A stretch of DNA of 58,557 nucleotides, taken from an uncultured Muribaculaceae bacterium. GTDB taxonomy: Bacteria; Bacillota_I; Bacilli_A; RF39; UBA660. The notes under the pieces are model-generated. The model was not told the DNA's origin and searched no databases. It worked only from the letters and a program-made list of their open reading frames with translations. A program made the position numbers and the translations under genes. Shown piece by piece: positions 1 to 58,557 of this stretch. The stretch lies in assembly GCA_964369625.1 (NCBI GenBank), contig CAYJFC010000001.1:1-58557 (forward strand). The letters are read 5' to 3'. Each line of letters begins with the position of its first letter. The stretch's first letter is position 1.

Positions 1-128
1 GGAAGAGGTACTGGTCCAGAAACTACTCCACCAGTTCTTTTAACAGTTTCAAGTATTTTACCAGCAGCTAAATCTAGCAGTCTGTGATCAAATGCTTTTA
101 AAACTATTCTTACTTTTCCTTTTGACAT
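1..128 (-). CDS. rpsJ: 30S ribosomal protein S10, N-terminal part (gene runs off the left edge)
   Basis: Not in ORF track because there is no stop in the window. Reverse complement from ATG at 126-128 reads [43 protein letters not shown]. This matches the conserved S10 N-terminus as I recall it (..IRIRLKAYDH..LD.S...IVETAKR.G..VSGPIPLP). A GGGAGG SD lies at 138-143 (complement). Confidence 0.85.
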
Positions 129-312
129 TTTACATGTCCTCCCTTCGCATATATCTAGTATATACTTGCTCAACACGAATAACCCAGATAACTAAATTAT
201 TATTTAACAACTTAACCTAGTGTATCGACAACCTCGTATATCTTTGCCAGTCATACATTCATAATTCTAACATAGATTTGGCTTAAACACAAGGGATTTT
301 TTGTGTTTTTTG

Positions 313-341
313 CAAAAAAAAGATAGAATGCATTTCTATCT
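313..341 (-). terminator. Rho-independent terminator of jag
   Basis: Stem 321-327 pairs with 335-341 (agataga / tctatct) and starts at the jag stop codon. On the - strand it is followed by a T-run (A-run 314-320 on +). Confidence 0.6.
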
Positions 342-952
342 TAGTTTTCTTTAATTTTAATTACTATATGTCTATTAGGTTCTTCACCTTCGCTTATACT
401 AGTTATATCATTAAAGTTAGTAAGTGCATTATGTATAATCCTTCTTTCAAATGAATTCATATTTTCCATGCGAACTTCTATTTTAGTTTTAATAACCTCT
501 TTAGCTGTTTGTTTAGCAAGCCTTATCAATCTTGCTTCTTTTTTATCTCTGTAGTTTTCTACATCTAAATTTATTTTATAATTTATTTGTGCTTTTGTAT
601 GGATATATTGCTTAACCATTGTTTCTAAAGCTTTTATAGTTTGACCATTTTTACCTATTAATATAGGATTATTTTCAGAAAACATTTTTATTGTTGTTCT
701 TTCTTCTTTTGTTTTTACTTCAAAAGATACGTCTATATTTAAACCTTGGCATATTTCTTTTAAATATTTTTTTATTTCACTTATTATTGTTTCTTTTGTA
801 TATGCAGTGATTTTTATCAGATCCGATTTAAATAGTTTACCTTTTATAGTTTCTTTTGTATATAATACGTTTTCTTTTTCTAAATTATTTTCATTTAATA
901 ACTTTTCATATGCTTCTTCAAACGTTTTTGCTTCACTAATTATTTTTTCCAT
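341..952 (-). CDS. jag: Jag/KhpB RNA-binding protein (Jag_N, KH and R3H regions)
   Basis: 203-aa ORF. It has a C-terminal R3H-like segment (SFERRIIHNAL) and a KH-like GKNGQTIKALE motif. It sits in the conserved position downstream of yidC and overlaps it by 17 nt. Confidence 0.85.
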   Translation of the reverse strand: MEKIISEAKTFEEAYEKLLNENNLEKENVLYTKETIKGKLFKSDLIKITAYTKETIISEIKKYLKEICQGLNIDVSFEVKTKEERTTIKMFSENNPILIGKNGQTIKALETMVKQYIHTKAQINYKINLDVENYRDKKEARLIRLAKQTAKEVIKTKIEVRMENMNSFERRIIHNALTNFNDITSISEGEEPNRHIVIKIKEN

Positions 953-1985
953 TCTTCTTACCTTCTTTTTTTGTTAATCTTTCTTTGATTTTTGATGGTT
1001 TTTGAGTAGTAGCAATCATTTTTTCCTTTTTAGGTTTACGATCACCTAAATAATATTTTATTGCATACGTTTGAATTGCTATAAATGCATAAGTTACTAT
1101 CCAATAGAAATGCAGCGCTGTTGGGAAATTAATTGATGTTATCAAAATAATTACTAACATTATATTCATCATCATATTTGTTTGTTTTTTTGATGACTCA
1201 TTAATTGTAGGGGCTTGACTCATAGAATATCTAAAAGAAAAGAATGTTGATACTCCAATTAATATTAATAATATAATATAAGACCATTGTCCGTTTTGAA
1301 TTCCCACAAGTGGTGTAGTTCCTAAATTCCATCCAAATAATGATTGCTCATATATTGCAGGCGTTCTATATATTGCATCTAAGAATGCAAAAAATATTGG
1401 TAATTGTACAAATGCTAATAAACAGCCTGTTGCTGGATTAACTTTATATTTACGATAAATCATCATCATTTCTTGACTTTTCGCCATTTGAGATTCTCTA
1501 TCAGATCTATCTTTATATTTTGCTTCCAGTTTCTGCATTTCTGGCATTGCTTTTTTCATGTTTTGAGTTTGTCTTGAATTTTTTATTTGAATTGGTAATA
1601 ATAATATTCTTATTAACAAACCAACAATCATAACAGCTACACCTAAATTTCCTACTAGATTACCAATAGAAAGAATAGCCCAAGCTGTTGGTTTAACAAT
1701 TAAAAATTGCCATATCGAACTTGATTCATTCGAATTTACACTAAACTCTTCACATTCTGGAAGTTCATCTAAACTAATTTCCATTTGCTTTTCATTTTCT
1801 TTATATATTTCATAAACTTCAGAATCTTCACTTGGTTTACATAATATATCTTTTCTTAATGTTTGACCTGTTTCCTCATTAGTTAATATTTCACCGTCTT
1901 TGTTTTGCAAGTAATCATCTGCTCCACATCCAGTGGTAAATAAAATCATTATAACAGCAACTAATCCTAGTAATTTTGTTTTCAT
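936..1985 (-). CDS. yidC: Membrane protein insertase YidC/SpoIIIJ type (lipoprotein)
   Basis: 349-aa ORF with an N-terminal signal and lipobox (LFTTGC). It has multiple TM segments and a basic C-terminal tail. It lies in the conserved rnpA-yidC-jag order. Confidence 0.85.
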   Translation of the reverse strand: MKTKLLGLVAVIMILFTTGCGADDYLQNKDGEILTNEETGQTLRKDILCKPSEDSEVYEIYKENEKQMEISLDELPECEEFSVNSNESSSIWQFLIVKPTAWAILSIGNLVGNLGVAVMIVGLLIRILLLPIQIKNSRQTQNMKKAMPEMQKLEAKYKDRSDRESQMAKSQEMMMIYRKYKVNPATGCLLAFVQLPIFFAFLDAIYRTPAIYEQSLFGWNLGTTPLVGIQNGQWSYIILLILIGVSTFFSFRYSMSQAPTINESSKKQTNMMMNIMLVIILITSINFPTALHFYWIVTYAFIAIQTYAIKYYLGDRKPKKEKMIATTQKPSKIKERLTKKEGKKNGKNN

Positions 1986-2302
1986 TGTTCACCTTTCATT
2001 AAATCAATTAATTTAATTTCTTTCTCATTATATGAAAGTTTAACACCTTCACCTTTAATCATTATAATATACTTTCTATTGTTTTTAAAGATATTTTTAT
2101 TTTTATTTAATATATTTCTCAATTGTCTTTTATTTTTATTACGAAAAACTGCATTTCCTAATTTTTTAGAAACCGCTATTCCAAAAAGAGTTTCATCTGC
2201 TTTTTGATAAAAGACATGATAATATCTATTACTTATTTTTTTTCCTGTTTTAATTATTGAATCAAAATCTTGTTTACTTTTAACTATTTCCTTTTTTTTC
2301 AT
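1982..2302 (-). CDS. rnpA: Ribonuclease P protein component
   Basis: 106-aa basic ORF directly downstream of rpmH, with an RNase P protein-like motif (FGIAVSKKLGNAVFRNKNKRQLR). It overlaps the yidC start by 4 nt. Confidence 0.85.
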   Translation of the reverse strand: MKKKEIVKSKQDFDSIIKTGKKISNRYYHVFYQKADETLFGIAVSKKLGNAVFRNKNKRQLRNILNKNKNIFKNNRKYIIMIKGEGVKLSYNEKEIKLIDLMKGEQ

Positions 2303-2315
2303 AAAACCTCTTTCT

Positions 2316-2345
2316 AAAAAAAAAGCACATTAAAATTTTAATGTG
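2316..2345 (-). terminator. Hairpin plus T-run between rpmH and rnpA (intercistronic terminator/attenuator candidate)
   Basis: A 20-bp perfect palindrome cacattaaaattttaatgtg (2326-2345) covers the rpmH stop codon. On the - strand it is followed by nine T (A-run 2316-2324 on +). Confidence 0.5.
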
Positions 2346-2466
2346 TTAATGATTTACGGCCTTTTTTACGTCTTCTAGTAACAATACCTGTACCAGCTGC
2401 TTTTCTCGCAAAAAAACCATGAGTTTTTTTTGTTTTTCTTTTATTTGGTTGCCATGTTCTTTTCAT
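2338..2466 (-). CDS. rpmH: 50S ribosomal protein L34
   Basis: Absent from the ORF track because it is under 60 aa. The reverse complement reads [42 protein letters not shown], the classic L34 pattern (MKRT.QP..RKR.K.HGF..R). A GGAGAG SD lies 8 nt upstream. Confidence 0.9.
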
Positions 2467-2498
2467 AATACTATCTCTCCTTTTTTAAATGCTACACT

Positions 2499-2528
2499 AT
2501 TATAATATTAAATATTGAAAAAAGTCAA
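2499..2528 (-). promoter_or_regulatory. Candidate sigma-A promoter of rpmH-rnpA
   Basis: On the - strand: TTGACT (2523-2528), an 18-nt spacer, then TATAAT (2499-2504). Confidence 0.5.
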
Positions 2529-2576
2529 GAAATATCTTCTATGCTACTCAATAGATTTACAAATGTTTTTTGTTTT

Positions 2577-4298
2577 TTACTTTTTAATAAGTGAACGATA
2601 TACTTCTTCTATATGTAAATTGCTACATGTATTTTCTTTATTACTTAATATGTTTATAACATGCCAACATTTAATAGCTGCTTCGTAAGTTTCTAATGTT
2701 AACATAATATTTTGTGATTTAAAGTATGTGACAATTTCTTCTATATTTTCACTTGTTATTTTAGATGAGCCGTAATAATCATTTTCTTTGTATATAGCAT
2801 TATTCTTTTTATTAAATTTTGGTAATTTTGGCAAAGAGTAATCCGCTGTAGATTGCAGCGAAATAACTCCTTGAACTCTTAAAAATTTTGTTATTATTTT
2901 TATTTCTTCATTTTCCAAATTTTCTTGCATAAATTCGAAAAATTTCTCGCTAGTTTTTAATGGAATTAATTTTAATATATTATTAACTTCAATTATTTCT
3001 TCATATAATTGTTTTGTGAATAGATTAACCACTATATTATTTTTATCTATCGCTAAAAATGCTAATATAGGCATTTTTTGAACTATTATTTTTTTTACAT
3101 GATCTATTTCCAGAATATCGCTTTCTTTATTGTAACATTCAAAATAACGAAGTATCATTTCTAGTGTTTTTTTATATGCAGTCTTATTACTAATAGTTAT
3201 CTGTAAATTTTTTACTATTTTTTCATCTATATATTCATACTTTCCTTCTAGTGTGCTACATAAATTATCTAAAACATTAACTTTATATTCAGTTATTTCT
3301 TCTATCTCAGTTATTTTTTTTATTTCTCTATTACGAATTTTATCTATAACTTCTTTAAAAGCAGCTACTCTTTTTATATTTGTTTGTTTTTTATATTCAG
3401 TATGTTTGCTTTTAGTTATTAACAATACTTGTTCTACTTTTTTAAAAAATTCAATTCCCTCTATGATACTAATATCAAAATTATCTTGATCTCCATTTAA
3501 TTTATATTTATCTATTTCTTTTTTTGTTGATAAATAAGTAATAAATAATGCATCATTAAAAGCCTTTGGAGTATCATAATTTTTGAACAATTCTAAATTA
3601 TCTTTAAAAAATTTCGAAAAATTTATTTCTGGACTATTATTAAATTTTATAACAGTTTCTATTTTTTCTATATTAAAAACTTCTTTAAAATTTTCAAAGC
3701 TATCTTTTAATTCATTACTTATTATTTTTTCTAATAAGCACTTCTCCGTTTTGTTTATTTCACTTAATACTTCATTAAACAGCTCGCTTAACTCAATACA
3801 TTCTAAATCTCTATTCCTATTTTTGCTAATAATTGTATGGATTTTTCCATTACTTTTTTTTAACAATAATTTTAATTCCGTTGCTGTTATTTTGTTTGCT
3901 GTATACATTTTTCTGCATTTAATAAGTTCTTTTTTCATTGTATACATGTTTTCATACATCTTTTTAATAAAATTAAACATTTCATTTCCAAGCATTTGAT
4001 CTATGATTATCTCTAGTTGACATAATATATTCATTTTTTCTTTATCATGTATATTTTTTTGTTCGCTAGGTATTTTATTTATATTACTTATAAGATATTT
4101 CTTAAGTTTTTCTCTTTCTACGCTATATTTATACATTTCATCTAATATATTTCCAGCTTCGCTGTAAAAACTTTCAACATTAGGATAAACAGGCAATTTA
4201 TAATTCATAAATTGCTTTAATTCTTTATACAAATTAAAATCAAAATTTTTTAACATATTATTTATAATAGCTGTTATTTCTTTTTCTTTTGTTTTCAT
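2577..4298 (-). CDS. Hypothetical protein (~573 aa), orphan gene between rpmH and dnaA
   Basis: Long uninterrupted ORF in an AT-rich genome; the track gives 2577-4313 from a TTG. I prefer the ATG at 4296-4298 because it is preceded by GGAGA. I recognise no domain or catalytic motif. The composition is K/E/I/N-rich and looks largely helical. Confidence 0.7.
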   Translation of the reverse strand: MKTKEKEITAIINNMLKNFDFNLYKELKQFMNYKLPVYPNVESFYSEAGNILDEMYKYSVEREKLKKYLISNINKIPSEQKNIHDKEKMNILCQLEIIIDQMLGNEMFNFIKKMYENMYTMKKELIKCRKMYTANKITATELKLLLKKSNGKIHTIISKNRNRDLECIELSELFNEVLSEINKTEKCLLEKIISNELKDSFENFKEVFNIEKIETVIKFNNSPEINFSKFFKDNLELFKNYDTPKAFNDALFITYLSTKKEIDKYKLNGDQDNFDISIIEGIEFFKKVEQVLLITKSKHTEYKKQTNIKRVAAFKEVIDKIRNREIKKITEIEEITEYKVNVLDNLCSTLEGKYEYIDEKIVKNLQITISNKTAYKKTLEMILRYFECYNKESDILEIDHVKKIIVQKMPILAFLAIDKNNIVVNLFTKQLYEEIIEVNNILKLIPLKTSEKFFEFMQENLENEEIKIITKFLRVQGVISLQSTADYSLPKLPKFNKKNNAIYKENDYYGSSKITSENIEEIVTYFKSQNIMLTLETYEAAIKCWHVINILSNKENTCSNLHIEEVYRSLIKK

Positions 4299-4322
4299 AT
4301 TTTCTCCATTCAATTAAAGTTA

Positions 4323-4351
4323 ATACTAACAAAACACTAATCAATTGTCAA
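4323..4351 (-). promoter_or_regulatory. Candidate sigma-A promoter of the orphan gene
   Basis: On the - strand: TTGACA (4346-4351), a 17-nt spacer, then TAGTAT (4323-4328). It lies about 25 nt upstream of the ATG at 4298. Confidence 0.5.
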
Positions 4352-4520
4352 CGAATTGGTGGAAATTATTTTTTTAACAATTTTATTAACATTTTTAATA
4401 ATTTTTTTTACTAATTTCCGTCTTGTTTTTCATTTATTAACACTATTAACATATATTAACAATTATTAAAATAACAAATATATATAAATGTTATTTTGTT
4501 TAAATCATTTTGTTAATATA

Positions 4521-4529
4521 TGTGGAAAA
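4521..4529 (-). promoter_or_regulatory. DnaA box, one mismatch (TTTTCCACA on - strand)
   Basis: tgtggaaaa on the + strand, compared with the consensus TTATCCACA. Confidence 0.55.
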
Positions 4530-4561
4530 GTACACTTTGACTTTTATTTAGGCTTTATTTA

Positions 4562-4570
4562 TGTGGATAA
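4562..4570 (-). promoter_or_regulatory. DnaA box, perfect consensus (TTATCCACA on - strand)
   Basis: tgtggataa on the + strand, about 100 nt upstream of the dnaA start. Confidence 0.8.
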
Positions 4571-4667
4571 CTTTGTTATTATAACGTTATTAAATATTTT
4601 TTACTTTATTTTTATGTGAAAATGTTTTACAATTTATTTAGATTTGTTATGCAGGGTGGGTGAGATA

Positions 4668-6014
4668 ATGAAAACTGATGAACTATTTAAAAAATTTTTA
4701 AGTGAAATTTCAAATGATCTCACTCAAAACACATATAATATTTGGTTTTCTAAATTATCTTTAGTTTCTATAGTGGAAAATATAGTAACGATAAAAGTTC
4801 CCATGAATGTTCATAAAACTATGCTAGGTGACAATTATTACTCTTTAATTGAAACAACTTTTTATTCTATAACAGGAAAAAATTATAATTTTAAATTTGT
4901 ATTAGAAGAAGAAATAGAAGATTTGTCCTCTATTGTTGATAATTCCACAGAAATAAATGAAATTGAATGGAACACTAACCTAAATAATAATTTAGTTTTT
5001 AGTAATTATGTAGTAGGGGATACTAATAGATTAGCATTTGTAGCAGCAAAAGCAGTAGCAGAGGCTCCTGGAACTATACACAATCCGTTATTCTTATACG
5101 GAAGAAGTGGTTTAGGTAAAACACATTTAATGCATGCCATTGGTAATTATATTACTGAAAACTCCAAATCCCAGGTTTTATACACAACAAGTAATGATTT
5201 CATGACTGATTTTACGGGAATAGCTAATGTTGATAAAGGCATTAATAGTATAAACTATGCTAATGAATTCAAAAATAAGTACAGAAATGTAGATGTTTTA
5301 ATGATTGATGATATTCAGTTTTTAGTTGGAGCCGAAAGAACTCAACAAGAATTTTTTCATACATTTAATGCTTTGCATCAACTTAATAAACAAATAATAA
5401 TAACATCTGATAGATCACCAGATGATTTAAAAAAAATAGAAGAACGATTAAGAAGTAGATTTAAATGGGGTTTACCAGTTGATATATATCCTCCAGATTT
5501 TAATCTTAGATGTGAAATTATAAAAGCCAAAATTAAAAACAGTAGTATAGAACACAAAATAAATAAAGACGTTATTGAGTATATTGCTAATAATTGTCCT
5601 AATGATGTTAGACACATAGAAGGAACTATTAACAGACTCATGGCTTATACCGCTATGATGATTCCAACTAAAATCACTTTGGATTTTGCAATTGAAGCTT
5701 TAAAAGATTATGTTAATAAAAATGTTTATTCTGCTAATTCTATTACTAATATTCAACAAATTGTAGCAGAATATTATAAAATAACTGTTGAAGATATGAA
5801 AAGTAAAAAAAGAAATAGTAAGGTTATAAGGCCAAGACATATTGCTATGTACTTATCACGATCAGAAACAGATGAAAATCTAGCCAAAATTGGATTAGAA
5901 TTTGGAGGGAGGGATCATTCAACAGTTATTGCAGCATGTGAAAAAATAAAAAATGACTTGAAAACAGATTTAAATCTTGATAAAGTGTTGAAAGAAATAA
6001 AAGAAAAGTTATAA
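4668..6014 (+). CDS. dnaA: Chromosomal replication initiator protein DnaA
   Basis: Walker A GRSGLGKTHL, the AAA+ region, and a C-terminal DNA-binding helix (IAMYLSR...LAKIGLEFGGRDHSTV). The start is moved from the track TTG at 4644 to the ATG at 4668, which follows a GGTGGGTGAG SD. Confidence 0.95.
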   Translation: MKTDELFKKFLSEISNDLTQNTYNIWFSKLSLVSIVENIVTIKVPMNVHKTMLGDNYYSLIETTFYSITGKNYNFKFVLEEEIEDLSSIVDNSTEINEIEWNTNLNNNLVFSNYVVGDTNRLAFVAAKAVAEAPGTIHNPLFLYGRSGLGKTHLMHAIGNYITENSKSQVLYTTSNDFMTDFTGIANVDKGINSINYANEFKNKYRNVDVLMIDDIQFLVGAERTQQEFFHTFNALHQLNKQIIITSDRSPDDLKKIEERLRSRFKWGLPVDIYPPDFNLRCEIIKAKIKNSSIEHKINKDVIEYIANNCPNDVRHIEGTINRLMAYTAMMIPTKITLDFAIEALKDYVNKNVYSANSITNIQQIVAEYYKITVEDMKSKKRNSKVIRPRHIAMYLSRSETDENLAKIGLEFGGRDHSTVIAACEKIKNDLKTDLNLDKVLKEIKEKL

Positions 6015-6067
6015 AGTGTTAATAACAATTTGGCTAAAAATAAGCAAAAATAACCTTTTTTTAGAGG

Positions 6068-6085
6068 TTATCAACATTATCAACA
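6068..6085 (+). promoter_or_regulatory. Two directly abutting DnaA boxes (TTATCAACA TTATCAACA) in the dnaA-dnaN spacer
   Basis: Each box has one mismatch to TTATCCACA. They are head-to-tail with no gap and are followed by a purely A/T stretch up to the dnaN SD. Confidence 0.6.
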
Positions 6086-6128
6086 CTATTAATATAAATA
6101 TAACAATATAAAGAAAGAAGGAAATAAA

Positions 6129-7247
6129 ATGAAATTTACAATTAAAAAAAATATAATACTTGATGCTTTAACGAATGTAACAAAAGCATTATCTCAAAAA
6201 ATAACTATACCTGTTTTAAATGGGATTAAATTTGAATTAACAAACAATAACTTAACATTATTAGCTAGTGACTCAGAATTAACTATAAAAGTAAATGTTA
6301 ATGAAAAAGAAATAGTTAATATAGAAAAAACAGGTGTATCTATTATTCAAAGCAAATATATATTAGATATTATAAGAAAAATGCCAAGTGATACAATTAA
6401 TTTTGAAGCAGACGATACAAAAGTTAAAATATATTCTGATACTAATGAATTTAATCTAAATTGCTATAATGTTAATGATTATCCTAATTTTAAACTTGAA
6501 ACAACTAAAAACAATGTTAAAATAAAATCAGTAGCTTTAAAAAACACTATTGACCAAACTTCTTATGCTATGAGTACACAAGAACATAGACCTTTGTTTA
6601 CTGGTTTAAATTTTAAAATTATAGGTAATTTACTTGAATGTGTTGCAACAGATTCATATAGATTAGCAAAAAAAGTATCTACTATTGACTCTAATTTAGA
6701 TGAAGAAGTTAATATAGTTATTCCAGGAAGAAGTATAAACGAACTAGATAAAATAATAAATGATAGTGAAGAAGAAATAGAAATCAATATATTTAAAAAC
6801 AAAATACTATTTATTTATAATAATATATATATTCAAAGTAATTTGTTAAGTGGAACATATCCAGAAACATCTCATTTTATTCCAGATGACTTTGCATATA
6901 TGATAAATCTTGATTTAAAAACTTTTTATGATGCAATAGATAGAGCAGCTTTATTAGCATCAAATAAAGAAAAAAATATAATCAAATTATCAATTAAAGA
7001 AAAATTAATGGTTATTTCATCAACAGCGTCAGAAATTGGCAAAACAGAGGAATCTATTAACATTGATAGTAACAAAATAGAAAAATTAGATATATCTATT
7101 AGTTCAAAATATATGTTAGATGCATTAAAAGTTATTAAAGATGATAACATATTATTGTTACTTAATAGTGATAGTAATCCTGTGATAATAAAAGCAGTTA
7201 ACGATGAAAGTTTTATAGAATTAATATTACCATTTAAGACATTCTAA
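6129..7247 (+). CDS. dnaN: DNA polymerase III beta sliding clamp
   Basis: 372-aa ORF immediately after dnaA with clamp-family features (ATDSYRLA, LLSGTYPE). Confidence 0.92.
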   Translation: MKFTIKKNIILDALTNVTKALSQKITIPVLNGIKFELTNNNLTLLASDSELTIKVNVNEKEIVNIEKTGVSIIQSKYILDIIRKMPSDTINFEADDTKVKIYSDTNEFNLNCYNVNDYPNFKLETTKNNVKIKSVALKNTIDQTSYAMSTQEHRPLFTGLNFKIIGNLLECVATDSYRLAKKVSTIDSNLDEEVNIVIPGRSINELDKIINDSEEEIEINIFKNKILFIYNNIYIQSNLLSGTYPETSHFIPDDFAYMINLDLKTFYDAIDRAALLASNKEKNIIKLSIKEKLMVISSTASEIGKTEESINIDSNKIEKLDISISSKYMLDALKVIKDDNILLLLNSDSNPVIIKAVNDESFIELILPFKTF

Positions 7248-7312
7248 AAAACGACAAAAAAACATGAAATTTATTGCTAAAATAAGCAGTAAATTTTTTT
7301 TATGGAGGAATT

Positions 7313-7753
7313 ATGGAAAATTTTATAATAAATAAAAACACATTAGCAATAATACCAACTTATGATGGCAGCAAAGTTATTAACATTAATAACACACAAA
7401 AAACACTACAAAAAGCAAAAATAATTGTTGATAGAAGTTGTAAACATTATGGAAGTAGCTTAGAGGGAAGAATATGTGGTACAAAATATATTTTAGGAAT
7501 AGGTTATAAATCACCAATAATTATAAGCGAAACTAAAAAAATTATATTTTTTCCAACAGAATCAATAAATAGCGATAATTGTGCATGGATAAATTTATCT
7601 GCTATTGATAAATATTCACAAAAAACAAAGAAAGAAACAAGTATTAACATGGTAAATGGAGAAAAATTGGATTTAAAAATAAGTTATGGAATATTAGATA
7701 GACAAATTTTGAGAGCTTCGAGATTAGAAAATTTATTTTTAGCTAGAAAATGA
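7313..7753 (+). CDS. ComK-family protein (short, 146 aa)
   Basis: The core IVDRSCKHYGSSLEGRICGT...SPIII....IIFFPTES.....CAWINL...ISYG aligns by eye with B. subtilis ComK as I recall it (IVDRSCRFFGSSYAGRKAGT..PPIMV...IFLFPTLS....CGWIS...ISYN). A GGAGG SD is present. Confidence 0.7.
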   Translation: MENFIINKNTLAIIPTYDGSKVININNTQKTLQKAKIIVDRSCKHYGSSLEGRICGTKYILGIGYKSPIIISETKKIIFFPTESINSDNCAWINLSAIDKYSQKTKKETSINMVNGEKLDLKISYGILDRQILRASRLENLFLARK

Positions 7754-7782
7754 TGATTTTTCTTTTTTATATATCTATAATA

Positions 7783-7791
7783 TGATATAAT
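7783..7791 (+). promoter_or_regulatory. Extended -10 element (TGATATAAT) upstream of recF
   Basis: TGnTATAAT lies about 65 nt upstream of the recF ATG. There is no clear -35. Confidence 0.4.
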
Positions 7792-7856
7792 TATAATGTA
7801 TATGGGAATACGAGAATAAAGTTAAATGTTCTTAGAATGCAAATACGAGGTCAATT

Positions 7857-8957
7857 ATGGAATTAAGTAATATTAAACTAACCAATTTCAGAAGTTATGA
7901 AAAATTAAATTTAAATTTTTCAAATAAGTATAATATTATTTATGGAAATAATGGAACGGGTAAGACAAACTTAGTGGAAGCTATATATTTATTAGCATTA
8001 ACAAAATCATTTAGAATAAATGTAGATAAATTGATGATTAAAAAAGGAAGTAAAGATTTAATTGTCGAAGGAAGCATTAAAACAAAATTTAAAACAAAAT
8101 ACAAAGTGCTAATAGATTCTAAAAGTAAAAAAGTAGAAATAGATGATAATAAGCAAGATAAAATAAGTGACTATGTATCTAATATAAATGTTGTTTTATT
8201 TAATCCAGATGATGTTTTTCTAATAAAAGATGCTCCTAGTGAACGAAGAAAATTATTAAATATAGAAATAAGTAAAATGTATAAAGAATATTTGCTACTG
8301 CTTAATAATTATAATAAAATTTTAAAACATCGTAATTCATATTTAAAAGAAATATATATAAATGCTAATGCTTCTAAAGAATATATAGACATATTAACAA
8401 AAAAACTAGTAGAAGTAGGAACTAAAATCCATAATTACAGAAAGAAATTTATAGAAGATATTAACAAATATATTTCGGACATTTATATAAAAATTTTTGA
8501 TTACGGATCACTGAAAGTGAAATATTTATCTGATTTTAACAATAAAACAGAAGAACAAATAATGGAAATGTATAAGAACAACCAATTGAAAGAAATGGAA
8601 AATGGTAAAACAATACATGGTATACATCATGATGATATTATTTTTATGTTAGATAAAAATAAAGTTAAAGAATATGGTAGTGTAGGGCAAATAAAAAATA
8701 GTATTATTTCATTTAAATTAGCAGAAATAGAGTTAATTAAAGAACATAAAAATGACACACCTATACTAATACTGGATGATTTATTTAGTGAATTAGATAA
8801 TCAAAAGGCACAAAATATTTTAAATTTATTAGATAAAGATATACAAACATTTATAACAACAACTAGTGTTGATAATTTCTATCTAAAAAGTTTTGAAAAA
8901 TATAAATTATTTAAAGTAGAAAATGGAACAATTAAGGAGGAAAAAAATGGAAAATAA
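7857..8957 (+). CDS. recF: DNA replication/repair protein RecF
   Basis: Walker [10 protein letters not shown], a signature region, and Walker [12 protein letters not shown]. It occupies the conserved dnaN-recF-gyrB position. Confidence 0.9.
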
Positions 8958-10872
8958 TGTACATTATGGAGATAATGATATTCAGGTTTTAGAAGGATTA
9001 GAAGCAGTTAGAAAAAGACCAGGTATGTATATCGGAACAACAAGTGAAAAAGGATTGCATCATTTAGTATGGGAAATAGTAGATAATGCAGTAGATGAAT
9101 CATTAGCAGGTTATTGTGATGATATTGAAGTTACAATCGAAAAAGGAAATATTATTTCTGTTAAAGATGATGGAAGAGGTATTCCAACAGGAAAAAATGC
9201 TAAAACAGGATTATCTACAGTAGAAACAATATTTACAGTACTTCATGCTGGTGGTAAATTTGGCGGAGAAGGATATAAAGTATCTGGAGGTTTACATGGT
9301 GTAGGAGCATCTGTTGTTAACGCGTTATCAACATGGTTAGAAGTAACTATAAACAGAGAAGGAAAAACATATTTTCAAAGATTTGAAAATGGTGGAAATG
9401 CCGTTGAAGAATTAAAAGTAATAGGAACATATGATGATGATAGATCTGGATCACAAATAAGATTTAAAGCAGATCCTGAGATATTTACAGAAACAACAGT
9501 TTATAAATATGAAATTTTACATAAAAGATTACAAGAGATTGCTTTTTTAAATAAAGGGTTAAGAATAATTTTAACCGACGAAAGAGATGATGAAAAAAAA
9601 GATGTGTTTTTATATGAAGGTGGAATAATTGAATATGTAAATTTATTAAATAAAACAAAAAAACCTTTACATGAAGAAGTTATTTATGTTGAGGGTGAAG
9701 AACAAGGAATTTCGTTAGAAATTGCATTACAATATAATGATAGTTACAATCAAGCTATATATTCTTACACTAATAATATAAATACACATGAAGGTGGAAC
9801 ACATGAAGATGGTGTAAAAAATGCCCTTACTAGAATTATTAACAATTATGCCAAACAAAATAAAATATTAAAAGATAATGAAGACTCTTTACTTGGTGAT
9901 GATTGCCGCGAAGGTATAACTATGGTAGTTTCTTGTAAACATCCTGATCCTCAGTTCGAAGGTCAAACAAAAACAAAACTAGGAAATGCAGAAGTTAGAA
10001 AAATTGCAAGTGACGTTTTTGGTATTGGTTTTGAAAGATTTTTATTAGAAAATCCAAATATTGCTAAACTAGTTATTGAAAAAGCTATGACAGCATCAAG
10101 AGCTAGGATGGCAGCTAAAAAAGCAAGAGAAATAGCAAGAAGAAAAGGTGGACTTGAAATAACAAACCAATGGGGAAAATTAACAGATTGTTCAAGTAAA
10201 GACCCTAGTATATCAGAAATATTTATAGTGGAAGGGGATTCAGCAGGTGGTTCTGCTAAAGGTGGTAGAGATCCTAAAACACAAGCAATACTTCCATTAA
10301 GAGGTAAAATATTAAATGTAGAAAAAGCAAGATTAGACAAAGCTTTAAATAACGAGGAAATAAGAAGTTTAATTACAGCATTTGGAACAGGCATAGGAGA
10401 AGAATTTAATATCGAAAAACTTAGGTATCATAAAATAATTATAATGACAGATGCCGATGTAGATGGATCTCATATTAGAACACTTCTTTTAACGCTATTT
10501 TATCGTATGTTTAGACCTGTTATAGAAGGAGGGTATGTATATATAGCCCAACCACCTTTATATAACATAAAACATGGTAAAACAACACAATATGCACTTA
10601 ATGAAGAAGAAAGAGATGCATATATTGCTACATTACCAGAAAATGTACAAAATAAAGTAGAGGTAGGAAGAAACAAAGGTTTAGGAGAAATGGATGCTCA
10701 TGAACTTTGTGAAACTACAATGAACATAGAAAATAGAATACTTTTAAAAGTTACTATTGAAGATGCAATGCTTGCAGATAAAGTATTTGAAACACTTATG
10801 GGCGAAGAAGTAGAACCTAGAAGAGAATTTATTGAAACAAATGCAAGATATGCAGAGAATATCGATGTGTAG
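8947..10872 (+). CDS. gyrB: DNA gyrase subunit B
   Basis: GHKL ATPase, Toprim (EGDSAGG) and [12 protein letters not shown] motifs. I prefer the ATG at 8947 after AGGAGG; the track ORF starts at 8923. Confidence 0.95.
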
Positions 10873-10883
10873 GAGGTGAAAAT

Positions 10884-13331
10884 ATGGATAAATTAGAACA
10901 ACAAAATATAGTTAATGAAATGGAAAAATCATTTCTTGAATATTCTATGAGTGTAATTATTTCAAGAGCATTACCTGATTTAAGAGATGGTTTAAAACCA
11001 GTTCATAGAAGAATTTTATATGCAATGCATGAAGATGGCTTAACACCAGATAAACAGTTTAGGAAAAGTGCGACAACAGTAGGTAACGTATTAGGTAGAT
11101 ATCATCCACATGGTGATACATCTGTATATGATTCAATGGTAAGAATGGCACAAGATTTTAGTTATAGATATCCTTTAGTTGAAGGTCACGGAAACTTTGG
11201 ATCAATAGATGGAGATGGAGCAGCAGCTTATCGTTACACAGAAGCTAGATTACAAAAATTATCATTAGAGCTTTTAAGAGATATTAGTAAAGATACAGTT
11301 GACTTTGAACCAAATTTTGATAATTTAAGAAAAGAACCTAAAGTTCTTCCTTCAAGATACCCAAATATATTGGTTAATGGTACAATGGGTATTGCTGTTG
11401 GTATGGCTACAAATATACCTCCTCATAATTTAGGAGAAATTATAGATGGATGCGTTGCATATATAGATAATAGAGAAATTGATATTCAAGGATTAATGGA
11501 ACATATAAAAGGTCCGGATTTTCCTACAGCAGCTTCAATTTTAGGTAATTCAGGAATTAGAAAAGCATATGAAACTGGAAAAGGTTCTATTACAATAAGA
11601 GGTAAAGCTGAAATTGAAGAAACTAATACTAGAAGTAGAATAATTATTACTCAGCTACCTTATCAAGTTAATAAAAAAAGTTTTCAAGAAAAAATAGGAC
11701 AATTAGTAAGAGACAAAATTATTGATGGAATATCTGATTTAAATGATGAATCAACACTGAAAAACGGTATAAAAGTAGTAGTTACTTTAAAAAAAGATGC
11801 TAATGCTAATGTAGTATTAAATAATTTATATAAACATACTCAATTACAAACATCATATGGTATTAATTTGTTAATGCTAGATGAGGGGGAACCTAAAACT
11901 TTAAATCTTAAAGAAATTTTAGCAAAATATACAGATTATCAAAAAATAGTAATTATTAGAAGAACTAAATTTGAATTGAATAAAGCAGAAAAAAGAGTTC
12001 ATATATTAGAAGGTTTGAAAATAGCTTTAGATAACATAGATGAGGTTATTAAACTAATAAGAGCAGCAAGCAACGATGAGGAAGCAAAAAACGGTTTAAT
12101 GAGTAAATTTGGATTAACAACAATTCAAGCAGAAGCAATTCTGGAAATGAAGTTAAGAAGACTTACTGGTTTAGAAAAATCTAAAATTGAAGATGAATTA
12201 GCTGAACTTATGAAAGAAATAGATCGTTTAAGAGGAATATTATCAGATGAAGAAAAAGTAATGGCTATTATAAAAGAAGAATTACTTGAAATTAAGCATA
12301 AATATGCTGATGATAGAAGAACAGAAATAGATATGACAGCTATAGAGTTTATAGAAGATGAATCTTTAATACCTGAAGAAAACGTTATTATTATGTTAAC
12401 AAAAGCAGGTTATATTAAAAGAACACTCCCTGGAGAGTTTAAAACTCAAAATAGAGGTGGTGTAGGAATTAAAGGAATGACCACTAATGATGAAGATATT
12501 GTGGAACAATTGATTAATTTATCAACACACGATTACATCTTATTTTTCACAAATAAAGGTAAAGTGTATAGACTTAAAGGTTATGAAATTCCTAGTTTTG
12601 GTAGAACAGCAAAGGGAATACCTGTTGTTAATTTATTACAAGTAGAAAAAGACGAAAAAATTAATTCAGTAATATCTGTTAGTAATACCGAAGAAAGCAA
12701 ATATTTAATGTTTGCTACTAAACATGGTATTGTTAAGAAAACAAGAATAGATGAATTTGACAATATAAGAACAACTGGAAAAATTTCAATTAATTTAAGA
12801 CCTAATGATGAATTAATAAGTGTAAGAAAAACTTCTGGAGAAAATCTTGTATTATTAGGATCAAATGCGGGAAGAATGGTTAAATTTAATGAAAATGAAT
12901 TAAGACCTATGGGGCGTACAGCCTCAGGAGTTAGAGGTATTAATTTAGATTCAGCAGAATGTGTTTGTTCTGAAGTAGTATCTGAAGACAATTTAATTTT
13001 GTTATTAACTGAAAAAGGGTATGGCAAAAAAACTTTTGTAAGTGAGTTTAGACAAACAAAAAGAGGATCAAAAGGTGTAAAAGCATTAAATGTAACAGAA
13101 AAAAATGGACAATTGATTTCTGCTAAGCTTATTAACAATGAAAATGAGCTAGTATTAATGACTAATATAGGATTAACTATAAGAATGCCACTAGATCAAA
13201 TATCAACATTGGGAAGGGTGACACAAGGATTGCGATTGATTAATTTAAAAGAAAATCAGCAAGTATCAAGTGCTGTGTTACTTAATTCACCACAAGAAGA
13301 AGTAAAAACAGAGGAAGAAGCAGCAGAATAG
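10884..13331 (+). CDS. gyrA: DNA gyrase subunit A
   Basis: The QRDR region [10 protein letters not shown] and the catalytic [10 protein letters not shown] motif are present, with C-terminal beta-pinwheel repeats. Confidence 0.95.
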
Positions 13332-13350
13332 CTGTTTTTTTTCACGGAAA

Positions 13351-13366
13351 TATTTCCCGGGAAATA
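13351..13366. promoter_or_regulatory. Noc-binding-site (NBS)-type palindrome TATTTCCCGGGAAATA, copy 1
   Basis: Perfect 16-bp palindrome containing ATTTCCCGGGAAAT, the B. subtilis NBS consensus as I recall it. The CCCGGG core stands out in this AT-rich DNA. It overlaps a second palindrome, GGAAATATTTCC (13346-13357). Confidence 0.7.
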
Positions 13367-13383
13367 ATATTATGTAAACCATT

Positions 13384-13399
13384 TATTTCCCGGGAAATA
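13384..13399. promoter_or_regulatory. Noc-binding-site (NBS)-type palindrome TATTTCCCGGGAAATA, copy 2
   Basis: Identical 16-mer, centre-to-centre 33 bp from copy 1. Confidence 0.7.
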
Positions 13400-13421
13400 T
13401 TTTTAGGTATAAAACAACGTT

Positions 13422-13445
13422 AACAACAAACGAATGTTTGTTGTT
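13422..13445. repeat. Inverted repeat AACAACAAAC-gaat-GTTTGTTGTT (10-bp arms)
   Basis: Perfect 10-bp arms at 13422-13431 and 13436-13445 with a 4-nt loop. No T-run follows on either strand. Confidence 0.6.
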
Positions 13446-13476
13446 GGTCATTTATCATTTGTTGAGTGTTTTGTGT

Positions 13477-13513
13477 GAAATTTTAAAATTCGCTAGAGCA
13501 AATTTAAAATTTC
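13477..13513. repeat. Inverted repeat GAAATTTTAAAATT-n10-AATTTAAAATTTC (about 13-bp A/T arms, one bulge)
   Basis: Arms at 13477-13490 and 13501-13513 separated by cgctagagca. No T-run follows. Confidence 0.5.
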
Positions 13514-13529
13514 AAAAACAACATTTGCA

Positions 13530-13545
13530 TGTTCCACGTGGAACA
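13530..13545. promoter_or_regulatory. parS-type palindrome TGTTCCACGTGGAACA, copy 1
   Basis: Perfect 16-bp palindrome (18 bp with the flanking A/T). It fits the ParB/Spo0J parS consensus TGTTNCACGTGAAACA except that it is fully symmetric at position 12. Confidence 0.75.
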
Positions 13546-13565
13546 TTGGATAATAAATTATATAT

Positions 13566-13581
13566 TGTTCCACGTGGAACA
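13566..13581. promoter_or_regulatory. parS-type palindrome TGTTCCACGTGGAACA, copy 2
   Basis: Identical 16-mer, centre-to-centre 36 bp from copy 1. Confidence 0.75.
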
Positions 13582-13593
13582 TAAAAAAAACAC

Positions 13594-13622
13594 TTGCAAA
13601 TGACTACGAAATTTGATATCAT
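13594..13622 (+). promoter_or_regulatory. Candidate sigma-A promoter of the SRP RNA
   Basis: TTGCAA (13594-13599), a 17-nt spacer, then TATCAT (13617-13622) preceded by TG at 13614-13615. Confidence 0.55.
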
Positions 13623-13627
13623 TTATA

Positions 13628-13706
13628 TGTGCAACAAATATATTGTAAACTGGTCAGGATCGGAAGATAGCAGCCACGTCAGTCAATGTTTGTGTGCACA
13701 TTTTTT
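13628..13706 (+). ncRNA. ffs: Signal recognition particle RNA, short (4.5S-like) form
   Basis: GGTCAGGATCGGAAGATAGCAGCC matches the universal SRP domain IV pattern GGUCAGGUCCGGAAGGAAGCAGCC, including the GGAA tetraloop and the AGCA loop. The 5' tgtgcaacaaa pairs with the 3' tttgtgtgcaca to close one long hairpin, and a T-run follows. The neighbourhood (tadA, dnaX) is the same as for B. subtilis scr. Confidence 0.85.
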
Positions 13707-13718
13707 GTGGGAGAAATT

Positions 13719-14132
13719 ATGGATTATATGAAAGTTGCGCTTGAAGAAGCTAAAAAAGCTTTTTTTAAAAAAGAAGTCCCTGTCGGTGCTGTATTGGTTC
13801 AAAATGGAAAAATTATAGCTAAGTCACATAATAATAGAGAAAAAACCAAAAATGTGTTAGGACATGCTGAAATTAATGTGATAACGAAGGGTTCAAAAAA
13901 AATAAAAGTTTGGAAATTAGATGATTGCGATTTATATGTTACTTTGAAACCTTGTAAAATGTGTGAAGAAATAATAAAACAAGCTAGAATTAGAAATGTA
14001 TATTATTTGATAGATAAAAACAAAAACAAAAAAGAATACGACAAAGTTGAATTTGTGAAAAAGGGAATAGAAAAAACTGAAGAAGCGAAATATATGAATT
14101 TGCTTAGTGAATTTTTCAAATTGATGAGATGA
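13719..14132 (+). CDS. tadA: tRNA-specific adenosine deaminase
   Basis: CDA zinc motifs HAEINV and PCKMC are present. The start is moved to the ATG at 13719 (GTGGGAG SD) because the track start at 13686 lies inside the SRP RNA. Confidence 0.85.
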   Translation: MDYMKVALEEAKKAFFKKEVPVGAVLVQNGKIIAKSHNNREKTKNVLGHAEINVITKGSKKIKVWKLDDCDLYVTLKPCKMCEEIIKQARIRNVYYLIDKNKNKKEYDKVEFVKKGIEKTEEAKYMNLLSEFFKLMR

Positions 14133-14148
14133 AATCTAGATAAAGATA

Positions 14149-14157
14149 TGATATAAT
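14149..14157 (+). promoter_or_regulatory. Extended -10 element (TGATATAAT) upstream of dnaX
   Basis: TGnTATAAT lies about 18 nt upstream of the dnaX ATG region. Confidence 0.35.
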
Positions 14158-14174
14158 AATGAGTAGGAGGAAAC

Positions 14175-15731
14175 ATGAGTTATAGAGTGTTATATAGAAA
14201 ATATAGACCAACAGATTTTAAAGATTTAATAGGCCAAGATACTATGGTGAATATATTGCGAAAGAGTGTTGTCAACAATAAAATATCTCATGCATATATA
14301 TTTTCTGGACCAAGAGGTACTGGTAAAACAAGTTCTGCTAAAATTTTTGCTAAAATGGTAAATTGTCTAAATGCCAAAGATGGTAATCCTTGTAATGAAT
14401 GTAATAATTGTATTGGATATGATAATTCAAGCGATATTATCGAAATAGATGCAGCTTCAAATAATGGTGTAGATGAAATAAGAGAAATAACAAATAATAT
14501 AAAGTTAGCACCAAATTCTTTGAAATACAAAGTGTATATAATAGATGAAGTGCATATGTTAAGCCAAAGTGCCTTTAATGCTTTATTATTAACATTAGAA
14601 GAACCACCAAGCCATGTGATATTTATTCTAGCTACAACTAATGTAGAAAGTGTGCCTATAACCATTTTATCTAGATGTCAAAGATTTGATTTTAAAAAAG
14701 TTACTATAGCTAATATAGTAAAAGTGTTGCAAAAAGTAGCCCAACAAGAAAATATAAATATATCATCGGAAGCGATTAATGAAATAGCTTATTTATCAGA
14801 TGGAGGATTGAGAGACAGTTTAAGTTTATTAGATCAGTTGTCCAAGCAAGAAGCGGAAATAACATTGGAATTAGTTACCAAATCTGTAGGTAATGTTTCT
14901 GGTCAAATTGTTAATGAGTTGTTAATGTATATAGAATCAAACAAATGTTCGGAATTGATAGAAGAGTTAAACGAGTTATCATCTAAATCTGTTGATATTA
15001 AGTTGTTAATAAAGTCATTAGTTGATGCTATTTCAAAATCTGTGAAACATATAATTGAAAACGAAAAAGAAAGTTGTCTTTCGTTAACAGATTATAAAAA
15101 TTTAGTATTTGATCTAACAGATTTAATAAATAAAATAAATGTTAGTGTAGATCCCTATGTAATGCTAGAAATAACATTGTTATCTTATATAAAAGCAAAG
15201 CCAACTAAAGAAAAAAATGTTCCAGAAGAAAGCAAGACCATGCCGGTTACAAATAAAAAAACAGTTAAAATCAAAGAAAAACCTATTTTAGTAAAAAATT
15301 ATGACAAATTAATTGAAGTTAGAGTTAATAATTGTTTTGTTAATGCTACAAAGGAAGATAAAATAAAAAATGTTGATAAGTGGGAAGAATTTAGGGAGAT
15401 CGTAATACCTAAATATAAAGGTTTAATACTGGATTTGAATGTAGCCATTGCTTCTGATAATATATTAGTATTAACTTGTGATAGAAAAAATGATATTGAT
15501 GAATTGTATGAAAATATAAAAGAAATAGAAAATTATTACAATGGTCACTTTAAAGAATTAAAAAAATTAGTATTCATTTCTGTAGAAGAATGGCAAAAAT
15601 ATTCAAAAGAGTATATAGAAAATATGAAAAATGGTGTAAAATATAATTATATCGAAGAAAATGTTGATAATGATGAACTTATAAATATTGCAGATAGTAT
15701 ATTTGATAGTTCTAAAATTGAAGAAAGGTAG
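14175..15731 (+). CDS. dnaX: DNA polymerase III subunit gamma/tau
   Basis: Walker A GPRGTGKTS, a zinc module CNECNNC, Walker B IIDEVHML, and SRC (LSRCQRF). Confidence 0.92.
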   Translation: MSYRVLYRKYRPTDFKDLIGQDTMVNILRKSVVNNKISHAYIFSGPRGTGKTSSAKIFAKMVNCLNAKDGNPCNECNNCIGYDNSSDIIEIDAASNNGVDEIREITNNIKLAPNSLKYKVYIIDEVHMLSQSAFNALLLTLEEPPSHVIFILATTNVESVPITILSRCQRFDFKKVTIANIVKVLQKVAQQENINISSEAINEIAYLSDGGLRDSLSLLDQLSKQEAEITLELVTKSVGNVSGQIVNELLMYIESNKCSELIEELNELSSKSVDIKLLIKSLVDAISKSVKHIIENEKESCLSLTDYKNLVFDLTDLINKINVSVDPYVMLEITLLSYIKAKPTKEKNVPEESKTMPVTNKKTVKIKEKPILVKNYDKLIEVRVNNCFVNATKEDKIKNVDKWEEFREIVIPKYKGLILDLNVAIASDNILVLTCDRKNDIDELYENIKEIENYYNGHFKELKKLVFISVEEWQKYSKEYIENMKNGVKYNYIEENVDNDELINIADSIFDSSKIEER

Positions 15732-15739
15732 GAATTATT

Positions 15740-16033
15740 ATGAACATGCAGAGTTTAATGCAACAAGCACAAAAAATGAAAAGAGATTTAGAAAAAAAAC
15801 AAGAAGAATTGAAATCAATGGAATTTACTGGTGAAAGTGAATTTGTGAAAATAACTTTAAAAGGAGATAATTCTATAAAGCAAATACAATTTAAGGTCGA
15901 GTCATTAGATAAAGAAGATATGGAAGCCTTAGAAGATATGATTAAAATAGCTTATAATGATGCAAAAGCAAAATTAGATAAAGAATCCGATAGCAAAATG
16001 GGTGCATACGGAAATATGCCTGGAATGTTTTAA
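15740..16033 (+). CDS. ybaB: YbaB/EbfC family nucleoid-associated protein
   Basis: 97-aa ORF between dnaX and recR with the typical N-terminus (MQQAQKMKRDLEKKQEEL). Confidence 0.85.
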   Translation: MNMQSLMQQAQKMKRDLEKKQEELKSMEFTGESEFVKITLKGDNSIKQIQFKVESLDKEDMEALEDMIKIAYNDAKAKLDKESDSKMGAYGNMPGMF

Positions 16034-16035
16034 TA

Positions 16036-16638
16036 ATGCCAGAGGTTTTACAAAAATTAATAAGTTATTATAAAAAATTACCAGGGGTGGGTGAAAAAAG
16101 TGCAGAAAGATATGCGCTGGCTACTATTGAATACAGCGAAGAGGATATAGCAGAGTTTTCTCAAATAATTATTTCGGCAAAAAAAGAATTAAAAAAATGT
16201 AGTATATGTGGTCATTTAGCTGAAGATGATACTTGCAGCATATGTAAAACAAATACTAGAGATAAAAACTTAATTTGTGTTATTGAAGACTATAAAAGTG
16301 TTATAGCCTTTGAAAAAGCAGGTAATTATAACGGTGTATATCATGTTCTTGGAAAATTAATTAATCCTCTTAATAATGTAAGTCCTGAAGATATAAACTT
16401 ATCATCACTAATTAAAAGAGTAAGAGAATTAGATAGTCCAGAATTAATACTTGCATTAAAATCATCAATTGAAGGTGAAACAACAACATTATATATTAAA
16501 AAAATACTAGAAAAAGATAATGTAACAATTTCTAGACTTTCACACGGACTTCCAAGTGGAGCTGAAATTGATTATTTAGATATAATGACTTTAGATAAAG
16601 CCCTAGAGGATAGAAAAAAAATATCAGAGAATAAATAA
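16036..16638 (+). CDS. recR: Recombination protein RecR
   Basis: HhH N-terminus (LPGVGEKSAERYA), a C4 zinc finger (CSICGH..CSIC) and a Toprim region. Confidence 0.92.
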   Translation: MPEVLQKLISYYKKLPGVGEKSAERYALATIEYSEEDIAEFSQIIISAKKELKKCSICGHLAEDDTCSICKTNTRDKNLICVIEDYKSVIAFEKAGNYNGVYHVLGKLINPLNNVSPEDINLSSLIKRVRELDSPELILALKSSIEGETTTLYIKKILEKDNVTISRLSHGLPSGAEIDYLDIMTLDKALEDRKKISENK

Positions 16639-16671
16639 GACATATATGCATAGTATTTAATAGTGATAAAT

Positions 16672-16860
16672 ATGAAGAAAAAAATACTAAGAATAGCTAG
16701 AGCTTTTATATTATCAATAGCTCTTCTTTATACTTTAAACGTGCTTTTAAGCAACATAAATATATTTGTGCCTATAAATATGTATACTATTCTTATTGGT
16801 GCTGTATTAGGCCCTTTTGGAGTTGTATCGCTAGTTATAATGTCTTATTTAGTTTTGTAG
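16672..16860 (+). CDS. bofA: BofA-family small membrane protein (pro-sigma-K processing inhibitor family)
   Basis: The C-terminal half (NIFVPINMYTILIGAVLGPFGVVSLVI) resembles B. subtilis BofA (GIHVPINLVTTAISGILGIPGIAALVV, from memory). The position after recR matches B. subtilis. I prefer the ATG at 16672 over the GTG at 16663. Confidence 0.65.
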   Translation: MKKKILRIARAFILSIALLYTLNVLLSNINIFVPINMYTILIGAVLGPFGVVSLVIMSYLVL

Positions 16861-16867
16861 GAGAAAA

Positions 16868-17722
16868 ATGAAATTAAATAACATCAATGAATTAATAAGT
16901 TTATATGAAAAGAATAAACTTTCTCATATATATTTGATTGAAACAAACAATCAAAATTTTTGTGTTGAAAATTTGTTACCATTAATCAAAAAATTATGTT
17001 TTACTAATGTTTCAGATGAAGAAAATAAGCACATAAGTAATTTGATTGATCAAAAAACATTTCCTAATTTATATATAATTAGTCCAGATGGAAAAAACAT
17101 AAAAAAAGAACAAATAAAAAATTTAAAAAAATTATGTTCAGTAGCTCCAGTTTTATCAAAAAATCACGTGTACATTATAGAATTTGCTGAAAAATTAAAT
17201 TCTTCATCAGGAAATACATTACTAAAATTTGCAGAAGAACCAGTAGATAATTGTTATGGATTTCTTTTAACTAATAATAAAGATAATGTTATTTCAACAA
17301 TTAAAAGTAGGTGTGAAATAGTTAGTTATAATGATTATAATATAACAATATATGATAAATTAAATATAGATGAGAAAGATTATATAATGCACAAAAACAA
17401 CGTATTAGATTATCTAAAAAAAATAGAAGTAGAAAAAGATGATAAAATATTATATAATAAGCTAAATTTGGATGTTTCCTACAAAGAAAAAGAAAACGCT
17501 ATAATATTTTTTAATATAATGTTAGATATATATAATAATATATTAAAAAATAAAATTAAGAATCTACAAGGAGAATATTTGTTTTTACAGGAATTTTCAA
17601 TTGAAAATATCATGAAGAAAAGAAATATTATAGTAGATATAATAAATAATTTTAATTATAATTTGAACATAGACTTGATTTATGATAAATTTGTTATAGA
17701 AATGGGTGATATTAATGGATAA
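16868..17722 (+). CDS. holB: DNA polymerase III delta-prime subunit (divergent)
   Basis: 284-aa ORF with a degenerate AAA+ N-terminus (SHIYLIE), LLKFAEEP and SRC (KSRCEIV) motifs. It lies directly upstream of ricT, as in Bacillus. Confidence 0.7.
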   Translation: MKLNNINELISLYEKNKLSHIYLIETNNQNFCVENLLPLIKKLCFTNVSDEENKHISNLIDQKTFPNLYIISPDGKNIKKEQIKNLKKLCSVAPVLSKNHVYIIEFAEKLNSSSGNTLLKFAEEPVDNCYGFLLTNNKDNVISTIKSRCEIVSYNDYNITIYDKLNIDEKDYIMHKNNVLDYLKKIEVEKDDKILYNKLNLDVSYKEKENAIIFFNIMLDIYNNILKNKIKNLQGEYLFLQEFSIENIMKKRNIIVDIINNFNYNLNIDLIYDKFVIEMGDING

Positions 17723-18506
17723 GATATATGGTATATGTTTTAATAAAAGTGGAAAAATATATTATTTTTCATCTGATAAGAAATATGATTGTGATCAAGC
17801 AGTTATTGTTGAAACTGAAAAAGGTGAACAATATGGGAAAATTGTAAATGAATTAAATGATAAAATCAAAATTAGCAAGTTAAAAGAATTAAAAAAAATA
17901 ATAAGAAAAGCTACAAAAGAAGATGATAAAAATTATTTGAAAAATCTTAAAGACGCTGATTTGGCTTTAAAAAAATGTAAAGAAATAGTATCAGAATTAA
18001 ATTTAAATATGAACTTTGTAAATGCTAGCTACACTTTTAATAGAAAACAATTAATCTTTAATTTTTATGCAGATGAAAGAATAGATTTTAGAGAACTTGT
18101 AAAAAAATTATCTTATGTATATAAAACTCGTATTGAATTAAGGCAAATAGGAGCTAGAGATAAAGCAAAGGAAGTGTGTGGCATAGGAGTTTGTGGTCAA
18201 AAATTATGCTGTTCAAGATTTTTAAATCAAATAGAAACTGTAACTATTAATATGGCTAAAAATCAAAATTTAGCACTTAATCCATCGAAAATAAACGGAG
18301 CTTGTAATAGATTATTATGTTGTTTATCATATGAAGATGATGTGTATTCCGAATATAGAAAAAAAATGCCTAACATAGGTCAAAAAATAGATTATAATGG
18401 AGAAAAAGCAGTAGTAAAATCAATAGATGTATTGAATAGCAAATATACTATTCAAATAAATAATGAGAGAATAGAAGTAAGTATAAATGAAGATAATAAA
18501 AAATGA
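17715..18506 (+). CDS. ricT: PSP1-domain protein RicT/YaaT
   Basis: The N-terminus MDKIYGICFNKSGKIYYF aligns with YaaT, and the Cys clusters (VCGQKLCCSRFL, NRLLCCLSYE) are present. I prefer the ATG at 17715. Confidence 0.85.
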   Translation: MDKIYGICFNKSGKIYYFSSDKKYDCDQAVIVETEKGEQYGKIVNELNDKIKISKLKELKKIIRKATKEDDKNYLKNLKDADLALKKCKEIVSELNLNMNFVNASYTFNRKQLIFNFYADERIDFRELVKKLSYVYKTRIELRQIGARDKAKEVCGIGVCGQKLCCSRFLNQIETVTINMAKNQNLALNPSKINGACNRLLCCLSYEDDVYSEYRKKMPNIGQKIDYNGEKAVVKSIDVLNSKYTIQINNERIEVSINEDNKK

Positions 18507-19197
18507 TTTGTTTGACTATGAAAATAGGTATATTTACCAATCTGAAAGTGCTTTTAAATTTTCTCTAGATTCATTATTATTAGCAGAATATACCAAAGTA
18601 AATGTAAATAATAAGTCTCTTTTAATAGATTTTTGTACTGGTAATTGTCCTTTACCACTTATAATATCTAAATATTTTAATTTGAAGATAAAAGCATTTG
18701 AAATACAACCAGAAATAGCAAAAATAGCACGTATGTCCATAGGATTAAATGATTTATCAAATAATATAGAAATAATTCAAGATACTATTAATAATGCTGT
18801 TAATTATGTGAAATTGCAAAGTGCAGATGTAGTAACTTGTAATCCTCCATATTTTAAAGATGAAAATATGATTAATAATAATAGTTTGTTATCAATAGCA
18901 AGACATGAAATAAAGTTGAAATTGGAAGATATATTCGTTAATAGTTATAAAATTTTAAAAGAAAATGGTAAGCTATTGTTAGTACACAGAGCAAATAGAT
19001 TAGATGAAATAATAATCTCTGCTGCAAAACATAAAATGAAAGTTAAAGAAATAATATTGATTAGTACTAATGAAGATAATAAACCATCTATGGCACTAAT
19101 TAAATGTGTTAAAAATTCTAATTATGGTCTTAAAATTTATAATATAAATATTAAAGGATGCAAGACATATAAAGATATTTTTAAGGAGGGTATATGA
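18487..19197 (+). CDS. SAM-dependent N6-adenine methyltransferase, YabB/TrmN6-like
   Basis: It has the CNPPYF motif and a SAM-binding fold pattern. It occupies the position equivalent to B. subtilis yabB. Confidence 0.7.
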   Translation: MKIIKNDLFDYENRYIYQSESAFKFSLDSLLLAEYTKVNVNNKSLLIDFCTGNCPLPLIISKYFNLKIKAFEIQPEIAKIARMSIGLNDLSNNIEIIQDTINNAVNYVKLQSADVVTCNPPYFKDENMINNNSLLSIARHEIKLKLEDIFVNSYKILKENGKLLLVHRANRLDEIIISAAKHKMKVKEIILISTNEDNKPSMALIKCVKNSNYGLKIYNINIKGCKTYKDIFKEGI

Positions 19198-19736
19198 AAT
19201 TAATTGTTGGACTAGGAAATTTAGGTATGCAATATGATAAAACACGTCATAATATAGGTTTCATGGTTTTAGATAGATATTTAGATGATGTAAACTGGAA
19301 AGAAAAAGATAATGGTCTTTATTATAAAACTAATTTCAAAGGAGAAGATGTTATATTTTTAAAACCCACAACATTTATGAATTTATCTGGAGATTGCATT
19401 ATAAAATATGTAAATTATTTTAAAATAAAAATAGAAGATATATTAGTGATTCATGATGATTTAGATATGTTAGTAGGTAGTTTTAAACTTAAAAAAAACA
19501 CTTCATCAGGAGGACACAATGGAATAAAATCTATTGAAAAAGTACTTCATACACAAGAATTTGCAAGATTAAAAATTGGAATAAATAATGAACATAAAAA
19601 AGAAGTAATAGATTTTGTGCTAGGTAAATTTTCTAAAGAAGATATCAATGAAATTTTCAAAAATGATTATAATAAGGTAATAGAATTATTTATATCTAAG
19701 GGATATAATGAAACTATAAGTAAATATAAGAGTTAA
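19194..19736 (+). CDS. pth: Peptidyl-tRNA hydrolase
   Basis: MKLIVGLGNLG..YDKTRHNIGF and GGHNGIKSI motifs. Confidence 0.92.
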   Translation: MKLIVGLGNLGMQYDKTRHNIGFMVLDRYLDDVNWKEKDNGLYYKTNFKGEDVIFLKPTTFMNLSGDCIIKYVNYFKIKIEDILVIHDDLDMLVGSFKLKKNTSSGGHNGIKSIEKVLHTQEFARLKIGINNEHKKEVIDFVLGKFSKEDINEIFKNDYNKVIELFISKGYNETISKYKS

Positions 19737-19738
19737 AT

Positions 19739-22700
19739 ATGGAAAAACTTAATAGTATATTTAAATATGTAAATCAAAAAGGAGTTAGTGGTTTAACAAG
19801 TGAGTTAAACATTTTTTACATATTAAAATATTTCAAAACTGTAAATGAAGATGTATTAATTGTAACTAGTTCACTATATGAGGCTACAAAATTATATAAT
19901 TTGTTTACTACATATACTAGTAAAGTACTTTTATATCCTATGGACGATTTCTTAACATCTGTAGCAATAGCAGAGTCACCAGATTTAAAGTACACAAGGC
20001 TTGAAACTATTAAAAGCATGACAGGAAATAGTAATATAATAATTACTAATTTGATGGGATATTTAAAATATTTAACAAGTAAAAAAGAAAAGCAAGAGTT
20101 AATATTAAAAAAAAGTATTGAAATTAAAAGAAATAATTTAATAGAAGAATTAGATAAATTTGGATATAATAGAGAATCAATAGTTACTTCTACAGGAGAA
20201 TATGCAATTAGGGGATTAGTAATAGACTTATTTGCTATTCATGAAAATTATCCAATAAGAATAGAATTTGATGGTGATGAAATAGAGTCTATAAAATATT
20301 TTGATGAAACAACACAAATATCAACTAAGGAAATTAGCCAAATAATAATAAATCCTGTAGATGAAATAAAATCTGAATTTAATGAATCTATATTAGATTA
20401 TATGAATAATTCTAATGTATTTTATTATGACTATAGTCAAATAAAAGCATCTTATAAAAAGTTAAAAGAGGATATTTTTAATTATCAAAATAAAGAAGGT
20501 AACATACATAAGGTTATGTTCGAATTAGATGAACTAAAACCTAAATTTTATATGCAAATTAATACAGTAGATTCTTATAATAAAGATATAGTTTATAACT
20601 CTAAGGAAATCAAAAATTATGAAGAAAATTTTGAAAAGTTGATACTAGATTATAAACTATGGTTAAAAAAGGGATTCGAAGTAATATTTTGTTTATCTAC
20701 AGACAAACAAATAGAAAATTTAAAAAGACATTTACCAGATGCCAAAATAGTAAAGAAAACTGTTAATAAAGGATTTATATTAGAAAAATTAGTAGTAATA
20801 AGTGAATATGATATAGAAAATACTCATAGAGCAGTAGAATATCAGTATAAAAGTAATTACAAATTTGGAAAAAAAATCAAAAATTATGATCAGTTAGAAA
20901 TAGGAGATTATGTAGTACATATTTCACACGGAGTTGGTATTTATAATGGTTTAACAAAATTAAAAAAAGGAAATATAGAAAAAGATTTTTTACAAATATT
21001 ATATGCTGGAAAAGACAAAATATATGTTCCAGCATCGAAAATAACCACAATATATAAATATGGGGATAAAGATGGAGCAAAACCAAAAATCAATAAATTA
21101 GGTGGAGATACATGGAAAAAAACAAAAAAATATATTCAGTCTAAAATTAAAGATATATCTTTAGAACTTATGGATTTATACAGAAAAAGGTTAGCAATAA
21201 AAAGTCCTGTATATAAAAGATATGCCGAGGAAAAAATGTTTGATAATTCATTTGATTACAAGTTAACGCCCAATCAAGCAAGTTCTACTGAAGATATTCT
21301 AAAAGATTTAACAAGAGAATATCCAATGGATAGATTATTATGTGGTGATGTAGGATTTGGTAAAACTGAGGTTGCTTTTAGAGGGATATTTAATACAGTA
21401 TTAAATAATTATCAAACTATGTACTTGTGTCCTACTACAATTCTTTCTTATCAGCAGTATAAAGTGGCTAAAGAAAGGTTTAGAGATTGGCCAATTGAAA
21501 TAGAATTTTTAAATAGATTTGTTTCAGCTAAGAAAACTAGTGAAGTAATTAGGCGATTTAATGAAGGAAAAGTTGATATTTTATTTGGAACTCATAGAAT
21601 ACTTTCAGATGATATAAATCCTAGTAAACTAGGTTTGTTAGTAGTCGATGAAGAACAAAGATTTGGGGTAACTCATAAGGAAAAAATAAAAAAATTAAAA
21701 AACGATATTAATGTTTTAACTTTGTCTGCAACGCCAATTCCACGAACTTTAAAAATGGCTTTGTCTGGGATTAGGGATTTATCAGTAATAGATACACCAC
21801 CAGTTAATAGATACCCAATACAAACATATGTAATAAGTGAAGAAGAACTGATTATAAAAGATGCAATATATAAAGAATTATCTAGAAATGGACAAATATT
21901 TATTTTGTACAATAGAGTAGATAATATAGAAACAAAAACAAATTATATTAGAAAAATAATACCTGATGCTAAAGTTAGTTTTGCTCATGGACAAATGAAA
22001 AAAGAAGAACTAGAAGATAGAATGAATGAATTTATTAATCATGAATACGATATTTTAGTATGTACTACAATTATTGAAAGTGGAATAGATATACCAAATG
22101 TTAACACATTGTTAGTATTTGATGCAGATAAATTTGGATTATCCCAGTTATATCAAATTAGAGGCCGCGTAGGCAGAAGTAATAAAATTGGTTATGCTTA
22201 TTTATTATATGATCCTGGAAAAGTATTATCCGAAATAGCAACAAAAAGATTAAAAGCAATAAAAGAATTTACTGAATTAGGTAGCGGATATAAGATAGCA
22301 ATGAGAGATTTAGCTATAAGAGGAGCTGGGGATGTATTTGGATCATCACAAGCAGGGTTTGTTGATTCAGTTGGAATAAGCCTATATTTAAAAATGATAG
22401 ATGACGAACTTAGAAGGCAAAAAGGAGAGTTAGTTGAAGAAGAGGAAGAAGAAAATACAGCATTAATTGATGTTGAAACACATATTTCAGATGAATATAT
22501 AAAAGATGAAGATATTAAAATAGAGATTCATAAATTAATAAATACAGTAAATAGCGAAAATAAATTTGAAGAAGTAAAATCGGAGTTAGAAAATAGATTT
22601 GGGGCTATACCGGAAAATTTAATAATATATATGTATGAAGAATGGTTTGAATCTATAGCAAATGATTTCAAAATCAAACAAATTAGAAAGACAGACAGAA

Positions 22701-22927
22701 ATATAGAGTTAGTATTGCCAAAAGAGATAAGTGCAAATATTTTAGGGGACAAATTGCTAATAAGTGCATTTCAGATAAGTACAAATTTTAATATTAAATA
22801 TCTAAGTTCTCAGATATGGATTAATCTGTTAATCAAAAAGGGAGAAGAACATTTTTTAAAAATATTAATTAAATTACTAATTGAAATTAATAAAAATTGT
22901 CTTAAAGAAAGTGATAAGTTTTTATAA
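19739..22927 (+). CDS. mfd: Transcription-repair coupling factor
   Basis: 1062-aa ORF with a CarD-like region and SF2 helicase motifs (GDVGFGKTEVA, DEEQRFG, LSATPIPRT, QLYQIRGRVGRS). Confidence 0.95.
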   Translation: MEKLNSIFKYVNQKGVSGLTSELNIFYILKYFKTVNEDVLIVTSSLYEATKLYNLFTTYTSKVLLYPMDDFLTSVAIAESPDLKYTRLETIKSMTGNSNIIITNLMGYLKYLTSKKEKQELILKKSIEIKRNNLIEELDKFGYNRESIVTSTGEYAIRGLVIDLFAIHENYPIRIEFDGDEIESIKYFDETTQISTKEISQIIINPVDEIKSEFNESILDYMNNSNVFYYDYSQIKASYKKLKEDIFNYQNKEGNIHKVMFELDELKPKFYMQINTVDSYNKDIVYNSKEIKNYEENFEKLILDYKLWLKKGFEVIFCLSTDKQIENLKRHLPDAKIVKKTVNKGFILEKLVVISEYDIENTHRAVEYQYKSNYKFGKKIKNYDQLEIGDYVVHISHGVGIYNGLTKLKKGNIEKDFLQILYAGKDKIYVPASKITTIYKYGDKDGAKPKINKLGGDTWKKTKKYIQSKIKDISLELMDLYRKRLAIKSPVYKRYAEEKMFDNSFDYKLTPNQASSTEDILKDLTREYPMDRLLCGDVGFGKTEVAFRGIFNTVLNNYQTMYLCPTTILSYQQYKVAKERFRDWPIEIEFLNRFVSAKKTSEVIRRFNEGKVDILFGTHRILSDDINPSKLGLLVVDEEQRFGVTHKEKIKKLKNDINVLTLSATPIPRTLKMALSGIRDLSVIDTPPVNRYPIQTYVISEEELIIKDAIYKELSRNGQIFILYNRVDNIETKTNYIRKIIPDAKVSFAHGQMKKEELEDRMNEFINHEYDILVCTTIIESGIDIPNVNTLLVFDADKFGLSQLYQIRGRVGRSNKIGYAYLLYDPGKVLSEIATKRLKAIKEFTELGSGYKIAMRDLAIRGAGDVFGSSQAGFVDSVGISLYLKMIDDELRRQKGELVEEEEEENTALIDVETHISDEYIKDEDIKIEIHKLINTVNSENKFEEVKSELENRFGAIPENLIIYMYEEWFESIANDFKIKQIRKTDRNIELVLPKEISANILGDKLLISAFQISTNFNIKYLSSQIWINLLIKKGEEHFLKILIKLLIEINKNCLKESDKFL

Positions 22928-22946
22928 AAGAAGGAAGTGCAATATT

Positions 22947-23285
22947 ATGAAACTAAATAATATATTAAAAACAGAATTACAGTTCTTAAGTAAAGAAGAA
23001 TTAAAAATGCTAAAAATTCATAGACACGATATAGAAAATATTTCTAATAATGAAATAATGAAAAAAATAGCTTTTTTACAAGAAGAAATCAATAGAGCGG
23101 ATTTAAATGAAAAAGTATTTAATGAAGAAAAAGGTAGCGGTCTATCTATTGAGCAGTTAAAATTTTTATATAACTATGCTGGAAAATATAAGTTACTAGA
23201 AAAATTAAAACAAAATTGTATAATTAGGGGTATTTTAGAAGAAATAAGGTTATCAGAAAATAATGAACCTAAAGTTAGAAATTAG
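22947..23285 (+). CDS. Hypothetical protein (112 aa)
   Basis: The ATG at 22947 follows an AAGGAAG SD; the track ORF starts at 22881, inside mfd. I recognise no motif. Confidence 0.45.
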   Translation: MKLNNILKTELQFLSKEELKMLKIHRHDIENISNNEIMKKIAFLQEEINRADLNEKVFNEEKGSGLSIEQLKFLYNYAGKYKLLEKLKQNCIIRGILEEIRLSENNEPKVRN

Positions 23286-23313
23286 TATAAAATAAAAAAC
23301 AATTCACACACTA
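23285..23313 (+). promoter_or_regulatory. Candidate forespore (sigma-F/sigma-G type) promoter of spoVT
   Basis: GTATA (23285-23289), a 17-nt spacer, then CACACTA (23307-23313), compared with the consensus GHATR-17/18-CATnnTA. B. subtilis spoVT is sigma-G dependent. Confidence 0.4.
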
Positions 23314-23337
23314 TAAAAGAAGTGGAGTGAATTTTTT

Positions 23338-23865
23338 TTGAAAAGTACTGGAGTTACACGAAGAATAGATGAGCTAGGAAGGGTAGTTATTCCTAAAGAA
23401 TTAAGGAGAATTTTATCAATTAGAGATGGTGAAAACTTAGAAATATATATAGAAGATGACAAGATAATCTTAAAGAAATATTTAATGATGAAATCATTGG
23501 CTGAGTTAAGTGAAAAATTAATAGATATCTTTACTGCTTTTGATGATAGCGATTTAATTATCACAGACAGAGAAAAAATTATATCTAGCAGTTATAATTA
23601 CAAACAAATTATTAACACAAAAATAAATTCAGAGTTAATAAAATATATAGATAATAGAGAATCTGTAAGCAGCGTAGAAAAAAGTAAAATAAATTTAGAA
23701 AATAGCGAAATTATAGGGTATATAAGTATAGTTCCTATAATAAATGATACTGATTGTTTAGGTTTAGTAATATTAATAAAAAAAGATAATACAATTCAAA
23801 GCGAAGATATAAAAATAAATAAAATAATTGCTAAAATTTTATCAGAAAAAATAAATATAAATTAA
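23338..23865 (+). CDS. spoVT: Stage V sporulation protein T (AbrB-type N-domain plus GAF-like C-domain)
   Basis: TTG start. The N-terminus (M)KSTGVTRRIDELGRVVIPKELRR is nearly identical to the SpoVT/AbrB swapped-hairpin domain. At 175 aa and located after mfd, it matches Bacillus. Confidence 0.88.
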   Translation: MKSTGVTRRIDELGRVVIPKELRRILSIRDGENLEIYIEDDKIILKKYLMMKSLAELSEKLIDIFTAFDDSDLIITDREKIISSSYNYKQIINTKINSELIKYIDNRESVSSVEKSKINLENSEIIGYISIVPIINDTDCLGLVILIKKDNTIQSEDIKINKIIAKILSEKININ

Positions 23866-23921
23866 AATATAGACTAATTCTTTTTAATTTGCTATCATAT
23901 AATTAAGAAGGAAGTGAATTT

Positions 23922-24560
23922 ATGTTTTGTGAAGAATGTGGAAGTAAAAATGAAAGTGGAACAAAATTTTGTACAAACTGTGGACATCAAATAACTAACG
24001 CCAATAGCGTAGAAAAAAGCAGTAAACTCGATTTAAAAAAAGTAACTACTATGGTGACAGAAAAAGGTAAAACAGTAATATCTAAGGGAAAAGATTATTA
24101 TTCAAAAAAGCCAAATGTTGTTTATGCATTAATTGCAGGAATAGTTTTAGTAATAATTTTATTCGTAATTTTAGGCGATTCAACAATGAAATGTGAAGCT
24201 GAAAATGGATATACTACTAGTGAAGTTGAAGTAAAATATAGTGGTGATGATATAACTAAAATTATAGATAAAAACATTATAGATTTAGATGATAGTGATT
24301 TTAAAGATTCTATGGAATATCTTGATATGGATATAGATGAATATATTGAAACTATTGAAGAAACAATAGAAGAAGAATTAGATGATGCACCAGATGGATT
24401 TGATGTTGATATTAAAAAAAGCGGAGATGAACTGATTATGAGTGCAACTTATAAAGGTGAGGCTTTAGAAAAATATTTAGATGATAAAGATGTAAATGAC
24501 ATAGATGATTTAGAAGAGTACTTAGAAGAAGATTATACTGATTATAAATGTGAAAAATAA
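23922..24560 (+). CDS. Zinc-ribbon membrane protein with an acidic extracytoplasmic domain
   Basis: An N-terminal CxxC..CxxC ribbon (CEECGS..CTNCGH) is followed by one TM segment (VVYALIAGIVLVIILFVIL) and a D/E-rich C-terminal domain. Confidence 0.6.
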   Translation: MFCEECGSKNESGTKFCTNCGHQITNANSVEKSSKLDLKKVTTMVTEKGKTVISKGKDYYSKKPNVVYALIAGIVLVIILFVILGDSTMKCEAENGYTTSEVEVKYSGDDITKIIDKNIIDLDDSDFKDSMEYLDMDIDEYIETIEETIEEELDDAPDGFDVDIKKSGDELIMSATYKGEALEKYLDDKDVNDIDDLEEYLEEDYTDYKCEK

Positions 24561-24579
24561 CCAATTTGGTTATTTTTTT
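24557..24579 (+). terminator. Rho-independent terminator
   Basis: Stem ataacc/ggttat with loop aattt, followed by a T7 run. Confidence 0.55.
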
Positions 24580-24581
24580 AA

Positions 24582-24609
24582 TAAAAAAATAAGTATTAAA
24601 ATACTTATT
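24582..24609 (-). terminator. Rho-independent terminator of the convergent gene
   Basis: 9-bp stem aataagtat/atacttatt with loop taaa, followed by a T-run on the - strand. Confidence 0.6.
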
Positions 24610-25249
24610 CATAATCATATGTAATCATATAATAATTAATTTCAAAAACAAAATCGTCACTAAAATCATAAATTTCATTAGAATCTTTAGTAACTTCAAC
24701 AGATACAGTTTCTTTTTCTAAATAATCTATATTATCAATATTCTTATCTAGTATATCTAAAATTGAATTATTCCAATTATCATTAATTTGATACAGCTCA
24801 TCTTCTGAAGAATTGTCTATTAAGTGAAGTAGTTCGTCATTCACTAACTTAATTATGTTAAGTGGAGAGATAACAACATCAACATTATATGTATTTGTTT
24901 TAATTTCTTTGGCATCTTCCACTGTAAATTTAGTTTTTTTATAAACTAGTTCAAATAAATCACATAATCTACTATATTGCTCATCAGTTATATCAGTTAA
25001 TTCAAATGCAGTTATAAAAGTTTCTGCTTCATATAAAATGCTATCTTCGTATATTAAATCAGCTTCTGAATCAGTAGACCCAGTAGTTTCAAGATATAAA
25101 TCATTTTTATTGTGATAAGTAGCCTCCATGTAACCAGTTATATATTTAGTAGCAAATTCTTCAGGCGATTCTTGAAATAAAGAATATCCAAAGTAAACTA
25201 AAACAATTAGCAATACTGATCCAATAGATTTTAAAATATTTTTTTTCAT
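24605..25249 (-). CDS. Hypothetical secreted/membrane-anchored protein (214 aa)
   Basis: An N-terminal signal/anchor (ILKSIGSVLLIVLVYFGYSL) is followed by an acidic soluble domain. An extended -10 (TGTGATATAAT on the - strand) lies upstream. Confidence 0.55.
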   Translation of the reverse strand: MKKNILKSIGSVLLIVLVYFGYSLFQESPEEFATKYITGYMEATYHNKNDLYLETTGSTDSEADLIYEDSILYEAETFITAFELTDITDEQYSRLCDLFELVYKKTKFTVEDAKEIKTNTYNVDVVISPLNIIKLVNDELLHLIDNSSEDELYQINDNWNNSILDILDKNIDNIDYLEKETVSVEVTKDSNEIYDFSDDFVFEINYYMITYDYE

Positions 25250-25379
25250 ATATTAATTCCTTTCGGTCATATTATATCACAGATATATGTATTTTTAGAA
25301 TAAATTGTATTTGAATATATTTATAAATTATGTTAATATAGTGTTAATTAGCAGTGAAAAAAATGAGTAATAGTTAATA

Positions 25380-25547
25380 TTTTAAAGAGAGTTAGTAAAT
25401 GGTGTAAGCTAATAAATTAATACTATGAATATGGTTTTTGGAGTTAAATCGTGTAATTACGTTAAAGATATAAGTTGCATGTAGATTCATGAATTAAGGT
25501 GGTACCGCGGGTTTTGCTCGTCCTTGCATTAGTTCGTGAATTTTTTA
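25380..25547 (+). promoter_or_regulatory. T-box riboswitch leader, probable Met (AUG) specifier
   Basis: An AGAGA box is at 25386-25390. The T-box sequence AATTAAGGTGGTACCGCGG is at 25492-25510. The terminator arms are 25485-25497 and 25529-25541, followed by T6. The candidate specifier ATG-A is at 25425-25428, and metG lies downstream. Confidence 0.8.
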
Positions 25548-25560
25548 TTGGAGGTATAAA

Positions 25561-26055
25561 GTGAGAGGTTTTGAAAAAATCAGTTATGAACAATTTAAAA
25601 AAGATATAGCAGAAGATAAATTTGTATATAATAATTATAAATTACCAGTTAGAAAAACTAAAGTTAGTGCTGGATACGATTTTTTTGCTTTAGAAGATTT
25701 TATTTTAAAGCCAGGAGAAATTAAAACAATTCCTACTGGGTATAAAGTTTATATGAATAGTGATGAATTACTATATATATATGTAAGAAGTAGTACAGGA
25801 TTTAAATATAATGTCCGAATGTGTAATCAAGTAGGTGTTATAGACTCAGATTATTACAATAATATCGATAACGAAGGACATATGTTTGTGAAATTAGAAA
25901 ATCATGGAAAAAAAGATTATATTGTAAAAAAAGGTGAAAGTTATGCACAGGGAGTATTTTCAAAATACTTAATAGTAGATAATGAAGATGAAATAACTAC
26001 CGATAGAACAGGTGGAATAGGTAGTACAAATGAAAGGGAAAAAGAAAATGAATAA
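25561..26055 (+). CDS. dut: dUTP diphosphatase (trimeric dUTPase family)
   Basis: GTG start 6 nt after GGAGG. Motifs SAGYDF, GVIDSDYY, EGHMFV, QGVF and a C-terminal RTGGIGST. Confidence 0.8.
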   Translation: MRGFEKISYEQFKKDIAEDKFVYNNYKLPVRKTKVSAGYDFFALEDFILKPGEIKTIPTGYKVYMNSDELLYIYVRSSTGFKYNVRMCNQVGVIDSDYYNNIDNEGHMFVKLENHGKKDYIVKKGESYAQGVFSKYLIVDNEDEITTDRTGGIGSTNEREKENE

Positions 26056-27577
26056 ATATTATATAACAACAGCAATAGCATATACATCAGGAAAGCCACA
26101 CATCGGAAATACTTATGAAATAGTATTAGCAGATGCGTTAGCGCGATTTAAAAGATTAGAAGGTTACAATGTATATTTTCAAACAGGAACAGATGAGCAT
26201 GGTCAAAAGATAGAACTAAAGGCTAATGAAGCAGGTGTGAAGCCACAAGAATTTGTTGATAACATAGCTAGTCAAATAAAAAGTAATTTTGATTTAATGA
26301 ATACTAGTTACGATAAATTTGTGAGAACTACTGATATTAAACATAAAGAAACGGTTTCTAAAATATTTGATAAAATGCTAAGTAAAGGTGATATATATTT
26401 AGGAGAATATTCTGGATTATATTGTACTCCATGTGAATCATTTTGGACAGAATCACAGTTAATAGATGGTAAATGTCCAGATTGTGGAAGAGAAGTTCAA
26501 TATAAAAAAGAAGAAGCTTATTTTTTTAAATTATCTAAATATCAAGAAAAATTGGAAAAATATATTGAAGACAATCCAGAGTTTTTAATGCCTATAGTAA
26601 GAAAAAATGAAATGATGAATAATTTTATTAAACCAGGATTACAAGACCTTTGTGTTTCAAGAACAACATTTAAGTGGGGAGTAAATGTAAAATCTAATGA
26701 TAAACATGTAGTATATGTATGGTTAGATGCACTTACAAATTATATTACTTTTATCGGTTATGACCCAGATAATACTAATGAAAAATTTAATGAATTATGG
26801 CCGGCTGATCTTCATGTTATAGGTAAAGATATATATAGATTTCATTCTATATATTGGCCTTGCTTTTTATGGAGTTTAGATTTGGAAATTCCTAAAAAAA
26901 TATTTGGTCACCCATGGCTTTTAATGGATAATGATAAAATGAGCAAAAGTAAAGGCAATATATTTTATGCTGAGGATTTAGTTGAAAAATTTGGAGTAGA
27001 TGCAATTAGATATTATTTATTACATGAAATACCTTATTCAAGCGATGGAAATATAACTGATGAACTAGTTATAGAAAGATTCAATTCTGATTTAGCTAAT
27101 ATTTTAGGGAATTTAGTAAATAGAACTATTTCAATGAGTAAAAAATATTTCGATAAAAAAGTAGAAAATATGAAAATATCTGAAGAAATTGACAGCGAAT
27201 TTATTAATCAAAGTATAAATTTATTACCAAGAGTTACTGAAAAAATGAACGAAATAAAAATAGGTGAAGCTCTTGAATTAATTATTGATTATTATAGATC
27301 ATGTAATAAGTATATAGATGATACATTACCTTGGGTATTAGCTAAAGATGAAGAAAAGCAAGACAGATTAAAGACAGTTATTTATAATTTGATTGAAGGT
27401 ATAAGAATTGGAACAACGATATTACAAGCTTTCTTACCAGATGTTAGTGAGAAAATTTTCTCTCAATTAAATACAAATATTAATGATTTTAACAGCATTA
27501 AAGAATTTGGATTATATCCTTCTGGAAATATGTTAAATGAACCATCTATACTATTTGCTAGGATAGAAAATGAATAA
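26048..27577 (+). CDS. metG: Methionine--tRNA ligase (short form without C-terminal tRNA-binding domain)
   Basis: HIGN (class I HIGH), KMSKS, and a CPxC..CPDC knuckle. I prefer the ATG at 26048, which overlaps the dut stop. Confidence 0.93.
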   Translation: MNKYYITTAIAYTSGKPHIGNTYEIVLADALARFKRLEGYNVYFQTGTDEHGQKIELKANEAGVKPQEFVDNIASQIKSNFDLMNTSYDKFVRTTDIKHKETVSKIFDKMLSKGDIYLGEYSGLYCTPCESFWTESQLIDGKCPDCGREVQYKKEEAYFFKLSKYQEKLEKYIEDNPEFLMPIVRKNEMMNNFIKPGLQDLCVSRTTFKWGVNVKSNDKHVVYVWLDALTNYITFIGYDPDNTNEKFNELWPADLHVIGKDIYRFHSIYWPCFLWSLDLEIPKKIFGHPWLLMDNDKMSKSKGNIFYAEDLVEKFGVDAIRYYLLHEIPYSSDGNITDELVIERFNSDLANILGNLVNRTISMSKKYFDKKVENMKISEEIDSEFINQSINLLPRVTEKMNEIKIGEALELIIDYYRSCNKYIDDTLPWVLAKDEEKQDRLKTVIYNLIEGIRIGTTILQAFLPDVSEKIFSQLNTNINDFNSIKEFGLYPSGNMLNEPSILFARIENE

Positions 27578-28340
27578 TTTTTTTGTAGATACACATGCAC
27601 ATGTGTTTTCAAAAACATATGATAATATATTTGAAATTCTTGAAGAAGCACAAAATAATAACATTAACTATGTAATAAATTCTGGATATGATTATGTATC
27701 TAATAAAGAAGTATTAAGTTTAATTAATACACATGATAATATGTATGGTACTATTGGTATCCATCCATCAGAAGCTTCAAATTATATAAAAGAAGATATT
27801 ACACATATTTTAAATAATATACAAAATAAAAAAATAGTAGCGATTGGAGAAATAGGCTTAGATTATTACTATACAAAAGAAAATAAAGAAGAACAAATTA
27901 TGTTATTTGAACAATTATTAAAAATAGCAGAAGAAAATAATATACCAGTTGTAATTCATTCTAGAGAAGCAACAGAGGATACGCTTAAGATACTAAAAAA
28001 ATATAAATGCGCTGGTGTTATCCATTCTTTTTCTGGTTCACTTGAAACAGCAATGGAATATATTAAAATAGGTTATGCAATAGGGATTAATGGGGTAGTT
28101 ACTTTTAAAAACAGTAAATTTAAAGAATATTTAAATAAAATCCCATTAGAAAACATTGTTTTGGAAACTGATTGTCCTTTTTTAACTCCATCTCCATTTA
28201 GAGGAAAACAAAACAGTCCTAAACATGTAAAGGAGATAGCAGATTTTGTAGCTAATATATACAATATTCCAGTATCTTCCTTAGCAAAAATAACCAATGA
28301 AAATGTACTTAGAATTTTTGACAAGATACATAAATTATGA
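27570..28340 (+). CDS. tatD: TatD-family metal-dependent DNase/hydrolase
   Basis: Has DTHAH, EIGLDYY, VIHSR, ETDCPFL motifs. It follows metG, as yabD does in B. subtilis. Confidence 0.88.
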   Translation: MNNFFVDTHAHVFSKTYDNIFEILEEAQNNNINYVINSGYDYVSNKEVLSLINTHDNMYGTIGIHPSEASNYIKEDITHILNNIQNKKIVAIGEIGLDYYYTKENKEEQIMLFEQLLKIAEENNIPVVIHSREATEDTLKILKKYKCAGVIHSFSGSLETAMEYIKIGYAIGINGVVTFKNSKFKEYLNKIPLENIVLETDCPFLTPSPFRGKQNSPKHVKEIADFVANIYNIPVSSLAKITNENVLRIFDKIHKL

Positions 28341-28375
28341 TATCATTTAAACGTACATTTGAGGTGAAATGTAAA

Positions 28376-28900
28376 ATGAAATTATTAAATAAAATCGTAA
28401 GGTCAATGTTAGTTATAACAATTGTAATAGCAGCTGCAACAAGTGCTAGTTCATTTGAATCTAACTATGAGAACACAAATATAAATAAAACAGTAAACTT
28501 ATCTACTATGGCTATGAAAATAGTGGAAAATGAAGAAGAAAGATTATATACCCCGCTTAGCACTTTATCTGGGGAATTAACAGGATATGTATATAATTGT
28601 CCATTATGTACAGGTAGACTTGCATGTATGAGTTCACTTGATTTATCTAATGGAACTACAACTTATAATGATGAAACATATGGAGATGTTAAAATAGTAG
28701 CATCGTCTAAAAATTTACCTTGTGGAACAATATTGTCTATTACTTCTAGTAGAATAAGTAGTGAGGCAACTACGGCAATAGTGCTAGATAGAGGCGTTCT
28801 AGGAAATGATTTAGACCTTCTAGTAGATACTATGGAAACAGCACTTACTACAGTAGGTAGAAGTAATATAACATATAATGTATTAAGGAGTGGATGGTAA
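28376..28900 (+). CDS. 3D-domain secreted protein (YabE/YuiC-like)
   Basis: A signal peptide is followed by a C-terminal 3D-like segment (VASSKNLPCGT..IVLDRGVLGNDLDLL). I prefer the ATG at 28376 after GAGGTG. Confidence 0.6.
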   Translation: MKLLNKIVRSMLVITIVIAAATSASSFESNYENTNINKTVNLSTMAMKIVENEEERLYTPLSTLSGELTGYVYNCPLCTGRLACMSSLDLSNGTTTYNDETYGDVKIVASSKNLPCGTILSITSSRISSEATTAIVLDRGVLGNDLDLLVDTMETALTTVGRSNITYNVLRSGW

Positions 28901-29688
28901 CATCCTTTTTAATTATGAAAGCAAAGAAACAATATGGACAAAATTTTTTAATTGATGAAAAAGTATTAGAAGAAATATCTAATGCTGTTTTTGCAACTGA
29001 AAAAGATTTAATAATTGAGATAGGTCCTGGAAGAGGAGCTTTAACTAAAAAATTACTAGAAAAAGGATCTAAGGTAATAGCATATGAAATAGATACAGAT
29101 TTAATACCGTGGTTAAATAAATTGGATAATGGAAAATTGCAGGTAATATATAAAGATGTACTAAAAAGTGATATAAAAGAAGATATAAAAAACATCGAAT
29201 ATGAAAACATTTATATTGTAGGTAATTTACCATATTATATTACAACTCCAATAATTGAATTTATTACAAAATCTAATATTAAATTTAAATCATTAGTAAC
29301 AATGGTTCAAAAAGAAGTTGCGGATAGATTTACAGCGGTTCCTAAAACTAAAAATTATGGATATTTCACATTATATTTAAAACATTATTACGATAGTGAA
29401 AAAATAATAAATGTTGGAAAAGAGGCTTTTAATCCTGCTCCAAAAGTACTTAGTGCAGTAGTAAAATTTATTCCTAAAGCCAAGAAAAAAATAAATGAAG
29501 AAAAATATTTTGCTTTCTTAAAAGAATGCTTTAAAGAAAAAAGGAAAACACTAAGAAATAATTTGAAAAATTACAATTTTGAAGAAGTAAAAAAAATACT
29601 TAGTAAATACAATTTACCTGAATCAGTTAGATCAGAAGAATTACCAGAAGAAGTATTTTATGATATATATAATGAAATAATTAGTTAA
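28894..29688 (+). CDS. rsmA: 16S rRNA (adenine1518/1519-N6)-dimethyltransferase
   Basis: Motifs KKQYGQNFL, EIGPGRGALT and GNLPYYITTPI. The exact start is uncertain (28894 or 28915). Confidence 0.9.
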   Translation: MVTSFLIMKAKKQYGQNFLIDEKVLEEISNAVFATEKDLIIEIGPGRGALTKKLLEKGSKVIAYEIDTDLIPWLNKLDNGKLQVIYKDVLKSDIKEDIKNIEYENIYIVGNLPYYITTPIIEFITKSNIKFKSLVTMVQKEVADRFTAVPKTKNYGYFTLYLKHYYDSEKIINVGKEAFNPAPKVLSAVVKFIPKAKKKINEEKYFAFLKECFKEKRKTLRNNLKNYNFEEVKKILSKYNLPESVRSEELPEEVFYDIYNEIIS

Positions 29689-29746
29689 TAACTAATTTTT
29701 TTTATGTCATAAATATAGTTAAAACATACAATATAATGTGATGAAT

Positions 29747-30511
29747 ATGGAAATAAAAAAAGGTGACTTAGTAACTAGAGAAAGCTATGATAATGATACT
29801 ATATTTAAAGTAATTAATATAAAAGATGGAATGTACTATTTAAAAGGAATTGAAGCAAGACTTTATGCAAATAGTGAAGTTATAGATTTAAATATTGTAA
29901 ACGATTATGTAGAAGAATTAGATGAAGATAGAGGTGAAATAAAAATAGTAGATGACTATTTTTATTTACCTGCTAAAATTTTGCATATAGATGGAGATAC
30001 TGAGTATTTAAATAGGTGTTTGAAATTTTATAAAAAATTAGGTTTATATTCAATAGGAAAAAGAATTAAGGAAGATAACATATATGAACAAATAAAAGAA
30101 CTATTAGAAGAATATAAACCTGATATAGTCATTATTACTGGACATGATGCATATTATAGAAAAAAAGGGGATACAAAAAACATAAAAAATTATAAAAATT
30201 CTTCTAATTTTATTAAAGCAATAAAAGTAGCTAGGAAATATGAAAAAAGCCATGAAAAATTAGTAATTATAGCTGGAGCGTGTCAAAGTTACTATGAAGA
30301 ACTAATAAAAGCAGGAGCAAATTTTGCATCTAGTCCAAAAAGAGTTAATATACATGCTTTGGATCCAGCTATCATAGCATCAACAATAGCATTAACAGAG
30401 CGCAGTGAAAAAATAGATTTAATAACTCTACTAGAAAAAACAAAATATGGTTCAAAAGGAATGGGTGGTATAATAACAAATGGTTTTATGTATGTAGGAT
30501 ATCCCAGATAG
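29747..30511 (+). CDS. yabG: Sporulation-specific protease YabG
   Basis: The N-terminus MEIKKGDLVTRESY..IFKV resembles YabG, and the HIDGD and ITGHDA motifs are present. It follows rsmA as in Bacillus. The start is ambiguous (29738, 29741 or 29747). Confidence 0.8.
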   Translation: MEIKKGDLVTRESYDNDTIFKVINIKDGMYYLKGIEARLYANSEVIDLNIVNDYVEELDEDRGEIKIVDDYFYLPAKILHIDGDTEYLNRCLKFYKKLGLYSIGKRIKEDNIYEQIKELLEEYKPDIVIITGHDAYYRKKGDTKNIKNYKNSSNFIKAIKVARKYEKSHEKLVIIAGACQSYYEELIKAGANFASSPKRVNIHALDPAIIASTIALTERSEKIDLITLLEKTKYGSKGMGGIITNGFMYVGYPR

Positions 30512-30518
30512 GAGAATA

Positions 30519-30734
30519 ATGAATATTAATCATGTAAAACAAGAAATAGAATTAAAAATAGGTAAAGATGTTCAAATTATTGTATATGGTATGAGAAATA
30601 AAACAAGTACATATGTGGGAAAAATAAAAACAGTTTATCCAAATATATTTACATTGCAAACGGGTATTGGAGAAAAATCTTTTTCTTTCGCAGATGTATG
30701 CACAGGAGATGTTAAAATAAAATATTTAAGTTAA
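30519..30734 (+). CDS. veg: Veg protein
   Basis: 71-aa ORF after yabG with a Veg-like pattern (G..V.....G.RNK......G.I...YPNIF). Confidence 0.75.
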   Translation: MNINHVKQEIELKIGKDVQIIVYGMRNKTSTYVGKIKTVYPNIFTLQTGIGEKSFSFADVCTGDVKIKYLS

Positions 30735-30803
30735 AAAGACTTGCTTATTATATATATATGATTTACAATAGACTTATAGAAAGCTTAAAGGAGAGTGGAA
30801 AAG

Positions 30804-31058
30804 ATGGAAATTACATCAGTAAAAGTTTTCAAATCTGAAAGGGAAGGTTCACGTGTTAAGGGTTATGCAACTGTAACAATTGATGATTGTTTAATGATAC
30901 ATAACATAAGAATTATCGAAGGAACTGAAAAAATGATTATAGCGATGCCAAGTCGTAAAGTAAGTGAGGATAGACATGAAGATGTTGTTCATCCTTTAAA
31001 TTCAGAAACAAGAAATTTGTTTGTAGAAAAAATATTAGAAGAATATAATAAGAATTAA
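30804..31058 (+). CDS. spoVG: Septation/sporulation regulator SpoVG
   Basis: MEITSVKV....EGSRVKGYATVTIDDCLMIHNIRIIEG...MIIAMPSRK is the canonical SpoVG fold sequence. I prefer the ATG at 30804 after AAGGAG. Confidence 0.92.
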   Translation: MEITSVKVFKSEREGSRVKGYATVTIDDCLMIHNIRIIEGTEKMIIAMPSRKVSEDRHEDVVHPLNSETRNLFVEKILEEYNKN

Positions 31059-31122
31059 TTATATTCTTTTTTTGTGAATAAAAATTAAATAAAGGCATAA
31101 ATTTTATTGAAAGGATATAGCT

Positions 31123-31404
31123 ATGAACGAAAAAATAAATCAAACAGTACATGAAATAAAAATGGTAGATAGAGCCTTTATAAATTTAACAGGAATTATA
31201 AAAATAATTAGCTTTAACGATGAAGAATTTTTACTTGAATCAAATATGGGTAATATACATATTAAAGGTGAAACTTTAGAAGTTATAAAAATGGATACTT
31301 TGGATGGTAATGTAAAAATTAAAGGTCATATTAGTAATATAAATTATATAGAGAGCAAACAAAAAAATAAAGAAGAAAGTATAATGGCTAAATTATTTAG
31401 ATAA
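31123..31404 (+). CDS. yabP: Sporulation protein YabP
   Basis: 93-aa ORF with the YabP pattern (INLTGI..I.SFNDEEFLLES..G.IHIKGE.LEV) and yabQ immediately downstream. Confidence 0.8.
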   Translation: MNEKINQTVHEIKMVDRAFINLTGIIKIISFNDEEFLLESNMGNIHIKGETLEVIKMDTLDGNVKIKGHISNINYIESKQKNKEESIMAKLFR

Positions 31405-31691
31405 TGAACATTGATATTCAAATAATATGTATATTGTTTTCGCTTCTGTATGGAGTAATATACTACTTTGCTGCCCAAGTAAATAAAAAAATAATTTGTC
31501 ATAAAAACAAAGTATTTCAAATAATAGTTTCATTGTTATATTCAGTAAACAGTGTAATATTATATGCTATTATTTTATACAAAATAAATTATGGTATATT
31601 TCATATATATTTTCTTTTTACAATTATTACAGGATATATAGTAGCATATGTATCCTGTAAATATATTGTCAAGCTAAAAAAAAGTTCTTGA
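31404..31691 (+). CDS. yabQ: Spore cortex biosynthesis protein YabQ (membrane)
   Basis: 95-aa polytopic membrane ORF whose start overlaps the yabP stop, in the conserved yabP-yabQ-divIC order. Confidence 0.7.
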   Translation: MNIDIQIICILFSLLYGVIYYFAAQVNKKIICHKNKVFQIIVSLLYSVNSVILYAIILYKINYGIFHIYFLFTIITGYIVAYVSCKYIVKLKKSS

Positions 31692-31740
31692 TATTTTCAT
31701 TTTTATGGAGTACTATGTATATAGTATAAGGGTGAATATA

Positions 31741-32025
31741 TTGAAGACTAGTAGAAAAGAAAAAAAACGATTATTTATTATATCAAGTTTTATTTTAATA
31801 CTTGTGGGTGTTTTAATAACTAGTTCATATAGTGATTGGAAAGTAATACTAGAAAATAATAGTAAGACAATTGCTTTACAAGAAACATATGATGCTTTAA
31901 TTGAGGAAGAAAGATCTTTAGAAAGTGAAGTAACAAAATTAAAAGATCCAGAATATGTTGCTAGATATGCAAAAGAAAAATATATGTATTCATCAGCTGG
32001 AGAAGTAATAATAAGAATGGATTAA
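31741..32025 (+). CDS. divIC: Septum formation initiator DivIC/FtsB family
   Basis: A basic N-terminus, one TM segment and a coiled coil, with the [16 protein letters not shown] motif. I prefer the TTG at 31741 after AAGGGTGA; the track starts at 31705. Confidence 0.75.
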
Positions 32026-32606
32026 CCATTCTTATTTTTTATTATTTCATCTATTAATCCATAAGCAAGCGCTTCATTAGAATTTAGAAAGTTATCTCTG
32101 TCGGTATCTTTTTCTATAATGCTAATATTTTTATTAGTAACTTTACTTAAAATTGTATTGAGTTTTTCTCTCATTTTAATAATTCTTTCAGCAGCGATTT
32201 TTACATCGCTTGCTTGTCCTTGAGCGCCGCCTAAAGGTTGATGGATCATAACTTCAGTATTAGGTAAAACTTTTCTTTTACCATTTGTTCCAGTTGCTAG
32301 TAAAAAAGCACCCATACTAGCGCAGATACCTAATCCTATAGTATTTACATCTGATTTAATATAATTTACAGTATCATAAATCGCCATCCCTGCTGTAACA
32401 GATCCACCTGGGCTATTAATATAAATGTAAATGTCATCGTGACTAAGAGAGTCTAAATATAGAAGCTGACTCACTACTAAATTGCTGGTAACATCTGTTA
32501 TCTCTTCGCAAATAAATATTATTCTATCTTGAAGCATTCTAGAATATAAGTCAAATGCATATTCTTTATTATTACTTTTTTCTAATATTGTTGGTATTAT
32601 GTTCAT
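32022..32606 (-). CDS. clpP: ATP-dependent Clp protease proteolytic subunit
   Basis: Contains [17 protein letters not shown], the catalytic Ser context CASMGAFLL, and IHQPLGG. Confidence 0.95.
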
Positions 32607-32703
32607 TTGTTAATCTCCTATAAATATAATAGTAAAATAATAAAAAAATTATTCATAATTTTACATTTTTAATTAAAAAATATTTAAGAATATAATACAT
32701 ATA

Positions 32704-32712
32704 TGATATAAT
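32704..32712 (+). promoter_or_regulatory. Extended -10 element (TGATATAAT)
   Basis: Lies about 25 nt upstream of the 32737 ATG. Confidence 0.4.
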
Positions 32713-32736
32713 GTAAAAGAATAAAGGGGTTTTTAT

Positions 32737-34380
32737 ATGGATAAAATTAAAGTTACATATAATGATGACACAAAAGAATTTGAAAAAGGAACGTCTTATA
32801 AAGATATATGCTCTTCTTTTAATGTGTTAAATAATACAATTGCGGTAAAAGTTGATAACGATGTTAAAGAATTAATCGAAACACCAGAAATAGATGTTGA
32901 AATAGTCACTCTTGACGCCATATCAATGGAAGGTAGAGTTATATATAAATCAGGACTTAAATTTATATTTGAGGTAGCTGTTAAAGAACTATATCCACAA
33001 GCTTGTGTTACATATGAACATAGTGTACCTCTAGGAATGCTTACAACTATAGTATCAGATAAGATGTTTAATCAATCTGATATTGATAAAATTGGGACTA
33101 AAATGAAAGAAATTATAGAAAAAGACATACCAATTAAAAAGATAAGTGTTCATAAAAAGGAAGCATTGAAATTTTTTAATCAAAAAAAACAATTTGAAAA
33201 AGCAGATAACATAGCCAATATATCTGATAAAATAATTACTATTTATGAATTAAATGGACATCATAATTATTTTTATTCTGATATGCCACATTCTACAAAT
33301 ATTATTAATAAATATGAAATAGTTAATTTAGGAAACAATAAAATAATATTTATATTACCATCAAGTAAATTAAAAGGTCAGATTCCAAATTATATTCATC
33401 ATGCAGGGATTATTGATGCGTTTATTGAAAGTAAAGAGTGGATATTAAAACAAAAAATGCAGTATGTCACAAATTTAAATGTAAATGTTGGAAATGGTAG
33501 AATAAAGAGTTTTATGAAGTCTAACGAAATAGTTTTTAACTTAAGTTTGTTTAGAGCTGCAACTCATATAATGGAAAACAAAAATATTAAATTTATAATG
33601 GTGGCAGGCCCATCTTCAAGTGGTAAAACAACATCAACTTCAAAGTTAGCTACATTACTTAATTCTTTAGGGTATGACACTATAAAAATTAGTACAGATG
33701 ATTACTTTGTAGACAGAGATGATACTCCATTAGATGAAAATGGGGAATTCAATTTTGAGGCTCTTCAGGCAATAGATTTAGATTATTTAAATAATGATTT
33801 AAAAAAATTACTTAATAAAGAACCTATAAAAATGCCAGTGTATAATTTTATAACAGGCAAAAAAGAAATGGGTAACCAAACTACTATTTTAAAAGAAAAT
33901 AGTATAATATTAATTGAAGGATTACATGCCTTAAATGACGAACTAACACCGCAAATAGATTCCAAATTAAAATACAAAATATATTTAAGTCCATTTATGC
34001 CATTAAGTATAGATAGACATAATTATATATCATCTATTGATTTAAGACTTTTAAGAAGAATAGTAAGGGATAATAGAACAAGAGGATACGGAGTGGCAAC
34101 AACAATACATAATTGGAAAGTTGTAAGAAGTGGTGAAGAAAAATACATATTCCCGTATATTCATCAAGCGGATATTATCATAAATACTTCACTAATTTAT
34201 GAAATAGGAGTATTAAAAGTATATATAGAGCCACTACTTCTTAGCATAGGGGTAAATTCACCTTACTACTCTGAAGCAAAAAGATTGTTACGTTTCTTAA
34301 AACAATTTTTTGCAATACCTAGTGAATATGTACCAAAAGATTCGATAGTTAGAGAATTTATAGGAGGAAACGATGATTAG
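32737..34380 (+). CDS. Uridine kinase-family nucleoside kinase with an N-terminal TGS/ThrRS-like region
   Basis: 547-aa ORF with the P-loop VAGPSSSGKTT in the C-terminal half and PRK/uridine-kinase-like blocks (IEGLHALN, RDNRTRG). Confidence 0.6.
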   Translation: MDKIKVTYNDDTKEFEKGTSYKDICSSFNVLNNTIAVKVDNDVKELIETPEIDVEIVTLDAISMEGRVIYKSGLKFIFEVAVKELYPQACVTYEHSVPLGMLTTIVSDKMFNQSDIDKIGTKMKEIIEKDIPIKKISVHKKEALKFFNQKKQFEKADNIANISDKIITIYELNGHHNYFYSDMPHSTNIINKYEIVNLGNNKIIFILPSSKLKGQIPNYIHHAGIIDAFIESKEWILKQKMQYVTNLNVNVGNGRIKSFMKSNEIVFNLSLFRAATHIMENKNIKFIMVAGPSSSGKTTSTSKLATLLNSLGYDTIKISTDDYFVDRDDTPLDENGEFNFEALQAIDLDYLNNDLKKLLNKEPIKMPVYNFITGKKEMGNQTTILKENSIILIEGLHALNDELTPQIDSKLKYKIYLSPFMPLSIDRHNYISSIDLRLLRRIVRDNRTRGYGVATTIHNWKVVRSGEEKYIFPYIHQADIIINTSLIYEIGVLKVYIEPLLLSIGVNSPYYSEAKRLLRFLKQFFAIPSEYVPKDSIVREFIGGNDD

Positions 34381-35380
34381 AGCAGCAATTAACGGATTTG
34401 GAAGAATAGGAAGATTAGCATTTAAAGAGATGATCACTAATAAAGATTTTGATATAATTGCTATTAATTCAGTTGGTTCACCAGAGGAATTTGCATTTTT
34501 ATTAAAATATGATTCATCTTTTGGACCTTTTCATCCAGATGATATTTCATTTGATTCAAATAATATAATAATTAAAGGCATAAAAAAAATAAAAGTATTA
34601 TGCGAAATGGATCCAGAAAAATTACCATGGAAAGAATTAAATGTTGATGTTGTTTTGGAATGTACAGGAGTATTTACTAAAAAAGAAGATTTGTTAAAAC
34701 ATGTAACTGCAGGTGCAAAAAAAGTAGTATTATCAGCACCTGGAAAAGATGAAATGAAGACAGTAGTATATAATGTAAATGATGATATATTAACAAATGA
34801 AGATAATGTAATATCAGCTGCATCATGTACCACTAATTGCTTAGCGCCTGTGCTGAAAATAATAAATGATAATATAGGAATAGAAAAAGGCTTAATGACT
34901 ACGGTGCATGCATATACCTCAGATCAAATGGTTCTTGATGGAGCACATAAGGCTGGAATAAAAGCTAGAAGAGGAAGAAGTGCATCTGAAAATATAGTTC
35001 CTGCTTCTACCGGAGCGGCAAAAGCTATTGGGTTAGTAATTCCTGAACTGTTAGGAAAAATGGATGGTACTAGTTTAAGAGTTCCAGTTCCTGTAGGTTC
35101 TATTATAGATGTGACATTAGAACTTTCTAAAAATACTACAGTAGATGAAATAAATAAATTGTTTGAATTAAATCAAAATGAAACAATAAAATTTACGATG
35201 GATCCAATTGTGTCTAAAGATATAGTAGGTTCAAAGTATGGATCTATAGTAGATGGTTTGTCAACATCTATATTAGAAGTAGATAATAAACAACTTGTCA
35301 AAATATTATCGTGGTATGATAATGAGACAGGATATACTGCTCAAATGATAAGAACAGTCAAAAAATTATTTGAAATATGA
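34373..35380 (+). CDS. gap: Type I glyceraldehyde-3-phosphate dehydrogenase
   Basis: INGFGRIGRL and the catalytic SCTTNCLAP motif, ending in WYDNETGY. Confidence 0.95.
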   Translation: MIRAAINGFGRIGRLAFKEMITNKDFDIIAINSVGSPEEFAFLLKYDSSFGPFHPDDISFDSNNIIIKGIKKIKVLCEMDPEKLPWKELNVDVVLECTGVFTKKEDLLKHVTAGAKKVVLSAPGKDEMKTVVYNVNDDILTNEDNVISAASCTTNCLAPVLKIINDNIGIEKGLMTTVHAYTSDQMVLDGAHKAGIKARRGRSASENIVPASTGAAKAIGLVIPELLGKMDGTSLRVPVPVGSIIDVTLELSKNTTVDEINKLFELNQNETIKFTMDPIVSKDIVGSKYGSIVDGLSTSILEVDNKQLVKILSWYDNETGYTAQMIRTVKKLFEI

Positions 35381-35387
35381 TAAATAG

Positions 35388-35413
35388 AGTTACTAAAAGT
35401 AACTTTTTATTTT
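35388..35413 (+). terminator. Rho-independent terminator after gap
   Basis: Stem agttac/gtaact with loop taaaa, followed by ttttatttt. Confidence 0.6.
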
Positions 35414-35459
35414 GATAATATAATTAATATAAGGTATAATTATAATAGGAGATGTACTA

Positions 35460-36578
35460 ATGAAAAATATAAAAGATATAGATTTAAAGAATAAAAGAGT
35501 TATAATACGTTGTGATTTGAATGTACCAATGTCTAGTGGCACCATTAGTGATTCAAATAGAATTATCAAGTGTTTAAATACATTAAAATATCTACTTAGT
35601 AATAACTGTAAAATAATTATTTTAAGTCATTTTGGACGTATAAAACATGAAGAAGATAAGGAAAAATATTCACTTAAAATAGTGGCAAAAAAATTAAGTG
35701 AAATGATGGAATATCCGGTGCATTTTATAAATAGTTGTTATGGAAATAAAACTAAAGAAATAGTAGATTCATATCCTTTAAAATCTATTATTATGTTAGA
35801 AAATACAAGATTCATGGATTTAGTTGATAAACAAGAGAGTCATAACTACAGTGAGCTAGCAAAATACTGGGCTTCACTTGCAGATATATATATAAATGAT
35901 GCTTTTGGTTCAAGTCATAGAGAACATGCTAGTACAGCTGGTATATGTAAATATTTACCAAGTGCAGTAGGATATTTAGTAAAAGAGGAAATAGAAAATT
36001 TAAAGCCTTTAATAAATATTGATAAAAGACCTTTTACAATATTTATGGGGGGAGCTAAAGTGGAAGATAAACTTCCTATTATAAAAAAATTATTGCCTAA
36101 ATGTGATTATTTACTATTAGGAGGAGGAATTCTCAATTCGTTTTTAAAAGCGATTAACATAGAAATATATGATTCTTTAGTAACAGAAGATCCTCTTATT
36201 ATTAGAGAGTTAAAAGAATTGTATATAAGTTATGAAAATAAAATTATACTAACTAAAAATTATATTGTTGATGATAATAAAATATTAGATATAAATATTG
36301 AAGGTTATAAAAAATATTTAAATGAAAGTAATTTAATATTTATAAATGGAACACCTGGAGTATTTGAAAATGATAAATTTAAAAAAGGAACAGAAGATTT
36401 GCTTAATTACGTTAAAACGCTTGATGCAGAGGTGATAGTTGGAGGGGGAGATACTGTCAGCGCAGTTAAGAAGATGAATTTGGAAAATGAATATAAGTTT
36501 GTATCAAGTGGAGGAGGAGCTACACTTGAATATATTGCAGATGGTACTTTAAAAGCCCTAGAATGGATAGATAAATGA
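35460..36578 (+). CDS. pgk: Phosphoglycerate kinase (short, 372 aa)
   Basis: Has RCDLNVP, SHFGR, NDAFGSSHR and GGGDT motifs. Confidence 0.9.
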   Translation: MKNIKDIDLKNKRVIIRCDLNVPMSSGTISDSNRIIKCLNTLKYLLSNNCKIIILSHFGRIKHEEDKEKYSLKIVAKKLSEMMEYPVHFINSCYGNKTKEIVDSYPLKSIIMLENTRFMDLVDKQESHNYSELAKYWASLADIYINDAFGSSHREHASTAGICKYLPSAVGYLVKEEIENLKPLINIDKRPFTIFMGGAKVEDKLPIIKKLLPKCDYLLLGGGILNSFLKAINIEIYDSLVTEDPLIIRELKELYISYENKIILTKNYIVDDNKILDINIEGYKKYLNESNLIFINGTPGVFENDKFKKGTEDLLNYVKTLDAEVIVGGGDTVSAVKKMNLENEYKFVSSGGGATLEYIADGTLKALEWIDK

Positions 36579-37246
36579 AATATATAATAGTTAACACTAA
36601 AAAGAAAATGTCTTTAGAAAAAATAAAGGTATACTATGATAATATAAGTAAATTTGGTTATGAAAATGTCAAATTAATTATTTGTCCTGAAAAAAAACAT
36701 TTAAATATTTTTTCTAAAAGAAATTATTGCTTAGGAGCACAAGATTTTAGCGATATTTCTGATTTAATAGATAACAATGTTACACATTGTATAGTAGGAC
36801 ATTATGATAGCAGAAATGCTGGTGATAGTGATCAAATAATAAGCAAAAAAATTAATATTCTTCAGGAAAATAATATAAAACCAATTTTATGTATAGGAGA
36901 ATATGAAAAAAGCGAGAATGTTTATAAAAAGCTTGAAAAACAAATAGATAATATATATATGAGTATAAAGAAACCGGAATATATAATAGTGGCATATGAA
37001 CCTTTTTGGGCTATAGGAACTAATATCGAAATTGATAACAATTTAATAGAGGATGTATTAATATATATTAAGAAGTATATATTTAATAATTATGGAGTCA
37101 GGGTAAGTGTAATATATGGGGGTAGCGTTAACAAAGATAATATAAGTTCTTTAAATAAGTTAAAAGAAGCTGATGGATATTTAATTTCAAGTGGCGCATT
37201 ACAAAGTGAAAATTTAAAAGAAATAGTGAAGTATTTCCAAGGGTAA
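36575..37246 (+). CDS. tpiA: Triose-phosphate isomerase (short, divergent, 223 aa)
   Basis: NTK (NxK), GH, AYEPFWAIGT (catalytic Glu) and YGGSV motifs, with ATGA overlap to pgk. Confidence 0.8.
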   Translation: MKYIIVNTKKKMSLEKIKVYYDNISKFGYENVKLIICPEKKHLNIFSKRNYCLGAQDFSDISDLIDNNVTHCIVGHYDSRNAGDSDQIISKKINILQENNIKPILCIGEYEKSENVYKKLEKQIDNIYMSIKKPEYIIVAYEPFWAIGTNIEIDNNLIEDVLIYIKKYIFNNYGVRVSVIYGGSVNKDNISSLNKLKEADGYLISSGALQSENLKEIVKYFQG

Positions 37247-37268
37247 CATTCGTTACCTTTTTCTTTTT
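37242..37268 (+). terminator. Rho-independent terminator after tpiA
   Basis: Stem ggtaac/gttacc with loop attc, followed by a T-rich run. Confidence 0.65.
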
Positions 37269-37275
37269 CTCATAA

Positions 37276-37282
37276 TTCGACA
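37276..37282 (-). promoter_or_regulatory. Perfect Spo0A box (TGTCGAA on - strand) upstream of spo0A
   Basis: ttcgaca on the + strand, 114 nt upstream of the spo0A start. A 1-mismatch copy, TGTCAAA, is at 37331-37337. Confidence 0.4.
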
Positions 37283-37395
37283 AATGTTTACAACTATTTA
37301 CACTGGTTGACAAAAAATTTACTAGTATTTTGTCAAATAATAAACTATAATGAATTTAGTTGTGAAAAATAATATGCTGTAAGAAAGGAACAAAA

Positions 37396-38154
37396 GTGGA
37401 AAAAATAAATCTGGTTGTTGTAGATGGAAATGAGGAAGTAACAAGCAGTATTAAAAATTATTTTGAAGTTCGTAGTGATATTAATATAGTAGCAAATTTC
37501 AAGGATGGTAATGAGGCTTTGGATTATTTAATAAATCCAAATAGTAATTACGATGTAATATTAATGGATTTAATATTGCCTAATATAGATGGAATTAACA
37601 TCTTAGAAAATATGAAAAGAAGAAAGATAAATAAAAAAATTATAGTGCTTTCAAGTTATATAAGTGAAGATAGCACTAAAAAAGTAGCAAGTTTAGGTGT
37701 AAATTATTATATGCTTAAACCATTTGATTTAAATTCTTTAGATGAAAGAATCAAAGATTTGTATAAAGTAAATGAATATAATTCAAATAAAAAAGCAAAT
37801 TTAGAAATTGAAGTAAGTAGCATGCTTCATAATTTGGGAATACCATCTCATGTAAGGGGTTATCAATATATTAGAGATGGAGTAATATTACTTTTTAACA
37901 GAAATTCATTTGTAAGTTATATTACAAAAGATGTTTATCCCGAGATAGCAGAAAAATACGATACTACATCGTCAAGAGTGGAAAGAGCTATAAGGCATGC
38001 AATAGAAATTAGTTGGGATAGAGGAGATTTGAATTTAATGGAAGATTTATTTGGGCATAGTGTTGATTATGAAAGAAGTAAACCAACTAACTCAGAATAT
38101 ATTAATACTTTAGCAGATAGAGTCAAACTTAAAAGTAAAATGGTTATAGCATAG
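37396..38154 (+). CDS. spo0A: Sporulation master regulator Spo0A
   Basis: A receiver domain (phospho-Asp context VILMDLILPNIDG) plus the diagnostic Spo0A C-domain (SSRVERAIRHAIEISW, KPTNSEYI). GTG start after AAAGGA. Confidence 0.93.
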   Translation: MEKINLVVVDGNEEVTSSIKNYFEVRSDINIVANFKDGNEALDYLINPNSNYDVILMDLILPNIDGINILENMKRRKINKKIIVLSSYISEDSTKKVASLGVNYYMLKPFDLNSLDERIKDLYKVNEYNSNKKANLEIEVSSMLHNLGIPSHVRGYQYIRDGVILLFNRNSFVSYITKDVYPEIAEKYDTTSSRVERAIRHAIEISWDRGDLNLMEDLFGHSVDYERSKPTNSEYINTLADRVKLKSKMVIA

Positions 38155-38221
38155 ATCTATACCTTTTTTATGGAATAAAAAAGTAAAATATGTTAAAATA
38201 TATATAGAAGAGGCGAAAAAA

Positions 38222-39715
38222 ATGAAAAAAATATTGATGGTTATATTTGATGGATTTGGTCTTAGAGAAGAAAAAACAGGAAATGCTATATTAAATGCAA
38301 ATATGAAAAATTATCAAGACTTGTGGGATAATTATCCACATAGTTCACTTGAGGCATCTGGAAGTTTTGTAGGACTTAAGGATGGTCAATTTGGTAACAG
38401 TGAAGTAGGACATATGACTATAGGTGCAGGTAGGCTTATTAAACAACATGAAACTATAGTTACAGAATTTTTAGAAAAAGAATACGAAGAAAATACAGAA
38501 TTTACTAACATGCTTTCAAAAAAAGATAAACATTTTCATATAATGGGGTTATGTAGTGATGGTAATGTGCATGCTAATATTAATCATTTTATAAAATTAT
38601 TTGATATACTTGTTAAAAATGAAATAAAGCATATTCATTTTCATTTAATCACTGATGGAAGAGATACAATGGTGATGCAAGCTAATGAGTACATAAAGGC
38701 TATTGAAGATAGAATTGAATTACATAGAGTTGGGGATATTACATCAATATGTGGAAGATACTATGCAATGGATCGTGATGAAAATTTAGAAAGAACAAAA
38801 ATATATTACGATTTAGTTGTTAAAGGTGTAGGTATTGGAGCAATAGATCCTCATAAAGCTATACAAAATGGTTATGATAGAGGTATAACTGATGAATTCA
38901 TTAAACCTATGATTTTAAATATTAACAATAAAATAAAAAATGATGATGTACTTATCTGGATGAATTATAGATCCGATAGAGCGAAACAAATATTAACAGC
39001 ATTAACAGAGGAAACAATAGGATCTTTTAATGATGTACATTTAAAAGAATTATCAGTATATTCATTTTTACCAGTAGATAAAAATATAAAAACTATTAAT
39101 TTTAACGAATTAGAGGACGTAACTAATCCACTAGGAATGTATTTATCTAAGTTAGGTATAACACAAGCTAGGGTAGCAGAAAGTGAAAAATATCCACATG
39201 TAACATATTTTTTTGATGGTGGATATAATGGAAAAATAGATAATTGTAGTAAATTTGAAGTAGCATCTCCAGATGTTGCAACCTATGATTTAAAACCGGA
39301 AATGAGTGCAACTGGAGTAACAAAAAAAACAATAAAGTTAATGGAAGAGGATAAGGAGTTTATTCTTATAAATTTTGCTAATCCAGATATGGTAGGTCAT
39401 ACGGGAAATTTTGAAGCATCTATTACTGCATGTAAAGTGTTAGATTTATGTTTGGAAAAATTAATTGAAGCGGCAGATGATAATTTTTATAAATTGATTC
39501 TTTTAGCTGACCATGGTAATGCTGATATTATGATTGATGAAAATAATAATATATGTACAACTCATACAATTAATAAAGTTCCCTTTATTATAAGGGATTC
39601 CAGTATAAATTTAAAATCGGAGGGAGATTTAACTATGGTAGCTCCAACGGTTCTTCATTATATGGATATTGCAGTTCCTAAAGAAATGCAAAATACTGAA
39701 ATATTAATTAAGTAA
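38222..39715 (+). CDS. gpmI: 2,3-bisphosphoglycerate-independent phosphoglycerate mutase
   Basis: Has FDGFG, NSEVGHMTIGAGR, ANPDMVGHTG and ADHGNA motifs. Confidence 0.93.
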   Translation: MKKILMVIFDGFGLREEKTGNAILNANMKNYQDLWDNYPHSSLEASGSFVGLKDGQFGNSEVGHMTIGAGRLIKQHETIVTEFLEKEYEENTEFTNMLSKKDKHFHIMGLCSDGNVHANINHFIKLFDILVKNEIKHIHFHLITDGRDTMVMQANEYIKAIEDRIELHRVGDITSICGRYYAMDRDENLERTKIYYDLVVKGVGIGAIDPHKAIQNGYDRGITDEFIKPMILNINNKIKNDDVLIWMNYRSDRAKQILTALTEETIGSFNDVHLKELSVYSFLPVDKNIKTINFNELEDVTNPLGMYLSKLGITQARVAESEKYPHVTYFFDGGYNGKIDNCSKFEVASPDVATYDLKPEMSATGVTKKTIKLMEEDKEFILINFANPDMVGHTGNFEASITACKVLDLCLEKLIEAADDNFYKLILLADHGNADIMIDENNNICTTHTINKVPFIIRDSSINLKSEGDLTMVAPTVLHYMDIAVPKEMQNTEILIK

Positions 39716-39744
39716 CTAAGTGTAAAGCTTAGTTATTATCTTTT
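39713..39744 (+). terminator. Rho-independent terminator after gpmI
   Basis: 8-bp stem taactaag/cttagtta with loop tgtaaag, followed by ttatctttt. Confidence 0.55.
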
Positions 39745-39771
39745 GACACAATGTAACAAATATGTTATAAT
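39743..39771 (+). promoter_or_regulatory. Consensus sigma-A promoter (TTGACA-17-TATAAT with a TG extension)
   Basis: TTGACA at 39743-39748, TG at 39763-39764, and TATAAT at 39766-39771. Confidence 0.7.
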
Positions 39772-39794
39772 ACGAAACATATTTAGGGGGATTT

Positions 39795-40406
39795 ATGTTT
39801 GATCAAAAAACAATGGAATATAAGGAACTTGACTTAAATAACTTACATGTTGAATTAAGGAAAATATATAATGATATTACTATTGTTACAAAGGAAAAAA
39901 ATAATATTGTAAAAGATATTGATCAAGTAAATGAAGAAATAAAAAGCAAAAAGAATTTAAATAGAAAATTAATATTAGGAAATATAGTTTCTTGTATAGT
40001 TGGATCAATAATGGCATTAAGTATAACTGGAATCATACCTGCGGTTATATGTGTTTATTTAGTTATCTCAGCAGTAAGTATTAAAAATACAATTGATATT
40101 CATAAAAAAATAAATTTAAAAAATAAATTAAACAATAAATTTAAGGCCCATATCATAAATAAAAAGGATTTAATTGCTGAATTTAAAAAAAGTGCTGAAA
40201 CTTTTAATTTATTGGAAAGTGCCTATAAAGATTATTGTCAGTGTTATAAAAATGAAATATTATCAGAAAAGGTAGATGAATATCAAAGAAATATAAATGA
40301 AATACAACTTGATGTTGATAAAATAAATTCAATGTATGATTTAGTTCCGCAGGAACTTTTAGAAAATATGATTTTTATAGAACTACTTATGGGAAGAAAT
40401 AGATAG
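39795..40406 (+). CDS. Hypothetical coiled-coil protein with a central TM hairpin (203 aa)
   Basis: The ORF has a GGGGG SD and two adjacent hydrophobic segments (LILGNIVSCIVGSIMALSITGIIPAVICVYLVISAVSI). These are flanked by K/E/N-rich helical regions. Confidence 0.6.
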   Translation: MFDQKTMEYKELDLNNLHVELRKIYNDITIVTKEKNNIVKDIDQVNEEIKSKKNLNRKLILGNIVSCIVGSIMALSITGIIPAVICVYLVISAVSIKNTIDIHKKINLKNKLNNKFKAHIINKKDLIAEFKKSAETFNLLESAYKDYCQCYKNEILSEKVDEYQRNINEIQLDVDKINSMYDLVPQELLENMIFIELLMGRNR

Positions 40407-40414
40407 AGGTAAAT

Positions 40415-41755
40415 ATGGAAGATACAATTTGTAGTATAGCTACTAGTGTTAACAGTGGTGCAATAGCCATTATAAGAGTGTCAGGTAAAGATGCTATTTT
40501 AACTGTTAATGAAATATTTTCTAAAGATATAACTAATATGGAAAGTCATACCATAAATTATGGTCATATAATTTATAATAACTCTATAATAGATGAAGTT
40601 CTACTGATGCTGATGAAAGCTCCTAAAACGTATACTTGTGAAGATGTTATAGAAATAAATTGTCATGGTGGTATAAATACTACAAATAAAATATTGGAAA
40701 TATTATTAGAAAAAGGAATAAGATTAGCTGAAAATGGAGAATTTACTAAAAGAGCATTTTTAAATGGAAGAATAGATTTAACTAAAGCAGAAGCAGTAAA
40801 TGATTTATTAATGGCTAATTCAGATAGTTCTAGAGATATGGCTATGAATGCCTTAAACGGACGATTATATAGCAAAATAAATGATTTAAGAAGCGATATA
40901 GGAAAAATTTTAGCAAATATAGAAGTTAATATAGATTATCCAGAATATACTGACGAACTAGAAGTAACAGAATCACTTATGGATAAATATTTGGAAGAAA
41001 TTAACAATAAACTCAAACAAATAATAAAAGATTCGAAAAATGGACAAATTATTAAAAATGGAATAAATGTAGTTATTATAGGAAGGCCAAACGTCGGTAA
41101 GTCTAGTTTGTTAAATGCATTTTTAGACGAAAAAAAAGCAATTGTTACAAACATACCAGGTACTACAAGAGATATTGTTGAAGGAACAATTACTTTATCC
41201 AACATTACAATAAACTTTGTTGACACTGCGGGAATTAGAGAAACAACTGATGTTGTGGAAAAAATAGGCGTGGAAAAAAGTTTTGAAAAGTCAGAAAAAG
41301 CTGATTTGATTATATTAGTACTTAATAATAATGAAGAATTAACATATGAAGATAAAAATTTGTTAGAAAGTGTTGATAAATCCAAAAGAATAATATTTGT
41401 TAATAAAGATGATTTAGATAGTAAATTAATAATTGAAGAAGAAGTTATATATGGAAATACTACTAAACTAAATGGTATAGATAATTTGAAAAATGCTATA
41501 ATAGATAAATTAAAATTATCGGATATAACAAACTCTGACATGATATTTTTAGGAAATGTTAGGCAAATAAACCTTGTGAAAAAAGCTAGCGTTTCACTTG
41601 AAAATGCACTTAATGGTAAAGAAAATAATATGCCAATAGATTTAATTGAAATAGATATAAAAAATGCATGGCAATATTTAGGTGAATTAACAGGTGAATT
41701 TTATGAAGATGAATTAGTAGATAAAATATTTAGTAATTTTTGTTTAGGAAAATAA
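40415..41755 (+). CDS. mnmE: tRNA modification GTPase MnmE
   Basis: G1 GRPNVGKSS, G3 DTAGIR, NKDD, and the C-terminal FCLGK. Confidence 0.95.
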   Translation: MEDTICSIATSVNSGAIAIIRVSGKDAILTVNEIFSKDITNMESHTINYGHIIYNNSIIDEVLLMLMKAPKTYTCEDVIEINCHGGINTTNKILEILLEKGIRLAENGEFTKRAFLNGRIDLTKAEAVNDLLMANSDSSRDMAMNALNGRLYSKINDLRSDIGKILANIEVNIDYPEYTDELEVTESLMDKYLEEINNKLKQIIKDSKNGQIIKNGINVVIIGRPNVGKSSLLNAFLDEKKAIVTNIPGTTRDIVEGTITLSNITINFVDTAGIRETTDVVEKIGVEKSFEKSEKADLIILVLNNNEELTYEDKNLLESVDKSKRIIFVNKDDLDSKLIIEEEVIYGNTTKLNGIDNLKNAIIDKLKLSDITNSDMIFLGNVRQINLVKKASVSLENALNGKENNMPIDLIEIDIKNAWQYLGELTGEFYEDELVDKIFSNFCLGK

Positions 41756-41763
41756 AATTGATA

Positions 41764-42195
41764 TTAATTATCAATTTTTTTATGCATGAAGTACAAGTAA
41801 AGGGATAAAGGAAATAAAGCTAGATTAAATATTGAAAATAGTAATAAATAAATATTGAATTTACATGTATCTATTTCTTTTTTCATATAATATAAAGAAA
41901 ATATACTAACAGGTATTCTTAACAGTATAAATATAACAAAAAAAGCCACTACAATTTCAAACTTTAATAAAAATACTATTACGTAATTAAAAAAAGTAAT
42001 CACAGATAAGAATAAATAAATAGGGTAATATAATAAATTTATATTAGTAGATAGATCATAATAAACATTGGGAATAATATAAAAATTCAAATCATAATTA
42101 TATACTAAATAGTTTTTAATTATCAATGAAATGCAAGCCAATGAATATATGATTAAGATTGCATTAATTGTATGTTTAATAATATTATTTTTCAC
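41764..42195 (-). CDS. Hypothetical polytopic membrane protein (143 aa)
   Basis: Four hydrophobic segments. It is the only - strand gene in this stretch, and I recognise no family. Confidence 0.5.
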   Translation of the reverse strand: MKNNIIKHTINAILIIYSLACISLIIKNYLVYNYDLNFYIIPNVYYDLSTNINLLYYPIYLFLSVITFFNYVIVFLLKFEIVVAFFVIFILLRIPVSIFSLYYMKKEIDTCKFNIYLLLFSIFNLALFPLSLYLYFMHKKIDN

Positions 42196-42227
42196 GTTTA
42201 CCTCTAGTACAATTATAACACATTATA

Positions 42228-42236
42228 TGTTATAAT
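42228..42236 (+). promoter_or_regulatory. Extended -10 element (TGTTATAAT)
   Basis: Lies about 20 nt upstream of the 42258 ATG. Confidence 0.4.
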
Positions 42237-42257
42237 ACGATTAAGAGAGGAGTAAAT

Positions 42258-42893
42258 ATGAAAGAAGTATTTAACAAAATATTTTTGTGGCTAGGAATAG
42301 GATTAATTATATCTTTTGTTATGGGGTATTATTTATCAAATAACATTGAAATATTAGAAACGTATGTATATGGAATAGGACTACTACCTATCACAATAGC
42401 AACGCTAGTAATAGCATTTTTGTTTAAATTATTACTACTGAAATTGCCAACACCAATAATGTATGTTTTATATATACTATTTTCTTCATTAATAGGATTT
42501 ACTATTGCAAGTATTTTTATTTATTACGAATTATCTTCAATAATATCAATGTTGATGCTAACAGCAATTATATTTATGGCTATGGCTTTATATGGATATT
42601 TAACAAAAAAAGACTTATTATCGTTTGGTAAAATGTTAATGTTTGGTTTATTAATAGTGATAATATTTTCAGTAATAAATATATTTATAGGAAATGAAAC
42701 ATTCGAAGTAATTATTACTGCAGTAAGTGCATTAATATTTGTCGGATTTATCGGTTATGATATTCAGAAAATAAAATCAATGTACAATGAAATAGATGAC
42801 TCAAAATTAGTAATTTATGGGGCATTCGAACTTTATTTAGATTTTATAAATCTATTCTTAGATTTAATAAGATTGTTTGGAAAACAAAAGTAG
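42258..42893 (+). CDS. Bax inhibitor-1/YccA family membrane protein
   Basis: Seven TM segments and the typical C-terminus (GAFELYLDFINLFLDLIRLFG). Confidence 0.8.
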   Translation: MKEVFNKIFLWLGIGLIISFVMGYYLSNNIEILETYVYGIGLLPITIATLVIAFLFKLLLLKLPTPIMYVLYILFSSLIGFTIASIFIYYELSSIISMLMLTAIIFMAMALYGYLTKKDLLSFGKMLMFGLLIVIIFSVINIFIGNETFEVIITAVSALIFVGFIGYDIQKIKSMYNEIDDSKLVIYGAFELYLDFINLFLDLIRLFGKQK

Positions 42894-42939
42894 AAAGCTC
42901 TACTTTTTTTGTTAAATAAATGAATAAAAAAAAATAATA

Positions 42940-42948
42940 TGTTATAAT
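42940..42948 (+). promoter_or_regulatory. Extended -10 element (TGTTATAAT)
   Basis: Lies about 27 nt upstream of the 42976 ATG. Confidence 0.4.
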
Positions 42949-42975
42949 AATTTACATGAAAGGCGTGAATTTATC

Positions 42976-43353
42976 ATGAATAAAAAAGAATTAATTGACT
43001 TATATAATACCTTAGATTTTAAAGAGGAGTGTATTATTGTTTCAGGTGGGTCACTTGTAATTCAAAATTTAAGAGATGTAACAGAGGATTTAGATATTTT
43101 TATTGAAGAAGAAACATTTGAAAAAATAAAAGAAAAATATAATATAAATCACAGTGATGTTAATTATAAAGGTACATTTAATTTAACTGATAATATCGAA
43201 TGTAAAATAGTGGATTTTAAAAAAGAAAATTATGATATAGTTGATGGAATTAAAGTAGAATCTTTAGAAAGTGTTTATAAATTCAAAAAAGGATTAAATA
43301 GAGATAAAGATCAAAAAGATATCAAAAAATTAGAAGAGGTATTAAATAAATGA
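42976..43353 (+). CDS. Small protein with a minimal nucleotidyltransferase-fold signature (125 aa)
   Basis: VSGGSLVIQNLRDVTEDLDIFI fits the GS-x(n)-DxD pattern of pol-beta-type NTases. Its stop overlaps the mnmG start. Confidence 0.45.
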   Translation: MNKKELIDLYNTLDFKEECIIVSGGSLVIQNLRDVTEDLDIFIEEETFEKIKEKYNINHSDVNYKGTFNLTDNIECKIVDFKKENYDIVDGIKVESLESVYKFKKGLNRDKDQKDIKKLEEVLNK

Positions 43354-45158
43354 TAGATATACTTGTAGTAGGTGGAGGACATGCTGGTTGTGAAGCAGCA
43401 CATATTTCAGCAGTGTTAGGTAAAAAAACTGTGCTTTTAACAATGAATAAAAAAAATATAGCAGATATGGCATGTAACCCATCAATAGGGGGTACATCAA
43501 AGGGTGTAATAGTAAGAGAAGTAGACGCTTTAGGTGGATTGATGGGTAAAGTTGCTGACATTTCGCATTTTCAAATAAAAATGTTAAATGCATCAAAAGG
43601 TCCAGCAGTAAGATGTTTACGAGCTCAAGCAGATAAAATTATATATCCACAAAATATGTTAAAAGCTTTAGAAAACACGCCTAATCTTGAAATAATAGAA
43701 GGCAAAGTAGAAAATTTAATCATTGAAAACAATGTGGTAACGGGTGTTATTTTAGATAATGGAGACAAACTTTATAGTAAGAGTGTAATACTCACAACGG
43801 GCACTTATACTAAATCAAATATTTTAGTAGGAAACAGAAGCGTGGCTTCAGGCCCTCATGGAGAAGATAGATCAAATTATTTATCAGATAATTTAAAAAA
43901 ATTAGGAATGGATATTATAAGACTTAAAACAGGTACTCCTCCAAGAATTAAAGCTGATACAATAAATTTTGATGTAACTCAAGAAGAAAAAGGAGATAAC
44001 AAATTATATACTTTTAGTTTTGATAATGAACCTAGTTATGATATAACCAAACAAAAAAGTTGTTATTTAGTTTTTACAAATGAAAAAACACATAAAATAA
44101 TTAATGATAATTTAGATAAAAGTGCTATGTACGGAGGTCATGTAACGGGAGTAGGGCCAAGATACTGTCCATCAATAGAGGACAAAATAGTTCGTTTTAA
44201 AGAAAAAGAAAGGCATCAATTATTTTTAGAACCAGAAAGCGAATATTTAGATGAATGGTATTTACAAGGATTTTCTACTAGTATGCCAGAAGAAGTACAA
44301 GATTTAATGGTAAGAAGTATTATAGGATTAGAAAATGCAGTAATTACAAAATACGCATATGCAATAGAATATGATGCTATAAACCCTTTACAAATAAAAC
44401 CTTCTTTAGAAAATAAACTTATAGAAAATTTATTTACAGCAGGTCAAATTAATGGAACAAGTGGTTATGAAGAAGCAGCAGGTCAAGGAATCATAGCTGG
44501 TATAAATGCCTCTTTAAAACAAGATGGAAAAAATCCAGTGATACTGAGAAGAGACGAAGCTTATATAGGTGTTTTAATAGATGACTTAGTCACAAAAGGT
44601 ACTATAGAGCCATACCGCATGTTAACATCAAGAGCTGAGTTTAGATTAATTTTAAGACATGATAATGCTGATCTTAGACTAAGAAGTATAGGATATAACG
44701 CGGGAACAATAAGTAAAGATAGATATCAACAACTTATTAACAAGAAAGCGAATATCAGCTACGTGCTAGAATATTTAAAAAACAATAATATAAAATTAGA
44801 GGGTAAAACAATTACTTTGTATGAGTATTTAAAAAGACCAGAAATAAATATTGTAGATATAGTAAATTTAAGTTATTCTAGTGAAGTGCTTGAACAAGCT
44901 GAAATATTTGTGAAATATGAAGGATACATAAAAAAAGCTTATGAACAAGCAAATAAAATGAAAAAATTAGAGGAAAAGGAAATACCTTCTGATATAAATT
45001 ATGAAAAAGTTACTAATTTAGCAAGTGAAGCTAGACAAAAATTAAGTCAAATAAGACCAAAAACAATAGCTCAAGCTACAAGAATTAGCGGGGTAAATCC
45101 TGCTGACATATCAGTTTTAGTAGTATATTTAAAAAAGGAGTATGGCAAAAATGAATAA
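43350..45158 (+). CDS. mnmG: tRNA uridine 5-carboxymethylaminomethyl modification enzyme MnmG
   Basis: FAD motif VVGGGHAGCEAA, plus GPRYCPSIEDK and GQINGTSGYEEAA. Confidence 0.95.
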   Translation: MIDILVVGGGHAGCEAAHISAVLGKKTVLLTMNKKNIADMACNPSIGGTSKGVIVREVDALGGLMGKVADISHFQIKMLNASKGPAVRCLRAQADKIIYPQNMLKALENTPNLEIIEGKVENLIIENNVVTGVILDNGDKLYSKSVILTTGTYTKSNILVGNRSVASGPHGEDRSNYLSDNLKKLGMDIIRLKTGTPPRIKADTINFDVTQEEKGDNKLYTFSFDNEPSYDITKQKSCYLVFTNEKTHKIINDNLDKSAMYGGHVTGVGPRYCPSIEDKIVRFKEKERHQLFLEPESEYLDEWYLQGFSTSMPEEVQDLMVRSIIGLENAVITKYAYAIEYDAINPLQIKPSLENKLIENLFTAGQINGTSGYEEAAGQGIIAGINASLKQDGKNPVILRRDEAYIGVLIDDLVTKGTIEPYRMLTSRAEFRLILRHDNADLRLRSIGYNAGTISKDRYQQLINKKANISYVLEYLKNNNIKLEGKTITLYEYLKRPEINIVDIVNLSYSSEVLEQAEIFVKYEGYIKKAYEQANKMKKLEEKEIPSDINYEKVTNLASEARQKLSQIRPKTIAQATRISGVNPADISVLVVYLKKEYGKNE

Positions 45159-45867
45159 AAATGAATTTGTATTAAATTTAAAAAAATTAAATATTAATAT
45201 AACAGAAGAGCAATTAAACACATTAGAAAAATATTATTTATATTTAAAAGAGTATAATCAGCATACTAACTTAACTAGAATCATAGAAGAAAAAGATGTA
45301 TATTTAAAACATTTTTATGATAGTTTAACAATAGTTAAAGTTATAAATTTAAATGAAATAAGTAATTTGTTAGATATTGGAGCAGGAGCTGGTTTTCCAG
45401 GCGTAGTATTAAAAATAATGTTTCCACATTTAGAAATAACACTACTAGATTCTAATAATAAAAAAACTAAGTTTTTAACTTCCTTGTTAGAAAAAATAAA
45501 TCTTAAAATTAATGTAATAAATGATCGCGCAGAAAATTATGCAAAAAACAATTTAAATAAATTTGACTTAGTTACAGCAAGAGCTGTAGCAAATTTAAGA
45601 GTATTATCTGAATTATGTGTACCATTTGTGAAAAAAGACGGATATTTTATAGCCATGAAAGGTAGTAGTGACGTGGAATTAGATGAAGCTAATGAAACTT
45701 TAAATATATTAAGTATGGAATTAGTAAAAATAGAAAAATTTAATTTACCAATTGAAAATTCTGAAAGAAGCATATTAATGTTTAAAAAAAATAATGAATT
45801 TAAATTGAAAAATTTACGTCTATATGAAAAAATAGTTAAAAATCCATTGAAAAATTTAGCAAAATAA
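45151..45867 (+). CDS. rsmG: 16S rRNA (guanine527-N7)-methyltransferase
   Basis: Contains NLTRI......YLKHFYDS and DIGAGAGFPG. I prefer the ATG at 45151 because its spacing to AAGGAG is better. Confidence 0.9.
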   Translation: MNKNEFVLNLKKLNINITEEQLNTLEKYYLYLKEYNQHTNLTRIIEEKDVYLKHFYDSLTIVKVINLNEISNLLDIGAGAGFPGVVLKIMFPHLEITLLDSNNKKTKFLTSLLEKINLKINVINDRAENYAKNNLNKFDLVTARAVANLRVLSELCVPFVKKDGYFIAMKGSSDVELDEANETLNILSMELVKIEKFNLPIENSERSILMFKKNNEFKLKNLRLYEKIVKNPLKNLAK

Positions 45868-45900
45868 TGTAAAATTAATAACAGAATAGGGGTTACAGAG

Positions 45901-46785
45901 GTGAATAATAATAATACAGTATTGCAAATACCAATTGAGGATTTAATACCTAATCGTTTTCAACCACGATTATCTTTTGATGATGCTTCATTAAAAGAAT
46001 TAGCCGCTTCAATTAAAGAACATGGAATAATACAACCACTTGTTATACGAAAAATAAACGGAAAGTATGAAATAATTGCTGGAGAAAGAAGATATAGAGC
46101 TGCAAAAATGGTAGGATTATTATCCGTTCCTGCTATAATAAATGAATTATCAGATGGCCAAAGTGCTGAAGTAGCTATTGTTGAAAACGTTCAAAGAAAA
46201 GATTTAACTGCAATAGAAGAAGCAAGAAGTTATAAAGCTTTACTTGATAAAGGTTTAATGAGCCAAGAGGATTTAGCAAAAAAAATGGGATTATCTCAAA
46301 GTTCTATTTCTAATAAATTAAGATTGCTATCACTAAGTGATATTGTGCAAGATGCAATTTTAAATGAAAAAATATCTGAAAGACACGCAAGAAGTTTATT
46401 AAAGATAGAAAATTTTGAAGATCAAAATAAATTGCTTGATCAAATATTAACAAGAAGATTAACGGTTAAACAATTAGAAGAAGAAATAAAAAAAATTCTT
46501 CCGAAAAAGGAAGAAGAAGTTATATCTCCAATTGATTTAACTATTGAAGAAGATAAAACAGTAGTTTCTGAAATTAGAAAAACAAATAAATTTTTTAATT
46601 TTATATCAGATCCTATTGAAACAAAAAAAGAAGAAGAAATAGAAATGTTAGATGACTTTTTTCTTCCTAAAACAAATGAAAAATTAGATAAATTAAAAGA
46701 ATTTTTAACACAAGAAGGAATTAATATTTTAGAAGAAAAAACGGAAAATGATCAAACTATATTAAAATTAATTATTAAGGATTAG
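45901..46785 (+). CDS. noc: ParB-family protein of the Noc (nucleoid occlusion) type
   Basis: GTG start after AGGGG. It has IPNRFQPR, GERRYRAA, and the HTH region LSQSSISNKLRLL...ISERHARSL. These resemble B. subtilis Noc as I recall it (IPNRFQPR, QSTIANKLRLL, ITERHARAL) rather than Spo0J (RPNPYQPR, RPHIANHLRLL, LSMGHGRTL). Its position right after rsmG matches B. subtilis noc. Confidence 0.7.
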   Translation: MNNNNTVLQIPIEDLIPNRFQPRLSFDDASLKELAASIKEHGIIQPLVIRKINGKYEIIAGERRYRAAKMVGLLSVPAIINELSDGQSAEVAIVENVQRKDLTAIEEARSYKALLDKGLMSQEDLAKKMGLSQSSISNKLRLLSLSDIVQDAILNEKISERHARSLLKIENFEDQNKLLDQILTRRLTVKQLEEEIKKILPKKEEEVISPIDLTIEEDKTVVSEIRKTNKFFNFISDPIETKKEEEIEMLDDFFLPKTNEKLDKLKEFLTQEGINILEEKTENDQTILKLIIKD

Positions 46786-48712
46786 CATTTACATAGGAAC
46801 TAGCCCCTGGCTCAGTTCCTTTTATAAAGTAAAAAATACTTGATTTAGTCTCATCTGTTGCCATTGTTCCAGTAACGGAATCTAATAATACTCCAACTAC
46901 GTTATCGGGTTTTTCATACCAAGTATCTTTTGCTTCTGCGTTTATATCTTCCATAGTTTGTGCCCAAATATTTTTTTGAGCACTGCTAATTTGCGATGTA
47001 GTATTTTGATTGTTATCATATCCCATCCAAATACCAAATAAAACTTCATTATTATAACCTATATGCCAATTATCAGTGTCGGTAGTTCCGCTTTTTAGTG
47101 CGTATTTATTTGTTAATATATGTGATATAGAATATCCTGTAGCAGTCGTATAATCATTAAAAGTGGATGAAGTAGTTCCTGCTAACATTTCATTTATAAT
47201 ATATGTATAATTGGGATTAAGTACTAAATTATTGATATATTCTTTTTCATATAATACATTTCCATTCATGTCTTCAACTTTTTCTATAAAATGAAGATCT
47301 CGTTCATAACCACCTGATGCAAAAGTAGTATATCCTGTTACTAAATCAATTATATTTAATTCGCTAGTACCTAAAGCAAGAGATGCAACTTCATTTAATT
47401 CTCCTTTAATACCAGTTTTTTTCGCAGCTTCTATCATTTTATCAACTCCTAGAAATAAATTAGTTTTAACGGCATATATATTATCTGAATATGCAAGTGC
47501 AGCAGCCATTGTTATATCTTTATTTGCATAGATATTGTTATAATTATTGGGAGAATAAACTTGATCATTAGATAAATTAAAAACAGTTGGTTCGCTTTTA
47601 AATGTAGATGCCATTGTTAGATTATTTTCTAGTGCGGCGTAATATAAGAAAGTTTTCATTGTTGATCCAACTTGTCTAACTGAATCAATAGCTCTATTAT
47701 ATGTGCTATCAGCATAATTAATACCACCGCTTAAAGCTAATATTTTTCCATTATTTGGATCAACTATAACACTAGCCACTTGCATATTGTCATCTACTTT
47801 GTGTTCTAATATATTTTCTTCCATAATTTTTTGATAATTCATATCCAGTGTAGTATATATTTTTAATCCGCCAGATTCTATTAAGGAAGGGGGAATAACA
47901 TTAATAGATTCTAATTCACGTATAACAGCATCTTGGTAATACATTAACATTTGCAAATTATTCTCAGTATTCTTACCATAAATTTCTATTGGTGATGTAA
48001 ATAAATTATTATATTCATCCCATGTAAGCATATTGTTATTAATCATAGTTTCAGCAACTATTTTAGCTCTATAGATAGAACTTTCATAATCAGTAACTGG
48101 ATTATATTCATTGGGTCTATTGGGTATTCCAGCAAGTATTAAAGCTTCTTCTAAAGTAAGCTGACTAGCATCTTTGTTAAAATAATATTTACTCGCATTT
48201 TGAATACCGTAATTACCATGACCATAATATATAGTATTAACATAACCTTCTAATATAGAATCTTTGTCGTAATGGACTTCTAACTCTAGAGCTAAAAAAG
48301 CTTCTTCTATTTTTCTACTCCATGTTTTATCAAAGTCTAAGTACATGTTTTTGGCGTATTGCTGTGTAATAGTTGAACCACCTTCAGACAAACTACTAGA
48401 TTGTATGTTATTGATAGCGGCTTTTAAAATTCTAAGATAATCAAAACCCATGTGAGAATAAAAATTCTTATCTTCAACAGAAATTATTGCATTTATAAAA
48501 TAATCGCTTATATTTTGTAAATCAACCCATTCGCTAGATTTAGATCCCTGGTAAACAAGTTCATTAGCATTATCATATATATATAAATTACCAGTGTTTT
48601 TTAAATCAATACTGGGACTAAGGTATGCGTATGTATATAAACCTATTATTCCTAATGCGATTATAATCAAAGAAAATACAAAAATTTTCAAACTTATTTT
48701 TAATGTTTTCAA
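46775..48712 (-). CDS. Class A penicillin-binding protein (transglycosylase/transpeptidase)
   Basis: GT51 motifs (EDKNFYSHMGFD, GGSTITQQ) and transpeptidase motifs (STMK, SDN, KSGT). I prefer the TTG at 48710-48712 (MKTLKISLKIFVFSL, a TM anchor). The track extension to 48943 crosses a divergent promoter and a + strand gene. Confidence 0.85.
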   Translation of the reverse strand: MKTLKISLKIFVFSLIIIALGIIGLYTYAYLSPSIDLKNTGNLYIYDNANELVYQGSKSSEWVDLQNISDYFINAIISVEDKNFYSHMGFDYLRILKAAINNIQSSSLSEGGSTITQQYAKNMYLDFDKTWSRKIEEAFLALELEVHYDKDSILEGYVNTIYYGHGNYGIQNASKYYFNKDASQLTLEEALILAGIPNRPNEYNPVTDYESSIYRAKIVAETMINNNMLTWDEYNNLFTSPIEIYGKNTENNLQMLMYYQDAVIRELESINVIPPSLIESGGLKIYTTLDMNYQKIMEENILEHKVDDNMQVASVIVDPNNGKILALSGGINYADSTYNRAIDSVRQVGSTMKTFLYYAALENNLTMASTFKSEPTVFNLSNDQVYSPNNYNNIYANKDITMAAALAYSDNIYAVKTNLFLGVDKMIEAAKKTGIKGELNEVASLALGTSELNIIDLVTGYTTFASGGYERDLHFIEKVEDMNGNVLYEKEYINNLVLNPNYTYIINEMLAGTTSSTFNDYTTATGYSISHILTNKYALKSGTTDTDNWHIGYNNEVLFGIWMGYDNNQNTTSQISSAQKNIWAQTMEDINAEAKDTWYEKPDNVVGVLLDSVTGTMATDETKSSIFYFIKGTEPGASSYVNANP

Positions 48713-48803
48713 GTAATCACCATTTAGTAGTATTGATAAATAAGAAATTTTTATGTTAAAAAAATGAAGTTTACGATATTTTGTGAAAATTATGTAAAAT
48801 ATA

Positions 48804-48831
48804 TTGATTTTCAAAATCATTGTGATATAAT
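48804..48831 (+). promoter_or_regulatory. Candidate sigma-A promoter (TTGATT-16-TATAAT with a TG extension)
   Basis: TTGATT at 48804-48809 and TGATATAAT at 48823-48831, followed by a GCGAGGTG SD and the ATG at 48858. Confidence 0.6.
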
Positions 48832-48857
48832 GTTTTAGAAAAAAGCGAGGTGTAGTT

Positions 48858-49205
48858 ATGAACCAATCAGTTAACTTGAAGCTTTTTAATGGAGATAACT
48901 TATTATTAGATGTAAAAGATATACAGGCAAAATATGAATACAATAACCTGATATCATATAATATTGATAATAGATTTAATGAATATGATTATATAAATAA
49001 TATTTTTACCCATAAGACACTAGAATATGAAATGAAAATAAATTTTAATAAAAAAATATGTACTTTTGATTTTCAAAAAGAAGGAAGTACTAAGTTTGAT
49101 ATTGAATGTAGTAATAGTATTAAAGATGATGAAATACTATTAAAGTATATTATAGATGAAGAAGAAATAAAAATAATAATTAGTTTTAATAAAATAACTT
49201 TATAG
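48858..49205 (+). CDS. Hypothetical protein (115 aa), possibly a DUF1934/YwiB-like beta-barrel
   Basis: It has a good promoter and SD. The alternating beta-strand-like pattern and the position upstream of rpoE are suggestive only. Confidence 0.5.
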   Translation: MNQSVNLKLFNGDNLLLDVKDIQAKYEYNNLISYNIDNRFNEYDYINNIFTHKTLEYEMKINFNKKICTFDFQKEGSTKFDIECSNSIKDDEILLKYIIDEEEIKIIISFNKITL

Positions 49206-49224
49206 ATATGAAAGAGGGATATAG

Positions 49225-49659
49225 ATGGAATTAAAAAGTTTAACACAAGACGAATTAGAAAGTATGGGTTATGATGAAATAGCGTACCTTATATTACTTG
49301 AAAGTGGTAAAAAGCAAACGCTTTTAAATCTTTTTCAAAAAGTATGTAAATTACTCAAAACAGATTTTGAATCACATGCAGAAAATGTGCCAGAATTTTT
49401 TGAATTATTATCAACTAATAAAAAATTTATAATGTTAGACAATGGATTTTGGGATTTACAAATTAATCATAAAACAAATATAGTAATAGAACATGAAGAT
49501 GAAGATCATGTTGATATTGAAGAAGAAGCGATAGAACATGAAGAAGAGCATGATAATGATATATTTTACGAGGGAGAAGCAACAGATGATACAACTGAAG
49601 ATGATTTAGCTGACTTTGCTCTTATAAATGAAGATGATGAAGAGGAAACAGGCATTTAG
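49225..49659 (+). CDS. rpoE: DNA-directed RNA polymerase delta subunit
   Basis: An N-terminal HARE-HTH-like domain (LTQDELESMGYDEIAYLIL....F..L) is followed by a long D/E-rich tail. Confidence 0.85.
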   Translation: MELKSLTQDELESMGYDEIAYLILLESGKKQTLLNLFQKVCKLLKTDFESHAENVPEFFELLSTNKKFIMLDNGFWDLQINHKTNIVIEHEDEDHVDIEEEAIEHEEEHDNDIFYEGEATDDTTEDDLADFALINEDDEEETGI

Positions 49660-49708
49660 TTTGTTTCTTTTTAAATTTTTGATATAATAAAACAAATGGG
49701 AGATATTT

Positions 49709-50773
49709 ATGATAGAAAGATTAGAAAATATAGTAAAAAGATATAATGAATTAAAAGAAGAGTTAAGTGATACTGAAGTGTTAAGTAATTTTAATTTGGT
49801 AAAAAAATTATCTAAAGAATTTAGTGATTTAGAGGAAACAGTATTAGTATATGACAAATATAAGCAGGCAAAAAATAATTATGAGGAAGCTAAAGTAATG
49901 CTTAGTGATCCAGATTTAAAAGAGATGGCTGAATTAGAAATTGATAGTTTAACTAAGGAAATAGCAGTTTTAGAATCGCAAATAGAAATATTATTAGTTC
50001 CAAAAGATGAAAATGATGGAAAAAATGTTGTTATGGAAATAAGAGGTGCAGCCGGAGGAGATGAAGCTAATATATTTGCTGGTGATTTAATAAGAATGTA
50101 CACATATTACGCTGAAAAAAACAATTGGAAAGTTGAAATATTAAACGCACTAGAGGGAACAAGCGGTGGCTTTTCACAAATTGAATGCCTTATAAAAGGA
50201 GAAAATGTATACTCAAAATTAAAGTATGAAAGTGGAGCACATCGTGTGCAAAGAGTTCCTGCGACAGAAACGCAAGGAAGAGTGCACACATCTACTGCAA
50301 CTGTACTTGTAATGCCTGAAGTTGAAGATGTTAATATTGATATAAAAGAAGTTGATTTAAAAATAGATGTTTATAGATCTTCAGGTGCTGGCGGACAATC
50401 AGTTAATACTACTGACTCAGCAGTACGTATTACTCATTTACCGACAGGAATAATTGTTACATGTCAAAATGAAAGAAGTCAATTAAAAAATAAAGATAAA
50501 GCAATGAAGATGTTAAAAATAAAAATGTTTGATGCAGAGCAGCAACGACAAGAAAATGAAATTGGAGCTGATAGAAAGACCAAAATAGGTTCTGGAGATA
50601 GATCTGAAAAAATTAGAACTTATAATTATCCTCAAAACAGAGTTACTGATCATAGAATCAATTTTTCTTTAATGGAGTTAGACAGAGTTATGGATGGTGG
50701 TATAGATAGTGTAATTGAAGCTTTAGTAACTGAAGATATGCGTTTAAAATTAGCAGGAGAAGAGTTAAAATAA
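49709..50773 (+). CDS. prfA: Peptide chain release factor 1
   Basis: PAT tripeptide (RVPATETQGR) and GGQ (SGAGGQSVN). Confidence 0.95.
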   Translation: MIERLENIVKRYNELKEELSDTEVLSNFNLVKKLSKEFSDLEETVLVYDKYKQAKNNYEEAKVMLSDPDLKEMAELEIDSLTKEIAVLESQIEILLVPKDENDGKNVVMEIRGAAGGDEANIFAGDLIRMYTYYAEKNNWKVEILNALEGTSGGFSQIECLIKGENVYSKLKYESGAHRVQRVPATETQGRVHTSTATVLVMPEVEDVNIDIKEVDLKIDVYRSSGAGGQSVNTTDSAVRITHLPTGIIVTCQNERSQLKNKDKAMKMLKIKMFDAEQQRQENEIGADRKTKIGSGDRSEKIRTYNYPQNRVTDHRINFSLMELDRVMDGGIDSVIEALVTEDMRLKLAGEELK

Positions 50774-50775
50774 TA

Positions 50776-51486
50776 ATGCCTGAAGAATTAATAAAAAAAT
50801 ATGTCCCTATAGATAAACAAAAACAGGCATATATAGATTTGAAAAATAATGTGCCGGTACAATATATAATAGGGCATGTAGATTTTTATGGCTATACTAT
50901 AAAAGTAAATAAAAATGTATTAATACCTAGATTTGAAACTGAATATTTGGTGGAAAAATTAATTAATTATATAAACAAATATCTAAATAAAAAGATTGCT
51001 ATTGCGGATTTAGGTACTGGAAGTGGTGCAATAGCTATAGCTTTAAATAAAGAATTAAATGCAGATGTAACTGCTTTTGATATATCAAAAAAAGCTTTAA
51101 AAGTAGCCAAAGAAAATGCTGAAAATAACGGCTCATCAGTACAATTTTTATTGCATGATATAAAAAAAGAAATTCCTGGAGTATATGATTGTATAGTATC
51201 TAACCCCCCTTATATTGCTTATGAAAATAAAGCAGACGATATAGTTCATAATAATGAACCTCATCTAGCGTTATATGCAGATAAAAAAGGTTTAGATTTT
51301 TATGAAAAAATATTGGGATACGCTAAGAATGTATTGTCAAAAAAAAGTATTATTGCTTTTGAAATTGGAATGGATCAAGCAAATGATATAAAAAAAATAG
51401 CAGAAAAATATTTCGAATCTGCTATTATAAAAATTGAAAAAGATTTGCCTGGTAAAGATAGATACATATTTATAATAAATGAATAA
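50776..51486 (+). CDS. prmC: Release factor glutamine methyltransferase
   Basis: Has DLGTGSGAIAI and NPPY motifs and lies directly after prfA. Confidence 0.9.
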   Translation: MPEELIKKYVPIDKQKQAYIDLKNNVPVQYIIGHVDFYGYTIKVNKNVLIPRFETEYLVEKLINYINKYLNKKIAIADLGTGSGAIAIALNKELNADVTAFDISKKALKVAKENAENNGSSVQFLLHDIKKEIPGVYDCIVSNPPYIAYENKADDIVHNNEPHLALYADKKGLDFYEKILGYAKNVLSKKSIIAFEIGMDQANDIKKIAEKYFESAIIKIEKDLPGKDRYIFIINE

Positions 51487-51510
51487 ATATTATAAACTTT
51501 TAACATAATT
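51480..51510 (+). promoter_or_regulatory. Candidate forespore (sigma-F/sigma-G type) promoter of spoIIR
   Basis: TGAATA (51480-51485), an 18-nt spacer, then CATAATT (51504-51510). B. subtilis spoIIR is sigma-F dependent. Confidence 0.5.
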
Positions 51511-51530
51511 AGTTTGAAAAGAGGTTAATT

Positions 51531-52031
51531 ATGAAAAAGATTATAATATTTTTATTTGTAATAACAATAACTATATCAGTATTTTCAACTAATAACGAGA
51601 TAATTATTCCTACAAATTCTATTAGATTAAGATTAATTGCCAATAGTAATGATTCAAAAGATCAAATAATTAAATATAATCTTAAAGAAGAGTTAAGCAG
51701 TATCATTGCTAATATAGAAAATACAAGTAATGACATTGATGAAAGCAGGGAAGCTATTATTAATTCTATACCTTTAATAGAAGATAAATTAAATGAATTT
51801 GAAATAAAGTATGATATTAATTATGGAAATAATTTATTTCCAGAAAAAAATTATAAGGGAGTAAGTTATGAAGCAGGGAACTATGAATCTCTAGTAATAA
51901 CTATAGGTGAAGGTTTAGGAGAAAATTGGTGGTGTGTATTATTTCCACCTTTATGCTTGGTGGATGAAGAAAATATTGAAGAAAAAGAATATAGTTTGTA
52001 TGTAACAAACATATTAAGAAAATTTAAGTAA
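51531..52031 (+). CDS. spoIIR: Stage II sporulation protein R
   Basis: A signal peptide, IRLRLIANSNDSKDQ and WWCVLFPPLC, which are hallmarks of SpoIIR. Confidence 0.88.
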   Translation: MKKIIIFLFVITITISVFSTNNEIIIPTNSIRLRLIANSNDSKDQIIKYNLKEELSSIIANIENTSNDIDESREAIINSIPLIEDKLNEFEIKYDINYGNNLFPEKNYKGVSYEAGNYESLVITIGEGLGENWWCVLFPPLCLVDEENIEEKEYSLYVTNILRKFK

Positions 52032-52042
52032 TATAATTAAAT

Positions 52043-52573
52043 ATGAATGTATATTTAACAACAATTTTATTAGGAATATCACTATCAATGGATGCATTTT
52101 CTTTGGCTCTTTTTCTAGGCGTTATATTTAATAAAAAAACTGCGAAAAAATTTATATTATTAGTAGGAATATTCCATTTTATAATGCCGTTATTAGGTTC
52201 TTTAGTAGGATTTAAAGTTTCAAATATAATGAGTTTAAATGGACATTATGTTTTGGGAATAATCCTTATGATTTTAAGTATACAAATAATAATAAGTATA
52301 TTTAAGAAAGAAGAAATAAAAAATTTTAAAGGCTATGAATTAATTTTACTGGCCTTTGGAGTTAGCATAGATAGTTTTACATTGGGATTTGGTTTAAGTT
52401 TTGAAAATTCAAACATATTTTTTTCTGCAATAATATTTTCTATATGCAGTATTTTACTTACTTGTATGGCATTAATAATAGGTAAATATACCACAAAGTT
52501 TATTGGTTCATTTTCTAAAATTATTGGTGCAATTATGCTCTTTACATTTGGGATTTTTTATTTGTTTAACTAA
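52043..52573 (+). CDS. mntP: DUF204 membrane protein (manganese efflux pump MntP / YtaF family)
   Basis: Six TM segments, with a duplicated DAF/DSF motif (SLSMDAFSLAL and GVSIDSFTLGF). Confidence 0.75.
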   Translation: MNVYLTTILLGISLSMDAFSLALFLGVIFNKKTAKKFILLVGIFHFIMPLLGSLVGFKVSNIMSLNGHYVLGIILMILSIQIIISIFKKEEIKNFKGYELILLAFGVSIDSFTLGFGLSFENSNIFFSAIIFSICSILLTCMALIIGKYTTKFIGSFSKIIGAIMLFTFGIFYLFN

Positions 52574-52602
52574 TTGACAAACCCTTGAAAAATTATTATA
52601 GT
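52574..52602 (+). promoter_or_regulatory. Candidate sigma-A promoter of murA (TTGACA-17-TATAGT)
   Basis: TTGACA at 52574-52579 and TATAGT at 52597-52602. Confidence 0.6.
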
Positions 52603-52663
52603 ATTAATAGTTGAAAAACATTGGATTTTATGGTTAAATATATACATTTGAAAGGGGATCATT

Positions 52664-53917
52664 ATGAAAAAAATTATTATTGAAGGAAATAAATTATTAA
52701 GTGGAACAATAAAAATAGGTGGTGCTAAAAATAGTGCGGTTGCACTTTTACCAGCAGCTATATTATCTAGTGGTATAACTAAAATATCAAGTGTTCCAAA
52801 TATTTCAGATAAGGATGCTATAGTTAGCATGTTAGAATTTTTAGGGGCAAGTGTTCTTATAGATAATAATAATTTTATAATAGATTCAAGCAAAGTTGAA
52901 AATAAACCTTTACCAATGGATTACTGTCAAAAACTAAGAGCTTCATATTATTTTATGGGGATACTTTTAGCAAAATATAAATATGCTGAAGTATGTGTTC
53001 CAGGGGGATGTAAAATAGGTACAAGACCTATAGATATTCATTTAAAAGGATTTGAATCTTTAGGAGCAACAGTAGAAGTATTAGAAGATAGAATAATATT
53101 AAAGGCTGATAACTTAGTGGGGAATAATATAAATCTCCCTTTTGCATCAGTGGGAGCAACTATAAATATTATGTTTGCAGCAAGTATGGCAACAGGTGTT
53201 ACTATTATAAAAAATGCTGCTAAAGAGCCTGAAATTGTAAACATAGCGGATATGCTTATTAGTATGGGATTAGATATAAAAGGTGCAGGAACTGATACCA
53301 TAACTATAGTAGGTAATCCAAATTTAAATGGTGGAAATATAAAAGTTGTACCAGATAGAATAGAAGCAGGAACATATATTATTATGGGGGCTTTACTTGG
53401 AAATGATTATAAAGTAAAGGGAGTAGATTTTACTCATTTAACTGCATTATTAAATAAATTTGATGACATGAAAATTAAATATGAAATATCTGGAGATGAA
53501 ATAAAAATTAACAAACAAGATAATTTAAATCCCGTTAATATCAAATCTTTAATTTATCCTGGGTTTCCTACTGATTTAGGACAACCTATGCAAGTTCTTT
53601 TGACAAAAACTGTTGGAACATCTTTTTTTGAGGAAACAATATTCGAAAATAGAATGTTACATGTTAAATATTTAAATAAAATGGGAGCTGATATAAATGT
53701 TAATGGTAAATGCGCAACTATAAATGGTCCAACTAATTATATAGGACAAAAAATAAAAGCTGGTGATTTAAGAGGAGGAGCAGCTTTAGTATTAGCTGGA
53801 TTAATTGCTGAAGGAAAAACAGAAATTGTTGAAGTTGAATATATACTTAGAGGTTATGAAAATATTATAAGTAAATTAACTAAATTAGGTGCTAATATTA
53901 AAATAGAAGAAATATAA
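52664..53917 (+). CDS. murA: UDP-N-acetylglucosamine 1-carboxyvinyltransferase
   Basis: Contains GAKNSA, the catalytic Cys context PGGCKIGTRPID, and FPTDLGQPM. Confidence 0.95.
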   Translation: MKKIIIEGNKLLSGTIKIGGAKNSAVALLPAAILSSGITKISSVPNISDKDAIVSMLEFLGASVLIDNNNFIIDSSKVENKPLPMDYCQKLRASYYFMGILLAKYKYAEVCVPGGCKIGTRPIDIHLKGFESLGATVEVLEDRIILKADNLVGNNINLPFASVGATINIMFAASMATGVTIIKNAAKEPEIVNIADMLISMGLDIKGAGTDTITIVGNPNLNGGNIKVVPDRIEAGTYIIMGALLGNDYKVKGVDFTHLTALLNKFDDMKIKYEISGDEIKINKQDNLNPVNIKSLIYPGFPTDLGQPMQVLLTKTVGTSFFEETIFENRMLHVKYLNKMGADINVNGKCATINGPTNYIGQKIKAGDLRGGAALVLAGLIAEGKTEIVEVEYILRGYENIISKLTKLGANIKIEEI

Positions 53918-54046
53918 TAGAGTATAAAACTCTATTTTTATTTTGGAGATGATATTATAGAAAAAAAGGTAGGTATAATATTTTTAATAGGAATATGTAT
54001 AGTTATATTAATTTATACTTTATATGGGGAAAAAAATGATAAATAT

Positions 54047-54589
54047 ATGTTTATAGGAGATAGTCTAGCTAGTGGAAAAACATATTTGACCAATAAATCA
54101 TATAATTTTAATCATATGTTGATAGAAAATAATAATATCGTAGATTATAATGATGAACTTGTCATAAATAATATTACTACAAGAGATATATATGAAATCA
54201 TATCCAATAACGAGACAATAAATGAGCAAACTGTAAAATCACTTATTAAGCAGGCGAAAGTAATTACTATAGCTCTTGGAATTGATGAATTAAATGATAA
54301 TGCCAATATAAATATTTACATGTATTATATGGATAAAATATTAGAAATAATAACTAGTTTAAATTACAATGATATTTATTTAATAGGATTATATTCTGAT
54401 ATAGATAAAATTAATGATGTTAATAAAATGTTAAAAGATTTAGCTCTAAAGTACAAAATAATTTATGTAGATATAAGTAATATAGTGGAAGATAAATATT
54501 TTTCCAGTGAATATATTAATTTATTGGGTCATGAATATATAAAAAAATGTATATTGGGTAGTAAAAATAATCAAAATACTATTGATTGA
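54047..54589 (+). CDS. GDSL/SGNH-family protein
   Basis: A block I motif (FIGDSLASG) lies at the very N-terminus of the ATG-initiated ORF. An in-frame hydrophobic segment lies upstream without a canonical start (see findings). Confidence 0.6.
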   Translation: MFIGDSLASGKTYLTNKSYNFNHMLIENNNIVDYNDELVINNITTRDIYEIISNNETINEQTVKSLIKQAKVITIALGIDELNDNANINIYMYYMDKILEIITSLNYNDIYLIGLYSDIDKINDVNKMLKDLALKYKIIYVDISNIVEDKYFSSEYINLLGHEYIKKCILGSKNNQNTID

Positions 54590-54600
54590 TTAGGAAAATA

Positions 54601-54609
54601 TGATATAAT
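54601..54609 (+). promoter_or_regulatory. Extended -10 element (TGATATAAT) upstream of rpmE
   Basis: TGnTATAAT lies 57 nt upstream of the rpmE ATG. Confidence 0.45.
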
Positions 54610-54665
54610 ACAAACGGCAAACAAAATCTATGCTTAAAATTAAGCATGGCGGAAGGAGAATATAA

Positions 54666-54875
54666 ATGAAAGCAAATATACATCCAGAAACAAAAGAAAC
54701 TACAGTGACTTGTGCATGTGGAACTACTTTTACTGCTAAATCAACTAAAGAAGTAATTAACGTTGAGGTTTGTAGTAAATGTCATCCAGCATATGATGGA
54801 AATCAAAAAGTTACTGCTAAGAAAGCTGGTAATATAGAGAAATTTAACCGTAAACACGGATTAGATAATAAATAG
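54666..54875 (+). CDS. rpmE: 50S ribosomal protein L31 (zinc-binding type A)
   Basis: MKANIHPE..., with CxC and CSKCHP cysteines. Confidence 0.93.
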
Positions 54876-54934
54876 TAAATTAGTAAAATATATTTTTACT
54901 TTTTTTATGTAATAAAGTATAATAAGTATAGGAG

Positions 54935-55387
54935 ATGATTAAAATTAAAGTATATATAGCGGCAGATCACTTAGGTGTGAATGTAAAAGAAAGTTTAATA
55001 AGTTATTTAAAAGAAAATGAGATAAATATACAGGATATTGGATTAGAGAATAATGATCTAGATGATTATCCTGATTTTGCTTTTAAACTTGGAGAGTTAG
55101 TAAATGAAAATAATGCACTAGGCATTTTAATATGTGGTAATGGAATAGGAATGAGTATTGCTGCCAATAAGGTAAAAGGGATAAGATGTGCTAGAGTTTT
55201 ATCAGTAGACGATGCTTTCAAATGTAAAAATCATAATGGTGCAAATGTAATATCTATAAGCAGTGAAAGTGATATTAATTTAATAAAAGATATGGTAGAT
55301 ATGTTTATTGCTACAAAAGATCCATCAGAACCAAGATATTTAAAAAGAATAAATAAAATGAATAATTATGAAGGAGCTAACATATAA
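54935..55387 (+). CDS. rpiB: Ribose-5-phosphate isomerase B
   Basis: AADHLG, the catalytic context ICGNGIGMSIAANK, and ARVL. The SD abuts the ATG, so the exact start is uncertain. Confidence 0.88.
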   Translation: MIKIKVYIAADHLGVNVKESLISYLKENEINIQDIGLENNDLDDYPDFAFKLGELVNENNALGILICGNGIGMSIAANKVKGIRCARVLSVDDAFKCKNHNGANVISISSESDINLIKDMVDMFIATKDPSEPRYLKRINKMNNYEGANI

Positions 55388-55566
55388 TGAATTATAAAAT
55401 TATATTATATGCAGTGTTTATTATGATAAGTGCAATTGCTTTATCGGGAATTAACTTTGATAATATAATTAAAAAAAATCGTGTAATTGAAGCTAGAATA
55501 TTAGTTGTGATACTAAGTATAATATCAGGTTATGTTTTAACAAATTTTGTATTAGATTTTTTATAA
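55387..55566 (+). CDS. Small two-TM membrane protein, DUF1146/YwzB-like (59 aa)
   Basis: Below the ORF-track size cutoff. Its ATG overlaps the rpiB stop (TAATG). It reads MNYKIILYAVFIMISAIALSGINFDNIIKKNRVIEARILVVILSIISGYVLTNFVLDFL. The pattern (..INF....KK.RV.EAR.L......I..GY...NF.LDF) is what I recall for DUF1146. Confidence 0.6.
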   Translation: MNYKIILYAVFIMISAIALSGINFDNIIKKNRVIEARILVVILSIISGYVLTNFVLDFL

Positions 55567-55576
55567 AGGGCTAAAA

Positions 55577-56488
55577 ATGAAAAATAAAAATGTTTATTTG
55601 CTAATAATTAGTATTATATTAATAATTAGTTATGTATTTATTCCAGAAGAAAAAGTAGTATTAAAAAAGGAAGTTTCTACAAAAAAAGAAGAAATAAGCA
55701 TTAGAATTTTAAATGATGATAATAGTATAATAAAAGTAAATTTAGAGGAATATATAATTGGAGTAGTAGCAGCAGAAATGCCTGCTTCTTTTCATATTGA
55801 AGCGCTAAAAGCACAAGCTATTGCATCACGCACATATGCAATGTATAAAATAGAAAATAGTAGCAATGATTATGATGTGACAACAGATGTTACTACTCAA
55901 GCATTTATTACAATTCAGCAAATGAAAGAAAAGTGGCAAGAAGATTTTGATTATTATTATAATCAAATAAAAAATGCTGTAAATGATACAAACAACTTGG
56001 TCTTAAAGCAAGATAAAGAAATAATATGTGCTTATTACTTTTCTATGAGTAATGGCTTTACGGAAGAATCTGAGTTAGTATTTAAAGAGGATTTAAGTTA
56101 TGTTGGTTCCGTAGATTCTTCTTGGGATACGTTATTAAAAAATTTTGAATATACCACAAATATAACAAAAGATAAATTTTGTAATGCTTTAGAAATTAAT
56201 TGTGATGAAATAGTTATTAACAATATTATTAAAAGCGACTCAAATAGAGTTAATTACATTGAAATCAATAACAAAACTTTCAAAGGAACTGAGGTAAGAA
56301 ATTTATTAGGTCTTAGATCAACAGATTTTAATATAGAGATTGCTGAAAATATAAGTATTACTACTAAAGGGTATGGTCATGGCGTAGGTATGAGTCAGTA
56401 TGGTGCTAATGAGATGGCAAAACAGAATAATAGTTATATTAATATTTTAAATCATTATTATCAAAATGTTGAAATAAATGAAATTTAG
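55577..56488 (+). CDS. spoIID: Stage II sporulation protein D (lytic transglycosylase)
   Basis: SpoIID/LytB domain motifs: YIIGVVAAEMPASFHIEALKAQAIASRTYA, and GHGVGMSQYGA near the C-terminus. Confidence 0.9.
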   Translation: MKNKNVYLLIISIILIISYVFIPEEKVVLKKEVSTKKEEISIRILNDDNSIIKVNLEEYIIGVVAAEMPASFHIEALKAQAIASRTYAMYKIENSSNDYDVTTDVTTQAFITIQQMKEKWQEDFDYYYNQIKNAVNDTNNLVLKQDKEIICAYYFSMSNGFTEESELVFKEDLSYVGSVDSSWDTLLKNFEYTTNITKDKFCNALEINCDEIVINNIIKSDSNRVNYIEINNKTFKGTEVRNLLGLRSTDFNIEIAENISITTKGYGHGVGMSQYGANEMAKQNNSYINILNHYYQNVEINEI

Positions 56489-56519
56489 TGAATAATAATT
56501 AATTTTATTGACCATACTT
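56489..56519 (+). promoter_or_regulatory. Candidate forespore (sigma-F/sigma-G type) promoter of the SpoIIQ-like gene
   Basis: TGAATA (56489-56494), an 18-nt spacer, then CATACTT (56513-56519). This is the same architecture as upstream of spoIIR. Confidence 0.5.
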
Positions 56520-56536
56520 TAATTAGGATGGTGAAT

Positions 56537-57166
56537 ATGAATAAAAGAAAATTAAAAGGATTTGTCTTACCAACAATTTATGTCATGACTTTATCTATTA
56601 TATTTATTACAATAGTATTATTAGGTAATTCATTAACTCCAGAAACATCTAATAGTCAATTAGATTACTCAGTTGACTCATTAACTGAAGATGAAGTACC
56701 TGTTGTATCTGAAGTATCTGTTAAACCTGTAAAACCATTTTTAGCTCAAAGTGTTAATATAACAAGAGATTATTACTCGAAAGATGATGAAAGTGATAAT
56801 CAATCAAATTCATTGATATATTATCAAGATACATACTTACAAAACACAGGTATCTTATATAATAGCACTGAAACATTTGATGTATTTGTTGTATTAGATG
56901 GAACAGTTAAAAATATATCTACTGATGAAATAATGGGTATTGTTGTTGAAGTAACTCATGAACAAAATTTAACTAGTTTTTATTATAGTTTAAGCGAAAC
57001 ACAAGTAGAAGTGGGAACAACTTTAAAAACTGGTGATGTTATTGGCAAAAGTGGTAATAACAAAATAGAAAACATAGAAGGAACATCTTTGTTATTTGAA
57101 ATTTATTACCAAGGTAAGACTATAGATCCAAATGTATTTTATGAAAGTGATTTATCAAATTACTAG
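56537..57166 (+). CDS. spoIIQ: SpoIIQ-like membrane protein with a degenerate LytM (M23) domain
   Basis: An N-terminal TM anchor and an M23-like C-domain (DGTV..I....MG..V.V.H....T.YYSL......G..L..GD.IG.SG). The HxH site is replaced (LLFEIYYQGKTIDP). It follows spoIID, as in many clostridial genomes. I prefer the ATG at 56537. Confidence 0.7.
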   Translation: MNKRKLKGFVLPTIYVMTLSIIFITIVLLGNSLTPETSNSQLDYSVDSLTEDEVPVVSEVSVKPVKPFLAQSVNITRDYYSKDDESDNQSNSLIYYQDTYLQNTGILYNSTETFDVFVVLDGTVKNISTDEIMGIVVEVTHEQNLTSFYYSLSETQVEVGTTLKTGDVIGKSGNNKIENIEGTSLLFEIYYQGKTIDPNVFYESDLSNY

Positions 57167-57170
57167 TAAT

Positions 57171-57189
57171 AACCCATTTGGGTTTTTTT
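57171..57189 (+). terminator. Rho-independent terminator after the SpoIIQ-like gene
   Basis: Stem aaccc/gggtt with loop attt, followed by a T7 run. Confidence 0.55.
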
Positions 57190-57207
57190 AAGTATGAAAG
57201 GAGATAT

Positions 57208-57780
57208 ATGAAGAATATACTATATTTAGTGGATAACGAAATAATATATTATAGTCTAAGAAAAAACAATATATTCATAAAAAAAATCCCACATAATATC
57301 CTTTATGAAGGAAAAGTAGCTAGTGTTAAATTATTTTCTAAATATTTGATAGGCTTTTTTAAAGAACATAACCTAATAAATAATATATTTTTGGAAAATA
57401 TATCTGTGTTAATAAATAATAATTACACCACAGTAGACAAAGATATTTTAATAGACATATTAGAAAAAATACCTCTTAAAAAGCCTACTTTTATTAAAAT
57501 ATCAACTTTACTTAACCTTTGTAATGTTAATGTAATATTAGATAAGGAATATATTAATATATATTATAAAAACAAATCAAATAAAATTGTATATTCACAT
57601 ATAAATATAAATTTATTTGATTCAATAGAAATATTAAAACTATTAAGAAAAAAAACCAATGGAAAAACAGTATATTATTTAGGTAATAATCCAAATATTA
57701 TAAATTTATTAAAAGAATGTAAAGAATATGTTTATCAAAATCCTAAATTAGTTTTATTTAATATTGTTTCCAATTTGTAA
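57208..57780 (+). CDS. Hypothetical protein (190 aa)
   Basis: The ATG at 57208 follows AAAGGAG; the track ORF starts at 57178, inside the terminator. I recognise no motif. Confidence 0.5.
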   Translation: MKNILYLVDNEIIYYSLRKNNIFIKKIPHNILYEGKVASVKLFSKYLIGFFKEHNLINNIFLENISVLINNNYTTVDKDILIDILEKIPLKKPTFIKISTLLNLCNVNVILDKEYINIYYKNKSNKIVYSHININLFDSIEILKLLRKKTNGKTVYYLGNNPNIINLLKECKEYVYQNPKLVLFNIVSNL

Positions 57781-57853
57781 TCATTTTGTTATATTCTTGC
57801 ATTTTAACTAGAAATGTTATATTTTGCTTATAGCAAAGTGTTTAGGAGTTTGT

Positions 57854-58557
57854 ATGATAAAATTTATTGTGGTAGAAGACGAAGTAGTAAATCAAAAATC
57901 CGTAAAGAAAGTAATAAGTAAATTAAGTTTTAGCTTTGATGAAGAAATTGATATAAAATATTTTATCGGCTATGATAAAAAGTTGGAAAAAGAAATAAAA
58001 GAACTTGATTGCAAGAAAATATATATTTTAGATATAGAACTTAAAAATAGTATCTCTGGTATAGAAATAGCTAGTAAAATAAGAAACGTAGATTGGAATA
58101 GTGAAATTATATTCATTACACAGCATGATAGAATGTTTGAAACTGCTTATCGTAGTGTGTATAATGTGTTTAATTTCATAGAAAAATTTCACCATTTTGA
58201 AGAAACATTACATGACAATATTAATAGTATTTTAAATAAAAATTTTGATAATAAAATGTTTGTATATACATCTAGAAGTAATACTTTATCATTATTTTAT
58301 GATAGTATTTTATATGTTTATAGGGATACAACTGATCGAAGATTATGCATTATTACTGAAAATAATACATATTTTGTGAATCTATCAATTCATGATATGC
58401 TTGATCAGCTAGATAATAGATTTAAAATGTGTCATAGAGCATGTATAGTTAATACACATAAAGCTATCAAATACGATTATAAAAACAGTGCTATTATGTT
58501 GAGCAATGGTGAAAAACTATCATTTTTATCTAAACACTATAGAAGCGAATTAGAGGC
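57854..58557 (+). CDS. LytTR-family response regulator, runs off the right edge
   Basis: Not in the ORF track because there is no stop. ATG after AGGAG. It has a receiver domain (MIKFIVVEDE...YILDIEL) and a C-terminal LytTR-like region (..LYVYRD...R..CIITEN..Y.VN.SI.DMLDQLD.RF.MCHRACIVN). Confidence 0.75.
   Translation, partial: MIKFIVVEDEVVNQKSVKKVISKLSFSFDEEIDIKYFIGYDKKLEKEIKELDCKKIYILDIELKNSISGIEIASKIRNVDWNSEIIFITQHDRMFETAYRSVYNVFNFIEKFHHFEETLHDNINSILNKNFDNKMFVYTSRSNTLSLFYDSILYVYRDTTDRRLCIITENNTYFVNLSIHDMLDQLDNRFKMCHRACIVNTHKAIKYDYKNSAIMLSNGEKLSFLSKHYRSELE

Follow-up and report, generated by a model that had tools for sequence, protein, structure and literature searches.

Noc and ParB are textbook diverged paralogs, in which scattered Noc-binding sites (NBS) serve the control of division and origin-proximal parS sites serve chromosome segregation. 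Among the Firmicutes, Streptococcus pneumoniae, like Staphylococcus aureus, has a ParB system without ParA. In S. aureus, Noc is accompanied by an unlinked ParB and no ParA, the NBS core is identical, and spreading extends over 8-10 kb (PMC5540599). Pseudomonas aeruginosa has four oriC-proximal parS sites (PMC4368675). Four residues decide between parS and NBS, being R173, x, x and G201 in ParB and Q173, K179, K184 and R201 in Noc; Q173 and R201 specify NBS, and one lysine, at either 179 or 184, is enough (Jalal et al. 2020, PMC7383237). In the variant library of that study, parS binders invariably had R173, and variants of dual specificity mostly had T or S at position 201 (PMC7383237). The N-terminal amphipathic helix of Noc (amino acids 1-14) is extremely conserved, and deletion of 10 residues abolishes both membrane binding and function (Adams et al. 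2015, PMC4331003). Our comparison with the Noc-NBS systems was based on Wu et al. 2009, Adams et al. 2015 (PMC4331003), Pang et al. 2017 (PMC5540599), and Jalal et al. 2020 and 2021 (PMC7383237, PMC8429893).

The DNA analyzed here, called the window, is the whole stretch of 58,557 nucleotides (58.5 kb). Its host is a low-GC (~25%) endospore-forming Firmicute, which encodes Spo0A, SpoIIR, SpoIID, SpoVT, YabG, and YabP. The GC-skew switch and the DnaA boxes put oriC around dnaA, at approximately 4.3-6.1 kb, and therefore the cluster of sites described below lies ~9 kb into the right replichore. The preliminary description of this DNA had noted two perfect palindromes directly after gyrA and had read the B. 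subtilis NBS consensus in them. It was found that both palindromes are indeed present, 33 bp apart from start to start, with copy 1 beginning 20 bp past the gyrA stop codon, and that this identification was right: the 16-bp palindrome TATTTCCCGGGAAATA, with the core ATTTCCCGGGAAAT, is identical to the published NBS at 16 of 16 bases in both copies, and its text appears verbatim in Noc/NBS papers (full-text literature search). These two are the only exact matches in the window, against an expected count of 0.00 in 100 dinucleotide-preserving shuffles, and a search of the window that allowed up to 3 mismatches gave no third copy. The flanks prolong the symmetry, as had been proposed, although the arms (13348-13367 and 13383-13402, 100% complementary) are 20 nt long and not ~21 bp.

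The 291 bp that separate gyrA from the small SRP RNA gene (ffs) contain a second class of site as well. The sequence TGTTCCACGTGGAACA, which the full-text literature search identified as the canonical perfect parS of, for example, P. aeruginosa, occurs twice in the window (0.03 expected), with the copies 36 bp apart and the pair 146 bp downstream of the NBS pair. Thus, the window has two perfect copies of the parS palindrome TGTTNCACGTGNAACA at ~9 kb from oriC, and the order of sites in the spacer is NNPP (N, NBS; P, parS). The coordinates of these and the neighboring features are given in Table 1.

Table 1. Features of the gyrA-ffs spacer, its surroundings, and the Noc-type gene (positions in the window).
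Feature	Position	Strand	Evidence or remark
oriC region: GC-skew sign change and DnaA boxes	4314..6128		boxes at 4521 and 4562 upstream of dnaA, and at 6068 and 6077 in the dnaA-dnaN spacer
gyrA, conserved left boundary of the spacer	10884..13331	+	NCBIfam, 1170 bits
20-nt perfect inverted repeat formed by the two NBS and their flanks	13348..13402		fold and arm comparison
NBS copy 1, perfect 16-bp palindrome TATTTCCCGGGAAATA	13351..13366		exact match, shuffles, literature identity
NBS copy 2, perfect 16-bp palindrome	13384..13399		exact match, shuffles
Terminator-like hairpin AACAACAAAC-GAAT-GTTTGTTGTT, between the NBS pair and the parS pair	13419..13448	+	terminator scan/fold
parS copy 1, perfect palindrome TGTTCCACGTGGAACA	13530..13545		exact match; canonical parS in the literature
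parS copy 2, perfect palindrome TGTTCCACGTGGAACA	13566..13581		12 nt (13582-13593) before the -35 element of the SRP RNA promoter
Promoter-like TTGCAA-17-TATCAT, TG-extended, directly 5′ of the SRP RNA	13594..13622	+	promoter scan
ffs, small SRP RNA gene, conserved right boundary of the spacer	13623..13708	+	Rfam RF00169, 57 bits (gathering score 40)
dnaX, with ybaB and recR next; downstream context is conserved	14175..15731	+	window annotation, relatives, metagenome loci
Noc-type ParB-family CTPase, predicted NBS binder, 294 aa	45901..46785	+	domains, Q-K-S-R, GERRxRA intact

Several other features of the window were recorded. In Firmicutes, the interval between dnaN and recF is usually occupied by the small S4-like gene yaaA; here, it holds a gene for a ComK-family protein (PF06338, E = 1e-38) at 7313-7753 on the + strand. 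An ORF of 578 aa (2577-4313, - strand), which has no Pfam or NCBIfam match, lies between rnpA and dnaA at the GC-skew switch, and unannotated genes of ~510-520 aa that resemble it follow jag in two relatives (L085 and L086). Two ordinary leaders were present (window 25345-25528 and 54628-54658), namely a T-box that precedes the dUTPase and metG genes and the ribosomal leader L31-Firmicutes.

The arrangement was evaluated in other genomes by a GyrA scan of contigs from one genome per species, which gave 37 relatives, all of them MAGs of uncultured gut 'Bacilli' or 'Tenericutes' (GyrA 66-89% identical), and 43 Bacteroidota loci that served as controls. Nearly all of the relatives have a parS array of up to 16-17 copies directly 3′ of gyrA, usually with perfect NBS, and ffs is in the matching position. 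The controls contained neither NBS nor parS, perfect or with 1 mismatch; the lone hit was an NBS-like sequence with 2 mismatches (L055). Four contigs titled 'uncultured Muribaculaceae' (L003-L006; CAYJBC, CAYJKL, CAYJEI, and CAYJFJ, from ERP123703) have a GC content of 24-28% and a GyrA 75-89% identical to that of the window, and the three in which the spacer is present (L004-L006) carry Firmicute-type parS/NBS arrays; judged by these sequences, the label looks wrong.

For quantitative comparison we used 30 species-level relatives (631 kb). All 153 of their parS sites lie in the gyrA-ffs spacer, which is 0.2-2.4 kb long and makes up 5% of the DNA. The same spacer holds 35 of the 61 perfect NBS, or 1.11 per kb compared to 0.043 per kb elsewhere, a 26-fold enrichment (binomial p ~1e-29, uncorrected for phylogeny, as are all of these spacer statistics). 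NBS are present in 21 of the 30 spacers, and the other nine have parS alone; therefore, NBS are common in the spacer but not obligatory. Where both classes occur, in orders such as NNNPPPPPPP, NPPPPPN, and PPPPPPPNN, it was found that NBS hold 25 of the 42 ends of the parS arrays, against 12.1 expected from label shuffling. No NBS/parS hybrids were seen among the mapped sites of the relatives, and so the two are discrete classes.

Across the window and the 37 related loci, conservation is limited to the 16-mer of the NBS, and the information content of the flanks is near zero. No coding sequence is present in the spacers, whose GC content is 13-29%, and the stretches that separate the sites mostly bear no relation to one another, which indicates that the sites are maintained individually. 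Recent tandem duplication was considered as a source of the arrays and holds for one relative (L030) and for some metagenome arrays but not generally. In L030, the 2.4-kb gyrA-ffs spacer is filled by a tandem repeat of 141-154 bp (12485-14845), formed from 16-17 copies of parS in an asymmetric variant, TGTTCCACGTGTAACA, and no NBS is present in that spacer.

NBS outside the spacer recur at homologous places, namely the jag-mnmE spacer and the interiors of ybaB, a methyltransferase gene, and the dnaX linker, which resembles the dispersed and largely intragenic pattern of B. subtilis Noc. Five relatives (L010, L017, L021, L023, and L036) have a perfect NBS between jag and mnmE, ~11.3 kb before the gyrA stop codon; in B. 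subtilis, this spacer holds a cluster of DnaA boxes. The variable dnaX linker contains triplets of perfect NBS in L007 (5325-5436, 48-bp spacing) and L039 (4155-4251, 39-42-bp spacing), and so DNA sites appear to be maintained within coding sequence.

The metagenome scan used the pattern NBS-N{8,38}-parS and gave at least 120 contigs, of which 116 have gyrA, ffs, dnaX, or ybaB-recR beside the array (19-38% GC, most of them 21-31%). Three of the remaining contigs were too short to tell, and the fourth, L170, is different in kind. It has 49% GC, and its 900-bp rsmG-soj spacer, upstream of soj-parB, holds one perfect NBS besides three or four parS (1553-2335); here, an NBS stands beside parS at a classical rsmG-spacer-soj-parB locus that has no noc gene in between.

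Many of the metagenome arrays interleave the two classes, as in PNPNPNPNPP and NPNNNPNPNPNPNPNP. Start-to-start distances between neighboring parS and NBS peak at 24-29 and 36-37 bp, so that dyads with 9-21 bp between the sites are frequent, a frequency that is biased upward because these loci were chosen for adjacency. In the species set, which was not chosen in this way, 11 of 34 neighboring N-P gaps were ≤52 bp. Dyads are also iterated, as (P-27-N-45) x4 in L158, (P-28-N) x5 in L101, and (N-37-P) x7 in L202, and the flanks of dyads from different contigs are unrelated. A tight parS-NBS dyad is absent from the window itself. DnaA boxes were considered as a third component of the arrays but were found in only 18 of 119 metagenome loci and 2 of 37 genome loci, with none in the window. 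In six contigs (L089, L157, L200, L088, L109, and L176), parS-DnaA box-NBS triplets are formed, in which the 11-13-bp linker of the dyad, TTGTGGATAAAAT, contains a perfect DnaA box.

Conservation in related genomes, a matter raised in the preliminary description, was therefore borne out for the individual site: most of the related species, and more than 100 metagenome contigs, have perfect NBS in this gyrA-proximal spacer, and this recurrence indicates that they are selected as DNA sites. The proposal that the pair is a nucleation site for a Noc-type clamp is supported, in that each element that could be evaluated held up. As a conserved unit, however, the tandem pair did not hold up, because, when the window and the 37 related loci are taken together, 47 of the 65 perfect NBS are without a second NBS within 150 bp. 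What is conserved is the association of NBS with a parS array, which was absent from the preliminary description.

The protein that had been named as the candidate Noc-type CTPase, encoded at 45901-46785, contains the ParB_N and HTH_ParB domains (Pfam). Its best NCBIfam model is TIGR04285 (Noc), at 271.4 bits and thus under the cutoff of 315, and its scores against Noc chains (7ng0, 7nfu, and 7ol9) were 190-197 bits compared to 169 bits against B. subtilis Spo0J (6sdk). A residue-by-residue alignment of the specificity positions (GLSQSSISNKLRLLSL...SERHAR) gave Q-K-S-R, and all 120 of the closest homologs have Q-K-(T/S/N)-R. On these grounds the protein and its homologs are predicted to be NBS-specific. 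The position that departs is 184, where the clade has S, T, or N and Noc has a nearly invariant lysine; a search of supplement text of Jalal et al. for the QKSR combination gave no match. The gene directly follows rsmG (gidB), the position that noc has in B. subtilis, and the order mnmG-rsmG-noc-like, with a convergent PBP1A gene opposite, is kept in distant members of the clade. There is no soj-spo0J beside the noc-like gene in the window or in these distant members.

The N terminus sets this protein apart. It starts at the equivalent of residue ~26 of B. subtilis Noc, so that the N-terminal amphipathic helix is absent, and the N termini of all 120 homologs are short and polar. Together with the sub-cutoff TIGR04285 score, this suggests that the cellular role may differ from nucleoid occlusion. 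The protein belongs to the ParB family and has NBS-class residues, but it is not a canonical Noc. The AF2 model is confident for the ParB_N and HTH_ParB domains, and the linker between the HTH and the short C-terminal dimerization domain is hypervariable in the clade alignment and predicted to be disordered. Within this linker are two near-invariant motifs, P-NKFFNFLE (residues ~229-236, with NKFFNF at 229-234) and EEIEMLDDF (245-253), which are candidates for binding to the membrane or to a partner. No other segment of the protein has a helical hydrophobic moment as high as that of NKFFNF (0.66, compared to 0.48 for the N terminus of B. subtilis Noc), and we take this motif to resemble SRFFGLG of the Noc helix. 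It was considered as an alternative membrane helix and set aside, as AF2 puts it in the disordered linker.

The search for a ParB of the parS type, and for ParA, was done by tblastn with the window protein and with B. subtilis Spo0J and Soj, and it covered the window, 37 gyrA loci, 6 noc loci, and 120 metagenome loci. Only noc-like orthologs and the unrelated L170 contig were returned, and a parS-type ParB was seen neither in the 58 kb of the window nor, in ~160 related loci, at a distance of up to 10 kb from gyrA or from the noc-like gene. The window has a single ParB-family gene and no ParA.

We interpret the palindromes of the window as NBS that probably act as loading sites for the Noc-type protein and form part of a composite parS and NBS centromere, to which we assign a probability of about 75%. 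That such a composite centromere is conserved in the gyrA-ffs spacer throughout a large clade of gut Bacilli that are uncultured, low in GC, and spore-forming is likewise probable. The principal competitor holds that the two classes are co-located without functional coupling: in a genome that is compact and AT-rich, the spacer would be the cheapest non-coding place for GC-rich 16-mers, origin-proximal sites would be needed by ParB and the Noc-type protein alike, and the NBS would be ordinary Noc sites. This agrees with the NBS that relatives have elsewhere near the origin, mostly within genes, and with the spacers that contain parS only, and it may hold for the window itself, which has 146 bp between its two pairs. 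However, it explains poorly the bias of NBS toward the ends of the arrays, as well as the recurrence of tight dyads at the preferred spacings in more than 100 contigs with unrelated flanks and the iteration of whole parS-NBS modules in L158, L101, and L202, and we consider it rather unlikely. An RNA element is very improbable. In that case, the two NBS copies would pair in the gyrA transcript as an intrinsic terminator and have no role as protein sites, and the predicted fold is a strong one (-47.7 kcal/mol, z = -6.8), with a 20-bp perfect stem and a 15-nt loop followed by UUUUU. Yet this inter-copy hairpin, with its loop of 15 nt and AT-rich stem end, is not conserved in relatives, the window has a separate terminator-like hairpin (Table 1), and NBS occur on either side of the arrays and within genes. 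Conservation of the exact 16-mer only, without covariation, and the prevalence of NBS that have no partner indicate that the conserved entity is the DNA site; in the genome of the window, the hairpin may nevertheless be a secondary gyrA terminator, going by the modeled fold.

It is also conceivable, but improbable, that a single protein binds both NBS and parS, in which case the Q-K-x-R protein would nucleate at both and there would be no separate ParB. The presence of one ParB-family gene and no ParA in the 58 kb around oriC and in the related loci would fit, as would the departure from the Noc consensus at position 184 and the existence of dual-specificity variants in the Jalal library. Against this, the parS binders of that library all had R173 and the dual binders mostly T or S at 201, whereas the clade has Q173 and R201; relaxed specificity would predict hybrid sites, which were not found; and in S. 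aureus parB is unlinked from noc and ParA is absent, so that an unlinked parB has a precedent, and the loci compared represent a small part of each genome. The chance that the palindromes belong to an unrelated regulator, or are remnants of a repeat or mobile element resembling NBS by coincidence, is close to negligible. Other dimeric HTH proteins could in principle recognize palindromes centered on CCCGGG, and nothing more specific speaks for them; the match to NBS is 16 of 16, the site co-occurs with the Noc-type protein across the clade and is absent from the control genomes, and the flanks are unrelated between copies and species, which indicates that there is no element structure.

For the composite centromere, a mechanism can be proposed by analogy with the Noc proteins of B. 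subtilis and S. aureus and with ParB, from which we infer NBS binding and CTP-clamp behavior. A dimer of the Noc-type protein would read each 16-bp palindrome through its HTH, with Q and R contacting the two positions that discriminate NBS from parS and with K179 as the permissive residue. CTP binding would then close the N-terminal gate, and the clamp would slide onto the flanking DNA. A separate ParB of the parS type, encoded elsewhere, would load likewise at the neighboring parS, and two paralogous clamp systems would thus be assembled side by side, ~9 kb from oriC. Candidate purposes of the coupling are the marking or anchoring of the origin region, the bounding of the ParB array, and cooperation between the two clamps.

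The tight, iterated parS-NBS dyads suggest a further reading, which we offer tentatively and hold to be possible, with the odds against it. The clade protein may be a second centromere-binding CTP clamp beside ParB and not a nucleoid-occlusion factor; the partition complex would then be mixed or bounded, and the linker motifs NKFFNFLE and EEIEMLDDF would tie the origin region to the membrane or to a partner in division or replication. If true, it would give the first example from nature of two paralogs of the ParB family that act as clamps on one locus. The arrangement raises the questions of whether paralogous CTP clamps cooperate, block, or bound each other, what role a Noc has without its membrane anchor, and how the centromere is organized in ParA-less Firmicutes with reduced genomes. 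It also has a practical use, because the order gyrA, parS/NBS array, ffs, dnaX is a signature by which the origin region can be recognized in MAGs of this clade.

When compared with the described systems, the clade shares with the Noc-NBS of B. subtilis and S. aureus the 16-bp NBS, the ParB_N and HTH_ParB domains, the GERRxRA CTP motif, the Q/K/R residues, the gene position after rsmG, and origin-proximal sites, to which the relatives add dispersed intragenic NBS. With ParB-parS centromeres it has in common the perfect TGTT(N)CACGTG(N)AACA sites clustered within a few kb of oriC, those of the window being the perfect P. aeruginosa parS. With the ParA-less ParB systems of Firmicutes it has in common that no soj/parA lies near the origin, and in S. 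aureus, too, parB is not adjacent to noc. The literature searched gave no report of NBS that cluster or interleave with parS, ParA-less Firmicutes included, and none of a Noc clade without the N-terminal helix. NBS and Noc being known, the novelty therefore lies in the variant arrangement. The differences are as follows. Unlike the parS clusters of the P. aeruginosa type, those of the clade are packed into a single non-coding spacer, which in relatives holds up to 16-17 copies over 2.4 kb; the sites of a paralogous protein stand alongside, and neither a ParA gene nor a parS-type ParB gene was seen in the origin region. Whereas canonical Noc sites are scattered, the NBS of the clade are concentrated at, or interleaved with, the parS array, and both types of site are kept at one chromosomal address, often iterated as a unit, in well over a hundred uncultured genomes. 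In contrast to canonical Noc, the clade protein has S, T, or N in place of K184, scores below the TIGR04285 cutoff, and has the two linker motifs, which Noc does not; and it has lost the membrane-targeting helix on which the canonical mechanism depends.
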